Shown piece after piece: positions 1 to 64,000 of a DNA stretch of 64,000 bases (its first letter is position 1; every line of letters starts with the position of its first letter). The position numbers were made by a program, and so were the translations under genes. The stretch lies in NCBI GenBank assembly GCA_030744755.1, contig JASLPY010000020.1, forward strand, positions 5,209 to 69,208, written 5' to 3'. The notes under the pieces are model-generated. The model saw only the letters and a list, made by a program, of their open reading frames with translations. It was not told the DNA's origin and searched no databases. The DNA is from Kiritimatiellia bacterium (GTDB taxonomy: Bacteria > Verrucomicrobiota > Kiritimatiellia > UBA8416 > JADHWI01).

Positions 1-11
1 GTAGCAGTGCA

Positions 12-1166
12 ATGGCTAAGCCGCTCAAGGTCTATATCCTTGCGGGGCAATCCAACATGGAGGGCCATGCCAAGGTTTCGGCCTTTGACCATCTTGCCAT
101 GGACCCCAAGACGGTTCCGCTGCTCAAAGAAATGCGCGCGGCTGACGGCACACCACGCGTTTGCGAAAAGGTGTGGATTTCCTATTTCAACGGCAGGGAA
201 GATGGGGAGGCCGACGGCTTTGGCAAACTGACGGCTGGTTATGGATCACGCAAAGATGCTACCCAGGACGGGGGGAAGATCGGTCCTGAATTCACCTTTG
301 GGATCTTCATGCAGAAGGTGCTGGATGAACCCATCCTCATCATCAAGACTGCCTGGGGCGGAAAATCACTGCACACCGACTTTCGATCACCGAGTGCAGG
401 GCCGTATGAATTCAGTGAGAAGGAACTGGAAGGCCTCAAAAAACAGGGCAAAGACATCGGACAGGTGAAAGCGGATCGGGCCAAGGCGACCGGTGTCTAT
501 TATCGCCTCATGCTCGGGCACGTCCAGCGGGTGCTGAAGGACATCAAGCGGGTATGCCCTGTATACAACCCTGAACAGGGCTATGAGGTGGCTGGCTTCG
601 TCTGGTTCCAGGGGTGGAACGACATGGTGAATAGCGGCGTCTATCCCAACCGGGGCCAGGCCGGCGGATACGATCTCTACAGCAAACTGATGGCAGACTT
701 CATTCGTGACGTGCGCAAGGATCTCTCCGCGCCCAAGATGCCTTTTGTGATTGGCGTGATGGGAGCCGGTGGGCCTACGGACAAGTATGGGGCGGACCAG
801 CAACGGTATAAGGGGATTCACCAGACCTTTAGAGATGCCATGGCCGCGCCGGCAGCCCTGCCGGAGTTCAAAGGCAATGTCGCCGCCGTCCTGACGGAGA
901 ACTACTGGGACATGGAACTGGATGCTGTATCGAAGAAGGGCGGTGAGCTTAGAGCCAAATCCCGGGAATTAAGTAAGACAGACATGAGCCGCGAGGAGCA
1001 GAAAGCGGCTTTGGAGAAATTCCGTGCCGAGCTCTATACACCGAGGGACCTTGAATTGCTTAAGGGCATTACCAATGCCGGTTACCACTACCTGGGTTCA
1101 CCGAAGATAATGGCGCAGATCGGCAAGGGATTTGCCGAGGCCATGGTTGAAATGACCAAAAAGTAA
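12..1166 (+). CDS. Sialate O-acetylesterase (SASA/CE6-like SGNH esterase); the N-terminus probably extends beyond the window edge
   Basis: Motifs VYILAGQSNMEG, IGPEFTFG, PILIIKTAWGGKSL, GFVWFQGWND and C-terminal GYHY; no signal peptide visible within the window. Confidence 0.85.
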   Translation: MAKPLKVYILAGQSNMEGHAKVSAFDHLAMDPKTVPLLKEMRAADGTPRVCEKVWISYFNGREDGEADGFGKLTAGYGSRKDATQDGGKIGPEFTFGIFMQKVLDEPILIIKTAWGGKSLHTDFRSPSAGPYEFSEKELEGLKKQGKDIGQVKADRAKATGVYYRLMLGHVQRVLKDIKRVCPVYNPEQGYEVAGFVWFQGWNDMVNSGVYPNRGQAGGYDLYSKLMADFIRDVRKDLSAPKMPFVIGVMGAGGPTDKYGADQQRYKGIHQTFRDAMAAPAALPEFKGNVAAVLTENYWDMELDAVSKKGGELRAKSRELSKTDMSREEQKAALEKFRAELYTPRDLELLKGITNAGYHYLGSPKIMAQIGKGFAEAMVEMTKK

Positions 1167-1587
1167 GGTGTTGAAGCGTGACGCCTCGCCGGTATTTGTG
1201 GAGAGTATCACCAGAGGTTGAGTGCGAAGCCCACAGCCTTGGTGACAGCGTTCATATGTGATTGCTATCGTGCTATCGTGCATTCGACACGATAACTCTT
1301 TTGAGGAGAGGCGTTTACGTCGACATCTGTACTCCTCTGGGGCCTTAGAAGCAAGAAATCAGGCTCTATTTGAGCTGTAACGAGTTCTCTCCTCGCGCAC
1401 GCAGAAACGGTTTTGCTCTCCCCAGTCCTCATCTCCACAACATCGCCATTCGGACGGTTGGCATAACGATGCCATACTCGCACCACTATCCTTACACGTC
1501 AATATCGGGCCGCTTTTTCGCCTCTAAGCCATCCAGGAGAGCCCAAGCCAAGCGTAGTCTACTCTCCCAGAAAGACTTAGCGTGTCG

Positions 1588-1628
1588 AATGCACGTATTC
1601 AATGCACGTATTCCTAATGCACGTATTC
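1588..1628. repeat. Three direct copies of the 13-mer AATGCACGTATTC
   Basis: Copies at 1588-1600, 1601-1613 and 1616-1628 (2-nt CT gap before the third). Confidence 0.9.
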
Positions 1629-1830
1629 ATGGGGCCAACAGCGGGCACGTGCGGAGCATTCGGTGAGGAAGCACGATCTATGAGCACACCATTCGCCGGC
1701 TCGGCACATCTGAATCCTCACGGATTCAGCTACTGAAGATCATCCCCGGGGAAGCGTACCCAGCGTAGGCGTTGCCAACGCTGGGCTGTCCTGTTAATCG
1801 CCTTTGGCGAAATTTGTTTCTCTTTTTTTC

Positions 1831-1859
1831 TTGCTTAATGGGAATTTTAGGATTATTAT
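1831..1859 (+). promoter_or_regulatory. Putative sigma70 promoter for the Calx-beta surface protein genes
   Basis: TTGCTT (1831-1836), 17-nt spacer, TATTAT (1854-1859), preceded by a T-rich tract. Confidence 0.5.
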
Positions 1860-2138
1860 CGAGGTAGTAGGTAAGAAAAGACCTTAGGTGCCAGGGTATA
1901 TTCGTCCTTGTTGCCGCAGGGTCGATACGGAGGTATGCTACTGAATAGAAGTGTTGTCGTCGGCGTCAGGGGTGATGCTGACGGGTGGCTGGAACCGGTG
2001 TTTACGAAGGTTTCCAGCAGAGAGAAACGCGAAAGGTGTTTGCCTTTCACAGTCGCATGTAAAGTAAATGCTCTTGAAGAGCCGGGCGACTTGAACTCTC
2101 TGCACCAGTCACTCATCTCGTAATGAGGAGACGGCACA

Positions 2139-5100
2139 ATGACCGAGTGGCAAAGCAAAAGCCTTTCGATTTCCAGCATACGCAATTTCCGCCATGGTTT
2201 GGGTGGTACGTTAGTCCGGCTTGTCATAGCCGGACTTTTTCTTGCCTCCGCCTCCGCCGGATGGGCATCCATTCTTCCATTCACTGATGACTTTCAGAGT
2301 TATACCCAAGGGACCGATCTCGACGGTAGCAACGGGTGGGCAGTGGCCGGCAGTGGTTCGGTCACCGTGACCAACCATCTGTCCAGTAAGCGCGCCGCTC
2401 TGATCCCCAATAGCAGTACGAACGTCATCCTGGAGAACGACTTCACCGACGACTCGAACGTGGTATCGATCGCTTTCGACCTTCAGCCCGTTTATACCGA
2501 CGGTGATCCCTCGGATCTCATTCCCGACGATGCAACCTTCGTATACTACATCGGCACTAACGGGATGGTAACAGCGTATGACGGCCAGGATGCCTCGAAC
2601 CTCACCCATGACATAATATCGGACCAGTCTCCCACGAACTTCGTCGTCACCCTCGATTACGCGACCTCGAACTGGTCGCTTTATGTGGGAGGTGCTGAGA
2701 TCGTGTCCGATTTCGGTTTCTATTCCAGCAGTAACTCCGACTTCAACCAGATTTCATTCCTGGAGTCATCGTCGACGTCTTACCTGGACAATGTGGACAT
2801 CAAGGCTCCGCCGCTGGTTTACTTCGATCTGGCATCAGGCGAGTATGCAGAGGGCTTGAGCGTGACAGTGACTGCACGGCTTTCAACCGCCTATAGCACC
2901 GCCGTCACCGTAAACCATGCGCTCACCGGTGGTGGAAGTGGAGAACCCGCCGACATTACCGGTTATAGTAGCGGCACACTTACTTTCGATATAGGCGAAA
3001 CGGAGACCAACTTCACGTTTACTGTCACTGACGACATTTTTTGGGAGGAAGCCGAGACCCTCGTGTTCCAGTTGAGCGACGTGACGAACGGTATACTGGG
3101 TTCGCCATCGACCTTTACGCTGACTATCCCTGATGACGCCGGGGACTGGAGCCTTCCGTTCAGCGACGACTTCGAGCCTCCGCGAACCACCGGAAATCTG
3201 GACGCTCAGAACGGGTGGCAGGCCACCGATGCGGAAGTGCAGACCACCACATTTATCGATACGCAGGCCGCGAGCATCACGTCCTCGACCGGCATCGCAA
3301 GCCACCCGTTTGCCGCCGGTAATTCCAACGTCTGGACCGACCTGTACATCCAGCCGGTGTTTGGCGACAACTCGTCCACCAACCCGCCGGACGACAGTTC
3401 GTTTGCTTTCTTCGTGAATAACAGCTCCAACGTCGTGGTTTACAATGGTAACGCCACCCAGGCCCTGACCGGTGTCACTATCACACAAGGCAAGTGGGTG
3501 CGCTTCACGGTGTTCAGTGATTACGCAAACAGCAACTGGGACCTGTACGTAGACGGCGTACCGGTAACGAACGACGTGGATTTCTACACCAACACCGCTC
3601 CGACCAGTTATACTGAGTTCGGCGTACGTGGTGGCGGCGGGTCGAGTGCGCCGTTCGATGATGTGTACATCTCCACGAATCCGCCAGACCCGTTTGTGAC
3701 GTTCACCGTGGCCTCCAATTCCTATGACGAAGGCAGCACGGCCACTGGCTACGTGTCGCTGTCGTGGGCTTCCGCGAGCAATGTGACCGTGGACGTGACG
3801 GATCTCCTGACTGGGACGGCGACGAACGGCGGGGCGGGCCAGGACTACACCTTCAGCAGTCCCAGCAACCTGACGATCATCGCCGGAACAACGAACCTGC
3901 CGTTCACGTTCGTGATCGAACAGGACAATGACGGTGAACCTGCAGAAACAATCGAGTTCGCGCTTGCGAACTACGGCGGTGGTTCGGCCGGTGATATCAC
4001 AAACTTCACGGCGTATATCAACATCGACCCGTCCGACGTGCCTGATATCAGCTTCCAGACGAATGCGGTGTCTATCCCCGAAAGCACGGGTGTCGTAACG
4101 GTGACGGTAACAGTCAGCGTGCCCTACAACATTGATACCGTGAAAGTAGATTATGCGGTCAGCGGTACCGCAACTCTGAACGACGATTTCACGAATTACT
4201 CTGACGGGACGCTGATCCTGGATCCCGGCGACACCTCGACTAACTTCACCTTCGAGGTCATCAACGATCTCGAGGACGAACTGGACGAAACCGTGATCTT
4301 CGGCCTGTCGAACTTCATCAACTGTTCGGACGGCACGCACACGCAGATTACTTACACGATTCTCGAGGACGTTGGCGACGAGAAGCCCAATGTGTACTTT
4401 GCATCCTCCGGGGCGACCGTATCCGAAGGCGTCGGCACGGTGACTCAAAAGGTGTACCTGTCCAAGACGTACAACGGGACGGTGACCATCGAGGTTGAGG
4501 ACACCCTGTCCGGCACGGCCACAAATGGCGGCTTGGATTACGCCATGGGAATAACAAACCTGTCGTTCTCGCCCGGCAGCACCAGTGAAGAGTACACCGT
4601 TGCGATCAACGACGACACCATTGGTGAAGACGATGACACGATCATCCTCCAGTTGAGTAATGTCAGTGGCGCCACGATCATTGCACCGTTGACCCATACC
4701 ATCACTATTTCAGATGATGTCGCCGACTGGGGGCTGCCGTTCTATGAAACCTTCGAGTCGAGAAATGAAGCCGACCTGGACGGCCAGCACGGATGGGATG
4801 CGCTCGACGCCACGGTGCAGAGCAACAACACGTACGGCGGCAGCACCTATGCCGGCAGCATCAACTCCGAGACCGGCTTTGCTCTTCACCCGTTCTCCGA
4901 CGGCAAGTCCAACGTCTGGACGGATATCTACATCCAGCCGGTGTTTGCTGATGACAGCAGCGCCAGCGTGACCGATGTGCCTGCGGACAGCACCTTCGCG
5001 TTTTACGTGAACACCAACGGTGACGTCGTGGTTTATGACGGCAATGTCAGAAAGACGAATGACACGAACCTGACCGAGGGAGAATGGGTCCGGTTTACCG

Positions 5101-6578
5101 TGAACAGTGATTACGCGGCCACGAACTGGTCCCTTTACACTAACGGTTCCCCTGTTGCGATAGAGAGTGGATTGTCCTTCTACACGAATACTACAACATC
5201 CTATACCGAGTTTGGTATCAGGGGCGCGGGCTCATCCAATGCGCCTGTGGACGATGTGAGCATAACTCTCACCAGTCCGCTTGCCGGCCTGCCCATTGCG
5301 AGTTTCCTTGCGGCTACGGGGTCCGGGGCCGAAAGCGTTCTCAGTGTTACCGGTACGGTTGTCCTGAGCAAGAGCTATGCGAGTACCGTCACGGTGGACC
5401 ACGTGCTTCTCGACGATGGCGCTGCCGAAGCGGGCCAGGATTACAACTACACGCCCGGAACAGTAACATTCGATCCGGGTGAACAGACAAACACCTTCAC
5501 ATTCACAATTATCAACGATATCGTCGTTGATGGGCCGGACACACTTACCTTCTCGTTGAGCGGTTACAGCAATGCCGAAGCCGGGACAAGCACCAACTTT
5601 GCCTACACCATCCTGGCGGACATTGACGACGTTCCCCCTGACATCTCGTTTGTCACAAACGTCTACTCCGCCGGCGAAGACGTGCTTTCCGGAACGGGTA
5701 CTGTATATCTGAGCAAGACCTACAGCGGCACGGTGACGGTGAATCATGCCGTAATAGCACTCGGCACGACGGCCGACATCGGTGATGACTACACGTACTC
5801 GGCAGACACGCTGACGTTCAATCCGTACGTGACCAACGCCAGCTTCACATTTACCATTGTCGACGACACGTACGACGAGTCGGACGAGACGATCAAGTTC
5901 GGCCTCAGCGGTCAGAATGTGGGCTCCCTGGCGCCGTATTCAGAGTTCACCTACACCATCCTTGAAGACACGAACGACTGGTTCGCGCTGCCCTTTGTGG
6001 AGACGTTCGAAGACCGGACCCTGAGCGGGTTAAGCGGTCAGCACGGGTGGTATGCCGTGGATACCGACGTGACCAATGCTCCGGCCGCTTACATACATAC
6101 AGATTCGCAGGCAGGCCTCATCATGGCCGATGCCGGTTTGATCCGCCACACCTTCAACGACGGCCAGTCCAACGTGTGGACGGATCTCTACATCCAGCCC
6201 GTGTTCGGGGCCGACGACGACAGCGTGACCAATCCGCCTGCCAACAGCAGTTTTGCGTTTTACGTCTACACCAACGGGCAAGTGGTGGCTTTCGACGGAC
6301 GGAATTCACCGACACAGCTGGTGCACACCGCTCTGAACCCGGGCGATTGGGTTCGCTTCACGGTCTTCAGCGACTACGCTGACACCGAGTGGGATCTGTA
6401 CCTGAACGATATCCTACTGCGCGAGAACATGGATTTCGTTGATGCAACCGCTCCCGCGTCTTACACTGAGTTCGGCGTGCGCGGAGCTGGATCTTCCAAC
6501 GCTCCCATTGACGACGTGAGCATAACTCTCACTACGCCATTCCCTGTTCCAAAGGGCGCAATGTTCCTGCTCAGATAG
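2139..6578 (+). CDS. Giant secreted acidic surface protein: four lectin/LamG-like beta-sandwich repeats interleaved with about six Calx-beta domains
   Basis: SD GAGGAG at 2125-2130; signal peptide ending ASAGWA; repeats LPF.E.F...LDG..GW / VWTDLYIQPVF / WVRFTV.SDY; Calx-beta-like units (DY....GTLTF..G.T...FTF.I.DD...E.DETI.F.L); ends PKGAMFLLR. Confidence 0.8.
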   Translation: MTEWQSKSLSISSIRNFRHGLGGTLVRLVIAGLFLASASAGWASILPFTDDFQSYTQGTDLDGSNGWAVAGSGSVTVTNHLSSKRAALIPNSSTNVILENDFTDDSNVVSIAFDLQPVYTDGDPSDLIPDDATFVYYIGTNGMVTAYDGQDASNLTHDIISDQSPTNFVVTLDYATSNWSLYVGGAEIVSDFGFYSSSNSDFNQISFLESSSTSYLDNVDIKAPPLVYFDLASGEYAEGLSVTVTARLSTAYSTAVTVNHALTGGGSGEPADITGYSSGTLTFDIGETETNFTFTVTDDIFWEEAETLVFQLSDVTNGILGSPSTFTLTIPDDAGDWSLPFSDDFEPPRTTGNLDAQNGWQATDAEVQTTTFIDTQAASITSSTGIASHPFAAGNSNVWTDLYIQPVFGDNSSTNPPDDSSFAFFVNNSSNVVVYNGNATQALTGVTITQGKWVRFTVFSDYANSNWDLYVDGVPVTNDVDFYTNTAPTSYTEFGVRGGGGSSAPFDDVYISTNPPDPFVTFTVASNSYDEGSTATGYVSLSWASASNVTVDVTDLLTGTATNGGAGQDYTFSSPSNLTIIAGTTNLPFTFVIEQDNDGEPAETIEFALANYGGGSAGDITNFTAYINIDPSDVPDISFQTNAVSIPESTGVVTVTVTVSVPYNIDTVKVDYAVSGTATLNDDFTNYSDGTLILDPGDTSTNFTFEVINDLEDELDETVIFGLSNFINCSDGTHTQITYTILEDVGDEKPNVYFASSGATVSEGVGTVTQKVYLSKTYNGTVTIEVEDTLSGTATNGGLDYAMGITNLSFSPGSTSEEYTVAINDDTIGEDDDTIILQLSNVSGATIIAPLTHTITISDDVADWGLPFYETFESRNEADLDGQHGWDALDATVQSNNTYGGSTYAGSINSETGFALHPFSDGKSNVWTDIYIQPVFADDSSASVTDVPADSTFAFYVNTNGDVVVYDGNVRKTNDTNLTEGEWVRFTVNSDYAATNWSLYTNGSPVAIESGLSFYTNTTTSYTEFGIRGAGSSNAPVDDVSITLTSPLAGLPIASFLAATGSGAESVLSVTGTVVLSKSYASTVTVDHVLLDDGAAEAGQDYNYTPGTVTFDPGEQTNTFTFTIINDIVVDGPDTLTFSLSGYSNAEAGTSTNFAYTILADIDDVPPDISFVTNVYSAGEDVLSGTGTVYLSKTYSGTVTVNHAVIALGTTADIGDDYTYSADTLTFNPYVTNASFTFTIVDDTYDESDETIKFGLSGQNVGSLAPYSEFTYTILEDTNDWFALPFVETFEDRTLSGLSGQHGWYAVDTDVTNAPAAYIHTDSQAGLIMADAGLIRHTFNDGQSNVWTDLYIQPVFGADDDSVTNPPANSSFAFYVYTNGQVVAFDGRNSPTQLVHTALNPGDWVRFTVFSDYADTEWDLYLNDILLRENMDFVDATAPASYTEFGVRGAGSSNAPIDDVSITLTTPFPVPKGAMFLLR

Positions 6579-6736
6579 AGGACGGTGCACAGAGCTTAAT
6601 AGACTATTGACGAGACAAACAGGAGTGCTTGAGAGTTCTATGAAGGCGGTCTGGAGTGAGGGGAAGCAGGTCCGACTTGAAATGGGACCATGGTCCCATG
6701 CAATTGGGATCTATAAAGCAGGATGGGGTCGACAAG

Positions 6737-9700
6737 ATGAATTCGACGGGGCGCCACGCACAGCGTGGAAGGTATATATGCATACGTAGGCTTGGTGCGG
6801 TACTGACCGCGGGGCTTTTGTTGACCTGTACAGGAGTTGTCGAGGGCGCATCCACGGTGCCCTTTTCGGACTCCTTCGACTATCCCAACGGGACCGACCT
6901 GGACGGCACGAACGGATGGGGTGTAACCGGCAGCGGCTCGGCCATTGCCACCAACAGCCGGGCACGGCTTGGCGACGTGACTGTGTCCAACGTTTTCACG
7001 GGCGAGGAAGAGGTCGTTACGATTACGTTTGACGTCCAGCCACGGTTTAACGAAGGCAATCCCTCCTCACTCATTCCCGCTGATGCAACATACGCATTCT
7101 ACGTCGATACCAACGGATTGATTACGGCGTTCGACGGCCAGGCCGCATCGAACCTGACGCATGATCCTCTGAGTGAGAGCAGCAGCACTCAAATCACCGT
7201 GCGGGTGGACTACCCGGCTGAGACATGGTCGTTGTGGTTGGGCGACACGAAAGTGGCCACCGACTTTGCTTTCTACGGGGCGGCCACATCGGCTTTCACT
7301 GAAGTGGGTTTCATCGAAGGTTCTACCAACATGTACTCCTATGTCGACAACGTGGAGATCCTGGAAGTGCACCCCCGGCCCAGCGCTGCATACGCGACAG
7401 CTTCGCTGACGGTTGCCGAGACCCAGGGCACGGTCACGGCCACGGTTATCCTCAGCGAGGCGCACGACGAAGAAGTCCGGGTGGATCATTATCTCGCCGG
7501 CGGGACCGCCTTATTCGGCCAGGATTTCACCAACTATACGGACGGTACATTGATCTTCGCGGTAGACGACACGAACAAGACATTCACATTCGATATTCTC
7601 AACGATACGAGTAACGAACCGCCAGAAACCATCATCTTCGGCCTCACCGGCTACAGCAACTCCACACCCGCTGAGCCGTCAAGCTTTGCAGTTACCATCG
7701 GGGACGACGGTTCCGACTGGAGTCTCCCGTTCTATGAGCCGTTCGAGGACCGAACCCTCGGTGACCTCGACGGTCAGAACGGCTGGCGTGGCGATGATGC
7801 AGTCGCACAGAGCAACGTGGTCAGAGCCGGGAATCAGGCAGGCAGCCTCAATTCCGCGACAGGTATGATTAGTCACCCGTTCGGTGACAGTCAGACAAAC
7901 GTCTGGACCGACCTGTACATCCAGCCGGTGTTCGCTTCCGACGACGAGAACGTGACCAATCCGCCTTCCGACAGCAGCTTTGCGTTCTATGTATCAACCA
8001 ACGGACAGGTGGTGGCTTTCGACGGTACGACGCCTACACAGCTCGTGCATTACGCGCTGACCGAGGAGGAATGGGTACGGTTTACCGTACGCAGCGATTA
8101 CGTATCCACCAACTGGTCCCTGTATGTAAATGGCTTCATGGTTGCTGAGGACCTTGGCTTCTATGATACTGCTGCGACAAGCTACACTGAGTTCGGAGTG
8201 CGCGGAGCGGGCACCACCAATGCCTATATCGACGATGTCCGAATCCAGGAAGCGAGGCCCATTACAATCGGCGTATCATTCGTGACGACCGAGGCAGAGG
8301 GCGAGGAATCCGTGGGCGTCGTGACGGCGACAGTTGCCCTGAGCGAGGCCGTCACCAACGAAGTCAGTGTAGACCATTTCCACATCGGCGGCACGGCTGA
8401 CTTCGGTGCGGACTTCACGAACTACACGCCGGGGACCCTGACTTTCTCCCCGGGCCAGCTCTCCACTTCCTTCACGTTCACGGTTATAGACGACTTCGAC
8501 CCCGATCCTGATGAGACGATCACTTTCGGGTTGCACAACTTCGTTGATATAGAGGCAGGAGAGTTCACAAACTTCACCTACACCATCCTGTACGAACCGG
8601 CCGACGAGCCGCCGCCGGTTTCGTTCGAACCGGCCGAGGCCGAGGCCGAGGAGTCCGTGGCTGTCGTGACGGCGACCGTTGTCCTGGGCGCTCCCAGCGG
8701 GAAAGAAGTCAACGTAGACCACTTCCTCATCGGCGGCACGGCAGATTTTGGTGCGGACTTTACCAACTACACTCCGGGGACACTGACATTCTCCCCAGGC
8801 CAGGTCTCCACGTCCTTCACCTTCACGGTCATAAACGACACGGAGAACGAACCGGACGAGACGATCGTTATCGGGCTGAGTAACTATGTCAATGGGGTAG
8901 CAGGGGTGGAGACGAACTTTACCTACACGATCCTGTACGAACTGGCGGACGAGCCACCGGTGGTTTCGTTCCAGACCAGTGGTGTTCGCGTCGATGCGGA
9001 TGTGCCTGCTGCTTCGATTCCAGTTGTTCTGTTTCCTGCGCAGTCAACCACAGTTACAGTGGCTCACGCCATCCTACCTGCCAGCACGGCGACCGACGGC
9101 CTGGATTACACCAATTACACTCCCGGCACGCTCACCTTCGACCCGGGAGAGACGAATCAGTTCATCACCTTCACGGTCATTGATAATGGGGAAGACGTGG
9201 ATGAGGAGATTGTCATAGGGCTGAGCAACTTCACCAACGCGTCTGCTGGTCTGTACACCGAATTCACCTATACCATAGCAGGCGACTCGAACCTATGGTA
9301 CAGCTTGCCGTTTGCCGAAACGTTTGAACTGGGGGCGCCGGTCGAGCTGGATGGTCACCGCGGCTGGGTATCCGGGAATGCCACGGTGCAGACTGATGTG
9401 GTTTACTCGGGAAGCAAGGCAGCGGAAGTAAACAGCGGCCTCAGCCACACCTTCTTCGGCGGTCAAACCGACGTTTGGACCGACATGCGTGTCCGCCCGT
9501 TACTCGGTACGCCTCCGTCGGTCCCTGGGAACAGTACCTTCGCATTTTATGTAAACACGAACGGGCACGTTTGGGCCTATGACGGCGACACAGCAAGGGA
9601 TCTCACGCCTCCGGTGCCCGCCATCAGCGAGGGGCAATGGAAGCGGTTCACCGTGCACAGCGATTATGTCGACAAGACGTGGGATCTGTACGTTAATGGA

Positions 9701-9880
9701 ATGCTCATGGCTGAAGACCTCGCGTTCTACAGCGACAGCGTAACGAATTACAGCGAGTTTGGCTTGCGTTCCTTTCGCACCACCAACGCGCCGTACAGTG
9801 CCCATTTAGACGACGTCAGCATCGGTCTCACCAGGCCGTCGGGGGTGTTCGATATCGGTACGCTACTGCTCATCAGGTAG
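6737..9880 (+). CDS. Paralogous secreted Calx-beta/beta-sandwich surface protein (three sandwich repeats, about four Calx-beta units)
   Basis: Start moved to ATG 6737, which gives a signal peptide (RRLGAVLTAGLLLTCTGVVEGA); same repeat units as 2139..6578; ends GTLLLIR. Confidence 0.8.
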   Translation: MNSTGRHAQRGRYICIRRLGAVLTAGLLLTCTGVVEGASTVPFSDSFDYPNGTDLDGTNGWGVTGSGSAIATNSRARLGDVTVSNVFTGEEEVVTITFDVQPRFNEGNPSSLIPADATYAFYVDTNGLITAFDGQAASNLTHDPLSESSSTQITVRVDYPAETWSLWLGDTKVATDFAFYGAATSAFTEVGFIEGSTNMYSYVDNVEILEVHPRPSAAYATASLTVAETQGTVTATVILSEAHDEEVRVDHYLAGGTALFGQDFTNYTDGTLIFAVDDTNKTFTFDILNDTSNEPPETIIFGLTGYSNSTPAEPSSFAVTIGDDGSDWSLPFYEPFEDRTLGDLDGQNGWRGDDAVAQSNVVRAGNQAGSLNSATGMISHPFGDSQTNVWTDLYIQPVFASDDENVTNPPSDSSFAFYVSTNGQVVAFDGTTPTQLVHYALTEEEWVRFTVRSDYVSTNWSLYVNGFMVAEDLGFYDTAATSYTEFGVRGAGTTNAYIDDVRIQEARPITIGVSFVTTEAEGEESVGVVTATVALSEAVTNEVSVDHFHIGGTADFGADFTNYTPGTLTFSPGQLSTSFTFTVIDDFDPDPDETITFGLHNFVDIEAGEFTNFTYTILYEPADEPPPVSFEPAEAEAEESVAVVTATVVLGAPSGKEVNVDHFLIGGTADFGADFTNYTPGTLTFSPGQVSTSFTFTVINDTENEPDETIVIGLSNYVNGVAGVETNFTYTILYELADEPPVVSFQTSGVRVDADVPAASIPVVLFPAQSTTVTVAHAILPASTATDGLDYTNYTPGTLTFDPGETNQFITFTVIDNGEDVDEEIVIGLSNFTNASAGLYTEFTYTIAGDSNLWYSLPFAETFELGAPVELDGHRGWVSGNATVQTDVVYSGSKAAEVNSGLSHTFFGGQTDVWTDMRVRPLLGTPPSVPGNSTFAFYVNTNGHVWAYDGDTARDLTPPVPAISEGQWKRFTVHSDYVDKTWDLYVNGMLMAEDLAFYSDSVTNYSEFGLRSFRTTNAPYSAHLDDVSIGLTRPSGVFDIGTLLLIR

Positions 9881-10124
9881 CGGTTGGGAGGATAGAGTGG
9901 TTCTTCCGGCTTACGGGTGTCGATTGCACCTGTCCCCGGGCTTGAAGGGGGTCGCAGAGACACTTTCAACATCCTTCATCCCCCCGGGCCGGGACGGCTT
10001 TCGAGGCTTGCCGTGCCTCTTTCACCAGGGCCATTTAATCCATAAGCTCACTCTCTTGTGTCGCAGGAAGTTATGCAAAAAGTCTGAACTACGCTGCACT
10101 CAATGAACCCGCTGAAAACGAGAT

Positions 10125-10184
10125 CTCCCGATTGGAATCGGGAGCTACAGGGGATCGAACGTAGCGCCCGACTCCGATCGGGCG
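10125..10184. repeat. GTAG-family REP doublet (REPIN-like)
   Basis: Minus strand GTAG-CTCCCGATTCCAATCGGGAG (10125-10148) and plus strand GTAG-CGCCCGACTCCGATCGGGCG (10161-10184). Confidence 0.7.
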
Positions 10185-10346
10185 ACCTCCTCGCTGGATG
10201 ATGAACACGCTGCAAGTGGTATTGGAATACTGAACACTCTGATCCCAAATGCCTTACGGAAAACTGAATGACCCTGCCTCTTTAATACTCTCATGATTGA
10301 CCAGACCCGCTGAACGTGGTCTTATGATATCGGACCAGGAGGGCCG

Positions 10347-12308
10347 ATGAATTCACGTACACTCAGAAAGAACTACCTGCTCGCCCTTTCCGCGGTAGTC
10401 TATCTCGTGACGCTGCTGTTGCTGCTTAGCGAGCTGGACCGGCAGTACTACCAGGTGGAGAAAGAATCCACCATCAAGTACAATTTCCGTACGCTGTTTC
10501 CGCACGACACAAGGCCCCTGCAGGATGTCACCCGGAGGATCCTGGCTCGACACGATGCGGAGGAAACCGTAGACCGCCAATTGGAGAAGGAATGGCGGCA
10601 GATCGCGCAGGGTCTGCTGTCCGGAGAGGGTTGCGTGTTCCGAATTCGGATCGTGCCGAAGGACGAGGCCCAGCTGCTGGTTCAGGTGGATAACGAGAAG
10701 TTTGATCGATTGAACGGATTTGGGAATACTCTCTTCTACAGGAACTTCCAAAACGTGGTCTCTTACGAGATTGCCGGTGCGGCCGAGAAACCCTGGACCG
10801 GTTTGCTCTCCTTCCACTACACCACTCCGGGAAGCTACCAGCCGATTGTCGCGCTGACAAACCGCTACCGACTCTGGGCCCTGCTGATGTTCGCGCTTGT
10901 GACGGCCGGGTATGCCGTTGTGCTCCGCAAGCTGATCTTTCCGATAAAGCGCGTGGTGAGCCGCATCGATGCCGTGTCATCGTCAGCGCCCCAGCTCATG
11001 CCGAAACCATCCTCTGTACTTGAGAAGGCTTACAACGATCTCGCGCGCGACGCCATCCTCCTGCGGCTTGGGCAGTCGATTCGCAACATCGCGGCCGGGG
11101 ACCCGGCGATCGATCGATCGCAATTGCTTGCGCGTGCTCCGCGCGTGCTGGTGCAACTACTGGATTACCGCGCGGCGCTGGTATACGACGTCTCGCCGGA
11201 CGAATCGGGTCAATTGTCGGTTTCCGGTTGCGTCGGCGCTGACGATGGGAGAAGCTCGCGTGACTATGAAGCATACTGCATGCAACATGTTTTCATTCCC
11301 GGAAAGATCGATGGGCTCGCGGGTGTGAGGCGGGAGTTGCTCGCAGACTGTGCCGTATGCGACATCACCCAGCCGGAGGATCGCCCGCATCTTACCTTCC
11401 TGGTGCTGTTCCTCCCCGCCAAATTGAGCTCGTTCGATGCGGAGCTCCGTGAATGGCACCTGGAAACGGTCGAGCGGGTGGCCGAACAGCTACGTGACAC
11501 CGTCGCGGTATTCGACATGCAGTGGCGACATGTCCGCAATGAGCGCAGCCGTGCAAACATCAACCTGGCACGAAACCTGGGACACGATCTCACCAACATC
11601 ATCGCGACATCCAAACTGGATATCCTGACGGCCACGAAGATTCTGGACGCCGGAGAGATCGATGGCTCCGATGCTGCCGTCCGGCGGCAGTTGCTCAGTG
11701 AATCGGTACAGGGACTTCTCAATAATGCGCGGCTTCTGCAGGAGGTCGTCAATATCTACCGTTCATTCAGCTACATCAACCGTCCGCGTTTTGAGACAGT
11801 GTCGATCAACAGGGCTCTTGACGAGATAATCGAAGTGTTCTCGTTCTCGCTGCCGGGGAAAACCATTGTGCGCAAGCACTACGACCAAGACCTGCCGGAA
11901 TCCACGGTGGAGCCGCGTTTACTGAAGCTGGCCGTGTTCAATATACTGAGCAACGCGGTCGATGCTATAAAGTTGAGCGGAGCGGGGGACGGAGAGATCA
12001 CTGTCTTCACCAGCATGGTTAGCGGCAGCGACGATGTGTGTATCTCGATTCGGGACAACGGCATGGGCATACCCAACCCGGACGGGCAATTGGCGAGCCA
12101 GGCGGAGATCGACAAGATATTCCGCTATGGTGTCTCGACGAAAACAGAAGAGGGTGGCGAAGGCCTTGGACTTAGCTGGGTATGGACGATCGTTGAGGAG
12201 TTTCATGGCGGAAAGGTGCAGGCACGGAATCATCCGGATGGTGGCGCAGAGTTCTCGCTGCTGATCCCAATACGCGACAATGACAACGGAGTAATGTATG
12301 ACGACTGA
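10347..12308 (+). CDS. Membrane sensor histidine kinase (2 TM, periplasmic domain, HAMP-like, GAF-like, HisKA, HATPase)
   Basis: H-box NLGHDLTNII, N-box NILSNAVDAI, G1 IRDNGMGI, F/G2 IFRYGVSTK..GEGLGL; SD AGGAGG. Confidence 0.92.
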   Translation: MNSRTLRKNYLLALSAVVYLVTLLLLLSELDRQYYQVEKESTIKYNFRTLFPHDTRPLQDVTRRILARHDAEETVDRQLEKEWRQIAQGLLSGEGCVFRIRIVPKDEAQLLVQVDNEKFDRLNGFGNTLFYRNFQNVVSYEIAGAAEKPWTGLLSFHYTTPGSYQPIVALTNRYRLWALLMFALVTAGYAVVLRKLIFPIKRVVSRIDAVSSSAPQLMPKPSSVLEKAYNDLARDAILLRLGQSIRNIAAGDPAIDRSQLLARAPRVLVQLLDYRAALVYDVSPDESGQLSVSGCVGADDGRSSRDYEAYCMQHVFIPGKIDGLAGVRRELLADCAVCDITQPEDRPHLTFLVLFLPAKLSSFDAELREWHLETVERVAEQLRDTVAVFDMQWRHVRNERSRANINLARNLGHDLTNIIATSKLDILTATKILDAGEIDGSDAAVRRQLLSESVQGLLNNARLLQEVVNIYRSFSYINRPRFETVSINRALDEIIEVFSFSLPGKTIVRKHYDQDLPESTVEPRLLKLAVFNILSNAVDAIKLSGAGDGEITVFTSMVSGSDDVCISIRDNGMGIPNPDGQLASQAEIDKIFRYGVSTKTEEGGEGLGLSWVWTIVEEFHGGKVQARNHPDGGAEFSLLIPIRDNDNGVMYDD

Positions 12309-13584
12309 TCAACCGATCAAAATCCTGATTGTTGATGATAATGCGCAATACCGCGAAGCATTTAAGCGGACCTTGCTGCTTGAAGACTACGAGGTATGTG
12401 AGGCAGCGGATGCTGACGAGGCCATAGCGGTCATAGAGTCACAATCCCCCGACGTGGTAGTGACGGACCTCCAGATGCGCACGGATCGCGAAGGGCTTGA
12501 GCTGATCGAAACGATAAAGGCCTCCGATCCCTTCCTACCGGTGATCATGATATCTGCCGTCGGATCCTTTGAAGAGGGTGCCCTGGCCACGAAAATGGGT
12601 GCCGTCCATGTTATCCACAAGAGCCGCATAGAAGACGAAATGGAGAGCTTCTTTGATACTATCCGCCAGTCGCACGAGTCCTGCCGCAAGAGCCGCAGCC
12701 AGCTCGCGATGATTGCGAGGGCAAGGCAGCAAAGGGACCTGAAAGAGGACGACGACCGGGTTGAGGCCGTCAGGGCACTGCTCGATGATCCGGATGCCGA
12801 TCCGCACGTCCAGGGCGAGGCGTACGACTTCATCACTTCCATCAGCGAGGTGGAAATGCTTCGCAGATCCGAACTGGACATGCAGCATGCATCAGAATCC
12901 GATCGCGACCAGGAAACGTATGCGGCTGCCCTGGCGGAACTCAAGGACAATCTGGCAGGCTATGACGGGTTGGGAGACGACTCCAGGCAAGCTCTTGCGA
13001 CCGCAGAGTATCTTTACGAATTGCAGGAGAATCGTGAACTGCTCGATTTCTCCAGGACCGTCGCCTTCTCCTACTGTTTTGCGGTGGAGTGCGAGGTGCG
13101 GATCCGGCTCAAGGGGAAGATCACCCGGTTGGCCTCGAATCGTATTAACCAACGCATATTCGAGGCCTGTATGGACAAGAAGACCCGGCGCGTGGATATG
13201 GGCTTTCAGCAGAACCTTATGCTGGCGGCGCGAAACAGAGGGGTACATTTCACTATCGACAACGTGAAGGCGGTTCTAATGAGCCTCATGGGGGGGAAAG
13301 GCAGGTTCCGGGCCAACGGGCTCAAGGATATAGGGATTCTCCTGTTGTGCTTTGCAAGAGAGTATTCGTTCAGCAAGTGGGGACAGACGATTAAGGTCAA
13401 GAATCCTCTGAATGTGAAGGGCCTGCAATATGAGGAGGAGGTCCTCGCCCTTGCTGGTTCGCTCATTGATCTCCAATATGCCCGCAATCCCTATATCCAT
13501 CCCGATGTCAAAAAGAAGGAACAGCTCGCGAAGCTGCGCCAAACCGCCTTTGACTGTCTGCGCGAACTGGGGAAAGTAGTCTAA
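12298..13584 (+). CDS. Response regulator: REC domain plus C-terminal HEPN-like domain
   Basis: REC motifs ILIVDD, VVTDLQM (phospho-Asp), VIMISA, HKS; C-terminal AVECEVR (ExxxR) and RNPYIH (Rx4H); start overlaps the end of the kinase gene. Confidence 0.85.
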   Translation: MTTDQPIKILIVDDNAQYREAFKRTLLLEDYEVCEAADADEAIAVIESQSPDVVVTDLQMRTDREGLELIETIKASDPFLPVIMISAVGSFEEGALATKMGAVHVIHKSRIEDEMESFFDTIRQSHESCRKSRSQLAMIARARQQRDLKEDDDRVEAVRALLDDPDADPHVQGEAYDFITSISEVEMLRRSELDMQHASESDRDQETYAAALAELKDNLAGYDGLGDDSRQALATAEYLYELQENRELLDFSRTVAFSYCFAVECEVRIRLKGKITRLASNRINQRIFEACMDKKTRRVDMGFQQNLMLAARNRGVHFTIDNVKAVLMSLMGGKGRFRANGLKDIGILLLCFAREYSFSKWGQTIKVKNPLNVKGLQYEEEVLALAGSLIDLQYARNPYIHPDVKKKEQLAKLRQTAFDCLRELGKVV

Positions 13585-13637
13585 AGATATCCCGGTATCA
13601 TCCGTCAAATGCATGTTGCCCGAAAGGCGGCCTGGAT

Positions 13638-14100
13638 TAGCCGGAATTGAACAAGCAGCATGCGATCAAGGGATTAGAATTGGAGAACGTAACCACCCGC
13701 GCTCCCGCGCTAGAGGGCCCGAGGACACGGAGGTTAGATGGGAGGAGGGGATTTGGGCTCCGGGGAAGTTGTATGAATCTGGCGGAATGACCCCCTCTAC
13801 CCCTCATTCCTTTTCCCAGATTCATGCAACGTTTGCCATGGAGAGGAAGAAGAGAAAGAATGTAGGCTTCTCATTACCGCCTTCGTTCTGACCTGTCTCC
13901 TCCGTCCCCACAATCTCTCTCAAGAGGCAAACGTGGCATGAATTTGATGATGGTTTCGCCTCTATTCTGAAAAATGCCTGGCGACATGAAAGTCACAACG
14001 AAACCATCGTCACATTCATGCCGCTCCCGGAAGCAGCGTCTCCTCCTCCCATCTAACCTCCGTGTCCTCCGGGCCCTCTAGCGCGGGAGCGCGGGTGGTT
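13638..14100. repeat. Structured repeat element, copy A (57-bp inverted repeats enclosing three hairpins, plus a 53-bp flank)
   Basis: IR 13691-13747 / 14043-14100; inner hairpins 13768-13830, 13831-13932 and 13935-14022; homologous to 32140-32613. Confidence 0.9.
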
Positions 14101-14139
14101 CAATCTCTCCTCAACGAAGTGTGGCGAGCGTCTCAGCAG

Positions 14140-14224
14140 TTATGTTAAGTAGTTCTTCGCCCGATTTCCTCATCCGCAGAGACTTACGGAACCCACTCAA
14201 GATAATCCCGTACTCCACATAACA
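14140..14224. other. XerD-arm-like (TTATGTTAAGT, 14140-14150) and XerC-arm-like (ACTCCACATAA, 14212-14222) half-sites
   Basis: First arm matches the E. coli dif XerD arm TTATGTTAAAT at 10/11; 14204-14224 is repeated exactly in reverse at 47445-47465. Confidence 0.5.
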
Positions 14225-14272
14225 TCGCAGAATGCTCATATGTTTGCTATGATTTCGCCTTCACCATACCAA

Positions 14273-14281
14273 TGATAGAAT
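14273..14281 (+). promoter_or_regulatory. Putative extended -10 promoter (TGaTAGAAT) for the GH38 gene
   Basis: TGnTAnnnT match 40 nt upstream of ATG 14321. Confidence 0.35.
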
Positions 14282-14320
14282 ACTCGATAACTCTGATATT
14301 GCTTACCAGGGAGCGTTATT

Positions 14321-17300
14321 ATGCCGCGGTTTACAGACTACACTGACAACCAGTTGGGTCGTGTTCAGGATGCCATTTTCGAGCATGTGTATACTAAGGT
14401 TGGAGATCTTGAGATCACTGCCTACTGTAGCCCCGAACCGCTTCCGTTTCCACAGCGTCGACGCGGCAAGAAACGTATTCTGCGCGTTGGGGACACATGG
14501 GGAAAGCTGTTTGAATGCGCGTGGTTTCACTTCCGGGGCACTGTACCGAAGTCAGCCTCCGGCAAAAAAGTGGTTCTCCTCATTGATGTGAATGGCGAGC
14601 TGTGCGTGTTCGACAGTAAAGGGGTTCCCGCCCGTGGACTGACCTGTGGCTCGTCTGTCTTTGCCGATAGCATGCATACGATAGGTAAGCGAGTTCTCCC
14701 GTTTGCGAAGAAAGCCAAAGGGGGGGCACGGATTGATCTCTGGGCTGATGCCGGATGCAATGGGCTGTTTGGCAATCTGCGCAACGAGGGCAAAATCGAT
14801 ATTGCGGCAATCGCCATTTGCAACGACGACATGCGCGACCTGGCCTATGATTTCCGGGTACTTCTCGATTTCTGGAAAGCGGCTCCCCGTGAGACCGGGC
14901 GAAGCAGACAGATGCGAAACGCTCTGCAGCGTGTAGCCGCGACGATGGTGGAATTCTCGCCCGAGGAAGTGAGGCGCTCCCGGCAGATTCTTGCCCCGAC
15001 CCTTTCCAAGAAAGGTGGCGATGCCGCGCTACATGTCAGCGCGATCGGACACGCCCACCTGGATCTTGCCTGGCTTTGGCCGGAGCGCGAGACCTGGCGC
15101 AAGGGCGCACGTACCTTTGCCACGGTCCTTGAGTTGATGGAGCGGTATCCGGATTATCAATTCGGCGCCAGCCAGCCACAACTGTTCCTGTGGATGAAGA
15201 ATCTCTATCCGGCGCTCTATCGAAAAATCAAAAGGAAGGTGAAAGAAGGACGTATCGAGCCCCAGGGAGCGATGTGGGTAGAGTCCGATACCAATATTCC
15301 TTGCGGGGAATCGCTGGTCCGTCAGCTGCTATATGGCAAACGGTTCTACGAGCGTGAGTTTGGTGTCGAAATGGACTATCTATGGCTTCCCGACGTGTTC
15401 GGGTATTCCGCCGCGCTGCCGCAGATTCTGCGACTCGCCGACGTGAAGTACTTTATGACGCAGAAACTGTCCTGGAGCACAATCAACAGATTCCCGCATC
15501 ACTCATTCCGTTGGCAAGGGATTGATGGAACACAAGTGCTGACCCACATGCTTCCCGAGGACACTTACAACAGTTCGGCATTACCTCGATCCCTCGCAAA
15601 AATCGATAAGGAGTACTTGGACGGCGATGTGTCCGACGAGGCTCTGATGCTGTTCGGGATTGGCGACGGGGGGGGCGGTCCCGGGGCCGAACACCTTGAG
15701 TCTCTCAAGCGAATCCAAAACCTGGCGGGACTGCCACCGGTTCGGCAAGAGCCTGTCGCCAGCTTCTTTCCACGTTGGGCAAAGGATGCAGAGGCTTTTG
15801 CCACGTGGGTGGGAGAGCTGTATCTGGAGCGCCACCAGGGCACCTTTACGACGCATGGGCGGATCAAATGGTACAACCGCCGGATTGAGCAAGCGCTGCG
15901 CGAACTCGAGTGGACGGCGGCTTGTGCGCGCATTGTGGCGGGTAAAGCCTATCCACGCAGACAACTGCTTTCCATTTGGCAAAGAATACTGTGCTTCCAG
16001 TTCCATGACATTCTTCCCGGCTCTTCGATCAAACGGGTCTATGACGAATGCAAAACAGATTACAGCAAGATGCTGGCGGATATCGGGCAGCGCCTCGAGC
16101 AGTGCAGGGCTGCCATTGCGCGACGGCTCGATACGCAGAACTGCGCGAAGCCCTGGCTTGTCAGTAATTCGCTGAGCTGGTCGCGAACCGAGTGGCTCAA
16201 ACTGGGGCGCCGCTGGACACAGGTGACAACGCCGGCGATGAGTTTCTCCGTTGTCGATGCGCAGGCAACGCGCCCGGAGATTCCAGGCCTGAAGGCAACC
16301 CCGCGACTGCTTGAGAATGATCGTCTTCGCGTTCGTTTTCATCAAAGCGGCGCGATCAACAGCATCTATGACAAAGTAGCCCGCCGCGAGGTCTTGGCCA
16401 AGGGCGCGCTGGCCAACCGTTTGACTGTCTACCAGGACAAGGGCAACGCCTGGGACTTTCCCATGGACTATGCGGACAAGAACGTCCGGACCATGCATCT
16501 GGTCTCTAGCGAAGCCAAGGTCGATGGTCCACGGGCCGCAGTACGCCAGCGCTACACTCTCGGCCATTCCGTGGTCGATCAGGAGATTCTCCTGATGGCC
16601 GGCAGCCCCCTTCTTGAGTTTGCCACTCGCGCAACCTGGCGCGACACGGAAACCATGCTGCGCACATCGTTCCCTGTCGATATCCTGGCCGATCGAGCAT
16701 CCTATGAGATCCAGTTCGGCTCACTGGAGCGTCCGACCCACCGGAATACGAGTTGGGACCTGGCACGGGATGAGGTGCCGGCGCAGAAATGGGTGGACCT
16801 GTCACAACGGGACTACGGCGTTGCACTGGTCAATGACTCGAAATATGGCCACAAAGTGAAGGACAATATACTGGACCTGAACCTGCTGCGCAGCGTACCG
16901 CACACGGGTGCACGTGTCTTTGATGACAGCAACCTGAAGCCTGGTGAGCCCAACTACCGCTATACCGACCAGGAGGATCACGAGTTTCGGTACGGTCTCT
17001 ATCCTCACCAGGGGGACTATGTCTCGGGTGGCGTGGTTCGGATCGCTTGCGAGTTCAACATTCCGTTACATACCATGCCGGTCGCCGGCCATCGGGGCGA
17101 CAGCCAATCGCTGTCTATGCTTCATGTCGATTCGGCGGAAATCGTTGTGGAGGCTGTGAAAATGGCGGAGGACCGGGATTCCATGATTGTACGACTGTAT
17201 GAGAGTTCAGGATCTGCGGTCGACGCAACCCTGTCGTTCGGGAAGCCCGTTAACCAGGTTCACGAAGTAGGGATTATGGAGAACGCTATCGGTAACCTGA

Positions 17301-17374
17301 AAATCCGCAAGCAAGGAGTCCCCCTGCGGTTTGGCGCATTTCAGATTCGCACGCTGGAAGTGGAATTCAAGTAG
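14321..17374 (+). CDS. Alpha-mannosidase, glycoside hydrolase family 38 (no signal peptide)
   Basis: GHAHLDLAWLW, WLPDVFGYS, WVGELYLERHQGT, FQFHDILPGSSI, YEIQFG, VNDSKYG. Confidence 0.95.
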   Translation: MPRFTDYTDNQLGRVQDAIFEHVYTKVGDLEITAYCSPEPLPFPQRRRGKKRILRVGDTWGKLFECAWFHFRGTVPKSASGKKVVLLIDVNGELCVFDSKGVPARGLTCGSSVFADSMHTIGKRVLPFAKKAKGGARIDLWADAGCNGLFGNLRNEGKIDIAAIAICNDDMRDLAYDFRVLLDFWKAAPRETGRSRQMRNALQRVAATMVEFSPEEVRRSRQILAPTLSKKGGDAALHVSAIGHAHLDLAWLWPERETWRKGARTFATVLELMERYPDYQFGASQPQLFLWMKNLYPALYRKIKRKVKEGRIEPQGAMWVESDTNIPCGESLVRQLLYGKRFYEREFGVEMDYLWLPDVFGYSAALPQILRLADVKYFMTQKLSWSTINRFPHHSFRWQGIDGTQVLTHMLPEDTYNSSALPRSLAKIDKEYLDGDVSDEALMLFGIGDGGGGPGAEHLESLKRIQNLAGLPPVRQEPVASFFPRWAKDAEAFATWVGELYLERHQGTFTTHGRIKWYNRRIEQALRELEWTAACARIVAGKAYPRRQLLSIWQRILCFQFHDILPGSSIKRVYDECKTDYSKMLADIGQRLEQCRAAIARRLDTQNCAKPWLVSNSLSWSRTEWLKLGRRWTQVTTPAMSFSVVDAQATRPEIPGLKATPRLLENDRLRVRFHQSGAINSIYDKVARREVLAKGALANRLTVYQDKGNAWDFPMDYADKNVRTMHLVSSEAKVDGPRAAVRQRYTLGHSVVDQEILLMAGSPLLEFATRATWRDTETMLRTSFPVDILADRASYEIQFGSLERPTHRNTSWDLARDEVPAQKWVDLSQRDYGVALVNDSKYGHKVKDNILDLNLLRSVPHTGARVFDDSNLKPGEPNYRYTDQEDHEFRYGLYPHQGDYVSGGVVRIACEFNIPLHTMPVAGHRGDSQSLSMLHVDSAEIVVEAVKMAEDRDSMIVRLYESSGSAVDATLSFGKPVNQVHEVGIMENAIGNLKIRKQGVPLRFGAFQIRTLEVEFK

Positions 17375-17598
17375 CCCGCCATACTTGAGGACCTTGAGAG
17401 AGCCGTTTCACCGATGCGCCCCACCGTCGCAGGATGGGCTCAAGTTAGAGTGGCGAGTGGCCGAATCTCGTAGCTGGATTCGCTTGGCCTCCATAGCCTT
17501 GGCGAAGGAGGGTTAGAATTCAGATCCCCTGATGCTTTCGCTTCGAGCCAGACTCGCACGAACCTCCCACTCTTAAACCCCATCTTAAACGGTCACAC

Positions 17599-19671
17599 TC
17601 ACTCCAGCGACGTACTCGCTCCCTCGCCAGGCAAAGGACGTACGACGAGTCTGAGCGGGGCATTCGAAGCAAGTCGGACGGGTAGGCCGGCGGCAAGCGA
17701 TTTGCCGGAGTGGACTTTGCTCGTGCCGTCGTCAACATTCTTCACAGCGTAACGATGTTCATCATCCGGCTCGACGGTGAACCACTCGGGAACGGCATTC
17801 ATCCGCGGCCAGTCCTGCTTGAACCCCATGAAGACACGATGCCTGGGGATATCGAACTGGATCAGGCCCTCGTAGGGTTCCCGCGACCTGACGAAGACAC
17901 ATATCCCGTCGCCGCAGGGAGCCGCGCCGAGTTGAAGTCCCTGCCGCCACGGGCGGGCTATCGTGTTGCGGGTGTGGAGCATCGTATGAATCAGCACAGT
18001 GCGAACCGTGTTGGCTTCTAGTTTGTGTACACCCCACAAGCGGTCCGGGTCCGTGTGGTCGACGAGCAACGTGGCGATTTCGCGGTCGGCCCACAGGAAT
18101 CCTTCCGGGACGGGAAGCTGCCGCAACAGGTAAAGCCCGCCCTCGACCGAGTCAGCCACGTTGTCGCGAGAACCGTGATCCCAGTTGAACCTGTAATAGC
18201 GCGGCTTGAGCAGGTTCCCCAGCGGCTTCCTCACCGCCCCCCTGTAGCGTTTGCTGCCCCGCGCCATATCGTAGTCCAGGAACCCGACAAAATCGTACCC
18301 CCAGCCATCACCCAGGCGCTGCCGGTCATGCGGCCCCGGCGTGGACTGCAGACTGCCGATAATCACACCATCCGAGTTCGTTCCACGCTTGATCATCTCG
18401 TCGAACATGTATTCCAGGTGGGGCTGATACTTCCTGCATCTGTCGGGGGCGTCAGGAAGAGCCACGGCGAACAGCAGCCCCAGCCCGCCGACAATCTCAC
18501 ACCCGTGGTCGTACAGCTTCGAGGGCACGAAACGGCCCGGCAACAGGTAGTAGTCAGCCAGTCGAAAGGCCCAGTCGAGATACTTTCTGTCACCCGTGAT
18601 ACGGTAGAGCCGAGGCAGGATCTGCAGCAGTTCACCATTCACCTCGATGTTGGTCGACGGGATCTTGCCGTAGGGGGAATCTATCCGGGCGTGCTTGAAG
18701 ATGTCGTCAATGATCCCCTGCAACCGCGCAAACCACGGTGACTTCGTACCGGTTATCTCGACGATCGGCACGAGCCCGTCCTTGGCATACTCGCTGGCTC
18801 CGAAGATCGTGGCATCGAGGGAACCTGGAGCCTTCTTCTGCGCATCCATATCGTACGGGACAGGAAGACGATCGATGTGGTTGCAGAGTCGCTGTTCCGC
18901 TTCAAGGGTCTCCACCATGACTGTTTCCAACAGCTTTTGATCGGTGTAGAAAGCAGCCCAGATGTAGAAGGGGTAACAGTCGGCCGCAGTGTCGCGGTAA
19001 TTCCAGATACGCCCCGTGGGACGGAACAGACCGGACTTCTCGTCGCGAACAGCCATGCAGTTCTCACGGAGCCAGCGCTGGACCTTGTCCAGGGCAATTC
19101 CTGCATAGCGCGAGGAACGCTGAGCCCGCTCCCAGTCGGGCTCCCGCGGTGCAGGGTCCCACAGGCGGCGTCTTTGGTCGGTCATCTCGAACCCCGGCAG
19201 GTCGGACCAGGAAGGCCGGCCTTTGCGCGCCGGGGGCGGAGACGCGGTGCGGATAGGTTTGACCATAGGCGCCGAGGCCGATTCCCCTGTCATCCGCACC
19301 CCGGCCAGAAAAGCAACCTGCTCGGTCCTTCTACCTGAAAGCGCGATCTTGTCGCCGGCCTTGAGATTCTGTACAGGAAGGTCGATCCAGGCAAAGCCCT
19401 CTCGGGCACCAATGTCAACCACTGAACCGGTCTTGCCGCCGTGCTGGAAGTACAGCGTCCGTTTTGCCTTGCCCTTCGTGCCGAACAGCACCTGCAGTTT
19501 CTGTCCCGGCGCCGCATCGTGCGGTATGGTCACTTCCAACTTCCATTCGGCCAGCCAGTAATACTTTGAACCCTCAAGCTCATGTGGGCCGCTCGTGAAA
19601 AGCGTTTCAGCCGCCAACGCGGAAAGTGCAGTCGCTAAGGTACAAACCAATAGAATCCTCTTCATCGTCAT
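17599..19671 (-). CDS. Secreted hypothetical protein, probable (alpha/alpha)6-barrel glycosidase-like
   Basis: Start reassigned to ATG 19671 (SD AGAGGA; ATGA overlap with the sulfatase stop); signal peptide MKRILLVCTLATALSALAA; helical domain with WNYRDTAADCYP, FGASEYAKDG, DGWGYD. Confidence 0.65.
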   Translation of the reverse strand: MTMKRILLVCTLATALSALAAETLFTSGPHELEGSKYYWLAEWKLEVTIPHDAAPGQKLQVLFGTKGKAKRTLYFQHGGKTGSVVDIGAREGFAWIDLPVQNLKAGDKIALSGRRTEQVAFLAGVRMTGESASAPMVKPIRTASPPPARKGRPSWSDLPGFEMTDQRRRLWDPAPREPDWERAQRSSRYAGIALDKVQRWLRENCMAVRDEKSGLFRPTGRIWNYRDTAADCYPFYIWAAFYTDQKLLETVMVETLEAEQRLCNHIDRLPVPYDMDAQKKAPGSLDATIFGASEYAKDGLVPIVEITGTKSPWFARLQGIIDDIFKHARIDSPYGKIPSTNIEVNGELLQILPRLYRITGDRKYLDWAFRLADYYLLPGRFVPSKLYDHGCEIVGGLGLLFAVALPDAPDRCRKYQPHLEYMFDEMIKRGTNSDGVIIGSLQSTPGPHDRQRLGDGWGYDFVGFLDYDMARGSKRYRGAVRKPLGNLLKPRYYRFNWDHGSRDNVADSVEGGLYLLRQLPVPEGFLWADREIATLLVDHTDPDRLWGVHKLEANTVRTVLIHTMLHTRNTIARPWRQGLQLGAAPCGDGICVFVRSREPYEGLIQFDIPRHRVFMGFKQDWPRMNAVPEWFTVEPDDEHRYAVKNVDDGTSKVHSGKSLAAGLPVRLASNAPLRLVVRPLPGEGASTSLE

Positions 19672-21056
19672 CTTTCCTCTGCTGCCGGCACGGCATCGTT
19701 GTCCCGCTTTTCCTGGGCGGCCAACGCCGCAAGCATCGCGGCCACGCGATCGGGCTGTTCTGCAGACAGATCTTCCTTCTCGTTGGGGTCCGCATAGAGA
19801 TCGAACAGCTCTACCTTGTCCCCTCCTTTGCGGCGGTGGACAACGAGTTTCCAGCGCCTTTGACGCAGAGCGGCCGATCTTCTGTCTACGCCCTGGCAAT
19901 AGAGCTCGCGGCTTGCCAACACCGGGCCATCCTCTCCTATGAGCGTGGGCCAGATGTTGACGCCATCCCACTTGGCCCCTTTGGCCTCCGGGATGCCCAG
20001 CAACGCACAGATCGTCGGCATCCAGTCAATCACGTGAACCGGCGTGGAGACTTTTGCGGGCTTCAATACCTTCGGCCAGTTGGCCAGAGCAGGCACACGG
20101 ATACCGCCTTCGTAAACCTGGGTCTTCCACCCGCGCAATGGATGATTCAGTCCCTTGATCGGACTGTTGGCCTTGCCGCCAGGATAAGCGCGGCTGCCGT
20201 CCCCATTGGTTCCGCCGTTGTCAGAGAAGATGATGGTCAAGGTATTCTCACGCTGCCCGGTCCGTTCAAGCGCGTCGATCATCTTGCCGATCACGGCATC
20301 CATGTGCTGAACACAGGCGGCGTATTGTCGACGGCCCGATTCGATATGGGAAGCACTGTCCAGCCACTCCTGCGGCTCATCAAACGGATCGTGAACAGCT
20401 GTGAAGGGCACGTAGATAAAGAACGGTCCGGCATGCCTGGCCTCAATGAACTTCACGGCCTCCGCGCCGATCAAGTCGGTCACGTGGCCCTCTTCCTCGA
20501 TCAGTTTGTCGTTGCGATGCCAGGTCCGGTCGTAGGTTGTCCCCTTGTACCGATGGTTATAGGGATGCACCCCGCCGGCCAGGGAACCGTGCGAATGGTC
20601 GAAGCCGAATTTCTTAGGCCCCCATTCGGGCTTGGAGCCAAGGTGCCACTTACCGGTGATGTAGGTGGTGTAGCCCACCTGCTTGAGCGCGCGGGCCAAA
20701 GTCCAGGTCTTCCACGGCAACACACGCTCGTTGCTTGGAGTGGTGTTACCGAACCGGCTCCAATACCGCCCGGTCAACAGCGCAGCACGTGTCGGTGTAC
20801 ACATCGGCGCCACATAGTGTTGGTCGAGTTCGACCCCCTCACGCGCCAGCCGGTCAAGGTTGGGCGTTTTGATAGGCGAACCGTGATACCCCACATCGGC
20901 CCAGCCTTGATCGTCGGAGACGATCAGGAGAATGTTGGGCTTCGTAGCAGCAGCCATGCTGACTGTCATGCATGCAAGCAAGCCCATGCACCAGAGCGCT
21001 CTGCGCACGGTGCAGGCCAAGCATGCTGCGATGATTGCGGTTTGTCTTTCTCTCAC
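19668..21056 (-). CDS. Arylsulfatase (S1 formylglycine-dependent sulfatase)
   Basis: KPNILLIVSDDQG, CTPTRAALLTG, GKWHLG, FSDNG, YEGGIRVP. Confidence 0.95.
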   Translation of the reverse strand: MRERQTAIIAACLACTVRRALWCMGLLACMTVSMAAATKPNILLIVSDDQGWADVGYHGSPIKTPNLDRLAREGVELDQHYVAPMCTPTRAALLTGRYWSRFGNTTPSNERVLPWKTWTLARALKQVGYTTYITGKWHLGSKPEWGPKKFGFDHSHGSLAGGVHPYNHRYKGTTYDRTWHRNDKLIEEEGHVTDLIGAEAVKFIEARHAGPFFIYVPFTAVHDPFDEPQEWLDSASHIESGRRQYAACVQHMDAVIGKMIDALERTGQRENTLTIIFSDNGGTNGDGSRAYPGGKANSPIKGLNHPLRGWKTQVYEGGIRVPALANWPKVLKPAKVSTPVHVIDWMPTICALLGIPEAKGAKWDGVNIWPTLIGEDGPVLASRELYCQGVDRRSAALRQRRWKLVVHRRKGGDKVELFDLYADPNEKEDLSAEQPDRVAAMLAALAAQEKRDNDAVPAAEER

Positions 21057-21069
21057 GAGGTTCAGCCTC

Positions 21070-21351
21070 TCATCCCCCCAACGAAATCACTCCCACCAGC
21101 AAGAGTATCACACCGATCGCCGCGACGCATGAAATTACGAAACCGACGGTGTCCGTCCGGTTCCACTTGTTGAACTCCCAGTCCGATCCCGGGCCGAACA
21201 GGTTGCGGTCGTCAAAGCGGCGCGGATTGGCGTACGACAGTTCGAGCTGACGCACATCTTCCTCCGGATCGCTTTCAACCGGGGTTTTCATCTTCACGAA
21301 GAAGCGGTCGAGTACTGCCCTGTCATCCCGGCGCGTCAAGCACACCCCTAT
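21070..21351 (-). pseudogene. C-terminal remnant of a sodium:solute symporter (SSS)
   Basis: LDRFFVKMKTPV..DPEED...SYANPRRFD..LF.PGSDWEF.KW followed by a final TM helix resembles PVC SSS C-termini; no plausible start. Confidence 0.65.
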
Positions 21352-21412
21352 TTCCGCACAGAAACTAAGTAGACAGATTGATCTCCACTGTGGAAGAGAG
21401 CGCACGTATCAC

Positions 21413-21462
21413 ACGCCTTACGGCGTTAACTACGAACGTTTGTAGTTAAGCCCGTAAGGGCT
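21413..21462. repeat. GTAG-family REP doublet
   Basis: Minus strand GTAG-TTA-ACGCC-GTAA-GGCGT and plus strand GTAG-TTA-AGCCC-GTAA-GGGCT, 8-nt spacer. Confidence 0.7.
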
Positions 21463-21610
21463 GTTCCAAGGGTGTCATACCCCCACCGCAAACGAGATAG
21501 TGAATCGTTTCAGACAGCCTGCGCAAATCGTGGCATGATCGACGCATAATACGCCTTCTCTATTCCCCCAAATGCTGCAATAATTGAATCATCATGCAGA
21601 GGACGCCAGA

Positions 21611-22747
21611 ATGACCGAACACAACAATGGCCTGTTACCCGCCGACATAGTGCTTGCGCCTGAATGGTGGCATGCGCAAGAGGGGATTTCCTTTGATCGC
21701 GATTTTTTCTTTCATCCTGCACGCCGCGTTGAGGATGAGCAGAAGATGGAACGGGCGCTCTACGAGCGCTGGGGCGCATTCGGCCTTGGTGACAATCGCA
21801 ATGAACGCCGGGCCGAGATCGGCGCGGTTCACCTCGCGGCCGGCTACCTGGTCAGCGAGATGCTCGGATGCCGCGTGGAATATAGCGAGAATCACCCCCC
21901 GCAAGTCATCACCGCCGAACGGGACGACCTTGAGCTCGACGTTGACGCGGCTTTCCAGTCCGAAGCCTTCCTGTCGTTGATGGCATTGGTCGATCAACTC
22001 AAGAAGAAACACTCCCGCCTGTACGGCGATATCAATTTTGGCGGCATTCTGAATGTAGCCATGGATCTGCGCGGCGAGGCCATGTTCATGGATATGTTCG
22101 ACAAGCCGGAGCAGGCCAGCGCCTTCTTCGGCAAAATTCACGAGGTCATCACGCGCTTCGTCGACTACGTACAGGGCCAGAGCGGCACATCCAGTATCAG
22201 CGTCAATCGCACTGTGCGCCATTTGCACGAGACGCTGTTCCTCCATTCTGTGTGCTCTTGCACCATGGTCTCCGCCGAAGACTACGAACGGTTCCTGCTG
22301 CCGTTCGACAGCGCCTGGTCCGAGCGGTACCGTCCCTTCGGCATTCACTACTGCGGCAACGATGCACACCGCCATGTCGAGAGCTTCGCGAAACTGCCTC
22401 ACCTGGAATTCCTCGATGTCGGCTGGGGTGGAGACGTCAAGATCCTGCGCGAACACCTGCCGGATACGTTTCTCAACATCCGCCTCTCCCCTGTCGAGCT
22501 TGTCCACCAGACCCCGGATGAGGTCTCTCAGACGATTCGCCGGCTCGCAGCAGATTCCGGCGACCTTCAGAAGACCGGCGTGTGCTGCATCAACATGGAT
22601 GCAAATGTGCCCGATGCCAACATCACCGCGATCTTCGAAACGGCGGCAACCTTGCGGTGCGAACACAAAGAGGCAGGCAACGATGCGGAAAGGGAGACGA
22701 TGAAGACGCCCAGCAGTCCCGGCATGATCTTAGGGAAGAACTCGTGA
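21611..22747 (+). CDS. URO-D/MtaA-CmuA superfamily protein (putative Zn-dependent methyltransferase)
   Basis: GILNVAMDLRGEAMFMDMFDKPE, MVSAEDYERFLLPFD, GIHYCG, late CC and NVPDANI; ATG 21611 with SD AGAGGA. Confidence 0.75.
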   Translation: MTEHNNGLLPADIVLAPEWWHAQEGISFDRDFFFHPARRVEDEQKMERALYERWGAFGLGDNRNERRAEIGAVHLAAGYLVSEMLGCRVEYSENHPPQVITAERDDLELDVDAAFQSEAFLSLMALVDQLKKKHSRLYGDINFGGILNVAMDLRGEAMFMDMFDKPEQASAFFGKIHEVITRFVDYVQGQSGTSSISVNRTVRHLHETLFLHSVCSCTMVSAEDYERFLLPFDSAWSERYRPFGIHYCGNDAHRHVESFAKLPHLEFLDVGWGGDVKILREHLPDTFLNIRLSPVELVHQTPDEVSQTIRRLAADSGDLQKTGVCCINMDANVPDANITAIFETAATLRCEHKEAGNDAERETMKTPSSPGMILGKNS

Positions 22748-22878
22748 GCCATCACGCCGATGTTGAACATCAGGTTGAACGTTCCAATCACCGCAAACAG
22801 CATGCCCACGCTTTTGCCATACCGGAGCACAAACACGTCTGAGACTGTGATGGCTCGAAAGCGCCGCATGGTAGGCGC
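22681..22878 (-). pseudogene. Internally deleted N-terminal/middle remnant of the same SSS transporter
   Basis: APTMRRFRAITVSDVFVLRYGKSVGMLFAVIG (SSS early TM region) joined in frame to HEFFPKIMPGLLGVFIVSL (SSS PGL.G...A helix). Confidence 0.6.
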
Positions 22879-22880
22879 CC

Positions 22881-22965
22881 GAGATGCCTCGGCTTCGCTC
22901 GGCATGACAGAAGACCTTAAGAATCATGTCATCTCGAGCGTAGCGTAGCGAAGTCGAGAGATCTC
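22881..22965. repeat. REP-like palindromic element
   Basis: GAGATGCCTCGGCTTCGCTCGGCATGACA ... TGTCATCTCGAGCG(TAGCGTAGCG)AAGTCGAGAGATCTC imperfect inverted pair. Confidence 0.65.
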
Positions 22966-22989
22966 ATTTGGGAACGCGGCTAAGAATCT

Positions 22990-23017
22990 TTGCATTCTGG
23001 AAACACGTGGTTAGTAT
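22990..23017 (+). promoter_or_regulatory. Putative sigma70 promoter for the 23069-32084 gene run
   Basis: TTGCAT-16 nt-TAGTAT. Confidence 0.35.
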
Positions 23018-23068
23018 GTGACAATGATTGGGCTTCTGATTGAAGGAACTGCTGCCTGAGTTAAGAAC

Positions 23069-24418
23069 ATGAAACGACGCGACTTTATGAAACTGGCTGG
23101 CGGTACGACGCTCGCCCAATTGTTCGGTGAAATCGCCGACGCATCGGAATCCGGGGAAATCGACATCCGTGCCATGTTTGAGTCGAATCGCGAGGATGCC
23201 CTCAAGCTGACCGAAGACGTTATTCAGAAATGTGTGCTCGATAAAATCGTGCCACCTGAACCTCCTTTAAGGCAGATGTGGGTACGGCCCGGTGGCCCCT
23301 ATTACAAGGGCCAGTGGATCTGGGACACCATGTTCGTGCTCGACCTGTTGAGCATCCTGCCAGGCAAGAAGAAACTCATCCGCGATATATTTCAGAACTA
23401 CTGGGATTTCCAGGACCGTTGGAACGCAGAACAACCAGACTATGCCCGGGACATGATCACCGTCGCCATCAAGACCGAACCCCAGGAGGTCCGGCAGTTC
23501 TCGCAGATCCCCATCCTGGCCTGGGGAGTGGAACGGGTATACCGGCGCAACGGTGACAAGGACTTGCTCAAACAGTGCCTGGGACGACTCGAGCGATTTC
23601 ACGAATGGTTCTGGCGCGAACGGGATGTGACCAATGTCGGGCTTGTCGCGGTAGGATCCTACAGCGGAAAGATCCAGCACGCCCGCTGGGAAACGTTTGA
23701 TTACGAATGCAACATGGATGGGCTGAAACTAACCCCCCACCCCACGCGCAAAGGGAAGAACGAAGGTGCCTGGTATGGCGACATCTGTGTGACGGGCAAC
23801 ACCTCGTACCTGGTCCTGGCCGAAAGGAGCCTCGTGCGCTTGGCGAAGATCATGGGGGACAGTGAGATGGCGGCCCGCCGCAGGCCCCGCATCGAAAAGG
23901 CCGTCGAAGCCATGCGGACGCATATGTGGGATGAAAAAGCGGGGACCTTTCTGTCAGTGAAACGGGACACGATGGAGAAAATACCGGTAGCCACCATCAG
24001 TAGCTGGATGCCGCTGACGGCTGGGGTGCCAACGAAAGCGATGGCCAGGCGCATGGCCGGTGTTCTGAGTTCACCCGCATGGCAGACCCCGCTACCGGTT
24101 CCAACCGTGGATTCGACGGACAAGCGCTGGAAATCCAAGAGCTTCTGGCGCGGTGATGTCTGGCCGCCGACCAACTACCAGATTTCGAGCGGGTTGGCCG
24201 ATTACGGTCACAGGGACCTCGCAGCCGACATAGCCGACAAGACCGTCGCCAACGCGATCAAGAATGGGATCAGCGAACACTACGACTCGGTTTCGGGAAA
24301 GCCACTCGGCGTTAAGGATTATTGCATGAGTTCCACCCTCGTGATGATGATGCTCGACGGTCTTACTCAAGAATACACATTGAAATGCCGGGACAGCAAA
24401 CAGTTCGACCGGCCATAA
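23069..24418 (+). CDS. Tat-exported GH63/MGH1-like (alpha/alpha)6 glycoside hydrolase
   Basis: Tat motif MKRRDFMK; GQWIWDT, FWRGDVWPPTNY, ISEHYD. Confidence 0.85.
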   Translation: MKRRDFMKLAGGTTLAQLFGEIADASESGEIDIRAMFESNREDALKLTEDVIQKCVLDKIVPPEPPLRQMWVRPGGPYYKGQWIWDTMFVLDLLSILPGKKKLIRDIFQNYWDFQDRWNAEQPDYARDMITVAIKTEPQEVRQFSQIPILAWGVERVYRRNGDKDLLKQCLGRLERFHEWFWRERDVTNVGLVAVGSYSGKIQHARWETFDYECNMDGLKLTPHPTRKGKNEGAWYGDICVTGNTSYLVLAERSLVRLAKIMGDSEMAARRRPRIEKAVEAMRTHMWDEKAGTFLSVKRDTMEKIPVATISSWMPLTAGVPTKAMARRMAGVLSSPAWQTPLPVPTVDSTDKRWKSKSFWRGDVWPPTNYQISSGLADYGHRDLAADIADKTVANAIKNGISEHYDSVSGKPLGVKDYCMSSTLVMMMLDGLTQEYTLKCRDSKQFDRP

Positions 24419-24485
24419 CTGTGAAGAAAGTGAACCAAAAACATTGACTGATTCTGAATGCCCATAAACGGTTAGGAAGACAGAC

Positions 24486-25964
24486 ATGAGAACGTTAGTA
24501 ACGAATAGAGAACGACTGGTGAGGATTACAATTGCTGCCATGCTCGCTGTGACGGCTGGCATACCGGCAGAAGGAAAAAGTCTTCTCCGGGATGGTTCTA
24601 CGGCTCGGCCCAACGTCTTACTCATCGCTGTTGATGATCTGAACGATTGGATCGGGTGCATGGGTGGGCACCCGCAGGCAAAGACACCGAATATGGATCG
24701 CTTGGCCGCACGTGGTGTGCTATTCATCAACGCCCACTGCCAGTCGCCGGTATGTAATCCCTCGCGGGCCAGCATGATGACCTCGCTCTACCCGGCGACC
24801 ACCGGCATTTACTTTCTCAGTCCTGACCTGGCTGCCTCCCCGGTTGCCGGAAAGAACACTCTGTTACCCCACCGGTTTCAGAAAGAGGGATATTTTGTTA
24901 CTGCGGCCGGCAAGCTGTTCCATGGAAACCAGAACAAGAAGTACATGCCCAATTATGCTGGGTCATTTGGCGGTGTCGGGCCACGGCCCAAGAAGAAACT
25001 CTGTTCCTTTCCGGGGCATCCGCTCTGGGATTGGGGTGCATTTCCGGAAAGTGACGAGGAGATGCCGGACCACAAAATAGCAGCCTGGGGCGTGGCGCAA
25101 CTGCAGAAGGAATACAACAAGCCCTTTTTCCTGGGCACCGGTTTCTACCGCCCGCATGTGCCGCAGTTTGCGCCCCGGAAATGGTTTGATATGTATCCCC
25201 TTGAATCTCTGAAGCTGCCGGCAATCATCGATAACGATCTGGGCGATCTGTCGCAGTATGCCATAGATCTGACCCGACTCAAACATGTGTCACCTACCCA
25301 TGAATGGGTGCTCAAGAACAACGAGTGGGCGCCGCTTGTCCAGTCGTACCTGGCCTGCGTAAGTTTTGTGGATCACCAGGTTGGCAAGGTATTGACGGCG
25401 TTGGAAGAGAGCCCATACAAAGACAACACGTATATTGTCCTCTACACCGATCATGGTTTTCACCTGGGAGAAAAGCAGCGCTGGGCCAAACGCAGCCTGT
25501 GGGAAAACGGCACACGGGTACCCATGATTATTGCCGGTCCCGGCGTAGCCAGGGGAAGAATCTGCAAGAAACCCGTTCAGTTGCTGGATATCTACCCTAC
25601 CCTGCTGGATGTAGCGGGTTTAGAGTCCGACCCCAAGCTTGAGGGGCAATCAATGGTGCCGTTGCTTGCAGATCCCGAGGCCAAGTGGCCGCACATGGCT
25701 CGCACCAGTTTCGGCCCCGGCAACTACGCCATCCGCTCACAGCGATATCGCTACATCCATTACAGTGACGGCACTGAAGAGTTCTACGACCACGATAAGG
25801 ATCCCCACGAATGGAAGAACCTGATCCGAGTTCCGGAGATGCAGATGCTGGTAGACAAACATCGCAAGTTCCTGCCGAAGACAAGTCATTCAATCCTTGG
25901 CAAAGGGTCGACAGGGCATGCGGCATTCGAGGCGGCAAGCGCAGCCGCAGCTTCGAAGAAATAG
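24486..25964 (+). CDS. Sulfatase (S1, iduronate-2-/choline-sulfatase-like)
   Basis: RPNVLLIAVDDLNDW, CNPSRAS, GKLFH, GFYRPHVP, TDHGFHLGEK. Confidence 0.95.
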   Translation: MRTLVTNRERLVRITIAAMLAVTAGIPAEGKSLLRDGSTARPNVLLIAVDDLNDWIGCMGGHPQAKTPNMDRLAARGVLFINAHCQSPVCNPSRASMMTSLYPATTGIYFLSPDLAASPVAGKNTLLPHRFQKEGYFVTAAGKLFHGNQNKKYMPNYAGSFGGVGPRPKKKLCSFPGHPLWDWGAFPESDEEMPDHKIAAWGVAQLQKEYNKPFFLGTGFYRPHVPQFAPRKWFDMYPLESLKLPAIIDNDLGDLSQYAIDLTRLKHVSPTHEWVLKNNEWAPLVQSYLACVSFVDHQVGKVLTALEESPYKDNTYIVLYTDHGFHLGEKQRWAKRSLWENGTRVPMIIAGPGVARGRICKKPVQLLDIYPTLLDVAGLESDPKLEGQSMVPLLADPEAKWPHMARTSFGPGNYAIRSQRYRYIHYSDGTEEFYDHDKDPHEWKNLIRVPEMQMLVDKHRKFLPKTSHSILGKGSTGHAAFEAASAAAASKK

Positions 25965-26036
25965 CGCGATTATCAGTCCCTGGGAAGAGGGTACTGAAAC
26001 AAGAAAAGTGCAGATGTTAACCAGAAAGAAGAACAG

Positions 26037-27884
26037 ATGAACAAGATGTCTTTGGCCATGTTTATTGCTGCCTGTATCGCTTTAGGTCCTGTTTCGGACA
26101 ACTGTGCGGAAGATATGTATCCATTGAAAAAGAACCGAAAGCTCTCACCCGGCAATACCACCTATTATATTAACCCGGCAGCTGGGAACGATAGTAGTTC
26201 CGGCTTAAAAGAAGACCTCGCATGGCGCACATTCAGCCACATCAATCGCTTGCTTCTTTCCCGCGGGGACAAAGTGAAGGTCGTTTCGCCAGGATCATTT
26301 GACCAGACGCTTATGCTCATGGGCACAGGAACCGCTGGAGCTCCCGTTGAAATCAGCTTTGCCCCCGGTCGCTATGACTTCCATCCCGGCAGGGCTTTGA
26401 AGCGAAAATACCAGATATCCAACACGAACGGTGAACCGGATATCGGAAAAGCAATTGGAATTCTCCTGGAGGGAGCAAAGCATTTCAGGGTTTCCGGTCC
26501 TGGCGCGTACATTGTCTATCGCGGCAAGATGATTGAGGTCTGCATAGATAGTTGTGATAACATATCAATATCCGACCTTCACTTTGATTACCATCGCCCT
26601 ACGGTCTCAGAGTTCAGGGTAGCAGGCATTGGCGATGGGTACGCGGATCTGGAAATCCACAAAGACTCGCTGTACACAATCGAAAACGGACTCATCACGT
26701 GGAAGGGCGAAGGATGGAGCTATTCAACTGGTCTTGCCCAGGAGCTCGATCTGAGCACGAGTGAGGTACGTCGCCGGCGCGATCCTCTGAAAGGAATGAC
26801 GCTGGAAGAGACCAAGCCGTTCCAGGTCCGTGCCCGCGGAGAGCATGGTATGAAACTGGATCGGATTTACCAGATACGCAATACCCTGCGGGATTGCGCC
26901 GGCGTCTTTACCCGTCGCAGCAGGAACATCACGTGGAAGAATGTGAGATTTCAGTATCTGCATGGAATGGGCCTGGTAAATCAGTTCTCCGAAAACCTCA
27001 CCTTCGATACAATTGCCGTCGCCCCCGACAAGACAAGCGGCCGAACGACCGCTGCATGGGCCGACTGTATCCAGGTCTCAGGCTGCAAGGGCAAGCTGCT
27101 GGTAAAGGACTGCCTCTTTTCAGGGGCCCATGATGATGCCATAAACATCCACGGAACACATCTGCGCGTTGTTGAGTGTATCTCCGACAAGCAGATAAAG
27201 GTGCGATTTATGCATCCCCAGACTTTTGGGTTTATGGCCTTTAACCCGGGGGATGATATCGAGTTTGTTGCCTGGGATTCGCTGAAGACTTATGGTCCAA
27301 ACAATGTCAAAGACGCGAAGCTACTCAATCCAAAAGAGCTCCTGCTTACATTGGAGAACCCCGTACCATCGGCGTTCAAAGAGAATGATGCCGTGGAGAA
27401 TATCACCTGGACTCCCGAAGTGGAAATCCGCGGTTGTACCGTGTCACGGATTCCCACTCGAGGCTTCCTTATAACAACGCGACGTAAAGTACTGGTTGAA
27501 GACAATGATTTTCTCAGGACACATATGAGCGCCATTCTTCTGGAGGACGACGCAAAGGGCTGGTACGAGTCGGGTTGTGTACGCGACATGACCATCCGCA
27601 AGAACAGGTTTGTTCTCTGTGCCGAACCGGTGATAAATATAAATCCCCAAAACAGCGTCGCGAATGACTCAGTTCACCAGAACATTCGAATCGAGAATAA
27701 TGACTTCCTGCTCCGAGGCACGACAAGCGTCAGGGCCAAGAGCACAAGAGGTTTGAGCGTTACCGGCAACACAGTATATTCAGAAGAACAGGCTGATGAT
27801 GGAGTGGCTATAGAGACTAGCGATTGCTCAGACTTGAAAATGGAGAAGAATCGCTACTTACCGTTATCGAAATGGAACAAGTAG
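26037..27884 (+). CDS. Alpha-1,3-galactosidase, GH110 (parallel beta-helix)
   Basis: FDYHRPTVSE, YLHGMG..QFSEN, ADCIQVSGCKG, HDDAINIHGT, ENITWTP, WYESG; signal peptide. Confidence 0.88.
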   Translation: MNKMSLAMFIAACIALGPVSDNCAEDMYPLKKNRKLSPGNTTYYINPAAGNDSSSGLKEDLAWRTFSHINRLLLSRGDKVKVVSPGSFDQTLMLMGTGTAGAPVEISFAPGRYDFHPGRALKRKYQISNTNGEPDIGKAIGILLEGAKHFRVSGPGAYIVYRGKMIEVCIDSCDNISISDLHFDYHRPTVSEFRVAGIGDGYADLEIHKDSLYTIENGLITWKGEGWSYSTGLAQELDLSTSEVRRRRDPLKGMTLEETKPFQVRARGEHGMKLDRIYQIRNTLRDCAGVFTRRSRNITWKNVRFQYLHGMGLVNQFSENLTFDTIAVAPDKTSGRTTAAWADCIQVSGCKGKLLVKDCLFSGAHDDAINIHGTHLRVVECISDKQIKVRFMHPQTFGFMAFNPGDDIEFVAWDSLKTYGPNNVKDAKLLNPKELLLTLENPVPSAFKENDAVENITWTPEVEIRGCTVSRIPTRGFLITTRRKVLVEDNDFLRTHMSAILLEDDAKGWYESGCVRDMTIRKNRFVLCAEPVININPQNSVANDSVHQNIRIENNDFLLRGTTSVRAKSTRGLSVTGNTVYSEEQADDGVAIETSDCSDLKMEKNRYLPLSKWNK

Positions 27885-28016
27885 GCAGTTGAAAGTAACA
27901 GGGAATAGTTTGGCTCGAAACGAATCGCTAGAGAGGTTTTTTTGACAGGATTTGGGATGATTGAAGATGATCAGAGGGATCCTCCTCCGCCCCGCGGTCG
28001 CGGGACTACGGCTGTT

Positions 28017-29168
28017 ATGAAAGTAGCTCTTAGAATAACGGTTACCTGGTTGGTTTTGGGTTGTCCTCTAATCAGCTCTGCAGAACTGCCCTCGAACAAT
28101 AACCCGGACAACCAGATCCGCTTTGCAACTTCGGAAGGGGCCGCCGCGCGGAGAGCACAGTTGGTACGTTTTATCTGGGCCGGGGGGCTTCCGGAGAAAC
28201 GCCTTCCGAAAGTGACCGAAGATGTCGGCGCCGAAGCGTTCAAAGAGCATCTTAAAGGCCTTGATCAATCACTCGTCGCTCGGGTCGACCGGCTCGAGGT
28301 AGACATACTGGGCATCACATCACGAAGCTACTTGATACATCCGGCAAAGAGTTCCGAGCGCCCCCGGCTGGGCATTGTGCATGCAGGTCACTCACCGCCG
28401 GGGAATTACATAAAAACCGACTACATCGATTCGATTCATATCTTCCTCAAGAGGGGGGGTTCCGCCGCGATGATGCACATGCCGCAGCGTGGCTGGAATG
28501 ACGATAAGACCGCAAAGCTGCCGAACGGAAAAGAGCCCGTAATAGGCTTCCGCGGCGCACATGCCTCCCACGCTGCCGTCGTGAAGCTCCCTGATCATGA
28601 TTCGAGCCTTGCGCCGGGAGCGGGGTTTCAGCCCTTCCTGGAGCCTGTGATCCTGTGCATCAATCATTGGGCCGCCATCAGCAAGGGTGAACCTGACGTG
28701 ACGATGATCGGCCTGTCAGGAGGAGGTTGGACTACGCACATGGCGGCCGCCCTCGATATGCGAATACGGCTGAGCGTTCCGGTTGCCGGATCGTATCCTC
28801 TGTATCTTCGGAACAAGGATAAGGGTTCAGTGGGTGACCTGGAGCAGTTCTTTGGACCGATGTACAACGAAGACATTGCACCGGACGGTTCGGGGGGCGG
28901 TGTCGCCACATGGTTGGAGGTCTATGCGCTCGGCGGGCATGGCAAGGGACGCCGGCAAATAATGGTGACCGCCCGGTACGACAGTTGCTGTTTCAGAGGC
29001 CTGCCCGAGGAAACAGTCGACACCTTCAAAGATATCGTTGCCCGGACTGTGCAAAAGCTGGGCCATGGCAAATGGGAACACGTCCTCGACACCACCCACC
29101 GCTCACACCAGATCTCCCCCTGGATACTTACAAACGTCATAGAACCAAGCCTGCGTGACAACAAATAG
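28017..29168 (+). CDS. Secreted alpha/beta-hydrolase (putative esterase)
   Basis: Start moved to ATG 28017 (signal peptide); nucleophile elbow MIGLSGGGW, YDSCCF, C-terminal HQIS. Confidence 0.7.
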   Translation: MKVALRITVTWLVLGCPLISSAELPSNNNPDNQIRFATSEGAAARRAQLVRFIWAGGLPEKRLPKVTEDVGAEAFKEHLKGLDQSLVARVDRLEVDILGITSRSYLIHPAKSSERPRLGIVHAGHSPPGNYIKTDYIDSIHIFLKRGGSAAMMHMPQRGWNDDKTAKLPNGKEPVIGFRGAHASHAAVVKLPDHDSSLAPGAGFQPFLEPVILCINHWAAISKGEPDVTMIGLSGGGWTTHMAAALDMRIRLSVPVAGSYPLYLRNKDKGSVGDLEQFFGPMYNEDIAPDGSGGGVATWLEVYALGGHGKGRRQIMVTARYDSCCFRGLPEETVDTFKDIVARTVQKLGHGKWEHVLDTTHRSHQISPWILTNVIEPSLRDNK

Positions 29169-29169
29169 T

Positions 29170-31359
29170 ATGAATGCGAAGCCCTTCATTATCTCAGCTT
29201 TGATCTGTTCATCGATACTGGCGGCGGATCCGCCGGGGAGCGAGCGCCAAAGGCTGGAACGGCTTAAGAATCTCATGGACACTGTTCCGGCCATCGTGTT
29301 CCTTGAGAATACTGAGTTCGGGAATGCCCCCCGTCTCAACATGTCGTTGAGCGATGGTCCGTACAAGGGCAAACCCTTCAAGGCAGGCGCGGCGATACGC
29401 ATTCTCACGTTCAACGAGGATGCATCCACCACCGTCAATGATCTCCTGAGAGATCCCAACGGAATGATCCGTGACCTGGACGTCTCCTACGATGGCGAGA
29501 GAATCCTGTTCTCATGGAAGAAATCCCAACTGGAGGACGACTTCCATATCTACGAGATGATCGTGGCTACGAAGAAGGTCCGCCAGGTCACACGTGAGCC
29601 TGGCGTTGCTGATATCCAGGGACGATATCTCCCGTCCGACCGCATACTTTACCACTCCACCCGGTGCGTGAACGTAGTCGACTGCAACGAATCCATTGAT
29701 GTTGTCAACCTATACACGTGCGACTTACAAGGCGGCAAGATTCTCCGTCTAGGTTTCGACCAGGTATCGACCCAGTATCCGAGCGTGCTCTCCGATGGCC
29801 GGATCGTCTACACGCGGTGGGACTACAATGACCGCGGTCAGATCTATCCGCAGGGACTCTTTACCATGAACCCCGATGGCACTCAGCAACAAGCGCTATA
29901 CGGGAATAACTCCTGGTACCCGACCTCGCTGATCCAGGCGCGCTCCATACCTGGAAGTCGCCTGCTGTTGGCCGTTACGACCGGTCATCACACGCCACCA
30001 CACGGCAAACTTGTGACTGTTGATACTGCACAAGGGCGCGAGGAGGGCAAAGGTGTGCAGTGGATCGCTCCCGTGCGCGCACTTCGTTACGTTCGCAAAG
30101 ACAAAGCGGATCAGGACGAGCCACTTTTCCAGTACCCTTTTCCCCTGTCCGGGGACGAGTACCTGGTCGGTTATTCATTGGGGGGAAAGCCGGGAAGCAG
30201 CCATTTCGGGATCTACTGGATGAGTCGCGACGGCGAACGCGAGCTGCTGGCATCGGACCCGAAGGAATCGTATCGCCATCCCATACCCCTCATCCCCCGC
30301 AAGGTGCCACGGGTGCGTTCGAGCACCGTTGACTACAGCAAGGACTACGGAACATTCTACATTGATAACATCTACGCCGGCGAAGGATTGCGTGGCGTTG
30401 CCAGGGGTACGGTAAAGAGCCTGCGTGTCATTGCCCTGGACTTTCGCCCCGCGGCTGTGGGGCAGAATTTTAATCGGGGCGAAGCCGGTAGCGCGCGGGT
30501 CTGCACGCCCGTCAGCATCTGCGCTGCGTGGGATGTGAAGCGGGTTCTTGGTGAAGCAAAAGTGTACGAGGACGGATCCGCCGCTTTCAATGCACCTGCG
30601 CGCACGGCCCTGTACTTCCAGGCAATTGACGGCAAGGGGCATGCGGTTCAATCCATGCGCAGTTGGGTTACACTGATGCCCGGCGAGACGTATTCATGTA
30701 TCGGATGCCACGAGGACAAGAACACTGCGCCAGTCACACATGAGAAACGTTCCCTCGCGATGAAGTCCGGTGTGCAGGAACTCAAACTGTTTCATGGTCC
30801 CGCGCGCGGATTCAGCTTTATCAAGGAGATCCAACCAATCTTCGACAAGCACTGTGTGCGCTGTCACAGCGGCAAGGTCTACACTGAGGATTTCCGCCCC
30901 GGCAAGGACGGTAAATCGTTCAGCCTGCTGGGCAAGCCTGTAAATGACAGAATGGCCAAGCGTGCGTGGAGCGAATCCTACTTGAGCCTTCTTCAAGCCA
31001 TGGAATCTAAAGACGGTGGACGAATCAAAAGGTACACCGGATCCAACACATTCATCAATTGGCTTTCTCCCCAAGGTGGTCCGACAGTACGCGAGCCGGG
31101 ATCGTTTGGCGCCAAAGCCAGCCGCATGATAGAGATTCTTGAAAAGCAACATCCCGATCGCGATGGCAAGCCCCGCACCGACCTCTCACACGAAGAAATG
31201 GCAATAATCTCCTGCTGGATAGACCTGGCAGTGCCGTTCGTCGGCGATTACCGGGAAGCCAACATCTGGACTCAGAGTGAACTTGCCTGGTACCAGCACC
31301 AGCTCAGTAAGCAGCAGCGCCTTCTCCGTTCTGAATCGAAGAGCTATCCCCCGGAGTGA
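29170..31359 (+). CDS. HzsA-like protein (TolB-like beta-propeller, hydrazine-synthase-alpha middle domain, two c-type heme motifs)
   Basis: DLDVSYDGERILFSW, DGRIVYTRWDY, DGSAAF..PA...LYFQAID..G.AVQSMRSW, CIGCH and CVRCH. Confidence 0.8.
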   Translation: MNAKPFIISALICSSILAADPPGSERQRLERLKNLMDTVPAIVFLENTEFGNAPRLNMSLSDGPYKGKPFKAGAAIRILTFNEDASTTVNDLLRDPNGMIRDLDVSYDGERILFSWKKSQLEDDFHIYEMIVATKKVRQVTREPGVADIQGRYLPSDRILYHSTRCVNVVDCNESIDVVNLYTCDLQGGKILRLGFDQVSTQYPSVLSDGRIVYTRWDYNDRGQIYPQGLFTMNPDGTQQQALYGNNSWYPTSLIQARSIPGSRLLLAVTTGHHTPPHGKLVTVDTAQGREEGKGVQWIAPVRALRYVRKDKADQDEPLFQYPFPLSGDEYLVGYSLGGKPGSSHFGIYWMSRDGERELLASDPKESYRHPIPLIPRKVPRVRSSTVDYSKDYGTFYIDNIYAGEGLRGVARGTVKSLRVIALDFRPAAVGQNFNRGEAGSARVCTPVSICAAWDVKRVLGEAKVYEDGSAAFNAPARTALYFQAIDGKGHAVQSMRSWVTLMPGETYSCIGCHEDKNTAPVTHEKRSLAMKSGVQELKLFHGPARGFSFIKEIQPIFDKHCVRCHSGKVYTEDFRPGKDGKSFSLLGKPVNDRMAKRAWSESYLSLLQAMESKDGGRIKRYTGSNTFINWLSPQGGPTVREPGSFGAKASRMIEILEKQHPDRDGKPRTDLSHEEMAIISCWIDLAVPFVGDYREANIWTQSELAWYQHQLSKQQRLLRSESKSYPPE

Positions 31360-31481
31360 GACGGACGAACCCGCGCCTGTCAACATGAGGGAATCCTGAG
31401 CATGGAATCTCCGGTTGCGCTTCCCGCATCAAGGGCGCATACTACCTGCAGAATCAGTAGAGCTTTGCTGAAGAGGAAAAC

Positions 31482-32084
31482 GTGATGCAAGGAACTGGTT
31501 ACATAACAATATGTCTCTTTCTGGCTCTTACGTCCGTAGTAGCCCACGGTTATGAAGAACACGTTGTAGTGAAGAGGCGTCGGCGTCTCGACAACACGAC
31601 ATACGAAGTTATGACACGGTCAGACCTGCGCAAACTGGAATACAACAACCGCCGGGAGAAGATTATCCAAGTCAAAGCCCTGGCAAAGGCAGAAAAGGCC
31701 TGGAAAGAAGATCCCTCGAACAAGGGAAAGAGCTTCCCGCGATCGGTTGTCACTTCACCCGATGTGCGCGCCATGAAAGGGTACCGTGATCTGGCGGACG
31801 CTACTGAGGAGGCCAACCGCTACACGCAGCAGGAAAAGAAGCGGCTTGCCAAACAGAAAAAGGACCTCAAGGAGAAATACGCCGTTTATCAGACAGCACG
31901 TAACAGCAGAGACCGGGGCAGAAGGCAGGAAAAGCGGTACGACATGGAGCGCTACAACGCGGCCCTGAAACGCGATGAAGAGCGTGAGGCGCTGCTTCAG
32001 AAAGCGGCGGATCTCTACGAGTCCGTCCTTGAAGAAGTGCGGGCTGAGTACACAACACGCCGTTCGAAGGTCCGCTCAGAATAG
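31482..32084 (+). CDS. Hypothetical secreted basic helical protein
   Basis: Signal-like N-terminus followed by K/R/E-rich helices; SD GAGG. Confidence 0.55.
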   Translation: MMQGTGYITICLFLALTSVVAHGYEEHVVVKRRRRLDNTTYEVMTRSDLRKLEYNNRREKIIQVKALAKAEKAWKEDPSNKGKSFPRSVVTSPDVRAMKGYRDLADATEEANRYTQQEKKRLAKQKKDLKEKYAVYQTARNSRDRGRRQEKRYDMERYNAALKRDEEREALLQKAADLYESVLEEVRAEYTTRRSKVRSE

Positions 32085-32139
32085 GAGAAATGTTGCCAGA
32101 TTGACCCCGCGAACAATGGCAGTTTAGATATGGAGATTC

Positions 32140-32613
32140 AACCACCCGCGCCCCCGCGCTAGAGCTCCCGAGGACACAGAGGTTCGATGGGGAGGAGTGG
32201 GACTTGGGCTCTGGAGAAGTTGCATGAATCTGGCGGAATGCTCCCCTGACCCCCGGCATTCCTTAATCCAGATTCATGCAACGTTTGCCATTTGAGAGAG
32301 ATGAGAAGTCACTCCCGTTGGCACCAACTTGGACGTTGGTTGTTGGGCGTTGGACGTTGGACGTTGATCACCTCCTCCCTCTCCTGAGGCAAACGCGCGC
32401 TGAATTCGATGATCGTTTCGTAGACGTTGTGCGAAATGCTGCAAACGTATTGTCCCAGTAAAACGATCGTTGAATTCAGCGCGCTCTCCATAAGCTGAGT
32501 CTCCTCCTGTCTTCTAACCTCCGTGTCCTCGGGAGCTCCAGCGCGGGAGCGCGGGTGGTTACGTTCTCTAGTTCTAATCCTCAATTCGCATGCTGCTAGT
32601 TCAATTCCGGCTA
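32140..32613. repeat. Structured repeat element, copy B
   Basis: IR 32140-32197 / 32501-32560; hairpins 32219-32282, 32283-32394 and 32395-32484; 53-bp flank 32561-32613 is the reverse complement of 13638-13690 with a few mismatches. Confidence 0.9.
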
Positions 32614-32691
32614 CTTTCTGCCATCACCACTCGCAATTATGTTGAGTAACTCCCTGGCGTCACACCTCATTCAGTGGAACGTGCATAATCT

Positions 32692-32719
32692 ACTTCACAT
32701 AACAGGGGTTATGTTGAGC
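32692..32719 (+). other. dif/pdif-like XerCD recombination site
   Basis: ACTTCACATAA-CAGGGG-TTATGTTGAGC, 11-6-11 architecture; extra half-sites at 32637-32647 and 32718-32728. Confidence 0.6.
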
Positions 32720-32789
32720 TCCACATAAACGCAGTCGTTTGTATCAACTGCCATAGCGTCTCCATCCCGTTCCGTTTTCGTCATCGTGC

Positions 32790-32818
32790 TTGATCGACAT
32801 CCCTTCTGAAGGTATCCT
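32790..32818 (+). promoter_or_regulatory. Putative sigma70 promoter
   Basis: TTGATC-17 nt-TATCCT. Confidence 0.4.
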
Positions 32819-32915
32819 TGCCGCCATGAAGCAGTCTATTCATGCCGGTCTTTTTTGGGGTCTGCCATCTTCGCCCGAAAGGAGGTCGCCCATCAATCTA
32901 ACTGCCAGGTCGAGC

Positions 32916-34286
32916 ATGACCGCCAAATCAACCTTCATTGCGCTGATATCCATCTGCATGTTCTATTGTTCGAATGCCTGCGACACCTGGGTCGCTCCGG
33001 GGAATTCAACGACATCGGGATGGATGATGCTTGGTAAGAATAGCGATCGGCCCAGGTTTGGGTGCCAGCCGCTGGTGTATCACGCGCGACGGAAATGGCC
33101 CGCAGGTTCTGAGATCGATCTTGTACGGGTCAAGATTCCGCAGGTCGAGGAAACCTTCACAACCATCGGGTCCTGCCCTTACTGGTGCTGGGGCTACGAA
33201 GAAGGAATCAACGAATACAGCGTGGCCATTGGCAACGAAGCTATTTGGACAAAGGTTCTCAGCGAGGACAAGGTCTCTGACAGGGCAGGTAAGGGGCCGA
33301 AGCTCGGCCCGACGGGAATGGCTCTCGTCAGGCTGGGACTGGAAAGAGGCAGAACCGCAAGGGAAGCTCTCAACGCTATTGCGAAGATTGTGGAAGTTCA
33401 CGGCCAACACGGTTCGGCATCACCCACAAGAGGTATGGACGCTGCCTACCACAACTCTTTCATAATCGCCGATCCCGAAGAAGCATGGATACTTGAAACC
33501 ACGGGTAATCACTGGGTGGCCAGGAAAGTCACTGTGGGTCCTACGTCTATTTCCAACGGATTGACCCTGGGTTCTGAATTCGACCTTGCCTCGGTCAGCC
33601 TTGTTCAGCATGCCGTCACAAAAGGGTGGTGGCCGAAAGGGAAGGAAAAGGAGTTTCACTTCCAACATGCCTACTCACCCGGAACGGCGAGTGATGGCCC
33701 GGTTGTGACTCGCGTGCATCGACGCGCAAAGATCTCCCGGACCGTTCTTGAAAAGAAAGGTGACCGGGTAGATGTTCGTTGGATGATGCAAGTAGGGCGA
33801 ACACCGGGCATCGACCTGAGCGCTACTGCGAGCTCATCGGTAGCTGTCCTCCCGGATTCGGAGGACCAGTTGCCGGTATACTGGTGGTGTCCGGCAAGAC
33901 CCAGCCGAGGGTGCTTCGTGCCTTTCTTTATTCACGGCAAGGGCCTGCCGGAAATTGTCTCTACCGCGGGTACGGCCGGCATGCGTGTTGAAATGGCGGA
34001 CAGAGTAAAACGGGATACTTTTTCCGGCAAATCTTACTGGTGGCTTTTCAGGGATCTCGACGACAAAGCGGGAGGAGACAGCGAGAAGCTTTCCGTTATC
34101 AGGGAAACATTTGATGCATTGGAAAAAGAATTCGAGGTAGGGGTTCCCGCCGTAATCAAGAAAGCCGTACAATTGAGAAAAGACGGTCAGCCGGACAGGG
34201 CTGCTGCGGTTCTCGACTCCTATACAGGGAGATGCCTGGATAAAGTCCTGCTGAAACTGAATGACTTACGAGAACGGTTCGAGTAA
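32916..34286 (+). CDS. Secreted peptidase family C69 (dipeptidase/secernin-like Ntn hydrolase)
   Basis: Signal MTAKSTFIALISICMFYCSNA then CDTWVA...GKNSDR; WGYEEGINE..VAIGNE, LVRLGLERG.TA, NSFIIADP.EAW.LET. Confidence 0.88.
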   Translation: MTAKSTFIALISICMFYCSNACDTWVAPGNSTTSGWMMLGKNSDRPRFGCQPLVYHARRKWPAGSEIDLVRVKIPQVEETFTTIGSCPYWCWGYEEGINEYSVAIGNEAIWTKVLSEDKVSDRAGKGPKLGPTGMALVRLGLERGRTAREALNAIAKIVEVHGQHGSASPTRGMDAAYHNSFIIADPEEAWILETTGNHWVARKVTVGPTSISNGLTLGSEFDLASVSLVQHAVTKGWWPKGKEKEFHFQHAYSPGTASDGPVVTRVHRRAKISRTVLEKKGDRVDVRWMMQVGRTPGIDLSATASSSVAVLPDSEDQLPVYWWCPARPSRGCFVPFFIHGKGLPEIVSTAGTAGMRVEMADRVKRDTFSGKSYWWLFRDLDDKAGGDSEKLSVIRETFDALEKEFEVGVPAVIKKAVQLRKDGQPDRAAAVLDSYTGRCLDKVLLKLNDLRERFE

Positions 34287-34337
34287 GGCAGGACACGGGA
34301 CTTGCCACGCCGCAGGCGTGATGCGGGAAGGCCTGTA

Positions 34338-35900
34338 ATGAAACGATTTCTGTTCGCAGTCGCGGTTCTCACTGCGGTGTGCAGCTGTCATGCTGTCGCG
34401 GCGGCTTTGAGTCCGTTCGAAAGCGAGACCTGGTCCATTCCTGCGAACGGTGTGGACACCCGGATACTGGCTGTTCTGAAGCAGAAAGGAATTGATCCCG
34501 CGTACCCCTGTTCGGATGAAGTCTTTATCCGGCGACTGTACCTGGACGTAATAGGCACCCTTCCCGAGCCCTCGGGCGTTCCCGGTTTTCTGCAGGACGA
34601 TCGTCCGGGCAAACGTGCGCGACTGATTGACGATCTGCTGGAGAGGAAGGAGTATGCCGATTACTGGACCCTCAAGTGGTGCGATCTACTTCGGGTCAAG
34701 GCGGAGTTTCCCATCAACCTCTGGCCCAACGCCGTGCAGGCCTACCACCGCTGGATCTGGAACTCCGTCAAGAAGAACCGTCCGTATGACGAGTTTGCCC
34801 GGGAACTTCTGACCTCCAGCGGCAGCAATTTTCGCGTACCCCCAGTGAACTTCTACCGTGCAGTTCAGAGCCCCGAGCCCCCGGCTCTCGCAGAGGCCGT
34901 GGCCCTCACCCTGATGGGGTCACGCGTAGGAAGCTGGCCGGCAGACCGCCGCGATGGCATGGCCGCGTTCTTCTCGCGGGTGGCTTTCAAAGGCACTGAC
35001 GAGTGGAAGGAACAGATCGTACAGTGCGATCCTGCAAAAAGAGATCCGTTCAAGGCGCTGCTCCCGGACGGTACCACCGGACGGGTCGAGGCAGGTGTCG
35101 ATCCGCGTGTGACTTTCGCAAACTGGCTGATCACTCCGGAGAACCCCTGGTTCACGCGCAGCATCGTCAACCGCCTGTGGGCATGGCTGCTGGGACGGGG
35201 CATTATCCACGAGCCGGACGATATTCGGCCGGGGAACCAGCCCGTCAATCCGGAGTTGTTGAGCTACCTGCAGCAGGAGTTGGTCGGAGCCAGGTACGAC
35301 CTCAAGCATGTATTCCGATTGATCCTGAACTCCCGTACCTACCAGCAGTCCTCTATTGCGCGTGGCCGCCAGGAGGAGGCCGAAGCCCTGTTTGCCTGCT
35401 ACTCGATCCGCCGGCTCGACGCAGAGGTCCTGGTCGACGCCCTCGACTGGCTGGGTGGAAGAGGGCAGAACTACGAAAGTCGCATCCCGGAACCGTTCAC
35501 ATGGATCCCTGAAGAGCAACGAACCATCGAACTGGCGGACGGCAGCATCACCAGTACGTTCCTGATGATGTTCGGGCGTCCGCCCCGTGACACGGGGCTT
35601 GAATCCGAACGCAGTACCGATGCGACCGATGCGCAGCGACTTTTCATGCTGAACTCCACGGATGTCTACAACCGGATCTCCCGCAGCCTGCGGCTGCGCA
35701 GGATCACCATGGCGGCGGGCGGAGACCGGGTCAAGCTGGTCCGTGGACTGTACATGACGCTTCTGTCACGCGAACCCACGATGGCCGAACAGACCAAGGC
35801 GGAGAGCTACTGGCAGAATTCGAAATCAGGCTCGAATGAGGCGGCGACGGATTTGGCGTGGGCACTTATCAACAGTATGGAATTCATGTACCGGCACTGA
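34338..35900 (+). CDS. DUF1549/DUF1553 domain protein
   Basis: SDEVFIRRLYLDVIGTLP, WCDLLR, NRPYDEFARELL, NPWF.RSIVNRLW..LLGRGII, LAWALINSMEF. Confidence 0.9.
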   Translation: MKRFLFAVAVLTAVCSCHAVAAALSPFESETWSIPANGVDTRILAVLKQKGIDPAYPCSDEVFIRRLYLDVIGTLPEPSGVPGFLQDDRPGKRARLIDDLLERKEYADYWTLKWCDLLRVKAEFPINLWPNAVQAYHRWIWNSVKKNRPYDEFARELLTSSGSNFRVPPVNFYRAVQSPEPPALAEAVALTLMGSRVGSWPADRRDGMAAFFSRVAFKGTDEWKEQIVQCDPAKRDPFKALLPDGTTGRVEAGVDPRVTFANWLITPENPWFTRSIVNRLWAWLLGRGIIHEPDDIRPGNQPVNPELLSYLQQELVGARYDLKHVFRLILNSRTYQQSSIARGRQEEAEALFACYSIRRLDAEVLVDALDWLGGRGQNYESRIPEPFTWIPEEQRTIELADGSITSTFLMMFGRPPRDTGLESERSTDATDAQRLFMLNSTDVYNRISRSLRLRRITMAAGGDRVKLVRGLYMTLLSREPTMAEQTKAESYWQNSKSGSNEAATDLAWALINSMEFMYRH

Positions 35901-35929
35901 AACTGATGCATGTACAAGGCGAGGCAATC

Positions 35930-37264
35930 ATGAACCAAAAGACACCAGGACAGCTCATGACCCGGCGCGAAATGCAGAAACGCATGCTGCTGGGAGCAGC
36001 CGGGCTGGCTGCCGCGCATCACATGCCGGCCTTCGCCCAGCCCGCGACCCCGGTGGCAACGGCCAAGGCGGTCATCCAGATCTGGATGTGGGGCGGTCCC
36101 CCTCACATTGACACCTTCGACCCTAAACCCGACGCCGGTTACGACTACTGCGGGCCGTTCAACAGGCCGATCGATACCAACGTGCCGGGGATGCAGATCG
36201 GTCAGCTCTTGCCGCAGCTCGCCCAGCAGGCCGACAAGTATTCCATCATTCGCAGCATGACCCACGGTAACAACGGTCACGAGACTGCGTCATACATTGT
36301 GCAGACGGGCCATAAGCCCGGCGGGCGGTTAGTCTTCCCGTCTCTCGGGGCCATAGTTTCCAAGTTCAAAGGATACGACACTGGCTACAGCAGCCTCATC
36401 CCGCCCTACGTCGTGCTGACGCAATCCCAGGGTCGTTTCGATCCGGCTGGTTTCTTTGGACCGCGCTACAAGCCTTTCGTTACGGGCGGAGATCCGAATG
36501 CATCGCGTTTCGCCGTGGAGGGAGTTGTCTCCGGAAACATCTCTGACGAGCGTCAGAAGAGCCGCCGGGAACTTTTACATTCACTGGATTCGCTCAAACA
36601 GGCTCTGCCCGAACACCCGGTGTCGATGAAGCTCGGCTCGCTTGAGGACAAGGCTTACGAGATGATCCTCGGCGATGCCGGAAAGTTGTTCGATCTCTCC
36701 ACGGAGGACAACGAGCTCCGCCAGCGCTACGGTCGGAATAGATTCGGCCAATCCTGCCTGATGGCCCGTCGCCTGGTGGGCGCCGGCGTTCCGTTTGTGA
36801 CCATCAACTACGGTGGGTGGGACACGCACAAGCAGCATTTCCAGAGCATGCGGACGAAGCTGCCGCAGATGGACGCCGCCATGGCGACACTGTTGCAGGA
36901 TCTCAAGGATCACGGTCTTCTGGACAGCACTATCGTCTGGTGGAGCGGCGAGTTCGGGCGCACTCCGAAGGTGGCATGGCCCGCACCTTGGAACGGTGGC
37001 CGACATCACTTTGGCCAGTGTTTCTCCGCGCTACTGGCAGGTGGCGGGTTCAAGGGCGGCAAGGTGATAGGCGCATCGGATGCCACCGGAGAGAAAGTAG
37101 CAGAGCGTCCGGTCTACCCACCGGACCTGCTGGGTAGCATTTGCGAGCGGATGGGCATCAATCCCGACGAGTCATTGCCTAACCGGCGAGGCATGGAATT
37201 GAAGGTCATGGCTTCCGGAGAGGAGTTCGGAGAGGGTGGGGGACGGTTGACGGAGATTGTGTAG
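35930..37264 (+). CDS. DUF1501 domain protein (Tat-exported, alkaline phosphatase/sulfatase-like fold)
   Basis: TRREM Tat-like motif; AKAVIQIWMWGGP.HIDTFDPKP, GQSCLMARRLV.AGV, GWDTH, GEFGRTP. Confidence 0.92.
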   Translation: MNQKTPGQLMTRREMQKRMLLGAAGLAAAHHMPAFAQPATPVATAKAVIQIWMWGGPPHIDTFDPKPDAGYDYCGPFNRPIDTNVPGMQIGQLLPQLAQQADKYSIIRSMTHGNNGHETASYIVQTGHKPGGRLVFPSLGAIVSKFKGYDTGYSSLIPPYVVLTQSQGRFDPAGFFGPRYKPFVTGGDPNASRFAVEGVVSGNISDERQKSRRELLHSLDSLKQALPEHPVSMKLGSLEDKAYEMILGDAGKLFDLSTEDNELRQRYGRNRFGQSCLMARRLVGAGVPFVTINYGGWDTHKQHFQSMRTKLPQMDAAMATLLQDLKDHGLLDSTIVWWSGEFGRTPKVAWPAPWNGGRHHFGQCFSALLAGGGFKGGKVIGASDATGEKVAERPVYPPDLLGSICERMGINPDESLPNRRGMELKVMASGEEFGEGGGRLTEIV

Positions 37265-37276
37265 ATTCGTGGTATG

Positions 37277-37304
37277 AGGTGTCAGGTGTCAGGTGTGAGG
37301 TGTA
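37277..37304 (+). repeat. Heptamer tandem repeat (G/C)AGGTGT x4
   Basis: gaggtgt caggtgt caggtgt gaggtgt. Confidence 0.8.
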
Positions 37305-37403
37305 GATCTCGTCTCCAAAGGTTTTTCGGGCTCACGGGTGCCAGAGTAGGGGTGCCCCAGGCCCTCGGGTACCCCAGTAGATGGTTTGGGGCAGGGTCTG
37401 CCC

Positions 37404-37541
37404 CGAATGGCACTAACCTGAAGGGCTCGCGCACGCGCATGCTCTATCTCGTCCACCTCGTAGCGGTGGACGTACTGTCTGGAAGTAGGTCCACCGCTAC
37501 GAGGTGGACCATGGCGGGGTCGCTTAAGTCAGTGCCATTCG
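37404..37541. mobile_element. 138-bp MITE-like element with an internal REP doublet
   Basis: Terminal IR CGAATGGCACT (37404-37414) / AGTGCCATTCG (37531-37541); inner perfect 21-bp IR 37451-37471 / 37489-37509 with adjacent GTAG. Confidence 0.65.
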
Positions 37542-39823
37542 TAGCCTTACTCTCCGCTTCGCTGATGCTTGCGTGCTGCCTGCCGAGCGCTGCGGCGCCA
37601 CCGCAGATCGGCTATGCCTTCCCGGCAGGCGGGCAGCGTGGCACCACCTTCATGGTCGAGGTAGGGGGGCAATCTCTCAGTGAGGTCGACGCTGTACGCA
37701 TATCCGGTCAGGGAGTACGTGCATCGGTGCTGGAGTACGCGCAGCCACTTGACAACGACGAACGCGGGCGGACCGAACGGTTTCTGAACGAAATAGTACG
37801 CCGCCGATGGTCCGCGAAGGTCATGGAACGGGTCGCCAAGGAGACTAACGAGCCGGCCTTGCCAGATCATCCCTGGCTTCGGGACATGGACGAGAAAAGC
37901 CCGAGTGAGCTGGATCTACTGAGAACGAGGCTGTTTGACCCGAAAAAACAGCCAAACGTGCAGATCCGCGAGCAGGTGGTGGTTGAAATCACCATCGACC
38001 GGGATGCGCAAATGGGCGACCGGGAACTGAGACTGGCCTCCGCTGAAGGGCTGAGTAATCCCCTGTGCTTCCAGGTGGGCAAGCTGCCGGAGGTCTGCGA
38101 GAAGGCTTTCGCAGGAGGCCAGGCTGCACCCGTACTGGATCTGCCTGTGCTGCTCAACGGCCGAATCACGCCGGGAGAACTCGACCATGTCCGCTTGCGT
38201 GCGCGGAGCGGCCAGAGACTCGTGATAAGCCTGCAGGCCCGGCGATTGATCCCGTACCTGGCTGACGCCGTACCCGGATGGTTCCAGGCCACTATGGCGC
38301 TTTATGATTCAAACGGCGACGAAGTGGCCTGGGGCGACGATTACCGTTTCGACCCAGATCCCGTACTTTTCTGCGAAATTCCTGCAGACGGTGTGTACAA
38401 GCTCGGGATCCGCGATGCCATCTACCGCGGCCGGGACGACTTCGTTTACCGAATCGCCGTGGGGGAGCTTCCCTTCGTCACGGGGGTCTTCCCCCTCGGT
38501 GGCCAGACGGGCGTCCCGCTGAAGACCTCGATCCGGGGTTGGAACCTCCCCGTTAAGACACTGCAGCTTGATATGCAGCCCGGCTCCGACGCCATACGGC
38601 AGTCCACGGTTGGTGCGGACCAGGGATTCTGCAACGAAGTGCTCTATGCCGTGAATGCACTACGGGAGGCCACCGAGGCTGAGCCCAACAATGTAACGGG
38701 CAAGGCTCAGCAGGTCGTGTTTCCGCTGATCGTCAACGGACGTATCGAGAGTCCCACCGATGTCGATGTGTTCCGGTTCGAGGGTAAAGCCGGCCAGGCG
38801 ATCGTGGCCGAAGTGTATGCCCGTCGGCTGAACTCACCGCTTGATTCGGTGCTGCGCCTGGTTGATCCGAAGGGGGAAGAAGTCGCCCTCAACGACGACC
38901 ACAAAGACCCGGAGATGGGATTGATAACGCACCAGGCCGACTCGTACATGCGGGTCGAACTACCGCATGACGGGGCGTACCTGCTGTTTCTTTCAGACGC
39001 ACAGCATAAGGGCGGCGAAGCTCATGCGTATCGTCTGCAGATCAGGCATGTGCAGCCCGATTTTGCTTTGCGGCTGGTACCGTCCTGCATCAACCTGCCT
39101 GCAGGGGGGACGGCGAAGGTCACCGTTCACGCGTTGCGGAAAGACGGTTTCGAAGGGGACATCAATCTGGTCATGGTTGATACCCCGGACGGCTTCACGC
39201 TGAAGAATACCCGGATTCCCTCCGGTGAGAAGTCGATCGAGACGACACTCAGCGCACCACCGGACGTTTTCCGGCAGGTCTTTCCTACACAGATCGAAGG
39301 GCGTGCGGAAATCGGCGGTGTAACGGTAGGTCGCCCGGTGGTCCCGGCGGAAGACATGATGCAGGCATTTCTCTGGCGCTTTCTCGTGCCACGGCAGGAA
39401 TTGCTGGTTGCGATCCACGGAACCCGCCCCGTGCCGGCGGTTTGGCGCCCCATCGCGCAGGGCTTTCGGGCCTCCGACGGCGTTCCTGTCCGCATTCCCC
39501 TGGGAGGCACCGGCCGGGTGGAGATCAAGGCACCGCAGATTCTGCCGGATGGCGGGCAGACCGCACTCTCGTCGGTTCAGTTCCGTCTCTGCAATCGCCC
39601 CAGCGGTGTTACGCTTCGGGAGACAACCGTGGGGGCCACCGGGGTGGCTCTCACGCTGAAAGCCGATCCGAACACCGCCCTGGTCGGGGACGCTTCGCAT
39701 GTGATCGTTGAGGCGTACGTGAAGGCGATCGCGGGAAACGGAGCCGACCCATTGATGGGCCGCAGGAACCGGGTCGATCTCGGGGTGCTGCCCGCTATTG
39801 CGTACGAGATCGTGCAACCCTGA
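37511..39823 (+). CDS. PPC-domain protein, the usual partner of DUF1501/DUF1553 (start uncertain; the ORF is open from 37274)
   Basis: PQIGYAFPAGGQRGT, GLSNPL.F.VG.LPE, EAEPNN, VNGRIE...DVD.FRF, RRLNSPLDS.L.L. Confidence 0.8.
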   Translation: MAGSLKSVPFVALLSASLMLACCLPSAAAPPQIGYAFPAGGQRGTTFMVEVGGQSLSEVDAVRISGQGVRASVLEYAQPLDNDERGRTERFLNEIVRRRWSAKVMERVAKETNEPALPDHPWLRDMDEKSPSELDLLRTRLFDPKKQPNVQIREQVVVEITIDRDAQMGDRELRLASAEGLSNPLCFQVGKLPEVCEKAFAGGQAAPVLDLPVLLNGRITPGELDHVRLRARSGQRLVISLQARRLIPYLADAVPGWFQATMALYDSNGDEVAWGDDYRFDPDPVLFCEIPADGVYKLGIRDAIYRGRDDFVYRIAVGELPFVTGVFPLGGQTGVPLKTSIRGWNLPVKTLQLDMQPGSDAIRQSTVGADQGFCNEVLYAVNALREATEAEPNNVTGKAQQVVFPLIVNGRIESPTDVDVFRFEGKAGQAIVAEVYARRLNSPLDSVLRLVDPKGEEVALNDDHKDPEMGLITHQADSYMRVELPHDGAYLLFLSDAQHKGGEAHAYRLQIRHVQPDFALRLVPSCINLPAGGTAKVTVHALRKDGFEGDINLVMVDTPDGFTLKNTRIPSGEKSIETTLSAPPDVFRQVFPTQIEGRAEIGGVTVGRPVVPAEDMMQAFLWRFLVPRQELLVAIHGTRPVPAVWRPIAQGFRASDGVPVRIPLGGTGRVEIKAPQILPDGGQTALSSVQFRLCNRPSGVTLRETTVGATGVALTLKADPNTALVGDASHVIVEAYVKAIAGNGADPLMGRRNRVDLGVLPAIAYEIVQP

Positions 39824-39842
39824 GGGAGAGGAAGACAAGAGA

Positions 39843-40658
39843 ATGAGCAGATCAGTTTCCAGTAGGCCAACGCGACGATGGCAGAAACCCGCCCTGTCGA
39901 GCGCTCCAGTCAGCATCAGCAGGACTATCATGGCAGGTGCGGCAGCGACGGTGTTACTGGCTACCTCGGGACTGTCATGGTCGGAGGATTCTCTCAACGT
40001 GCAGCTGCACCCATCGGGTATGGTTGAGGTCGGCCGGGAAAAGGTGAGCCTGGCTATAATTGATCTGAACGCCCACGGCGTGGGATGGGAATACGCTTCG
40101 CAGAAGGACACCAAGGCTAAAGTCACTGACCTCCCCGGTAAGAAGGGAAAGCTGTTCTCGGGCTCCTTTGAGATACCTAAGTCTGAAGGCGGGGCCATCC
40201 AGTACACCGAAACCGTAAGAACGCTTTCCGAAGGCCTTGAGATCGAGTACGACCTGACCATGACGAAAACTATGAAGCTCAACGGCCTGCAGCTCTCCAT
40301 CAGCTTGCCGGAGGCCCAGTATGCGGGCAAAGAGATTATGATATCGCAACTCCGCAACGACCCGGAACTCGTGGGAATTCCGAAAGAGCACACGGAAGGG
40401 AGGTCCCAGATCTGGACTGGAGCGGGATCCAGAATCGAATTGGCGAAAGGCACCGATGATGCTGTCACGATCGAGCTGCGTGCCCCGACGGATGTGCTGG
40501 TTCAGGATCTTCGCCAGTGGGAAAGTCCATTCTTCGAGATCCGTTTTCCGGCCCTCACGGACTACTCGGGCAGAGAGATCTCGGCCGGGGCCAGGTTCCA
40601 CATCGACCTCATAGTCACATTTGCCGCACCGGTACGGCTTAGTAAGCCCCAGCCATAA
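39843..40658 (+). CDS. Hypothetical secreted beta-rich protein
   Basis: Hydrophobic signal-like segment AGAAATVLLATSGLSWS; coding-like composition; directly follows the PPC gene. Confidence 0.55.
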   Translation: MSRSVSSRPTRRWQKPALSSAPVSISRTIMAGAAATVLLATSGLSWSEDSLNVQLHPSGMVEVGREKVSLAIIDLNAHGVGWEYASQKDTKAKVTDLPGKKGKLFSGSFEIPKSEGGAIQYTETVRTLSEGLEIEYDLTMTKTMKLNGLQLSISLPEAQYAGKEIMISQLRNDPELVGIPKEHTEGRSQIWTGAGSRIELAKGTDDAVTIELRAPTDVLVQDLRQWESPFFEIRFPALTDYSGREISAGARFHIDLIVTFAAPVRLSKPQP

Positions 40659-40860
40659 TCTGTGCAGCATGCTCCAGGTGTTGCCAAACCAATTGGGCAG
40701 TTCATCATCTCTCCTCGTCCAGACGTCCTGACGCGATAGCTCCCTGCTATTGACGCGATTGTCCTCTTTCGCCGGCATGTCGGACGTGCTAGTATCCTCA
40801 TCTGCTTTTATAAATCGTTGGTTGTGAAGGGGCGCGTGTGCGCCCGAGGGAGCATGGGAC

Positions 40861-43800
40861 ATGAGATTTGGTCTGCTATGTATGCTGGGAGCGTTTGCTC
40901 TTGCGCTGTCGTGCGGCGTGGCACATGGCGAGAAGGCCGGGGAAGAGATTCTCTATCCTAGTAAGGCCTTCTCAAAACTCGACACTTTTGAAGCGCTCAA
41001 TCTCGAAGACGCCGACAAGCTTTACGGAAAGCGCGACTATGCCGGCGCCTATTCGGCCTACAAGGCCTATTCGTTTGAGTTCACAAAGAGCCCGGCGCTC
41101 TCGTACGTGCTCCTGCGCATGGGGCGATGCCTGCACCAGGTCGGCAAGCGCAACGCGGCCATCAAGGCTTACCAGGACGTCGTCGACTACTTCCCGGACG
41201 ATGTGCGCTATGCTGCCGCTGCCCTCTACTACATCGGTCAGTGCCACCAGCAGAATGGGGACGTTGCCAGGCAGACCGCTGTCTGGGCGCGCATGGTCAA
41301 GGACGATGACTACGTCGCCCAGCCCAACTCCGGAACAGCGCTGGTCCACCTGGCCGGCGCCATGGACAAGCTCGAGAAATTCGAGGAGGCCGCCGAATAC
41401 CGCTGGCGCACGGCCGTGAACTTCGCCGTGAGCAACGAGCGTGCTGCGGCCGATGCACGGAATGCGGTGATCTACCACTACGCCTGCCGCAGGCCCAACC
41501 ACGACAAACTCAAGGAATTCTTCGTCGCCACCAACGCCTTCGCAGACCGCAACGGCAAGGGCGATAATCCACAGGAAGACAGGCGCTACTGGGACGCTGC
41601 CCTGGGCTCCGCCCTTGGGGCAAAGGAGAATAAGGAAAGTGTCGGCCGCTACTGGGTCGGCAAGTTCGGCAACCTGTTCCCCAAGGACGACGGGTTGCGG
41701 GTCAAGCTCTTCAACCTGCAGAGGGTCTACGAGAAAGACAAAGATGCCTGGGCGGCGCGGATGGACAAGCAGTTCAAGCTCACACCGGCCACACTTGGGC
41801 GCGTTGCCGGCTGGATCGCGTATTTCAACTGGGACCCAACCCTCGAGCTGGCGTTTGCCATGAAGCACGGCGGGCCGCTGGTGGCGTCGGCGAAGCCGGA
41901 CGAACGCACGGTGGTGATCGAGCAGATGCGCTGGAACCGCGACAAGTTCTACGAGAAATGGGTGCTCAAGACCGTGAGCGGATTAAAACCCGAGGAGAAG
42001 GTCTGGTTGATGAATCGCCTTCGCCATCCCTGCGGTTTGCACGAGCAGGCGACGTCAGTGTTGCGCCAGGTCAACGTCAACGGCATGGCGGATACGCAGA
42101 TTCGCGGTGTGGGCATGTTTGCCTCCTATTACCTGCCGGAAGAGGACGTGATCCGGTATTTTGCCAAGATGAAAGACAAGCTGGCGGCGACAAAGGCTCG
42201 GTTCGACTACTATGTCGGCGACCGTAACCACCCTCGCAACCCGGAAAAAGCGATTATCGAGATCCCTGCTCTGAGGAAATCCACAGAATATGCGGGCCCG
42301 GAACTGTCCTGGACCGAAGCTATGATGTACCGGCGTCTCAATCGCCACGAGGAAGCCATCAAGGCCTACCGCGCCGCCAACAAGCAACCCGATTCAACCT
42401 GGGCGGTCACGGATTGCCTGGTGGCGATGAAGCAGTACGGCGCCGCGATCAAGAACGTGGCCGGGCTGGAATCGGTTAAAGCCACCGCACCCGCGGCCTG
42501 CCTCAAGATCGCCGACATCTACAAAGCGGCCGGCGACAAGGGCAAAGAAGTGGAACAGCTCCAGCTCGTCTTGCGCCGTTACCGGGGCTCGGACGTTCAC
42601 GTGCGGGCCGCACTGGGTTCGGTGATGATTGACCGCGTATCGCGGAACTTCGGCGCCGCGCTGGAGGAGCTGGACAAGCTGCTGAGCATCAAGGTCCCCG
42701 GTGCCCGCAGCAAGATCCACTATGCACGTGCTGAAGTCCTGATGGACCAGGAGGCTTACAAGGAGGCCCTTGAGGAGGTCGAGGCCGTGTTGCGACGCGA
42801 ACCCGGGCACGAGGATGCGCGTATTCTGCGCGGCAAGATCGAGATCCTGATGCGCCGCCTGGTGGAAGCCACCGAGATCGAACTGGGGTTGACGCGCGAG
42901 GACGAGGTCATGGAGCTGGTCGAAAAGGGCGCAGGCGAGCGCCTCGTGGAGCTGTTCAACGAAGCACAAGCTCGAGAGAGCGGGCTGTTGGGGAACTGGA
43001 ACGCGGCCGGTATCCTGGATGCGCTGGTCGCCGCGGAGCATGCGCCGGCCCTCGACGTGGCGCGCGGCGCGCTGAAGCATGGCGATCCGCTCGTCCGCCG
43101 CGCGGCGGTGCAGGCGGTCTTCGCGATCGGCGGTGACGCGGAACTCAAGACCGTATTCGCATTTATCCGGCAGGCCACGGCGCTTGAGGACTTTGACGGC
43201 GCGGAACGTGCCCTGCTTTCGAAAAAGGACGACCCGGAGCATGTGCAGCGGGTCAGCAAGGCTGCGATCACACTGCTGCCGCGCAGCGAGCCGCCGTTGC
43301 GGCGTTCCCTGGCTTGGGTGCTGGGTCAATTCGGCGGCGAGGCCAACCTGGCCGCCATCCAGCAGGCGGCGGAAACCACTGAGGACGACGACGACCTGAA
43401 AGAGATGGCCCTGGCGCTGGCCTACTCGCCCGACCGGGCCGCCAGCGAGAACCTGCTGACCCTGGTCAAGGGCGGCAAACGCATACGTGACATTGTGGCA
43501 CCGCTCAGCATTCACCGCATGGTGGGCCGCAACGGGATGGGAGACGTGACCGACCAGGAGCGCGTCAAGTTCGCCCGCGGCATTCTTAACCTGACGTACA
43601 ACGAGCGGCTCGTCAGCTTCCTGAGTCGAGTCCATACGGGACAGGCCATGCAGTTGCTGTATGACGTGATGAAGATGAACCCCTCGATGTCCGCGAAAAG
43701 CATCATTGCGAGCGCGGAGGGCATCAGGCGTCCGAGCAAGCTCGATTCGCAGTTGGCGTCCGAGGTGCTGGCGGAGGTAATCGAGTACATCGAGGTGACC

Positions 43801-43965
43801 CACCTGCGTGGGGGCATGACCGAGCAGGTCGACGACTGGCGCAAAGCCATGGGGTACACGGAATGGAAAGGCCTTCAGGCCCGCGCCGGTCAGGCTCTGC
43901 TCAAATTCCACAAACCCAAGGAATCGGCCATTCCCACATTTGACGACATCGATTTGGATCTGTGA
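40861..43965 (+). CDS. Secreted TPR/HEAT-repeat protein, possibly an in-frame chimera
   Basis: Signal peptide; TPR motifs (LLRMGRCL..AIKAYQDVV..FP); HEAT motifs (DPLVRRAAVQAV); acidic C-terminus FDDIDLDL. Confidence 0.75.
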   Translation: MRFGLLCMLGAFALALSCGVAHGEKAGEEILYPSKAFSKLDTFEALNLEDADKLYGKRDYAGAYSAYKAYSFEFTKSPALSYVLLRMGRCLHQVGKRNAAIKAYQDVVDYFPDDVRYAAAALYYIGQCHQQNGDVARQTAVWARMVKDDDYVAQPNSGTALVHLAGAMDKLEKFEEAAEYRWRTAVNFAVSNERAAADARNAVIYHYACRRPNHDKLKEFFVATNAFADRNGKGDNPQEDRRYWDAALGSALGAKENKESVGRYWVGKFGNLFPKDDGLRVKLFNLQRVYEKDKDAWAARMDKQFKLTPATLGRVAGWIAYFNWDPTLELAFAMKHGGPLVASAKPDERTVVIEQMRWNRDKFYEKWVLKTVSGLKPEEKVWLMNRLRHPCGLHEQATSVLRQVNVNGMADTQIRGVGMFASYYLPEEDVIRYFAKMKDKLAATKARFDYYVGDRNHPRNPEKAIIEIPALRKSTEYAGPELSWTEAMMYRRLNRHEEAIKAYRAANKQPDSTWAVTDCLVAMKQYGAAIKNVAGLESVKATAPAACLKIADIYKAAGDKGKEVEQLQLVLRRYRGSDVHVRAALGSVMIDRVSRNFGAALEELDKLLSIKVPGARSKIHYARAEVLMDQEAYKEALEEVEAVLRREPGHEDARILRGKIEILMRRLVEATEIELGLTREDEVMELVEKGAGERLVELFNEAQARESGLLGNWNAAGILDALVAAEHAPALDVARGALKHGDPLVRRAAVQAVFAIGGDAELKTVFAFIRQATALEDFDGAERALLSKKDDPEHVQRVSKAAITLLPRSEPPLRRSLAWVLGQFGGEANLAAIQQAAETTEDDDDLKEMALALAYSPDRAASENLLTLVKGGKRIRDIVAPLSIHRMVGRNGMGDVTDQERVKFARGILNLTYNERLVSFLSRVHTGQAMQLLYDVMKMNPSMSAKSIIASAEGIRRPSKLDSQLASEVLAEVIEYIEVTHLRGGMTEQVDDWRKAMGYTEWKGLQARAGQALLKFHKPKESAIPTFDDIDLDL

Positions 43966-44109
43966 TTCAGAGTTCAGGAGTCGGGGGTTCCAGGTCTGTC
44001 CGTCCAGGACATGTGAGGACGCCTGTTCTGCAGTGGAGGAATCCGGAGTTTTCGTACGAAACTGACTGTGACTCAGAGACGAGCCTTCGTGTTTCAGGTT
44101 CCTTGACCG

Positions 44110-47100
44110 CTACTCCGGCATAAAGACTATCGAGGTCTCCATCCAGTTGGCGCATTTGCATCCCCCGCCTCCCTCTGGGGAGAGAACCAATCCCAAGGCG
44201 GGAACGGTGCTCAACCAGCAACCGGGTCGCAGCCGTGCCCAGGAGCTTACACCACTTCCTTCCAACGGCCAGACTGTCACAGTACTCTTGCGGAAGAAAG
44301 CGGCATGTTTTGAGAAGGCATATGTGCCGCATCCGCCGTCCGGCATTTTGTTTTTCTGCACACCACCGGTTCTCAAGTCCAGGACCGCCGGACGCACATA
44401 TACCTTATCTCCGACAATCGCCGGACGTGACATCGCCTTGCCGTGATCCCCTTTGCCTCCGCTCCAGCCGCTTTCCGTGGTCCACAGCTCCCGTCCATCA
44501 TTTGCATCGAATGCGGTGGTGTAGAACTTGCCATTCGTTGATGCCACAACAACCAGAGTGCCGCCGCCGTGCGCCATGCTGAACATCACGGTGCCGTCTG
44601 CCGTATCAATAGGCTTCTGCCATATCCTGCGGCCGGAACCAACGTCAAGCGACACCAGGAATTGGTCCTGCCACAACTCGGGAGCTCCCACCCGGCGCGA
44701 ATCACCTTTAACAATGGTCTGGTTATTGCACTGCACAAAGTAGAGAACGCCATCTGCCATCGTTATGGTTGAGTTTATCACCACGCCTGCGCCGCTATAG
44801 CTCCAACGCCGCTTACCCGAATGTTTTTCCACCGCGAAAACAACATCGCTGCAGATTTTGTGAGTGACCATGCCGTTTCGTGCATCGTACCACCCGGCCG
44901 AGGCATTGCCGTGAAATCCTCTGAAGACTGAGCCCTGTCGAACGGTACTCCCTACAATCACATCTTCCGCATCAGCAATGTACCCCCACTCATAGGCCGC
45001 ACCTTCAAGCGGGCCCGGTGCCACACTGTGAGTCTTTACAACATCACCATCAGCCGCGTTGACAACCCAGCAACGATCATTGACCGCAACATAAAGCCGG
45101 TCCGCATCCGCGCACCAGTTGCCGCAGTCACGCGGCATGTTGAAACGCCTGAGAGGGGGCATCTCCAGCGACCAGAGAATCGAACCGTTAAAAGCATCAA
45201 TTCCAATCAGTCGCTCAAGCCCCTGTCCGAACATGCGCCCGTTTACCGCCAGCGGAGCCGGTTTGCGCCCATTTCGATCGGGGTGATAACGCGGCCCGGG
45301 CCGTCCCAGCCACTGCACACGGAATTCATCAACATTTACGGTTCCCTGGAGCGTTTCACCAGCATAAGCCGAATTGTCGGCCTTCCCATATTGGTGGGTC
45401 CATACACCGGTGTCTTTCAAAGGCGGCCTGACAAATGTCTTTCCGTCGGAAACAGACACACCACTTCCGGGTTTGAGCAGACGAACCACCTCGCCATGCT
45501 CAATGTCTTTGCCGTTCACAATAACCAGGTTTGCAAACTCCCCGACAAAGGGAAGATCATCCATCGATCTAACATGATAAACCACTGCCCTGCTGCCATA
45601 AACTCCGGCTTCGTTCAAATTTCGCCGCGCCTTCTTTACAGCCTCGAGATCCGTGTCGACGCAGATAACTTTGAAACGACTTTGCCTGGCGATTTCCCAA
45701 GCCATCGCCCCGCCCCGGCTTCCAACCATCAGGCACAAACCACGGTCAGTGCGGGCAGCTTTGATGGCCTCGGTCACACCCTTTGAGTACTTCAGACTCT
45801 CATTGCGACAGGTACTCTGCATGCCGGGAACAGGAGCCACGCTATAGTTGAAGAATGTATCCAGGGCGAAGGTTGCCTCTTTCTTGTCTCCAGCCTTCAC
45901 CGTATAGGTATAATCAAGATCAGGTCGCAGTCCGGTGATCACCACATTGTGCTGCTTGCCGCTGCTTGTCTCCGCCTTGACTTCTAATCCGGCTGTCCCG
46001 ATCGAGGAGCGCACATCCAGCATCGTGGCAACGGCCCCAGTTGTTTCCCAGCGAACAGATGCCGAATTGGAACCCGTATGCTCCACATACGGCCCCAGTG
46101 CCAGCGGGTTTTCAGAGCTCACCTCAAGCACCTCACGGGACGGCGGCGGTGCAACCGCTCCGACGCCTCTTGGCGAAAAGCAGTAAACCATCCCTTCCGA
46201 TGTGCTTGCCAGCAGTTCCCCGTTGACAACAGCCAGATCATAAACACGGCCCTGCACACCGGCCTGCCAGAGAATAGAGCCGCTTTTTGAATCCAGTGCC
46301 GCAACGCGGTCGCGCCCGCCGGCCAGGAGAGTTCCTCCTGCAAGAATCATTGAATCAGAGCAGCTGGCGTCGATTTTCCAACGCAGCTTGCGAGTCACGC
46401 GCTCCAATGCGGACAAACTGCGTTCAGTTGAGATAAACGCGGTACTGCCGGCAATTACAAGCCGCCTGCCACCCTTGAACGTGGAGTCCTTGGAGCCTCC
46501 GGAGATAGAGCTGGATCTGCTGTCCTGACCGTAGAAGATTCTTTTGTCATCTGAGAGCACTGCAAATGAGCCGCCGCCCCCCTTGAGTTTGATATTGCTG
46601 TTTTTTCCGGTGGCACGGTCAAAAACAATCGGGCTCAGTCGTCCCTGGGGCACATAGAGATGGTCTCCGGATGAGAGCATGGCACCCTCGGCCGTCATCT
46701 TGTGTTCAACAACGTAATGCCCCTCTCCGGTTTCGACGCCGCTGTTTGCGTCCACCGCGCAGAGGTACGATGTTTTCCATGGCAGCATACCGCAGACAAA
46801 GTACGCCACGTTCCCTTCTATCAGCACCCCGGTTCTGCAGGGATAGAGCGATATCATCTTGCCGTTTTGAAGAACCCTCCGCGTTTTCGGCACAGGGCTG
46901 AATCTCCAGATCAACTCGCCGCTCTGTGCATCGAGGCAATAGGCATAGCCGTCGTCTGCCCCAACATAGGCTTTGCCGTCAGAAATCGTTGGAGCCATAC
47001 GCACCGGGGCGTCCGTAGTGAACCGCCACATCTCCCTGCCTGTTAACAGGTCGACCGCATGTACCGCATCATCCACAGACGATCCAAAAAAGACAAGCCC

Positions 47101-47385
47101 TCCGGCACTGGAGATACAGAAGGCGCGGTCATAGTCACGCATTGCTCCAAGCTTCTGAATCATTGCGTAGGCATCCTCACGGGCCGGACCGGCCCAGGCG
47201 GGCTGCGGCTGGGAAGGTGAACGCCAAACCCACTTTAACTTAAGACTGGAAACATCAACCGGGTCCGGGGTTATACCGCTGCGACTGTTGTCATGCCGGT
47301 GGGAGGGCCAATCCTCCGCCTGGGCAGAGAGCAGGCAGGCAAAAGAGATAATCCAGAGCGAATTCCTTAAACATGCAAGTTTCAT
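44110..47385 (-). CDS. PQQ-like beta-propeller / FN3-like / class I SAM-methyltransferase-like / beta-propeller fusion
   Basis: Start moved to ATG 47385 (signal peptide); DWPSHRHDNSRSG, propeller repeats (A.D..TG...W.F), GLCLMVGSRGG, WTHQYG..DNS, GGCG...RPGCW...PEGGGGCKC. Confidence 0.85.
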   Translation of the reverse strand: MKLACLRNSLWIISFACLLSAQAEDWPSHRHDNSRSGITPDPVDVSSLKLKWVWRSPSQPQPAWAGPAREDAYAMIQKLGAMRDYDRAFCISSAGGLVFFGSSVDDAVHAVDLLTGREMWRFTTDAPVRMAPTISDGKAYVGADDGYAYCLDAQSGELIWRFSPVPKTRRVLQNGKMISLYPCRTGVLIEGNVAYFVCGMLPWKTSYLCAVDANSGVETGEGHYVVEHKMTAEGAMLSSGDHLYVPQGRLSPIVFDRATGKNSNIKLKGGGGSFAVLSDDKRIFYGQDSRSSSISGGSKDSTFKGGRRLVIAGSTAFISTERSLSALERVTRKLRWKIDASCSDSMILAGGTLLAGGRDRVAALDSKSGSILWQAGVQGRVYDLAVVNGELLASTSEGMVYCFSPRGVGAVAPPPSREVLEVSSENPLALGPYVEHTGSNSASVRWETTGAVATMLDVRSSIGTAGLEVKAETSSGKQHNVVITGLRPDLDYTYTVKAGDKKEATFALDTFFNYSVAPVPGMQSTCRNESLKYSKGVTEAIKAARTDRGLCLMVGSRGGAMAWEIARQSRFKVICVDTDLEAVKKARRNLNEAGVYGSRAVVYHVRSMDDLPFVGEFANLVIVNGKDIEHGEVVRLLKPGSGVSVSDGKTFVRPPLKDTGVWTHQYGKADNSAYAGETLQGTVNVDEFRVQWLGRPGPRYHPDRNGRKPAPLAVNGRMFGQGLERLIGIDAFNGSILWSLEMPPLRRFNMPRDCGNWCADADRLYVAVNDRCWVVNAADGDVVKTHSVAPGPLEGAAYEWGYIADAEDVIVGSTVRQGSVFRGFHGNASAGWYDARNGMVTHKICSDVVFAVEKHSGKRRWSYSGAGVVINSTITMADGVLYFVQCNNQTIVKGDSRRVGAPELWQDQFLVSLDVGSGRRIWQKPIDTADGTVMFSMAHGGGTLVVVASTNGKFYTTAFDANDGRELWTTESGWSGGKGDHGKAMSRPAIVGDKVYVRPAVLDLRTGGVQKNKMPDGGCGTYAFSKHAAFFRKSTVTVWPLEGSGVSSWARLRPGCWLSTVPALGLVLSPEGGGGCKCANWMETSIVFMPE

Positions 47386-47444
47386 ACAGCAGTAATATGA
47401 ACGATCAGCGTTGAAACGTGAAGCAGAATCAAAGCGTTTCGCGC

Positions 47445-47545
47445 TGTTATGTGGAGTACGGGATTGTGTTGAGAGAGGTGAGAAGTCACTCTCGACTTGG
47501 ATGTTGGTTGTTTGGCGTTGGGCGTTGGGCGTTGATCTCCTCCCA
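47445..47545. repeat. Partial copy of the repeat family: XerC-arm-like 21-mer plus the hairpin-2 loop sequence with GGCGTTG heptamers
   Basis: 47445-47465 is the reverse complement of 14204-14224; 47471-47544 (gagagaggtgagaagtcactc..cttggatgttggttgtttggcgttgggcgttgggcgttgatc) matches 32294-32379. Confidence 0.75.
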
Positions 47546-47830
47546 CTAGTCAATCTATGTGTCGTAATAACTCCTTACGAGTGTCGCAAGAACTCTCTTG
47601 GCGCAGGTGTTGGGGAAGGCTATTATGTCGCGATTCGAGAACTCAGGTCCAACCAGTGAGACGCAGGCCCTGGCGCCGGTGGTTTTCGACAAGCGATTCA
47701 TCGGGAAGGTCCTGCCGATCATCGGAGAGATGATCGCAAACAATGAGCGCGCGGTGGCCCTGTCTCAGTATGCGCATGCCGGGCCGCACTGTAGATGGTC
47801 TGGTCTTGAAACAGAAGAAAGGTCTGTGAC

Positions 47831-48988
47831 ATGAAAACTCAACAGTGGAAGTGGGCGACGCTGTGTTGTCTCGTCCTTTTTGCGACCTGTTCCGTTCGTG
47901 CTGAGAATCCATCTTCCAGTTCCGATGAGATCAAGGACATCAAGGCCTACTGCCTCGATTTCAACTGGGGCGGACGCAGGCGGTTTGCCGCGCCGGGCTC
48001 CTGGCGCAATTCCGAGCCGGCGGCACACGTGGCCTGGTACAAGGCGATGGGGGTGAACGTTATCCAGACATTCGCCGTCTCCTGTAACGGTTATGCCTGG
48101 TACAAGAACGGCTTTGTTCCGGAACAACCCGAACTCAAACACGATTTTCTGCCCGAGGTAGTGAAGTTGGGCCACAAGGAAGGAATGCTGGTCATTGGCT
48201 ATTTCTGTGCTTCGGCCAATCCGAAGTGGGCGAAGGACCATCCCGAACTGAGCTATGGCGCGCCGGCCACGTATCACATACCTTACACCGATGAGTACCT
48301 GGCTTACTTTTCCTCCTCAATAGGGGACGCCGTCAGGAAGACAGGTATTGACGGGATTATGATCGACTGGCTGTGGCAGCCAAGGCGCCAGTCAACAAAA
48401 GAAAAATGGCTGGATTGTGAGAAGAAACTCTACAAGCAGCTCACGGGCGAGGATTTCCCGGGCGAAGACAAGCTGACCAAGGCGCAGGATAATGCCTACA
48501 GCCGCAAGGCCCTTGACCGGTGCTGGAAGGCGATCCGCAAGGCCGCGAAGGCCGCCAACCCGAAATGCATTATCTGGATAACAAGCAACCATATGAATCA
48601 TCCGCATGTCATCAATTCCGACATGTACAAAGAAACCGACTGGCTGATGAACGAATCCGGTGACATGAAGCGTATCAACATCGTAAAAGGGATGGTCGGC
48701 AAGCACACACGCCTGATCACCTGCCTGGCCCGATGGAACGGGCAGGACGCTACAAAAGTCGTCCCTGAAGCCCTCAAGGCAGGTGTTGGACTCTACGGTT
48801 TCACCAAGCCGCGTCAGCAGGAGAGCGGGCTGGTGCCGCTCGAAGAAATCCTGCCGCGGCCGGTAAAGGAATTGAAGGGCGACGACCGCAATATCGCCGT
48901 GCTCGCTCGCGCCTATCACGGGGCAGCGATCGACAGTGCCTGGAACGAGAAGGGCGAGTTTGTAGAGAACGGGGAAAGTGAAGAATAA
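47831..48988 (+). CDS. Secreted TIM-barrel glycoside hydrolase-like protein (GH29/GHL6-like)
   Basis: Signal peptide; GVNVIQTFAVSCNGYAWY, DFLPEVVKLGHKEGM.VIGYF, IDGIMIDW. Confidence 0.6.
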   Translation: MKTQQWKWATLCCLVLFATCSVRAENPSSSSDEIKDIKAYCLDFNWGGRRRFAAPGSWRNSEPAAHVAWYKAMGVNVIQTFAVSCNGYAWYKNGFVPEQPELKHDFLPEVVKLGHKEGMLVIGYFCASANPKWAKDHPELSYGAPATYHIPYTDEYLAYFSSSIGDAVRKTGIDGIMIDWLWQPRRQSTKEKWLDCEKKLYKQLTGEDFPGEDKLTKAQDNAYSRKALDRCWKAIRKAAKAANPKCIIWITSNHMNHPHVINSDMYKETDWLMNESGDMKRINIVKGMVGKHTRLITCLARWNGQDATKVVPEALKAGVGLYGFTKPRQQESGLVPLEEILPRPVKELKGDDRNIAVLARAYHGAAIDSAWNEKGEFVENGESEE

Positions 48989-49093
48989 TGAGGATGACAA
49001 GAATCCCCGCAAGCTGATCAGCTTTGAGGAGGCAAAACAGGCGGGATTGAAAAAGAAATGAATAGAAACAACACAACAAACAGGAGGAAGAAC

Positions 49094-50143
49094 ATGAACA
49101 TCAGACGAACCAGAACAGTATCAACCATTGTTGCCCTGGCACTGACGGGACTTGTCCTCAACGCCGCGGCTGAGCAGCTGCCGGACCCGGATGGCAAACC
49201 GGCGGACATGTCCAAGCCTGTGCAGGTGTACATCCTGCTGGGTCAGTCCAACATGCTGAACTTCGGCAAGAAGGCCAAGCTTGAGACCGTGATAAAGGAA
49301 AAGGGCAAGTATCCCTACCTGGTAGATGATGCCGGCAACTGGACAGTCCGGAAGGACGTCCGCCATGTGCGTGTAATGGGCAGCGGCGGCCCCGGCAAAA
49401 GTAGAGTGTTCAACAACGAGTGGATGACGATCAGCGGCAACGTGGGTGTGGAAATTGGCATCGGTCACTATATAGGTACTGCTGTCGATGCACCGGTGTT
49501 GATTCTCAAGAGCGCTATCGGCAACCGCAGCCTCGGCTGGGACCTGCTTCCGCCCGGAAGTGAAAGCTATGAATTCGAAGAAAAGGGCAAGACCTGGGTC
49601 TACGCCGGTTTTGGGGACTCCCCGTCACACTGGGAAAAGGGGACGGAGGCGAAGAAAATCGGTTGGACGGCCGGCATTCAATACGCAGGTGATATTGCTC
49701 GCGCGAAAGACGTGCTGAAAGACCTCGGTAAGTATTATCCAGGCGCAACCAAGTACGAAGTCGCGGGCTTCTGTTACTGGCAGGGCGATAAGGACCGCTA
49801 CAACGCCGGGCACGCTACCCGTTACGAGAAGAACCTCGTTCAGTTGATCAAGCAACTGCGGAAGGATTTCGACGCGCCTGACGCAAAGTTTGTATGCGCA
49901 ACACTCGGGCAGACCGAGAAAGGTGCCACGGGTAACGAAGGGCATATCCTGAACGCCCAGCTTGCGGTCGACGGCAAGACCGGCAAATACCCCGAATTCA
50001 AGGGCAACGTCGCCAGCGTGTACAGCAAGCCCTTCTGTCATGGGGGCAGCTCTAACGGCCACTACGGCGGCAATCCCGAGACCTACATGGATATTGGCGA
50101 AGCCATGGGCAAGGCCATGGCGGAGCTGCTTGGGAGGAATTAG
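49094..50143 (+). CDS. Sialate O-acetylesterase (SASA/CE6-like)
   Basis: SD AGGAGG; signal peptide; VYILLGQSNM, PVLILKSAIGNRSL, YWQGDKD, NGHY. Confidence 0.85.
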   Translation: MNIRRTRTVSTIVALALTGLVLNAAAEQLPDPDGKPADMSKPVQVYILLGQSNMLNFGKKAKLETVIKEKGKYPYLVDDAGNWTVRKDVRHVRVMGSGGPGKSRVFNNEWMTISGNVGVEIGIGHYIGTAVDAPVLILKSAIGNRSLGWDLLPPGSESYEFEEKGKTWVYAGFGDSPSHWEKGTEAKKIGWTAGIQYAGDIARAKDVLKDLGKYYPGATKYEVAGFCYWQGDKDRYNAGHATRYEKNLVQLIKQLRKDFDAPDAKFVCATLGQTEKGATGNEGHILNAQLAVDGKTGKYPEFKGNVASVYSKPFCHGGSSNGHYGGNPETYMDIGEAMGKAMAELLGRN

Positions 50144-50146
50144 CTG

Positions 50147-50171
50147 GTAGGGCCGACCCGCCGGGTCGGCC
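50147..50171 (+). repeat. GTAG-REP-like hairpin (may also act as a terminator or pause)
   Basis: GTAG-GGCCGACCC-GCC-GGGTCGGCC directly after the stop codon. Confidence 0.55.
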
Positions 50172-50249
50172 GTGGCGCCATGTGAATGGCGCCCTCTATG
50201 TAGGAAACAGGGCAAAACAGGTTTCATAAGTATCGAAAAAAAGAAAAGC

Positions 50250-50309
50250 ATCCATCTCGTAGCGATGGACTCACTGAGAGCAAAGCAGGTCCATCTCTAC
50301 GAGTTGGAC
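50250..50309. repeat. REP doublet, same family as 37451-37509
   Basis: TCCATCTCGTAGCGATGGAC ... GTCCATCTCTACGAGTTGGAC. Confidence 0.65.
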
Positions 50310-50324
50310 TACAAGGAGAACAGC

Positions 50325-53246
50325 ATGAACAGAAGACTAATGAGAATAGCATCGTTCTTGGCGCTTATCTCAGTTCTATTGCTTGCACCATCGTTTCTAC
50401 GCGTGGTAGCGGAGGAACCTGCGGACCCACCCAAACCCGCTATTCAACTCGGCGCACCGTTCTGCGACAACGCGGTCCTGCAGCGGGAGACGAATGTGCC
50501 GGTCTGGGGCTGGAGCAAACCGGGCACGAAGATCACCGTCGAGTTCGGAGGGCAAAAGAAGAAAGCCACAGCTGGGAAAGACGGGAAGTGGATGCTGGAA
50601 CTCGATAAGCTCAAGGCGAGTTTCGAGCCCGCGGAGATGATCATCGCGGACAGCACCGGCAAGAAGGTTGTCCTGAAAAACATCCTCGTTGGCGAGGTAT
50701 GGATGGCTTCCGGCCAGTCCAACATGCAGTGGAAGGTCACGAAGAGCAGCTGCAACAAACTGAAAGTCGAACCTGTTGGGGCGGGCAAGGTTGCCCCGAT
50801 TCGCGAATTCGAGGTCACCAGCGTCTTTGCAATGCTGCACCCGATTGAGAAAGCCACGGGCGCGTGGAAGAATGGCAGCTACACCGACTACAGCGCGATT
50901 GCTTTTGCTTTTGCTCACAGGCTCTACGAGGAGTTGAAGGTGCCGATCGGCATTCTGAACTGCTCGTTCAGCCAGACGGCCATCCAGGCCTGGGTCCCGC
51001 GCGTTGGTTTCCGGGACGGTGAAGACGAGTACACGAAGGCCATCTATCAAAAAGTACTGCAGACCGATCCGACGACACCCGAGCACAAGACTGCATGGGA
51101 CGCGTTCTACAAGTCGCTGGAAGACCAGATCGTCGAAAACGATGCACTTATCAAGAAGGGCGAGAATCCAAAAGAGATCTCAGCCAAGACTCCGGGGAAC
51201 ATGTCCGGCAACCGAGATGCCACCTGGCTCTTCCATGGCCGACTCAATTCGGTCATCCCATATGCCATCCGAGGCGGCATCTGGAACCAGGGCTATGCCA
51301 ACATGGGTGAAGGACTGCCCTACTACAACAACCTGCACAGTATGATTCGTGGTTGGCGCCTCGTGTGGGACAAGCCCGAACTGCCGGTCTACTTCCATCA
51401 GTTCTACAGCGCCGCGATGCGGCATGCAGGTAAAGAGGTCAACACGCCCAGTATCGGTGCCACCGCCGAGATGCGTCTCGGAACCTGGATGGCCCGTGAC
51501 ATTCCCAACTCCGGTATGGCCAGCCAGATCGATGTCAGCGGCGGCATCCACTACTCCAGCAAGGCTGTGCCAGGGCAGCGCCTTGCCCTGCATGCATTGA
51601 AGAATCAATATGGCAGAAAGCTCGTCGCCGACGGGCCCATGTTTAAGTCGTACAAGGTCAAAGGCAACAAGCTGATTATCGATTTCGAGCATGCCAAAGG
51701 CGGTCTCGTCGTTGCCGAGACCGGGTACAATGCTATCGCCAGGAAAGAGGATTCGACCGGCTTCGCCGATCCGAAGATCATCGAGAAGGGCGATGACCAG
51801 GTGAAACTCTTCTACCTGGCAGGTGAAGACCGTGTCTGGCATCCGGCCGGCATGAAGATCGATGGCGACAAGGTCGTTGTTACGTCCCCTGAGGTCAAGA
51901 AGCCGCGCGGCGTTTCCTATGCCACCGCCGGGGTAGGATTCCAACCCAACCTCTACAACAAGGCGTTGCTGCCGATGACCCCGTTTATCTATTTTGACCA
52001 CAAGATGGTGACCAGCGAAACCTGGCCGGATGAGAAGCTGAAGATAGCAGGTGAGGTGATCGATCCAGGCACGGTAGGCAAGGTCTATGAATGGCGAAAA
52101 ATGCCGATTCTGAGCGTTCAGTTCCGTGACAATGCGGTCTTTCAAGCCGACAAGCCCGTGACGATTTGGGGTTCCACACAGCAGTACGGTGAATGGGGTG
52201 GCGCGGCAGAGGGCGAGGCGGAGATATCCTTCAGCTTCGCAGGAATAGAAAAAACCATTCCGGTTACGCCCGGGGTGGATGGGTGGAAGGTCGAAGTACC
52301 TGCCATGAAGGCAAGTGCTGATCCCAAGACAATGAAGGTGTCCTTTACGATTGATGGCGAGCTTGCACATGAGCGCGTTGCTACCAACATCGTATACGGC
52401 GATGTGTGGTACGTAGGCGCACCGGCGGGGAAATTCACCGTTCCCAAGGTAGAATCGTCCGGTCAGATCGTGCGCGTGATTGAGAACCAGTCGAAGCGAT
52501 CCGGCAACAGAAGCCCAAGTCGCTACAGCGTCTGTGTATCGCGGACGCCCAAGAATCGTTTTGCTTCTTACTGGAAAGACGCATCCGGTTTGGCCGGGGC
52601 CATTGGACACAGTATTGCAGCCAAGACAGAGAGACCTGTTGGGGTTATATTCATGCAGAGTAAGGCGTCCAAGGATGTTGCGAATCCTGCGCTGAAGACC
52701 TGGATCGCTCCTGCTTTCCTGGACCAGGCGCCGAGCCTGAAGGAGGATTACAAGACGATTGGATCTCTATATCCGGGGAACCCTTACTACAACGCCAATA
52801 TCAGGAACTACATTGCCGACTGGAAGACGTACTGGGGCGAATATATTCCTGCGATGATCGCAACGAAGGCCGTGCCGGATGGTGTAACGTGGGGTACATA
52901 CCCTTCACTCACCGCCACTGCCGGAGATTCCAAGGCGACACATACCTACAATGTATATGTGCGTCCGTTTACGCCGGCAGCACTGAGTGGTGTTGTTTTC
53001 CTCTCAAGTGAGGCGATGGTGGCAGCGGACAAGGGCGCCAGCTTCGGCCCTGAAATGGCTGCGCTGGGCAATTGCCTGAAGGCTAAGTTCGGCTGTAGCG
53101 ACGATACTCCCTTTATCTACACTATACCGGACAAGGCGCTTGCGCCGAAGGTCACGAAACCCGGGAAGATCCGGGGCAAGAGTGCCGGTGTAGAGATTAC
53201 CGACTGGTCCGAGATCACGAAGGTGATCGAGGCAGCGGTGAAGTAA
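50325..53246 (+). CDS. Large sialate O-acetylesterase with a duplicated, degenerate second module
   Basis: SD AAGGAG; APFCDNAVLQR..VPVWG, VGEVWMASGQSNM, GGIWNQG, GIHY; second module FRDNAVFQADKPVTIWG...GDVWYV lacks GQSN. Confidence 0.85.
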   Translation: MNRRLMRIASFLALISVLLLAPSFLRVVAEEPADPPKPAIQLGAPFCDNAVLQRETNVPVWGWSKPGTKITVEFGGQKKKATAGKDGKWMLELDKLKASFEPAEMIIADSTGKKVVLKNILVGEVWMASGQSNMQWKVTKSSCNKLKVEPVGAGKVAPIREFEVTSVFAMLHPIEKATGAWKNGSYTDYSAIAFAFAHRLYEELKVPIGILNCSFSQTAIQAWVPRVGFRDGEDEYTKAIYQKVLQTDPTTPEHKTAWDAFYKSLEDQIVENDALIKKGENPKEISAKTPGNMSGNRDATWLFHGRLNSVIPYAIRGGIWNQGYANMGEGLPYYNNLHSMIRGWRLVWDKPELPVYFHQFYSAAMRHAGKEVNTPSIGATAEMRLGTWMARDIPNSGMASQIDVSGGIHYSSKAVPGQRLALHALKNQYGRKLVADGPMFKSYKVKGNKLIIDFEHAKGGLVVAETGYNAIARKEDSTGFADPKIIEKGDDQVKLFYLAGEDRVWHPAGMKIDGDKVVVTSPEVKKPRGVSYATAGVGFQPNLYNKALLPMTPFIYFDHKMVTSETWPDEKLKIAGEVIDPGTVGKVYEWRKMPILSVQFRDNAVFQADKPVTIWGSTQQYGEWGGAAEGEAEISFSFAGIEKTIPVTPGVDGWKVEVPAMKASADPKTMKVSFTIDGELAHERVATNIVYGDVWYVGAPAGKFTVPKVESSGQIVRVIENQSKRSGNRSPSRYSVCVSRTPKNRFASYWKDASGLAGAIGHSIAAKTERPVGVIFMQSKASKDVANPALKTWIAPAFLDQAPSLKEDYKTIGSLYPGNPYYNANIRNYIADWKTYWGEYIPAMIATKAVPDGVTWGTYPSLTATAGDSKATHTYNVYVRPFTPAALSGVVFLSSEAMVAADKGASFGPEMAALGNCLKAKFGCSDDTPFIYTIPDKALAPKVTKPGKIRGKSAGVEITDWSEITKVIEAAVK

Positions 53247-53255
53247 AGGGGTGAC

Positions 53256-54023
53256 ATGAAAAAGATAGTAGTCTCATTGATCCTGTTGGCAGGAGCGGGC
53301 GTGTCTTTTGCGGCGGTGCCCCCTGCGTCGAACACAAACATCACGCTTCGGGCGCAGTGTCCCGCACCATTCAATGACAATGCTGTGCTTCAGAGGGGTA
53401 TGCCTAAGGGCGCGTTCATCACAAAGGAGTTTTTCGAAGAGTTTCGCGGCCGAGACGTCACCATTGCGGTCAAGACTTTCATCCGCTACAACGCCAAGTA
53501 CAAGACCAAGCCGACTTCCCGTATTCCCCAGGGCAAGATCAGCCTGCATTTCGAGGAGATGAAGCTGCCGCCGGTGGGTGATGATCTGGTATTAAAATCG
53601 GCAACGGTGATTCCCTTCCTTACATCCGCGTGGCAGGAGAAGCAGGCATCGAAGGACGAGGACACGCAAGGGGATGATGGAAAACTCCGTTACGACGGGA
53701 AACACGTCATCAATCCGGAGATTGTTGGCGGCTGGAAAGTTGTCGACCAGGTTAAGACTATCGACGAGTTCACGGCCGGGAAGAAAATGAATCCCGGCCG
53801 CCCCGCGTTCACTGCGCTCACATTCACTGACAAGGGTCGCACCGACCAGGCGTACCGGATCTGGTCCGGTGAATACTTAATGGATCTCGACCGCTACCAG
53901 GCTCTAAGAATGACGCTGCAGCGGGTGTGTGACGACGATTACCTCTTCGTCGAAGCCGGCGGTTTCAGCGAGCGGAACAAAGAGGATTGGAAATCGCCGT
54001 TGTTGGTGATGAAGAGAAAGTAA
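53256..54023 (+). CDS. Secreted hypothetical protein, probable deletion chimera (SASA N-terminus fused to the tail of another protein)
   Basis: APFNDNAVLQRGMP matches the N-terminus of 50325; the following GMPKGAFI...EEMKLPP aligns with the C-terminus of 54136..56535. Confidence 0.6.
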   Translation: MKKIVVSLILLAGAGVSFAAVPPASNTNITLRAQCPAPFNDNAVLQRGMPKGAFITKEFFEEFRGRDVTIAVKTFIRYNAKYKTKPTSRIPQGKISLHFEEMKLPPVGDDLVLKSATVIPFLTSAWQEKQASKDEDTQGDDGKLRYDGKHVINPEIVGGWKVVDQVKTIDEFTAGKKMNPGRPAFTALTFTDKGRTDQAYRIWSGEYLMDLDRYQALRMTLQRVCDDDYLFVEAGGFSERNKEDWKSPLLVMKRK

Positions 54024-54135
54024 AGGAGAGGGAGGATTAGGTAGAAAGATGAAACAGATAGATCAAGAGGCAGAGATCTTGATACTTAATCCATCTACTT
54101 GATCCACCCGATTCAACAGCAGGAGAAAGAAAAAG

Positions 54136-56535
54136 ATGAACAACAGACGATCGATGACCGTATTGACCCTCTCCGCTGCGGCGATGATGGGGCTCACCCT
54201 CCATTCCCCTGCTAAGACCATCCCCGCACAATTGCCTGATCCGGACGGCAAGCCGGGGGATGCCACCAAGCCGGTCAAGGTCTACATCCTCGCGGGGCAG
54301 TCTAACATGTGTCCTATGGGGCAGGTTAGCGGGGCCCGGTCTCCGTATGACAGTATCTACCTTACGGCCGACCCTGATGCGCCGTTGGGATCCTTTGTTG
54401 TCTACAGGGGAGGCAATTACAGGATCGATTCCCTCGGCATCTATGTGTCGGCGGACCCGAAGGCCCCAGAAGGTGCGAGCGTTTCAGTTTACAAGGGCGC
54501 CTACGATGCAGCGGTGGATTACGACAAGGCCAAGCCGGTTAAGACGGAAACGATAGCGTTGGGCGTTACAAAGGGCTCCCTGCCTGTTTCAGCAGTGCAG
54601 ACCTGTGTCGCCAGGGCGTTCATCGAGGTGCCCGATTCCGGCAACTACATAGTCGGTCCGGGTTACGGGGACAGTTCATACAATATGACGGAACTCGATG
54701 GCAAGGAAGTGTACAGGAAGAACATCGGTGAAGCTGTCGTACAACAGAAGGTCACTCTTGAGAAGGGGAAACGCTATCCCATCAAGATCACCTACTACAA
54801 AGGTGGGTCGACTGCGTTCTGGATGAGCCAGAAAGATCTTCTCGGTAAAGGCGACCTGGAAATCGTTACGAAGCGCGACAAGAAGTTTCCGTGGCTAATC
54901 AATGACAAGGGTGAGTGGACGGTGCGCAACGACGTCTACTTCTACGAGGCCCGAATCAACTTCACCGGAAGCCCCCTCAACCCGACCTCTAACGGAAACA
55001 CAATCGGTCCGGAGCTGGGTTTCGGGTATGTCATGGGCACCCATCACGACGAACAGGTTCTGCTCATCAAGACTGCTATAGGTAACCGGGCGCTGAAGTT
55101 TGATTTTCGCCCGCCATCGAGTGGCCGAACGGATCCCGACAGCGAATGGGAGAGTCTGGAATACCGCCTTATGATTGAAGGCGTGAACAAGACCCTGAAC
55201 AACATCAAGGATATCGTCCCCGGCTACAAGGGGCAGGGCTATGAAATCGTAGGCTTTGTCTGGTGGCAGGGCCACAAGGATGCCGGTTCGACGCAGGCCG
55301 AATACGAGGGACATCTGGTTAACCTGATCAAGGATCTCCGCAAGGATCTCAAGGCCCCCGAGATGCGTGCGGCTGTGGCTACCGTTGGTTTTGGTGGACA
55401 CAACATAAGCGATGAGTACATGGAGATTCTGAAAGCCCAGCTGGCTGTCGGTGATCCGAAGAAACATCCGGAATTCGCCGGGAAGGTTGCTTCCGTAGAT
55501 ACCCGCGATTTCTGGAGAGAAGCCCATGAGTCTCCCACGGGCGTGGGCTATCACTACAACAAGAACGCCGAGACCTACATGCTGGTGGGCGATGCCCTCG
55601 GACGGGCGATGGCTGAGTTGCTCGGCGCAGAAGCGGAAGCGCTTCCGCAATCTCCCAGGCCTCAACCCGCTGCCCAACCGGCAAGTCCCGAACCGGATCA
55701 GGAGGACGAGGCCAAGACGCAAGCGGCCCTGAAGCCGGTCATTCTTGACGGCATGATGCGGGAATACATCAGCAACCCCAGGTACCAGGCGGCCTTGTTG
55801 AGTGAAGCAAGCGGGGAAAAGCCCAAGCGTTTCTCACAGTTCCTGCGGGGTTCCATGTACGGATTGAACAACTACTATAACGCTGCCGGTGTGAACGACC
55901 ATGACTGGCACACTTTCGGGCCTGAAATGAAGAACGGGACCTGGGACTACTTCAGCTTCGACCCACCTGAGACAAAGGACAAGGAGAAGGGCGGTCGCTA
56001 CCGCAAAGTGACCTTGCCGACAGGTATGGATAACTGGTTTGCCGCAGATTTTGATGCCAAGAAAGCCGGATGGAAGAAAGGCGTCGCTCCCTTCGGTCAG
56101 AAGGGTGGCGAACTGATTCCGCTGGGTACCTGCCAGGAAAATACCTGTCGTTGCGGCATCCCGCCGAAGACGCTCTGGGAGAAGGAAGTTATTCTGCTGC
56201 GCCAGACCTTCAAAATCCCTCCGCTCAAAGCCGGCCATCGCTATCGCATCGTGGTTGGCGGCAGCGCCCATGTGAATGGCGGCGACGGCTATGCCCTCTA
56301 TGTTGACGGCAAGCTGGTGGCTGAATCGAAAGCGGGTGTTGGCAAGCGCCAGGGGGGACAGCCCCGCGGCGGGCACATCTACTCCGACTTTCTCCCGGAG
56401 TTCCGGGACGGCAAGGTCACCATCGCGGCAAAGAGCTTCCTGCGTTACAACCACCCGCGCACCAAGCCCTATCCCCCCAGCGGCCATCTCAGCGTTTGGC
56501 TGGAAGAGCAGAAGATCCCGCCGCTGGGAGAGTAG
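54136..56535 (+). CDS. Sialate O-acetylesterase with a PA14-like insertion and a C-terminal beta-sandwich domain
   Basis: QLPDPDGKP..KPVKVYILAGQSNM, IGPELGFG, GFVWWQGHKD, GYHY; insertion contains LEKGKRYPIKITY. Confidence 0.82.
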   Translation: MNNRRSMTVLTLSAAAMMGLTLHSPAKTIPAQLPDPDGKPGDATKPVKVYILAGQSNMCPMGQVSGARSPYDSIYLTADPDAPLGSFVVYRGGNYRIDSLGIYVSADPKAPEGASVSVYKGAYDAAVDYDKAKPVKTETIALGVTKGSLPVSAVQTCVARAFIEVPDSGNYIVGPGYGDSSYNMTELDGKEVYRKNIGEAVVQQKVTLEKGKRYPIKITYYKGGSTAFWMSQKDLLGKGDLEIVTKRDKKFPWLINDKGEWTVRNDVYFYEARINFTGSPLNPTSNGNTIGPELGFGYVMGTHHDEQVLLIKTAIGNRALKFDFRPPSSGRTDPDSEWESLEYRLMIEGVNKTLNNIKDIVPGYKGQGYEIVGFVWWQGHKDAGSTQAEYEGHLVNLIKDLRKDLKAPEMRAAVATVGFGGHNISDEYMEILKAQLAVGDPKKHPEFAGKVASVDTRDFWREAHESPTGVGYHYNKNAETYMLVGDALGRAMAELLGAEAEALPQSPRPQPAAQPASPEPDQEDEAKTQAALKPVILDGMMREYISNPRYQAALLSEASGEKPKRFSQFLRGSMYGLNNYYNAAGVNDHDWHTFGPEMKNGTWDYFSFDPPETKDKEKGGRYRKVTLPTGMDNWFAADFDAKKAGWKKGVAPFGQKGGELIPLGTCQENTCRCGIPPKTLWEKEVILLRQTFKIPPLKAGHRYRIVVGGSAHVNGGDGYALYVDGKLVAESKAGVGKRQGGQPRGGHIYSDFLPEFRDGKVTIAAKSFLRYNHPRTKPYPPSGHLSVWLEEQKIPPLGE

Positions 56536-56683
56536 GGGACGGTGACTCGATGAGGTCCCCGTGACCTTGCGTCACGGGTGAATGAAGTTGGCACAAGATC
56601 GCCTGTCCTACAGTGGAAGGATCCAGGTTTTGCAGAGAACTCGGTTCGAGTTAGAAACAGGACGTTGCGAGTGAGAAGCCCCC

Positions 56684-59236
56684 ATGGTGTATGTACTAGT
56701 ATTTTTCTCAGGGCTAGCCGGCCTCATCTATGAGATTCTCTGGATGAAGCAGCTCGGGTTGCTTTTTGGCAACACGTCGCATGCGGCTTCGGCAACCCTT
56801 GCAGCTTTCTTTGCGGGTTTGGCTGCGGGTAGCTGGTTCTGGGGCAGGCGCTCCTCCAGGGCTGCCAATTCACTTCGTGTTTATGCCTGGCTTGAGGCAG
56901 GCATTGCCGTGACTGCGCTGCTCTATTTCGTCATTATCGGTGTCTACTACCGCATCTATCCGTCAGTATATCAGGGTATCGGTTCCGCTTCCCTGTTGCT
57001 GCTCATCAAGTTTGCGCTGGCGCTACTGCTGATCTTCCCGCCGGCTTTCTGCATGGGTGGCACAATACCCGTGATCGCCCAATACGCGGTCAGGCGCCAG
57101 TCTGCATTCGGTACAACGTCCGCGCTGTTGTACGGCATTAATACGCTTGGTGCTGCCACAGGTGCCTGCCTGGCGGGTTTCTTCTTGCCACTCTGGCTTG
57201 GCTTCAGGGTTACCTGTGCGGGTGCCATGATGATTACGGCTGCGGTGGCTGTTGTGGCTTTTGTGTTGTCGCGCAATGTTGTGCCGGCAGAGGGAGACCG
57301 GGGTGCAGCGGACGGCGAGGCCGCCGTCCCTCCCGGGCCTAGCGAGGGAGCATCGGCTCTGTTGACATCGGGCGGAAGGTGGGCTGTGATGCTGGTCTGC
57401 TTTTTGTCTGGTTTCGGGGTGCTGGCGCTGGAGGTCCTCTGGACGAGGATGTTCGCACAGGTCCTGGAGAACTCTGTCTATACCTTTGCGGCGATTCTGG
57501 TCATTGTTCTTCTCTGCCTTGCTGCGGGTGCCTTCATCAGCTCCCGCCTCGCTCGATTGGCAGTTTCCCCTTTCTATCTCCTGGGGCTCCTGACCGTCAT
57601 CAGTGGCATAGCCGTTTCGGCCACCCCTTTTATCTTCATGCGTCTGACCAATTCTTTTCAGATACTGGCCTCGAAGGGTTCATGGTTCGGCTATGTGATG
57701 CTGATCTTCAAGAATGGATTCCTGACCATTGGCCCGCCTGCGTTGCTGCTCGGTACCGTCTTCCCGTTCCTGATGAAGACCGAAGAGCGGTACGCGGTTT
57801 CAGCCGGCAGAACCCTGGGGCGCTTGGCGGCGGTAAACACCGTGGGTGCGATTCTTGGATCGCTGGCGTGCGGATTTGTCTTTCTTGGAACATTGGGCAT
57901 GTGGCGCACGATGCAGCTCATATCCGTGGTCTACCTTGTCGCAGCCCTGGTCCTGCCTCTCGCCTGGGATCTCAAGAGTGTCGTACTCAAAGCTGTCACC
58001 ACGATATTCCTGATTCTGCAGTTTGCGGCTCTCGATCCAACGCAGTTGCCGATAACCAGTGTCGACACCATGCGTCAGCGTGAAGAAATTCTTGAGACCT
58101 GGGAGGCCAGTGACTGTACCGTGGCGGTGGCCCGCGATATGTATGGCTTATCCATCAAGATCAACTCGCACTATGGACTGGGTTCCACCGGCGCATTTAT
58201 GCAGGAGAAACTCCAGGCTGATATTCCGCTTATGATCTATCCACGGACCGAGAGTATCTTCTTTCTTGGTTTAGGAACCGGTATTACTGCCGGGAGCGCG
58301 TTGGACTCCCAATTCGAGAGTGTAAAGAGAGTGGTTGCCTGTGAACTTGTGCCGGAGGTAATTACGGCTGCCAGGAAATACATGACTAACGTCGATGGCT
58401 TCGACTGCACAGGCGGACTTTTCTCGGATCCGCGCGTGACTATCCTCGCCGAGGATGGTCGCCATTACCTGATGGCTACGGAAGACCGTTTCGACATGGT
58501 CAATGGAGACCTGTTTGTTCCCTATCGCTCGGGGGCCGGCAGCCTGTACAGCAAAGAGCATTTCCAGAGTGTGAAGGAGCGGCTTGAACCCGGAGGTGTC
58601 TTTTTTCAGTGGTTGCCTTTGTACCAGGTCACAGAGAACGAATTTTCGATCATAGCCAGGACCATGCTGGAAGTGTTTGACCAGGTCTCTCTCTGGCGCA
58701 ACAACTTCCAGCCCGGGGAGGAGGTCGTTGTGCTGGCAGGTCACGGGGATGATACGCCACTTCCGGCCTGCGCCATTGACGGCAGCGCGGACAAACTGAC
58801 GGCGATTGCCGGCAAGAACCACCGCGATCTGCAACAACTTTCATTGCCGTTCAATTCTCAGACCATCCTGTTTTTCTACTGCGGCAATGTAACCGAAGCG
58901 AGGGAACTTTTTGCCGACTATCCCGTCAACAGTGATGACAGACCCCTGATCGAGTACATGGCGCCACGAACCTATCGCAACAAGACCGATGCCGCGGTTC
59001 CATGGTTTGTGGGGCCGAGAATCGCCAGGTTGGTTGAAGAGATTCAACGTCTCTGTCCACCTGAAAGAGATCCTTTACTGGTCGACAGGACGGATGGGAA
59101 CCGTAGACTCCCAGTTGCCGGGGCAGCTTTTCATCGTGCTCGACTGTGGGAAGTGATTGGCGACGAAGAGGAGTGCCGACAGTCATGGCAGCGGTTTCTT
59201 ACGGAATGGACAGATGAGGGTCAGGTGACTCGGTGA
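56684..59236 (+). CDS. Fused membrane (MFS-like) / spermidine-synthase-like methyltransferase
   Basis: FSGLAGLIYEILW, LYGINTLGA repeated TM blocks; LGLGTGIT, CELVPEV, EDGRHYL, LYSKEHF, NSDDRPLIEY. Confidence 0.88.
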   Translation: MVYVLVFFSGLAGLIYEILWMKQLGLLFGNTSHAASATLAAFFAGLAAGSWFWGRRSSRAANSLRVYAWLEAGIAVTALLYFVIIGVYYRIYPSVYQGIGSASLLLLIKFALALLLIFPPAFCMGGTIPVIAQYAVRRQSAFGTTSALLYGINTLGAATGACLAGFFLPLWLGFRVTCAGAMMITAAVAVVAFVLSRNVVPAEGDRGAADGEAAVPPGPSEGASALLTSGGRWAVMLVCFLSGFGVLALEVLWTRMFAQVLENSVYTFAAILVIVLLCLAAGAFISSRLARLAVSPFYLLGLLTVISGIAVSATPFIFMRLTNSFQILASKGSWFGYVMLIFKNGFLTIGPPALLLGTVFPFLMKTEERYAVSAGRTLGRLAAVNTVGAILGSLACGFVFLGTLGMWRTMQLISVVYLVAALVLPLAWDLKSVVLKAVTTIFLILQFAALDPTQLPITSVDTMRQREEILETWEASDCTVAVARDMYGLSIKINSHYGLGSTGAFMQEKLQADIPLMIYPRTESIFFLGLGTGITAGSALDSQFESVKRVVACELVPEVITAARKYMTNVDGFDCTGGLFSDPRVTILAEDGRHYLMATEDRFDMVNGDLFVPYRSGAGSLYSKEHFQSVKERLEPGGVFFQWLPLYQVTENEFSIIARTMLEVFDQVSLWRNNFQPGEEVVVLAGHGDDTPLPACAIDGSADKLTAIAGKNHRDLQQLSLPFNSQTILFFYCGNVTEARELFADYPVNSDDRPLIEYMAPRTYRNKTDAAVPWFVGPRIARLVEEIQRLCPPERDPLLVDRTDGNRRLPVAGAAFHRARLWEVIGDEEECRQSWQRFLTEWTDEGQVTR

Positions 59237-59283
59237 GGCGGAGATCCTGCAGGGGATGAAGGCACAGCAAAAGAGGTGATGGC

Positions 59284-62200
59284 ATGAGAACACATACTGC
59301 AAGAACGTGGGCTGCATTCAGCTGCGCGGTCCTTTTGGCGACCTGTTCTGTTCACGCAGATGACGTCCTGACCGTCAATTCACCGGTTGAACTCCAAGTC
59401 AACCAACGAAACAAGAAGAATCAGGCAAACGTCACCATTTCAGGCATGATAGAAGGCGCTGTTGACACCATTGAAACCAAAGCCGACTTAAGCCCCGGAA
59501 CAACCCGTGGCAAGTCCGTCGGTTGGACTCTAATCGCGAAAGGTGACGCGATCGACAAAGGGACGTTCACGGGCACGGTACCTCTCGAAGCGGGCGGCTG
59601 GTACGGCATCTCCATTCGTGCAAGTCGAGGCAACAAGGTGGTGGCCGAGGCCAGAATCGCGAAGGTGGGTGTTGGAGATGTGTTTATAACCGCAGGTCAG
59701 TCCAACTCGGCAAACTACGGCAAACCAAGACAAGTGGCCAAGGATGATCGGGTTGTCTATTACAATGGCAAGAGCTTCGTTCCTGCAAGGGATCCCATTC
59801 CCGGCGGATGTGGCGGCGGCGGCAGCGTGTGGCCGATCCTGGGTGACCACATCGTGCAGTCACAAGGAGTTCCGGTCTGTTTTCGATCGGCGTCGCTGAC
59901 ATGGACCCAGGTCAAGAATTGGATGCCTCCGGAAACCAGGTTGTACAAGAATCTTGCCAAATGTGTTGGCGAATTCGAGAAGAACGGGGTTCGCGCTGTC
60001 CTCTGGCATCAAGGGGAATCCGATTCGCTTGCCAAGACCCCCGCCGAGATCTATTGCAGCCGGCTGAAAACGATAATTGATTCGCTCAATAAGGACGCAG
60101 GTTATGAGATTCCGTGGTTTGTGGCACAAGCCTCCTTTCATCCGGGGTCAAAGGAAGCGGAGGAAAAGAAGGTTGCAAGCGGACAGCAGCTCCTCTGGAA
60201 AAGAGGAATAGCTCGCAGGGGTGCTGTTACAGACGATCTTGGGAAAGAGTATCGAAGTGACGGAGTACACTTCAATCAACTCGGCCTGACAACTCATGCC
60301 GAGAGATGGTTCGCGGCATTGGCCGATGAACATGCATGGAAAACAGGTTCATCGAACAAGAGCGCTACAGAAGATAAGGGTACCATGACGAAGAATGATG
60401 AAATACATACCGATGGCATTCTTTTCCATGAGAAGCCTGCGACGAGCTGGGAGAAGGAAGCTTTGCCGTTGGGAAATGGCCGTTTGGGCTGCATGGTCTT
60501 CGGCGGGGTTGGGGAAGAACGTATTCAGTTCAACGTGGACAGTCTCTGGACAGGAGATGAGAACCTGCCCGGAAGCTATAAAGCGCCCGGTATGGGGATG
60601 TATCAGAACTTCGGAGATCTGTACGTGACATTGGATGCCAAGGGCCCGCCGACGAAGTATCGGCGTGAACTGAATATCACCAGGGCTGTGTGTCGAGTTG
60701 CCTACGAGCAGGATGGCACGGAGTTCGTCCGCGAGACATTTTGCAGTTTTCCCGACCAGGTCATGGTTTTCCGGATGACTGCAAGCGCGAAGGGCAAGTA
60801 CTCCGGTAGCATGAGGCTCGTGGGTGGGCATGACGAAAAGACTTCTGCCAAACAGGACAGGCTTACTATCACTGGGAAGCTGGTCAATGGATTAGAGTAC
60901 GAGGCACAGGTTCTCGTTGCTGTCGAGGGTGGAGTGCTCAAAACGGAAGGGGACAACCTGGTTTTCAGCGGGTGCGACAGCCTGACCCTTACCCTTGCGG
61001 CAGGCACAAGCTATATCATGGACTACGCCAGTAAGTGGATGGGCGAGCACCCGCATGCGCTTGTGACAAAGCAGGTGGAGAACGCTTCAAAACAATCCTA
61101 TTCAAAGCTACTGACGGCGCATGTTGAAGATTACCAGTCGCTTTACAACCGTGTGGCTGTCGATTTTGGCAGGAGCGAAGATGCCCAGCTTGCGTTACCG
61201 GTAGAGCAGCGGCTTCAGGCAATCCGGGATGGAAGGGCAGATCCGGATTTCGACGAGCTCCTGTTTCAATACGGTCGCTACTTGTTGATCGCCTGTTCAC
61301 GTCCCGGATCGCTGCCGGCCAATTTGCAGGGGTTGTGGAACGATCGCAACAATCCGCCATGGCATGCGGACTACCATAGCAACATCAATCTGCAGATGAA
61401 CTACTGGCTGGCGGAGTCGGCCAATCTGGCCGAGTGTCACAGGCCTCTTTTTGACCTGCTCACGGCATCGCTTGTACCGTTTCGCAAGGCAACGAAGCTG
61501 GCCTACGGCGACAAAATGCGGGGTTTCACCATTCGGACCTCTCATAACCCGTTTGGCGGGATGGGCTGGAAATGGAACATCCCTGCAAGCGGGTGGTATG
61601 CCCTGCATTTCTGGGAGCATTACGCGTTTGGACGGGACAAGAAGTATCTCGAGACGGTGGCTTATCCGTATCTAAAGGAGGTCTGCCACTACTGGGAAGA
61701 TCACTTGAAAGAGCTTCCCGATGGTCGATTGGTTGCGCCGGAGGGTTGGTCACCGGAACATGGACCGACGGAGGATGGCGTCTCGCATGATCAGCAGATC
61801 ATTTGGGACCTGTTTTCGAATACGATTGAAGCGGCGGCTGAGCTGGGTACTGATGCGGATTACCGCAAAAAGCTGTCAGGAATGAGGAACAGGTTGGTGG
61901 GGCCTAAGATCGGAAAATGGGGACAGCTCCAGGAATGGATGGTGGATCGTGACGACCCCAAAGACCATCACCGACATATCTCACATATGTTCGCAGTGTA
62001 TCCTGGGCGTCAGATATCGTTAAGCAGAACACCAGAGTTTGCAAAGGCAGCGGCGGTGTCGCTGAAGGCACGTGGGGTTGGTACCGTAGTCGGCTGGGCA
62101 AATGCCTGGAAGACGGCTCTGTGGGCTCGGTTGCTGGATGCCGAGATGGCCCACAGTTATTATCACAAGGAAGTCGCTGCCAATGCGTTTCCTAACCTCT

Positions 62201-62577
62201 GGAATGGATGTTGGCCGGGCAGGACGTTCCAGATTGATGGGAACTTCGGCATAACAGCCGGAGCAATTGAGATGCTGCTCCAATCCCATGCCGGCGAAAT
62301 CCATTTGCTGCCGGCCCTGCCGAAGGCCTGGGCGACGGGATCGGTCAAAGGCCTGAGCGCACGCGGCGGATTTGAAGTCGATATTCAGTGGAAAGCCGGG
62401 GAGTTGACGAATGCCGCAATCCGATCAAAAGAAGACAATACCTGCCGGCTTCGCACAACTGTTCCCGTCACGGTCGAGAACCGCGGCAACAAGATTAAGA
62501 CGGATAAGATCGAAGATGGCTTCATTACATTCCCTGTAAAAGAAGCCCGGGAGTACTTGATCGTTCGGGAGCTTTGA
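59284..62577 (+). CDS. Bifunctional SASA esterase - GH95 alpha-L-fucosidase
   Basis: N-terminal part [25 protein letters not shown]; C-terminal part [56 protein letters not shown]. Confidence 0.92.
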
Positions 62578-62770
62578 CATCATCGATATCTGTAACTTTC
62601 CCCAAGGATACATATTCCTTCTGCTAGAGCCGGTGGACCGGGCGTCTCATGGTTCATCTGTTTCCTCACTGGACATGGTCCGATAAGAAGGGCACTGTCA
62701 TTCCTGTCTGGTGCTATACGAACTGCTGGAACGTTGAACTCTTCCTCACCGCCAAATCTGCGGGCCTTAG
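62573..62770 (+). pseudogene. Remnant of a GH2 beta-galactosidase (DUF4982-region fragment)
   Basis: Reads [10 protein letters not shown](+1)KDTYSFC*SRWTGRLMVHLFPHWTW...GTVIPVWCYTNCWNVELFL; one frameshift near 62600 and a stop at 62625-62627. Confidence 0.75.
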
Positions 62771-62836
62771 AGTTGGAACGGTGAAACTTCGGTCTGTTCT
62801 TCATGAGAAAAGCGGGAAATAGACAGGGGCTTTGCT

Positions 62837-63307
62837 GTGACAGATCCAAAAGACTCATACGATCGCGTATTTCAAAGACTGGAGGCGCTCTGCGAGGGTG
62901 AGACTGATCCCATTGCTATCATGGCCACGATTGTCTGCGAGTTGTACCACGCGTTTGATCATTTTAAGTGGGTGGGTTTCTACAGGAATGTTGTTGGTGG
63001 GGACTTGAAGATCGGCCCGTACCAGGGGGGGCATGGCTGCCTCACGATTCCGTTCGACCGCGGAGTCTGCGGCAAGTGCGCGCGTGAGAAGAAGATTCAG
63101 AATGTCCCGGATGTCCTGCAGATACCGCATCACATCGCATGTTCTTCCAGTACCCGCTCCGAGATCGTCGTGCCCGTGCTGGGGAAGGATGGACGGTTGA
63201 TCGCGGTGCTGGACATCGATTCCGATACACCGAATGCTTTCAATGAGACCGACGAGAAGAATCTGCCAAAAGTGTGCAACTGGCTGGAAGCGGCAATTGC
63301 ACAATGA
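62837..63307 (+). CDS. msrC: GAF-domain free methionine-R-sulfoxide reductase
   Basis: WVGFY, IGPYQGGHGC..I...GVCG, HIAC...SEIVVP, VLDIDS. Confidence 0.85.
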   Translation: MTDPKDSYDRVFQRLEALCEGETDPIAIMATIVCELYHAFDHFKWVGFYRNVVGGDLKIGPYQGGHGCLTIPFDRGVCGKCAREKKIQNVPDVLQIPHHIACSSSTRSEIVVPVLGKDGRLIAVLDIDSDTPNAFNETDEKNLPKVCNWLEAAIAQ

Positions 63308-63366
63308 GAAGTCGTACATGTATTGATTTTGATTGGCGCTTTGCTGGGGGACACTGTACACAAGGA

Positions 63367-63681
63367 TCAGGCCGCTTCCGACTTGCTCAGCGGCTTGATT
63401 CTCTGAAGCACCTCTTCTTCACGGCGTTTTGCGTGATACAGATCCCATCGCTGTTGCAGGTTGAGCCAGAACCCGGGAGTCGTGCCAAAGTACTTCCCCA
63501 GGCGTAGCGCTGTACTAGGTGTAATGCCCCGCCGGCCATTAACCAATTCGTTGACCCGCTGATAGGGCACACCAATGCCTTCGGCAAGATGCCTCTGGCT
63601 CAGTCCCATCGGACTGAGAAACTCCTTCAGGAGCATCTCACCCGCATGGGTGGGCTCTCTATGTGTCGGAATGCGAACCAT
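63367..63681 (-). CDS. higA: HigA-family antitoxin (HTH)
   Basis: THAGEMLLKEFL.PMGLSQ..LA, RGITPSTALRL.KYFGT...FWLNLQ; ATG 63681 with SD AGGAGA. Confidence 0.92.
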   Translation of the reverse strand: MVRIPTHREPTHAGEMLLKEFLSPMGLSQRHLAEGIGVPYQRVNELVNGRRGITPSTALRLGKYFGTTPGFWLNLQQRWDLYHAKRREEEVLQRIKPLSKSEAA

Positions 63682-63692
63682 TGCCGATCTCC

Positions 63693-63986
63693 TCAATGAT
63701 AGTCTGCTATTTCAACCGTCTCCGGACCCTCGCTCATCCACGAAAAGCACACTCTATATTGCTGATTAATTCGGATGCTGTGCTGTCCTTTGCGATCTCC
63801 TGACAGGGCCTCAAGTCGATTCCCCGGGGGAACTCGCAGATCCATCAAGGCCTCTGCAGAATCAAGCAAATCGAGCTTGCGCCTTACTATGCTCAAGATA
63901 TCGCTGGGACAAACTTTCCTATCCGCTTTCGTTGATCGACCGTTGAACACATCCTCGGTTCCTGAATCTCGGAAGGAACGAATCAT
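63693..63986 (-). CDS. higB: HigB-family (RelE/ParE) toxin
   Basis: MIRSFRD..TE.VFNG, DLRVPPGNRLEALSGDRKGQHSIRINQQYRVCF.W, VEIADYH; upstream of the antitoxin. Confidence 0.93.
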   Translation of the reverse strand: MIRSFRDSGTEDVFNGRSTKADRKVCPSDILSIVRRKLDLLDSAEALMDLRVPPGNRLEALSGDRKGQHSIRINQQYRVCFSWMSEGPETVEIADYH

Positions 63987-64000
63987 GACAGCATACTAGC

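Follow-up and report, generated by a model that had tools for sequence, protein, structure and literature searches.

The response regulators studied so far act, almost without exception, by altering transcription, second-messenger levels or motility. ANTAR regulators such as EutV and AmiR have RNA rather than DNA as their target; their small coiled-coil ANTAR domain binds RNA and stops termination without cleaving the RNA. In eukaryotes, Ire1 couples a lumenal sensor to an RNase through phosphorylation-dependent oligomerisation, and in both Ire1 and RNase L a Ser/Thr-kinase or pseudokinase is found in the same chain as the C-terminal HEPN-type RNase. Csm6 and Csx1, which are type III CRISPR effectors, combine an N-terminal Rossmann-like sensor with a C-terminal HEPN RNase, work as dimers and are activated by CARF-bound cyclic oligoadenylate. 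RnlA and LsoA belong to the RNase LS family of HEPN endoribonucleases, which are found in type II toxin-antitoxin systems, and RnlA is encoded in a prophage and restrained by its antitoxin RnlB. In Detocs, a mobile two-component defence system, the DNA-binding domain of the regulator is replaced by an enzyme acting directly on a cellular molecule. The Detocs text describes a kinase (DtcA), a standalone buffer receiver (DtcB) and a receiver-effector (DtcC) with swappable effector domains; the effectors listed there are PNP, REase, TOPRIM and TM, and HEPN is not named.

As set out in PMC3710099, HEPN domains have a four-helix core, which is an up-down bundle of two alpha-hairpins, an acidic residue in helix 2 within an Ex3[KR] motif, and an insert between helices 2 and 3. 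Their Rx4-6H motif is located where the end of helix 3 runs into a loop, and the R is followed by a polar residue. The same paper places KEN among the HEPN families as a circularly permuted member, in which the R, the following polar residue and the H are needed for activity (PMC3710099).

The locus described here was found in the window, the whole stretch of 64,000 nucleotides that was analysed from a Kiritimatiellia bacterium (GCA_030744755.1, JASLPY010000020.1:5209-69208). It encodes a two-component system whose regulator is predicted to end in an unannotated member of the HEPN fold, most likely a phosphorylation-controlled endoribonuclease; this is the reading towards which, on balance, we lean. 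An earlier note on this DNA knew of no characterised REC-HEPN pair, and none was found as a published regulator in the literature searched.

The kinase and regulator genes

The features of the two genes, with the basis of each assignment, are as follows.

10347..12308, plus strand: sensor histidine kinase gene, 653 aa (ORF; Pfam HATPase_c at residues 523-642)
10368..10439, plus strand: kinase hydrophobic segment 1, ~residues 8-31, putative TM helix (Kyte-Doolittle, windows starting at residues 8-13)
10440..10865, plus strand: putative extracytoplasmic sensor loop of the kinase, ~residues 32-173 (between the two hydrophobic segments)
10866..10946, plus strand: kinase hydrophobic segment 2, ~residues 174-200, putative TM helix (Kyte-Doolittle, windows starting at residues 174-182)
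11583..11585, plus strand: H413, candidate phospho-accepting His in the H-box LGHDLTN (motif search)
11913..12272, plus strand: kinase HATPase_c ATP-binding catalytic domain (Pfam; G1 box DNGMG at 570, G2 box GEGLGL at 604)
12298..13584, plus strand: response regulator gene, 428 aa, encoding REC, a helical linker and a HEPN-like domain (ORF)
12322..12639, plus strand: REC receiver domain, residues 9-114 (Pfam Response_reg PF00072, E 1.7e-21)
12640..12975, plus strand: helical linker, residues 115-226, with a long helix (115-143) continuing from REC (AF2 secondary structure)

The end of the kinase gene and the start of the regulator gene share 11 nt, as the earlier note had claimed in describing the two genes as overlapping. 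HATPase_c was recognized in the kinase with an E value of 1.6e-18, NCBIfam kinase models span the region of H413 (PRK09303, for example, at residues 398-644), and no PADLOC model matched this protein. Two segments exceeded a value of 1.6 in 19-residue Kyte-Doolittle windows. Since they flank a loop of ~145 aa, an extracytoplasmic sensor is plausible from the sequence. No Pfam domain was found in the loop (~residues 32-173); moreover, tblastn alignments to the Sumerlaeota kinases begin at query residue 31 or before, which argues that the sensor loop is conserved. A cognate kinase adjoins the regulator in 34 of the 52 related loci (tblastn), and 5 of the 18 loci lacking an adjacent kinase have less than 800 nt of upstream sequence.

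The regulator has a complete set of REC phospho-acceptor residues (D13, D14, D57, S86, and K108), which are kept in its relatives. It therefore combines the acidic pocket, acceptor Asp, Ser/Thr and Lys of a two-component regulator with a cognate histidine kinase. Outside REC no other Pfam domain was detected, HTH, GGDEF and AAA all being absent, so that both the Pfam scan and the residue check agree with the earlier description of an intact REC domain lacking these outputs. There was also no ANTAR Pfam match, which sets the protein apart from EutV and AmiR. When the full-length AF2 model (pLDDT 84.0, pTM 0.77) was searched with Foldseek, only REC matches were returned, including CheY- and NtrX-type structures and EutV bound to RNA. 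The NCBIfam matches of REC include RssB-type adaptors, and the PADLOC model SduA matches the REC part weakly (residues 2-90). The linker matched no family in Pfam, NCBIfam or PADLOC.

The output domain and the HEPN fold

Three features define the C-terminal part of the regulator.

12976..13581, plus strand: HEPN-like output domain, residues 227-428 (AF2 model, VIA-align, Atlas leads)
13087..13101, plus strand: E264-x3-R268, an Ex3[KR] motif in helix 2 (sequence, conservation, model)
13483..13500, plus strand: R396-N397-P-Y-I-H401 motif (sequence, conservation, position in the AF2 model)

The output domain is an unannotated family, outside every Pfam, NCBIfam and PADLOC model. The C-terminal 245 residues of the regulator matched no Pfam family at E<=10 and no PADLOC model, and NCBIfam gave one chance-level line (E 0.051). 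Two motifs and a final helix after them had been pointed out from the sequence, and all three were recovered. The stretch DFS...YCFAVECEVR corresponds to residues 250-268 and contains E264-x3-R268, while LIDLQYARNPYIHP contains R396 (nt 13483-13485) and H401 (nt 13498-13500). Conservation of the R and H, which the earlier note had named as a check, proved complete: R396 and H401, together with E264 and N397, are each invariant in 55 of 55 aligned relatives, with identity down to ~24%. Position 268 is R in 30, K in 24 and Q in 1 of these, i.e. R or K in 54 of 55. The invariance of E264, R396, N397 and H401 argues that the motifs are more than chance. Both motifs are also kept in four zinc-ribbon proteins which have no REC domain.

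The C-terminal part, as modelled with AF2 (pLDDT 89.7, pTM 0.87), contains four main helices, at residues 227-245, 252-280, 379-400 and 406-426. Between helices 2 and 3 an insert of residues 281-378 was modelled as four short helices and a beta hairpin. The predicted structure corresponds to the HEPN description in several respects. E264-C-E-V-R268 is found within helix 2, the insert falls between helices 2 and 3, and in R396-N397-x3-H401 the N supplies the polar residue after the R. In the model, R396 to Y399 close helix 3 and H401 opens the following loop. The predicted helix order is the canonical HEPN one, whereas KEN is permuted. A prediction of the C-terminal domain as a homodimer scored 0.44 against 0.77 for one control, which allows no call either way.

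The C-terminal model was then compared with known structures by VIA-align, an exhaustive alignment to 48,161 PDB chains of which the best 50 rows were listed. The top matches were RnlA (6y2r, Z 9.6, 153 residues aligned), LsoA (5hy3, Z 9.2) and RnlA (7aex, Z 8.5), with 152-158 residues aligned in these structures; all Z values lie in an ambiguous range, as the caution mark for helical bundles is ~13, below which a score is reachable by common arrangement alone. Further HEPN matches were AF_0298 (2hsb, Z 8.1), sacsin (3o10, Z 7.6), ST0689 (1wol, Z 7.4) and Csm6 (6tug, Z 6.2; 5yjc, Z 6.0). Small HEPN domains were aligned nearly whole (115 of 126 residues for AF_0298, 2hsb, and 113 of 127 for another). 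HEPN domains or HEPN RNases, as judged by PDB entry title or by a published description, accounted for 6 rows among the top 10 and for 13 among the best 50. Unrelated bundles, namely vinculin, catenin and designed proteins, were also present in the list. A Foldseek search of the same model against PDB and BFVD returned 0 matches at E<=0.001, its top rows having TM values of 0.12-0.28 and rmsd values of 11-55 Å. In the Atlas and language-model comparison, the named nearest clusters were all HEPN-type (RnlA/LsoA, HEPN, Csm6_HEPN), with scores of 0.77-0.89 which count as leads only. One Atlas cluster of 121 aa, 17% of whose members have PF05168, gave a TM of 0.77 by its own length.

The Hpt phosphotransfer domain was considered, being another four-helix bundle in which a His is exposed, and was rejected. 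There is no Hpt chain among the best 50 VIA-align rows. In the Hpt motif the exposed His sits mid-helix, while the invariant His of this family is found in the loop after R-N.

Sequence profiles gave a different picture from the fold. Among 55 members scanned against Pfam, no HEPN model was present in the 25 families listed of 58. A profile of the REC-less members gave two chance-level rows only against PDB sequences. A profile search of a 5.8-billion-protein set (E<=1) yielded 34 matches, all of them family members, with no bridge to a named HEPN family. Finally, when the family was compared by hhalign with E. coli RnlA by itself and with an RnlA HEPN alignment of 35 sequences, the probabilities were 0.1-1.2%. 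No link to an established HEPN family was thus found among the Pfam families listed, or by PDB profile or hhalign. Such a missing link does not exclude HEPN membership, because HEPN families are very divergent from one another, as stated in PMC3710099. The earlier HEPN assignment therefore stands in part: the best PDB matches in VIA-align, the positions of the motifs and their invariance speak for it, whereas Foldseek, the Pfam families listed and hhalign against RnlA gave no HEPN match. The structural comparison which the earlier note had suggested was similarly divided, with a confident AF2 model and HEPN proteins as the best VIA-align matches on one side and no Foldseek match on the other.

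These results bear directly on the alternative that the domain is a helical bundle of another kind, in which the conserved residues make up a site for a protein partner or a small molecule and the regulator is a phosphorylation-controlled adaptor or partner switch like RssB. The Z-scores in the generic helical range, the non-HEPN bundles in the same list, the blank Foldseek search, the missing sequence-level link and the RssB-type matches of REC would all suit such a protein. However, this explanation needs a multiple coincidence, with Ex3[KR] in helix 2, R-N-x3-H at the junction of helix 3 and loop, and an insert between helices 2 and 3. It also has to account for small HEPN domains aligning nearly full length and for named Atlas neighbours that are HEPN only, and we consider it unlikely. 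A HEPN-type fold with both hallmark motifs, predicted on a functional-looking REC domain and accompanied by a membrane kinase, is supported as far as computation goes. The support for the HEPN reading comes from the modelled fold and the motifs, without sequence homology.

A second alternative retains the HEPN-like fold but not the cutting of RNA. The domain would bind RNA or a nucleotide through a site made of the R, N, H and E residues, and would regulate by antitermination, sequestration or allostery. Response regulators with an RNA-binding output exist, RNA-bound EutV is among the structures matched by REC, and a single-copy core gene without an antitoxin suits a harmless binder. Non-catalytic HEPN binding modules are also described in PMC3710099, but there the non-catalytic versions are those that have lost Rx4-6H. 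In the present family the full catalytic signature is kept, with R, N, H and the E of helix 2 invariant (55 of 55 relatives) and K/R in 54 of 55, which makes a non-cutting binder improbable.

Within the HEPN proteins, the closest likeness of the output domain is to RnlA and LsoA. They are its best structural matches and its nearest Pfam-named clusters by language-model features, and in both RnlA and the present family R-x4-H is followed by one last C-terminal helix (R318...H323 of 357 residues in RnlA). On the other hand, no sequence relationship is detectable (hhalign <=1.2%), and neither PF19034 (RnlA-toxin_DBD) nor PF18869 (HEPN_RnaseLS) matches the regulator or is among the Pfam families listed for the 55 members. 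With no Pfam match and no adjacent antitoxin, the family was not placed in RNase LS. A PF19034 search of the window's genome gave no match; the same was true for 14 of 14 control genomes, so this search is uninformative. Unlike RnlA with its antitoxin, the domain is here fused to REC and joined by a kinase, with no conserved antitoxin-like gene, and the family behaves as a core gene in Sumerlaeota. The arrangement of a Rossmann-like N-terminal domain and a C-terminal HEPN domain resembles that of Csm6 and Csx1. However, REC Asp phosphorylation by a membrane kinase is proposed here in place of cyclic oligoadenylate, and there is no CRISPR context.

Distribution and neighbourhood

The family is rare, with 33 clusters among 1.84 billion. 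A match was found in 66 of 75 Sumerlaeota genomes, 65 of which have exactly one, while its occurrence in the order to which the window belongs is sporadic, at 1 of 40 relatives. In 48 Sumerlaeota-type loci, the genes upstream of the kinase include an LptE-like gene in 25 and a LolA-like gene in 22. Genomes G041 and G078 gave no LolA match besides the operon-linked LolA-like gene, and G041 gave no LptE match besides the operon-linked LptE-like gene. This context is absent at the pair in the window's own genome, where LptE is located on a different contig and a search for LolA gave no match in the assembly, which is 89.7% complete. A quick tree, from which L049 was omitted (338-aa translation), places PVC and Sumerlaeota cleanly apart with phyla unmixed. 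An RNase J neighbourhood was also seen; as it is confined to a single clade, it counts as one event.

Two large genes are located upstream of the pair in the window.

2139-6578: second upstream Calx-beta repeat protein, 1479 aa
6656..9880, plus strand: upstream secreted Calx-beta repeat protein, 1074 aa, with a 466-nt gap to the kinase gene

These are the two giant surface proteins of the earlier note, now recognized as Calx-beta repeat proteins. Of the 3 most closely related loci, 2 have a gene ahead of the kinase that shares a ~190-aa module with the 1074-aa protein, and this protein is possibly linked to the two-component system. Other neighbours in the window are a GH38 mannosidase and a SASA esterase. 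Neither a defence gene nor CRISPR context was found near the pair in the window, and an antitoxin-like partner was absent there and in the related loci. The related loci have no conserved small downstream gene, and neither they nor the window have a standalone receiver gene next to the pair. Rfam gave 0 matches on 9500-14600 (E<=1). Between 9700 and 14400 there was no excess of promoter-like sites (4 versus 2.6 in shuffled sequence) or of terminator-like sites (4 versus 3.7). The 13 sequencing runs listed as containing the sequence are all DNA runs, labelled as seawater, marine, aquatic or estuary metagenomes, and no RNA run is among those listed.

This distribution bears on a third alternative, an anti-phage or abortive-infection module in which the kinase senses infection or phage envelope damage and the HEPN RNase degrades RNA indiscriminately, as in a Detocs-like system with another effector. 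RnlA/LsoA and Csm6 are among the many HEPN RNases that serve as toxins in defence, and Detocs offers a precedent for two-component defence with exchangeable effectors, although the enzyme is here a predicted one. The sporadic occurrence in the window's order and the weak SduA match on REC point in the same direction. However, the three-gene Detocs organization was not found at the window locus or the related loci, since the standalone buffer receiver is absent, and no defence gene is nearby. No PADLOC model matches the output domain, and the tree separates PVC from Sumerlaeota instead of mixing phyla. Moreover, while Detocs is mobile, this family is near-universal in one phylum, where it nearly always occurs as one match per genome, in a conserved LolA-like/LptE-like operon. 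We therefore regard a defence module as very unlikely. Of the roles suggested in the earlier note, anti-phage defence and dormancy fit poorly with a gene that is near-universal and nearly always single-match in Sumerlaeota and lacks defence neighbours and an antitoxin-like partner, whereas envelope stress gains support from the conserved operon of LolA-like, LptE-like, kinase and regulator genes. Together, the Sumerlaeota distribution and the operon favour envelope-linked housekeeping control rather than phage defence. In the preferred reading, the pair in the window's marine PVC-type bacterium would be an accessory copy beside the genes for large secreted Calx-beta proteins.

Proposed mechanism and meaning

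In the proposed mechanism, the kinase, held by its two membrane helices, would sense an extracytoplasmic cue through the ~145-aa loop. Autophosphorylation at H413 would be followed by transfer of the phosphate to D57 of the regulator, a step inferred because the motifs are intact and the genes overlap. Phosphorylation may then alter the pairing of REC and the long helix that follows it, so that two HEPN domains are brought together or re-set. Other HEPN RNases depend on dimerisation, and by analogy the paired R396-N397-x3-H401 loops, backed by E264 and R268, would form an active RNA-cleaving site. Like the reaction of other HEPN enzymes, cleavage would presumably require no metal and would generate a 2',3'-cyclic phosphate. 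Because the gene is near-universal and nearly always single-match in Sumerlaeota and has no antitoxin-like partner, a specific RNA target would be expected instead of indiscriminate toxicity. Similarly, since it often shares an operon there with the sole LolA and LptE homologues that were detected, we would expect it to take part in the homeostasis of the outer membrane or envelope.

A parallel for such a pathway would be Ire1 and RNase L, with an extracytoplasmic sensor (the lumenal domain in Ire1), phosphorylation-dependent oligomerisation and a C-terminal HEPN-type RNase, all of which are proposed here by analogy. The difference is that the present system is split into two proteins and would use His-Asp phosphotransfer to REC. 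A fuller and speculative version, which we put forward as a doubtful but coherent possibility, is that bacteria have here an equivalent of the Ire1 pathway. A kinase facing the envelope would phosphorylate the REC-HEPN regulator, which would then cleave specific mRNAs (or a specific tRNA or rRNA site), so that fewer outer-membrane and secreted proteins are made whenever the transport of lipoproteins or LPS is impaired. The pair would then be a core post-transcriptional envelope-stress circuit of Sumerlaeota, borrowed by some marine PVC bacteria, and its output domain a new HEPN family, found behind a zinc ribbon as well.

If the preferred reading of a phosphorylation-controlled endoribonuclease is true, an RNA-cutting regulator would give two-component signalling a rapid output at the post-transcriptional level. 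An envelope signal would be turned directly into RNA cleavage, which would provide a bacterial parallel to the eukaryotic kinase-coupled HEPN RNases Ire1 and RNase L. Sumerlaeota are a phylum in which hardly any experimental biology has been done; given its presence in 66 of 75 of their genomes and the frequent company of the only detectable LolA and LptE, the regulator may there serve as a readout of outer-membrane biogenesis.

The kinase-regulator pair

Computational analysis of the window recovered both ORFs proposed in the earlier note, a histidine kinase and a response regulator, which lie on the same strand and overlap by 11 nt.

10347..12308, + strand: histidine kinase ORF, 653 aa; HATPase_c at residues 523-642 (Pfam, E 1.6e-18)
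12298..13584, + strand: response regulator ORF, 428 aa; Response_reg (REC) at residues 9-114 (Pfam, E 1.7e-21)

NCBIfam kinase models cover the kinase from approximately residue 380 to its C-terminus. Two hydrophobic segments, at approximately residues 8-31 and 174-200, were found by a hydropathy script to flank a loop of about 145 aa, and a motif script located the H-box at H413 (LGHDLTN), the G1 box at 570 (DNGMG), and the G2 box at 604 (GEGLGL). The REC domain of the regulator had been described as intact, and its acidic pocket (D13 and D14), acceptor D57, S86, and K108 are all there. Phosphotransfer would run from the kinase to the regulator, and dimerisation would serve as the regulator's switch. 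Within regulator residues 60-95 (window 12475-12582), the REC stretches M60-R61-T62..E65-G66-L67 and S86..A95 (SAVGSFEEGA) were unusually invariant, being kept in 32 of 32 close relatives; they may form the surface that talks to the output domain.

The regulator had also been said to lack an HTH, GGDEF, or AAA output, and neither these nor any other output domain was detected in it. Its C-terminal 245 residues (P0003) matched no Pfam family at E<=10 and nothing in PADLOC, and gave a single chance-level line in NCBIfam. The motif strings quoted in the earlier note do occur in the regulator, with R396 encoded at nt 13483-13485 and H401 at nt 13498-13500, in agreement with the codons given there.

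Family, motifs, and predicted fold of the output domain

When the C-terminal region was used as query, a word-indexed search returned 31 proteins, 30 of them annotated as REC proteins of approximately 420-437 aa. An exhaustive phmmer search of 1.84 billion cluster representatives gave only 33 matches at E<=0.001 (21 at E<=1e-30), so that the output domain is a rare one and stands isolated in sequence space. Across an alignment of 55 members, with identity down to approximately 24%, F257, E264, Q393, R396, N397, H401, and R414 were invariant, so that the R and H of the proposed Rx4H motif are indeed conserved in homologues; position 268 is R in 30 members, K in 24, and Q in one. A profile search added four metagenomic proteins of 340-348 aa (P0065, P0075, P0076, and P0077), which carry a zinc-ribbon-like segment (CxxC...CxxC) at the N-terminus in place of REC. 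Since these retain both Ex3K and R-N-x3-H, the output module is portable, and it is the motif residues that it conserves.

AlphaFold modelled the full-length regulator with a pLDDT of 84.0 and a pTM of 0.77, and the C-terminal part alone, with the 55-row alignment, with a pLDDT of 89.7 and a pTM of 0.87. The predicted elements of the output domain are as follows.

227-245: helix 1
252-280: helix 2, carrying E264-x3-R268
between helices 2 and 3: insert of 98 residues, with four short helices and a hairpin
379-400: helix 3, with R396-N397-P-Y at its C-terminal end
401: H401, where the loop after helix 3 begins
406-426: helix 4

The HEPN core has been described as a four-helix up-down bundle with frequent inserts between helices 2 and 3; Rx4-6H lies where helix 3 ends and passes into the loop, helix 2 carries a conserved acidic residue, typically within Ex3[KR], and the residue following the motif R is mostly N, D, or H (PMC3710099). 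The predicted model fits this survey in each respect, namely core, insert, motif positions, and the N after R.

Foldseek searches of the model against the PDB and BFVD gave nothing significant. In an exhaustive VIA-align comparison with 48,161 PDB representatives, of which the best 50 rows were considered, the best match was RnlA (6y2r, Z 9.6, 153 residues aligned), followed by LsoA (5hy3, Z 9.2), a protein of unknown function (3mfn, Z 8.5), and the RnlA NRD-HEPN structure (7aex, Z 8.5). The AF_0298 HEPN protein (2hsb, Z 8.1) was aligned over 115 of 126 residues. Sacsin HEPN (3o10, Z 7.6), Roquin (7.6), TT1696 (7.4), and the ST0689 "HEPN homologue" (7.4) were also recovered, and lower rows held SO_3166, 1wwp, an AMPylated HEPN toxin, two Csm6 structures, the "HEPN domain protein" 4nqf, and YutE. 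Judged by entry title or literature text, HEPN proteins fill six of the ten best rows and 13 of all 50. Helical bundles can reach a Z of approximately 13 simply by sharing a common arrangement, and bundles with no relation to HEPN, such as vinculin, catenin, and designed proteins, stand among the same rows; the fold match to HEPN is suggestive and would not by itself be decisive. In the ESM Atlas, the nearest Pfam-named clusters by language-model features were all HEPN-type (RnlA-toxin_DBD, HEPN_RnaseLS, HEPN, Cas_Csm6_HEPN, and DUF4145; scores 0.77-0.89), matches rated as leads only; one third of shuffled proteins likewise give ten same-clan matches. By structure, residues 227-428 aligned to a 121-aa Atlas cluster with a TM of 0.77 by the length of the cluster row; PF05168 HEPN is present in 17% of the members of this cluster.

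The HEPN-like output proposed in the earlier note finds support in the best VIA-align rows and in the positions and invariance of the motifs, and none in Foldseek, Pfam, or profile searches. No HEPN model was among the 25 families listed, of 58, in a Pfam scan of the 55 members, the domain profile found nothing among PDB sequences, and hhalign of the family against the RnlA HEPN region (an alignment of 35 sequences, E. coli K-12 rnlA and relatives) gave probabilities of 0.1-1.2%. These blanks, together with the non-HEPN bundles in the VIA-align list, speak for an unrelated helical bundle working as an adaptor, which we consider unlikely. HEPN families are highly divergent from one another (PMC3710099), and because of this the null sequence matches were read as indicating a new family of the HEPN fold, rather than a domain that is not HEPN. 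Confidence in the HEPN reading was kept moderate because the evidence for sequence homology is null. The most economical reading, and in our judgement a somewhat probable one, is a phosphorylation-controlled HEPN-type RNase output, in which the domain would cleave a substrate RNA. A HEPN fold that binds RNA or a nucleotide and does not cleave is improbable.

Distribution and gene neighbourhoods

When a single genome was scanned for each species, 52 loci were recovered whose relatives are of full or nearly full length. Three close loci (61-62% identity) are labelled Verrucomicrobia, Victivallales, and Kiritimatiellia, and one further locus Myxococcia; the remaining 48 are labelled Sumerlaeota/BRC1, except for two without a label that fall inside that clade. 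In a quick IQ-TREE search without locus L049, the window grouped with the three close PVC loci (SH-aLRT 100), and a long branch (1.38) separated this group from the Sumerlaeota rows. The window's genome (6.28 Mb, 531 contigs, 89.7% complete) has one copy of the domain; elsewhere in its order the domain was found in only one of 40 genomes, and in its family in none of three. Among Sumerlaeota, 66 of 75 genomes have a match and 65 exactly one, genome G104 having two pieces on two contigs.

The cognate kinase adjoins the regulator in 34 of the 52 loci by tblastn (33 upstream, one downstream); five of the other 18 have less than 800 nt of upstream sequence. Among the Sumerlaeota-type loci, tblastn placed an LptE-like gene upstream of the kinase 25 times and a LolA-like gene 22 times. 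Pfam matches in four loci ranged from E 7e-14 to 5e-18 for LolA and from 5.5e-4 to 2e-8 for LptE, with one LptE score under the cut-off. The operon's LolA gene is the sole LolA-family match in genomes G041 and G078, and its LptE gene the sole LptE match in G041. In six Sumerlaeota loci (L013, L018, L019, L027, L049, and L051), RNase J lies directly 3' of the regulator on the same strand and no kinase is adjacent; as these loci form one clade (SH-aLRT 100, quick tree without L049), the arrangement is attributed to a single rearrangement event. A conserved protein of approximately 450 aa with a weak TPR match was also observed 3' of the Sumerlaeota regulator (L026 9236-13003; L032, L040, and L042), and four loci additionally encode a DEAD/DEAH helicase in which an MrfA zinc-binding domain is combined with an HRQ1 winged helix.

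In the window, the two giant surface proteins mentioned in the earlier note correspond to two Calx-beta-repeat genes upstream of the pair, described as secreted. No defence gene is among the neighbours.

3-1166: SASA-type sialate O-acetylesterase
2139-6578 and 6656-9880: giant proteins, with an unannotated module of approximately 190 aa interleaved with Calx-beta repeats
13585-14320: 736-nt gap 3' of the regulator
14321-17374: GH38 alpha-mannosidase, 1017 aa

The 1074-aa Calx-beta protein has three copies of the module and a short hydrophobic C-terminal tail (...GTLLLIR). A module gene precedes the kinase in the close loci L001 and L002, and not in L003; module and ...GTLLLIR-type tail both recur in the L001 gene, and L002 has a clustered homologue. 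The gap gave no Rfam match at E<=1, and its sole ORF (92 aa) is without counterpart in related loci. The GH38 and SASA genes and the marine metagenome runs carrying the sequence fit a glycan-degrading marine PVC-type bacterium.

Proposed function and relation to known systems

Of the roles proposed in the earlier note, the envelope-linked one gains from the LolA/LptE operon, and the anti-phage one loses ground. A defence module is very unlikely, given the near-universal and almost always single match in Sumerlaeota, the LolA/LptE operon, and the finding that neither an antitoxin nor a buffer gene lies beside the pair and no defence gene around the window copy. On the grounds of that single-match presence in one phylum, the missing antitoxin or buffer gene, and the operon, we favour a specific housekeeping function linked to the envelope over abortive-infection defence; the RNase output would then act in an envelope role.

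The earlier note knew of no characterised REC-HEPN pair, and none turned up in the main-text literature searched. In the portion of the HEPN survey covered, "receiver" is present once and not fused to HEPN (PMC3710099), and the searched part of PMC8195603 describes no REC-HEPN regulator. Known REC architectures include a fusion to CnuA, not HEPN (PMC11090510), and the TM-REC protein Cam2 (PMC11229360). AbrC combines REC with a wHTH in the Ambrosia preprint, the covered text of which has no occurrence of "HEPN". The same holds for the covered text of the Detocs preprint, whose effectors are PNP, REase, TOPRIM, and TM, in contrast to the HEPN-like output here; the Detocs-type buffer gene has no counterpart beside this pair. 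If the reading as a phosphorylation-controlled HEPN-type RNase is true, the regulator would stand with two known kinds of protein, response regulators with an enzymatic output and HEPN RNases gated by a sensor.

What the first reader, a model, noticed from the sequence alone, without database searches (positions are those of the whole stretch)
13691..14100. Undescribed ~415-bp four-way-junction element with clear covariation between two copies
Seen: copies A (13691-14100) and B (32140-32560) each have a long closing stem and three almost contiguous hairpins (H1 GTTGYATGAATCTGG/CCAGATTCATGCAAC, H2 GTTTGCC/GGCAAAC, H3). The stems keep pairing while changing sequence: closing stem GAGGGCCC/GGGCCCTC vs GAGCTCCC/GGGAGCTC; H1 inner GGAATGA/TCATTCC vs GGAATGC/GCATTCC; H3 GGCATGAAT/ATTCATGCC vs GCGCTGAAT/ATTCAGCGC, and ATGGTTT/AAACCAT vs ATCGTTT/AAACGAT. 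The H2 and H3 loops are unrelated between copies, and there is no credible ORF. Inference: selection acts on a large folded RNA or ssDNA structure with exchangeable loops, either a novel structured ncRNA or a non-autonomous mobile element.
Basis: partly seen in the sequence, partly recalled or inferred. Interest (0 to 1): 0.82.

Follow-up and report, generated by a model that had tools for sequence, protein, structure and literature searches.

The report
Gene-less palindromic repeat of nuclease cassettes
The two folded 415-bp copies are real members of a roughly 40-copy intergenic palindromic repeat in a marine Kiritimatiellae genome, most likely a gene-less offshoot of small inverted-repeat cassettes that carry a nuclease gene of unknown function.

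Summary
A (13691-14100) and B (32140-32560) fold as a long closing stem plus three hairpins (DNA-fold z -19.6 and -14.2). They belong to a family with 22 full copies and 28 ends cut off at contig ends in the window's own 6.28-Mb draft. On 23 copies, 97.2% of stem cells pair and 18 of 90 pairs carry double changes (0 of 500 shuffles reach this).

The ncRNA reading gets no support. The two strands fold equally well, G-T and A-C mismatches are about equal (32 vs 26), Rfam gives nothing, and all 22 copies are intergenic in either orientation and every gene context.

The mobile-element reading fits better. A sister-genus genome holds a 918-bp element with the same 33-43-nt ends and a GxxExxY (PDDEXK_3, PD-(D/E)XK nuclease) gene where the H2 loop sits. 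In another family the gene starts just after the H2 5' arm. 36 of 38 GxxExxY genes sampled across the order lie between inverted repeats at E<=0.05; 33 of 38 do at E<=5e-4, against 0 of 200 random sites.

I read A and B as MITE-like, gene-less derivatives of these cassettes. No empty site, target duplication or transcript was seen, so mobility and the acting enzyme are inferred.

The parts
13638..13690 (.). Flank module X (53 nt here, up to 142 nt elsewhere), always found attached to a core end
   Evidence: Inverted match to 32561-32613 (I1). A BLAST of the flank modules finds X only next to core ends. The A and C11 loci share it at 95.6%.
13691..14100 (+). Copy A, core element (410 bp): closing stem plus H1, H2 and H3
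13691..13751 (+). Left arm of the closing stem (terminal inverted repeat) of A
   Evidence: I3, I7; fold
13768..13830 (+). H1 hairpin of A (GTTGTATGAATCTGG ... CCAGATTCATGCAAC, with inner stem GGAATGA/TCATTCC)
13831..13932 (+). H2 of A: stem GTTTGCC/GGCAAAC, purine-rich 5' arm, pyrimidine-rich 3' arm and a variable loop. This is the position of the GxxExxY gene in gene-bearing relatives.
13933..14024 (+). H3 hairpin of A
14040..14100 (+). Right arm of the closing stem of A; it ends in AGCGCGGGAGCGCGGGTGGTT, the motif conserved across the order
14101..14223 (.). Flank module Y (123 nt)
   Evidence: A contig from run X3 follows the window only as far as 14223 (record 21).
32076..32139 (.). Flank module Z (64 nt here, 166 nt elsewhere)
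32140..32560 (+). Copy B, core element (421 bp)
32292..32375 (+). H2 loop of B, filled by a separate and very abundant heptad repeat (GTTGGRC run)
   Evidence: D8
32561..32702 (.). Flank module X1 (142 nt)

Best explanation
A and B belong to an interspersed, non-coding palindromic repeat family of a marine Kiritimatiellae bacterium. The core is 370-468 bp, and there are at least about 36 copies.

I read the family as gene-less, MITE-like derivatives of small cassettes bounded by terminal inverted repeats. The full form of these cassettes carries one gene for a GxxExxY protein (Pfam PDDEXK_3, NCBIfam TIGR04256), a 120-aa PD-(D/E)XK nuclease of unknown role. In the derivative the gene has been lost from the H2 loop. 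What remains is the cassette's ends (the closing stem), the hairpins on either side of the gene (H1, H3), and the purine-rich leader with its pyrimidine-rich partner (the H2 arms).

Shown:
- family membership and copy number
- the fold and the maintained pairing
- intergenic location in any orientation
- shared ends and a shared leader with gene-bearing elements
- the general bracketing of GxxExxY genes by inverted repeats

Inferred:
- The copies spread as DNA.
- The cassette's own nuclease, or some other enzyme acting in trans, recognises the conserved ends.
- Stem complementarity is kept either because a hairpin or cruciform DNA (or a transcript stem on either strand) is needed, or by arm-to-arm correction in the palindrome.
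- The core can flip between its arms.
For: Family size. There are 74 matches to the 21-nt end motif (up to 3 mismatches) in the own genome. They form 20 left-right pairs 370-468 bp apart. Two more full copies have one diverged end (found with the looser scans). There is one 28-nt mini-remnant. Of the 30 unpaired ends that remain, 28 lie at contig ends. Contig depth over the element is about 36 times that of the flanks in run X1, 420.9 against 11.6; this is no copy number, as the tool warns.

Flanks are unrelated, or fall into modules X, Y and Z that occur only beside cores. All 22 full copies lie between long ORFs, in tandem, convergent and divergent contexts and in both orientations.

Pairing is maintained with no strand bias.

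Gene-bearing relatives:
- G002:C2 (same family, other genus) holds a 918-bp element whose ends match A and B over 33-43 nt at 86-94%. Between them lies a PDDEXK_3/TIGR04256 gene (148.7 and 149 bits).
- In G028:C175 the 40 nt that run up to the gene's start match the H1 3' arm plus H2 5' arm of A at 85% (E 5e-6).
- In the own genome, one of the two GxxExxY genes ends 26 nt from a core end.

GxxExxY genes are bracketed by inverted repeats in 36 of 38 cases at E<=0.05 and 33 of 38 at E<=5e-4, against 11 and 0 of 200 random sites. One further locus was dropped because its flank was too short. The gene occurs in 47 of 61 genomes of the order, and one genome has 52 matches, many of them fragments.

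The end motif recurs in other families of the order with different interiors.
Against: - No empty site, target-site duplication or excision product was seen. Contigs of 4 runs from 4 studies all enter the left end of A, and none bridges the site.
- Between A or B and the G002:C2 element, BLAST finds only the ends. The interior likeness is by eye.
- The own genome has only 2 GxxExxY genes against about 36 or more cores. The one beside a core lies outside it, on a 572-nt contig.
- Several DDE, rve and Y1 transposase genes exist in the genome. None was found next to a core end, but many sit on tiny contigs whose surroundings are unknown.
- In other families only the right-end motif is conserved, without a complementary left arm. 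That points to recognition of a sequence on one strand, which my model does not explain.
- A role for the PD-(D/E)XK protein in moving DNA is untested anywhere. The survey PMC3424549 lists the family's function as unknown (passage read).
Confidence: 0.6

Rival explanations
1. A MITE of an ordinary transposon. The cores would be mobilised by a DDE or other transposase encoded elsewhere, and GxxExxY genes would be passengers that merely like the same carriers.
For: Long terminal inverted repeats, many copies and no coding capacity. The genome holds 11 DDE_Tnp_1, 16 rve and 8 Y1_Tnp matches, mostly on small contigs.
Against: None of the contigs carrying those matches is among the contigs holding a 21-nt core-end match. 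One of them, C45, shows only a short 59-nt hit to A or B. The RAYT-like Y1 gene at C498:75034 is flanked by its own, different repeat family. No target duplication is visible. Inverted repeats around GxxExxY genes differ in sequence from cassette to cassette, even within one genome. That fits a cassette-specific partner better than one host transposase.
Confidence: 0.2
2. Host-used intergenic palindromes, like REP/BIME or ERIC. In this reading the copies persist because their stems work in transcripts or DNA, for example as RNase III substrates, mRNA stabilisers, insulators or protein-binding sites. This is not exclusive of a mobile origin.
For: Stems are far more conserved than loops. All 22 copies are intergenic and often fill the gap between genes. 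The stems are equally good on both strands, so they would form whichever strand is transcribed. A full copy is 79% identical across genera.
Against: No expression data: no RNA run was listed. There is no terminator-like tail and no promoter signal above chance. Copy number differs greatly between related genomes, about 36 or more against 1-2.
Confidence: 0.12
3. A family of structured non-coding RNAs with its own function, transcribed from one strand.
For: A large, stable multi-branch fold with compensatory changes.
Against: No strand bias in energy (11 of 22) or in G-T against A-C mismatches (32 vs 26). Stems are near-perfect Watson-Crick over about 150 pairs, which is unlike known large RNAs. 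Orientation is unrelated to genes. There are no Rfam hits except two plant miRNA-precursor models far below their gathering scores. Optional hairpin modules appear in either arm.
Confidence: 0.05
4. Invertible DNA switches (invertons). A recombinase would flip the core between its inverted repeats to switch neighbouring genes.
For: Relative to the flank modules, the core is reversed in A compared with its 95%-identical sister at C11 and with C266 and C344. It is also reversed in one X2-flanked copy, C388. That is 2 reversed among 14 orientable composite copies.
Against: Copies also sit between convergent genes. There is no promoter signal and no recombinase gene near A or B. The flips are known only from a short-read assembly and could not be checked, because contigs break inside the arms. 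Simple recombination between 60-nt arms would do the same.
Confidence: 0.03

Closest known systems
Bacterial MITEs and palindromic intergenic repeats (Correia/NEMIS of Neisseria, ERIC/IRU, RUP, BOX); names recalled, not taken from a call
   Same: Short, non-coding, many dispersed intergenic copies. They have terminal inverted repeats, fold into a long hairpin and are modular.
   Different: This element is larger and more branched, with a roughly 60-pair closing stem plus three inner palindromes. No target duplication is visible. The candidate full-length form carries a small PD-(D/E)XK nuclease gene, not a known transposase.
REP/REPIN elements with RAYT (Y1) transposases
   Same: Palindromic intergenic repeats that are thought to move as folded single strands. 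The genome does hold a RAYT-like gene.
   Different: That gene is flanked by a different repeat family. Our cores are about 4 times longer than a REPIN, and no Y1 gene lies beside them.
Intervening sequences of 23S rRNA that carry a small ORF between inverted repeats and are cut out by RNase III (recalled knowledge, not tested here)
   Same: A small ORF of unknown role sits between inverted repeats that form a long stem. Gene-less versions exist.
   Different: Our copies are intergenic, not in rRNA. The ORF family is GxxExxY/PDDEXK_3. Processing by RNase III is untested.
Invertons (invertible promoters)
   Same: A segment of a few hundred bp lies between inverted repeats, and two copies appear flipped.
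   Different: There is no promoter and no recombinase nearby. Copies occur between convergent genes, and the interior is itself made of palindromes.

Membership tests
MITE (miniature inverted-repeat transposable element) | Terminal inverted repeats | tested here: met
   Arms of 48-61 nt at 82-100% complementarity in A and B. Helices 1-3 are 94.6-97.2% paired over 23 copies.
MITE (miniature inverted-repeat transposable element) | Small, non-coding, many dispersed copies | tested here: met
   22 full copies of 370-468 bp plus 28 contig-end ends. There is no conserved ORF: the 92-aa and 91-aa ORFs that overlap A and B are not shared.
MITE (miniature inverted-repeat transposable element) | Target-site duplication | tested here: inconclusive
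   No direct repeat is seen at the AACC/GGTT ends. The true ends are blurred, because weakly conserved inverted sequence (GGAGA-NNNN) runs on outside them.
MITE (miniature inverted-repeat transposable element) | A related autonomous element with the same ends | tested here: inconclusive
   The 918-bp element in G002:C2 has the same 33-43-nt ends and carries a GxxExxY gene. Whether that gene moves the element is unknown.
MITE (miniature inverted-repeat transposable element) | Presence/absence polymorphism (empty sites) | tested here: inconclusive
   Contigs of 4 runs enter the left end of A and none skips it. Contigs break in the repeat, so they cannot show rare forms.
Rfam RNA families | Score at or above a family's gathering threshold | tested here: not met
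   0 matches in the 64-kb window. At E<=1 there were only MIR842 (25 bits against 85) and MIR171_2 (16.8 against 65).
REP/REPIN with RAYT | A Y1 transposase gene flanked by the same repeat | tested here: not met
   The RAYT-like ORF (182 aa) at C498:75034-75372 is flanked by another repeat family, and none of its matches lie at core sites.
Inverton | Both orientations present in one population | not testable with these tools
   Only Logan contigs were on hand, and they stop inside the arms. Flips are seen only between paralogous copies in the assembly.
GxxExxY (PDDEXK_3) inverted-repeat cassette (grouping proposed here, not a curated family) | Shares ends with a gene-bearing cassette | tested here: met
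   A positions 1-33 and 374-410 match the ends of the G002:C2 element at 94% and 89%.
GxxExxY (PDDEXK_3) inverted-repeat cassette (grouping proposed here, not a curated family) | Interior homologous to the gene's leader and trailer | tested here: inconclusive
   A 40-nt match (85%, E 5e-6) to the leader in G028:C175. The likeness to the G002:C2 leader and trailer is by eye only.

The most novel reading that the evidence does not exclude
GxxExxY (PDDEXK_3/TIGR04256) genes are the cargo and engine of an unrecognised class of very small selfish elements. Each is one 120-aa PD-(D/E)XK nuclease gene between inverted repeats built from two or three tandem 8-9-nt units, with flanking hairpins. The nuclease would recognise its own repeats. 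Gene-less derivatives such as A and B would ride on it and can bloom to dozens of copies. The double-sided stems would make insertions harmless, because they can be cut out of transcripts on either strand.
Probability: 0.3. Interest if true: 0.8.

Novelty: new variant of a known kind. Interest (0 to 1): 0.55.

Why it matters
Palindromic intergenic repeats are common, so the element itself is a modest find. The link is what matters. PDDEXK_3/GxxExxY is a widespread protein family in bacteria, archaea and viruses, and the one survey I could read lists its function as unknown (PMC3424549, passage).

In this order of bacteria the gene is almost always bracketed by inverted repeats made of short tandem units. 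It occurs in several copies and as fragments. It also shares ends and a leader with a gene-less repeat that has multiplied to dozens of copies.

Together these give a testable idea of what the protein does: it acts on its own flanking repeats. They also offer a simple system to test it. On the practical side, the family explains many of the contig breaks in this draft genome.

Tried and rejected
- Rfam at gathering thresholds over the window and at E<=1 over A gave nothing usable.
- The sigma-70 promoter and intrinsic-terminator scans gave counts no higher than shuffles.
- RNA evidence: no RNA holder was listed among the 22 runs.
- Reads: only Logan contigs were available. Laid on 11500-17300, they stop 9-20 nt inside the left arm and start again at 14071-14171. 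No contig joins across A. The 'opposite strands' and 'skips' joints come from other copies (10-12 other letters). So there is no verdict on empty sites or flips.
- RAYT as the mobiliser was rejected, because that gene has its own repeats.
- DDE_Tnp_1, rve and Y1 matches: none was found beside a core end.
- Integron attC: considered and rejected. The right-end flanks do not follow GTTRRRY, and 400 bp is far too long (judged and recalled definitions).
- Metagenome scan for the H1/H2 junction 22-mer: 0 hits. The 32-nt end pattern gave 9 contigs. Several are minimal hairpins made of the outer stem only, and none carries a gene between ends.
- Viral contigs: 0 hits for the end motif.
- PDB by sequence for the GxxExxY protein: 0 hits.
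- The far end of contig C405 matches nothing else, so the setting of that gene stays open.
- Literature: 'GxxExxY' (3 papers hold the term, 2 listed, both incidental). 'PDDEXK_3' (1, a survey). 'Kiritimatiellae + repeat + palindromic' (6 papers hold the terms, 5 listed, on CRISPR or viruses by their titles). 'intervening sequence protein + inverted repeat + mobile' (0). 'miniature inverted-repeat transposable' with Verrucomicrobia or Planctomycetes (none on this element by title or abstract).
- Supplements of papers were not consulted.

Full report
**What is there**

Each has a closing stem of about 60 pairs made by its two ends, then three hairpins.
- H1 is GTTGYATGAATCTGG...CCAGATTCATGCAAC with an inner stem.
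- H2 has the stem GTTTGCC/GGCAAAC, a purine-rich 5' arm, a pyrimidine-rich 3' arm and a variable loop.
- H3 is a roughly 25-pair stem.

Folded as DNA, A reaches -140.1 kcal/mol and B -129.8. The z-scores are -19.6 and -14.2 against 100 shuffles each, and no shuffle does as well.

**A family, not a pair**

The window lies in a 6.28-Mb draft of 531 contigs. A 21-nt end motif with up to 3 mismatches occurs 74 times. These matches break down as follows:
- 20 left-right pairs lie 370-468 bp apart.
- Two further full copies have one diverged end.
- One pair of hits is a 28-nt mini-remnant at C355.
- Of the other 30 ends, 28 lie at contig ends. The repeat therefore breaks the assembly and the true number is at least about 36.

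Contig depth over the left part of A in four public runs is about 36 times that of the flanks (420.9 against 11.6 in run X1). The tool warns that this is no copy number.

All 22 full copies lie between long ORFs. They sit in tandem, convergent and divergent settings and in both orientations. The genes around A and B are ordinary for the group: a two-component system, GH38 mannosidase, sulfatases, other glycoside hydrolases, and DUF1501/DUF1549/DUF1553 proteins. There is no recombinase or transposase among them.

**Anatomy from 23 aligned copies**

- The ends, the H1 stem, the H2 stem and the H3 stem are strongly conserved. The loops are not.
- The H2 loop ranges from a few dozen to about 170 nt. 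In B it holds an unrelated heptad repeat that occurs at more than 80 other places in the genome.
- H1 and H3 share the word CATGAAT on both arms. In one copy an H3-like hairpin sits in H1's place.
- Small optional hairpins sit at mirror positions in either arm of the closing stem.
- Outside the stated ends, weaker inverted sequence runs on as GGAGA-NNNN-AACC...GGTT-NNNN-TCTCC. The same extension is seen in another family of the order, so it belongs to the element.
- About half of the copies carry extra flank modules that never occur away from a core: X (53-142 nt) on one side and Y (about 104-123 nt) or Z (64-166 nt) on the other.

A and its closest sister, at contig C11, share core and flanks at 94-96%. 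Yet the core is reversed relative to the flanks. Among 14 composite copies that can be oriented, A and one other (C388) are reversed. This could be recombination between the arms. It rests on a short-read assembly and I could not check it.

**Covariation**

With the RNAalifold consensus (90 pairs in 7 helices), 97.2% of cells pair and 18 pairs show changes on both sides in 55 cells. None of 500 shuffles reaches these values, and structures slid by 1-3 columns give 1-5 such pairs.

It does not point to an RNA, for these reasons:
- The + and - strands fold equally well. The + strand is better in 11 of 22 copies, with a mean difference of -0.08 kcal/mol.
- Leaving aside one conserved T.G position, stems hold 32 G-T and 26 A-C mismatches.
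- A transcript from one strand should tolerate G-U but not A-C.
- Near-perfect Watson-Crick stems on both strands fit a DNA palindrome.
- Arm-to-arm correction by template switching at quasi-palindromes is known to turn single changes into double ones without any selection. This is established knowledge, not tested here.
- Rfam has no match, and promoter and terminator scans stay at chance.

**Relatives**

Among 40 related genomes, a full-length copy was found only in G002 (79% identity). G002 is the same family but another genus, and its record is titled a Kiritimatiellae MAG.

The last 20-32 nt of the right end (CTCGGG..CTC.AGCGCGGGRGCGCGGGTGGT) recur in other families of the order with other interiors. 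Examples are G028 with 15 or more sites, a single-cell genome, another MAG, and 9 metagenome contigs. These often lack a complementary left arm, and some are minimal hairpins made of the outer stem alone. That one-sided conservation is not explained by my model.

**The gene-bearing form**

G002:C2 holds a 918-bp element whose ends match A and B over 33-43 nt at 86-94%. Between them, where H2's loop would be, is a 122-aa gene. It scores 148.7 bits on Pfam PDDEXK_3 and 149 bits on NCBIfam TIGR04256 'GxxExxY protein'.

In G028:C175 the gene's start codon lies 16 nt after GTTTGCC. The 40 nt up to it match the H1 3' arm plus H2 5' arm of A at 85% (E 5e-6). The purine-rich H2 arm thus looks like the gene's ribosome-binding leader. 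In A the leader ends in GAATGTA, as it does before the ATG in G002:C2; this is by eye.

In the own genome, one of only two GxxExxY genes ends 26 nt from a core end, on a 572-nt contig.

**A general property of the gene**

I looked for an inverted repeat between the 400 nt on either side of each gene.
- In five genomes, 13 of 13 genes had one at E<=0.05, and 12 of 13 at E<=5e-4.
- In 25 further genomes, one gene each, the counts were 23 and 21 of 25. One locus was dropped for a short flank.
- At 200 random sites of the own genome the counts were 11 and 0.

The repeats are mostly two or three tandem units of 8-9 nt, such as ACCACGGAG-TT-CACGGAG-G-CACGGAG or CACGAAG, ACAGGAT and GCGAATT versions. 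They differ from cassette to cassette, even within one genome.

The gene is present in 47 of 61 genomes of the order, usually in 1-9 copies. One genome has 52 matches, many of them fragments. This is the look of a selfish cassette.

**Mechanism**

My best reading, at 0.6, is that A and B are gene-less, MITE-like derivatives of such cassettes. I think they spread as DNA, through an enzyme that recognises the conserved ends. The cassette's own PD-(D/E)XK nuclease is the candidate I favour, because the repeats vary with the cassette. That step is inferred, and I put it at about 0.3.

No empty site, target duplication or transcript was seen.

Rivals, with the odds I give them:
- an ordinary transposase working in trans (0.2)
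- host use of the stems, which is not exclusive of a mobile origin (0.12)
- a true ncRNA (0.05)
- an invertible switch (0.03)

**What is in print**

My searches found no description of this repeat or of GxxExxY genes as inverted-repeat cassettes. The one survey that names PDDEXK_3 lists its function as unknown (PMC3424549, passage read). A preprint mentions the name only in passing (10.1101/2021.01.26.428298, passage read). Papers outside the held library could say more.

Noticed in passing
window 47465-47550 and 32292-32375: A run of heptads (GTTGGRC, 5-6 units) with purine-rich and pyrimidine-rich borders. It gives 115 BLAST matches at more than 80 places in the own genome. Only two of them, in B and in C344, lie inside cores. 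It is a separate, very abundant short repeat.
   Followed up: partly
window 14140-14236, 32637-32740, 47433-47473: The word TTATGTKGAG and its complement CTCCACATAAC recur between the elements and the next gene start. They also occur inside flank modules X1 and Y in inverted orientation (I4). This could be an operator, a promoter word, or the ends of yet another small element.
   Followed up: no
G000:C498:74734-75800 (own genome, outside the window): A RAYT-like Y1 transposase ORF (182 aa, 74.8 bits) is flanked by its own repeat family of about 65-110 nt, with 20 or more copies elsewhere in the genome. This is a classic REP/RAYT pair, distinct from the element studied.
   Followed up: partly
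G000:C355:32666-32693 (own genome, outside the window): A 28-nt mini-palindrome made of the outermost ends of the element, still flanked by the usual GGGAAATCT / ACATTCTCC borders. It looks like an internal deletion or an excision remnant.
   Followed up: partly
window 2139-9880: Two very large ORFs (1479 and 1074 aa) built of internally repeated modules about 1.3-1.7 kb apart. The second has four Calx-beta stretches.
   Followed up: no
G006 (same order): 52 matches to PDDEXK_3 in a 2.9-Mb genome, many covering only the first or the last half of the profile. This is a bloom and decay of GxxExxY cassettes.
   Followed up: no
L172, L174, L177 (metagenome contigs): A roughly 100-nt hairpin made only of the outer closing stem lies just after a gene end. 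Its right arm keeps the exact conserved motif, while its left arm has several non-complementary positions. This hints that the right-arm sequence itself, not only the pairing, is constrained.
   Followed up: no
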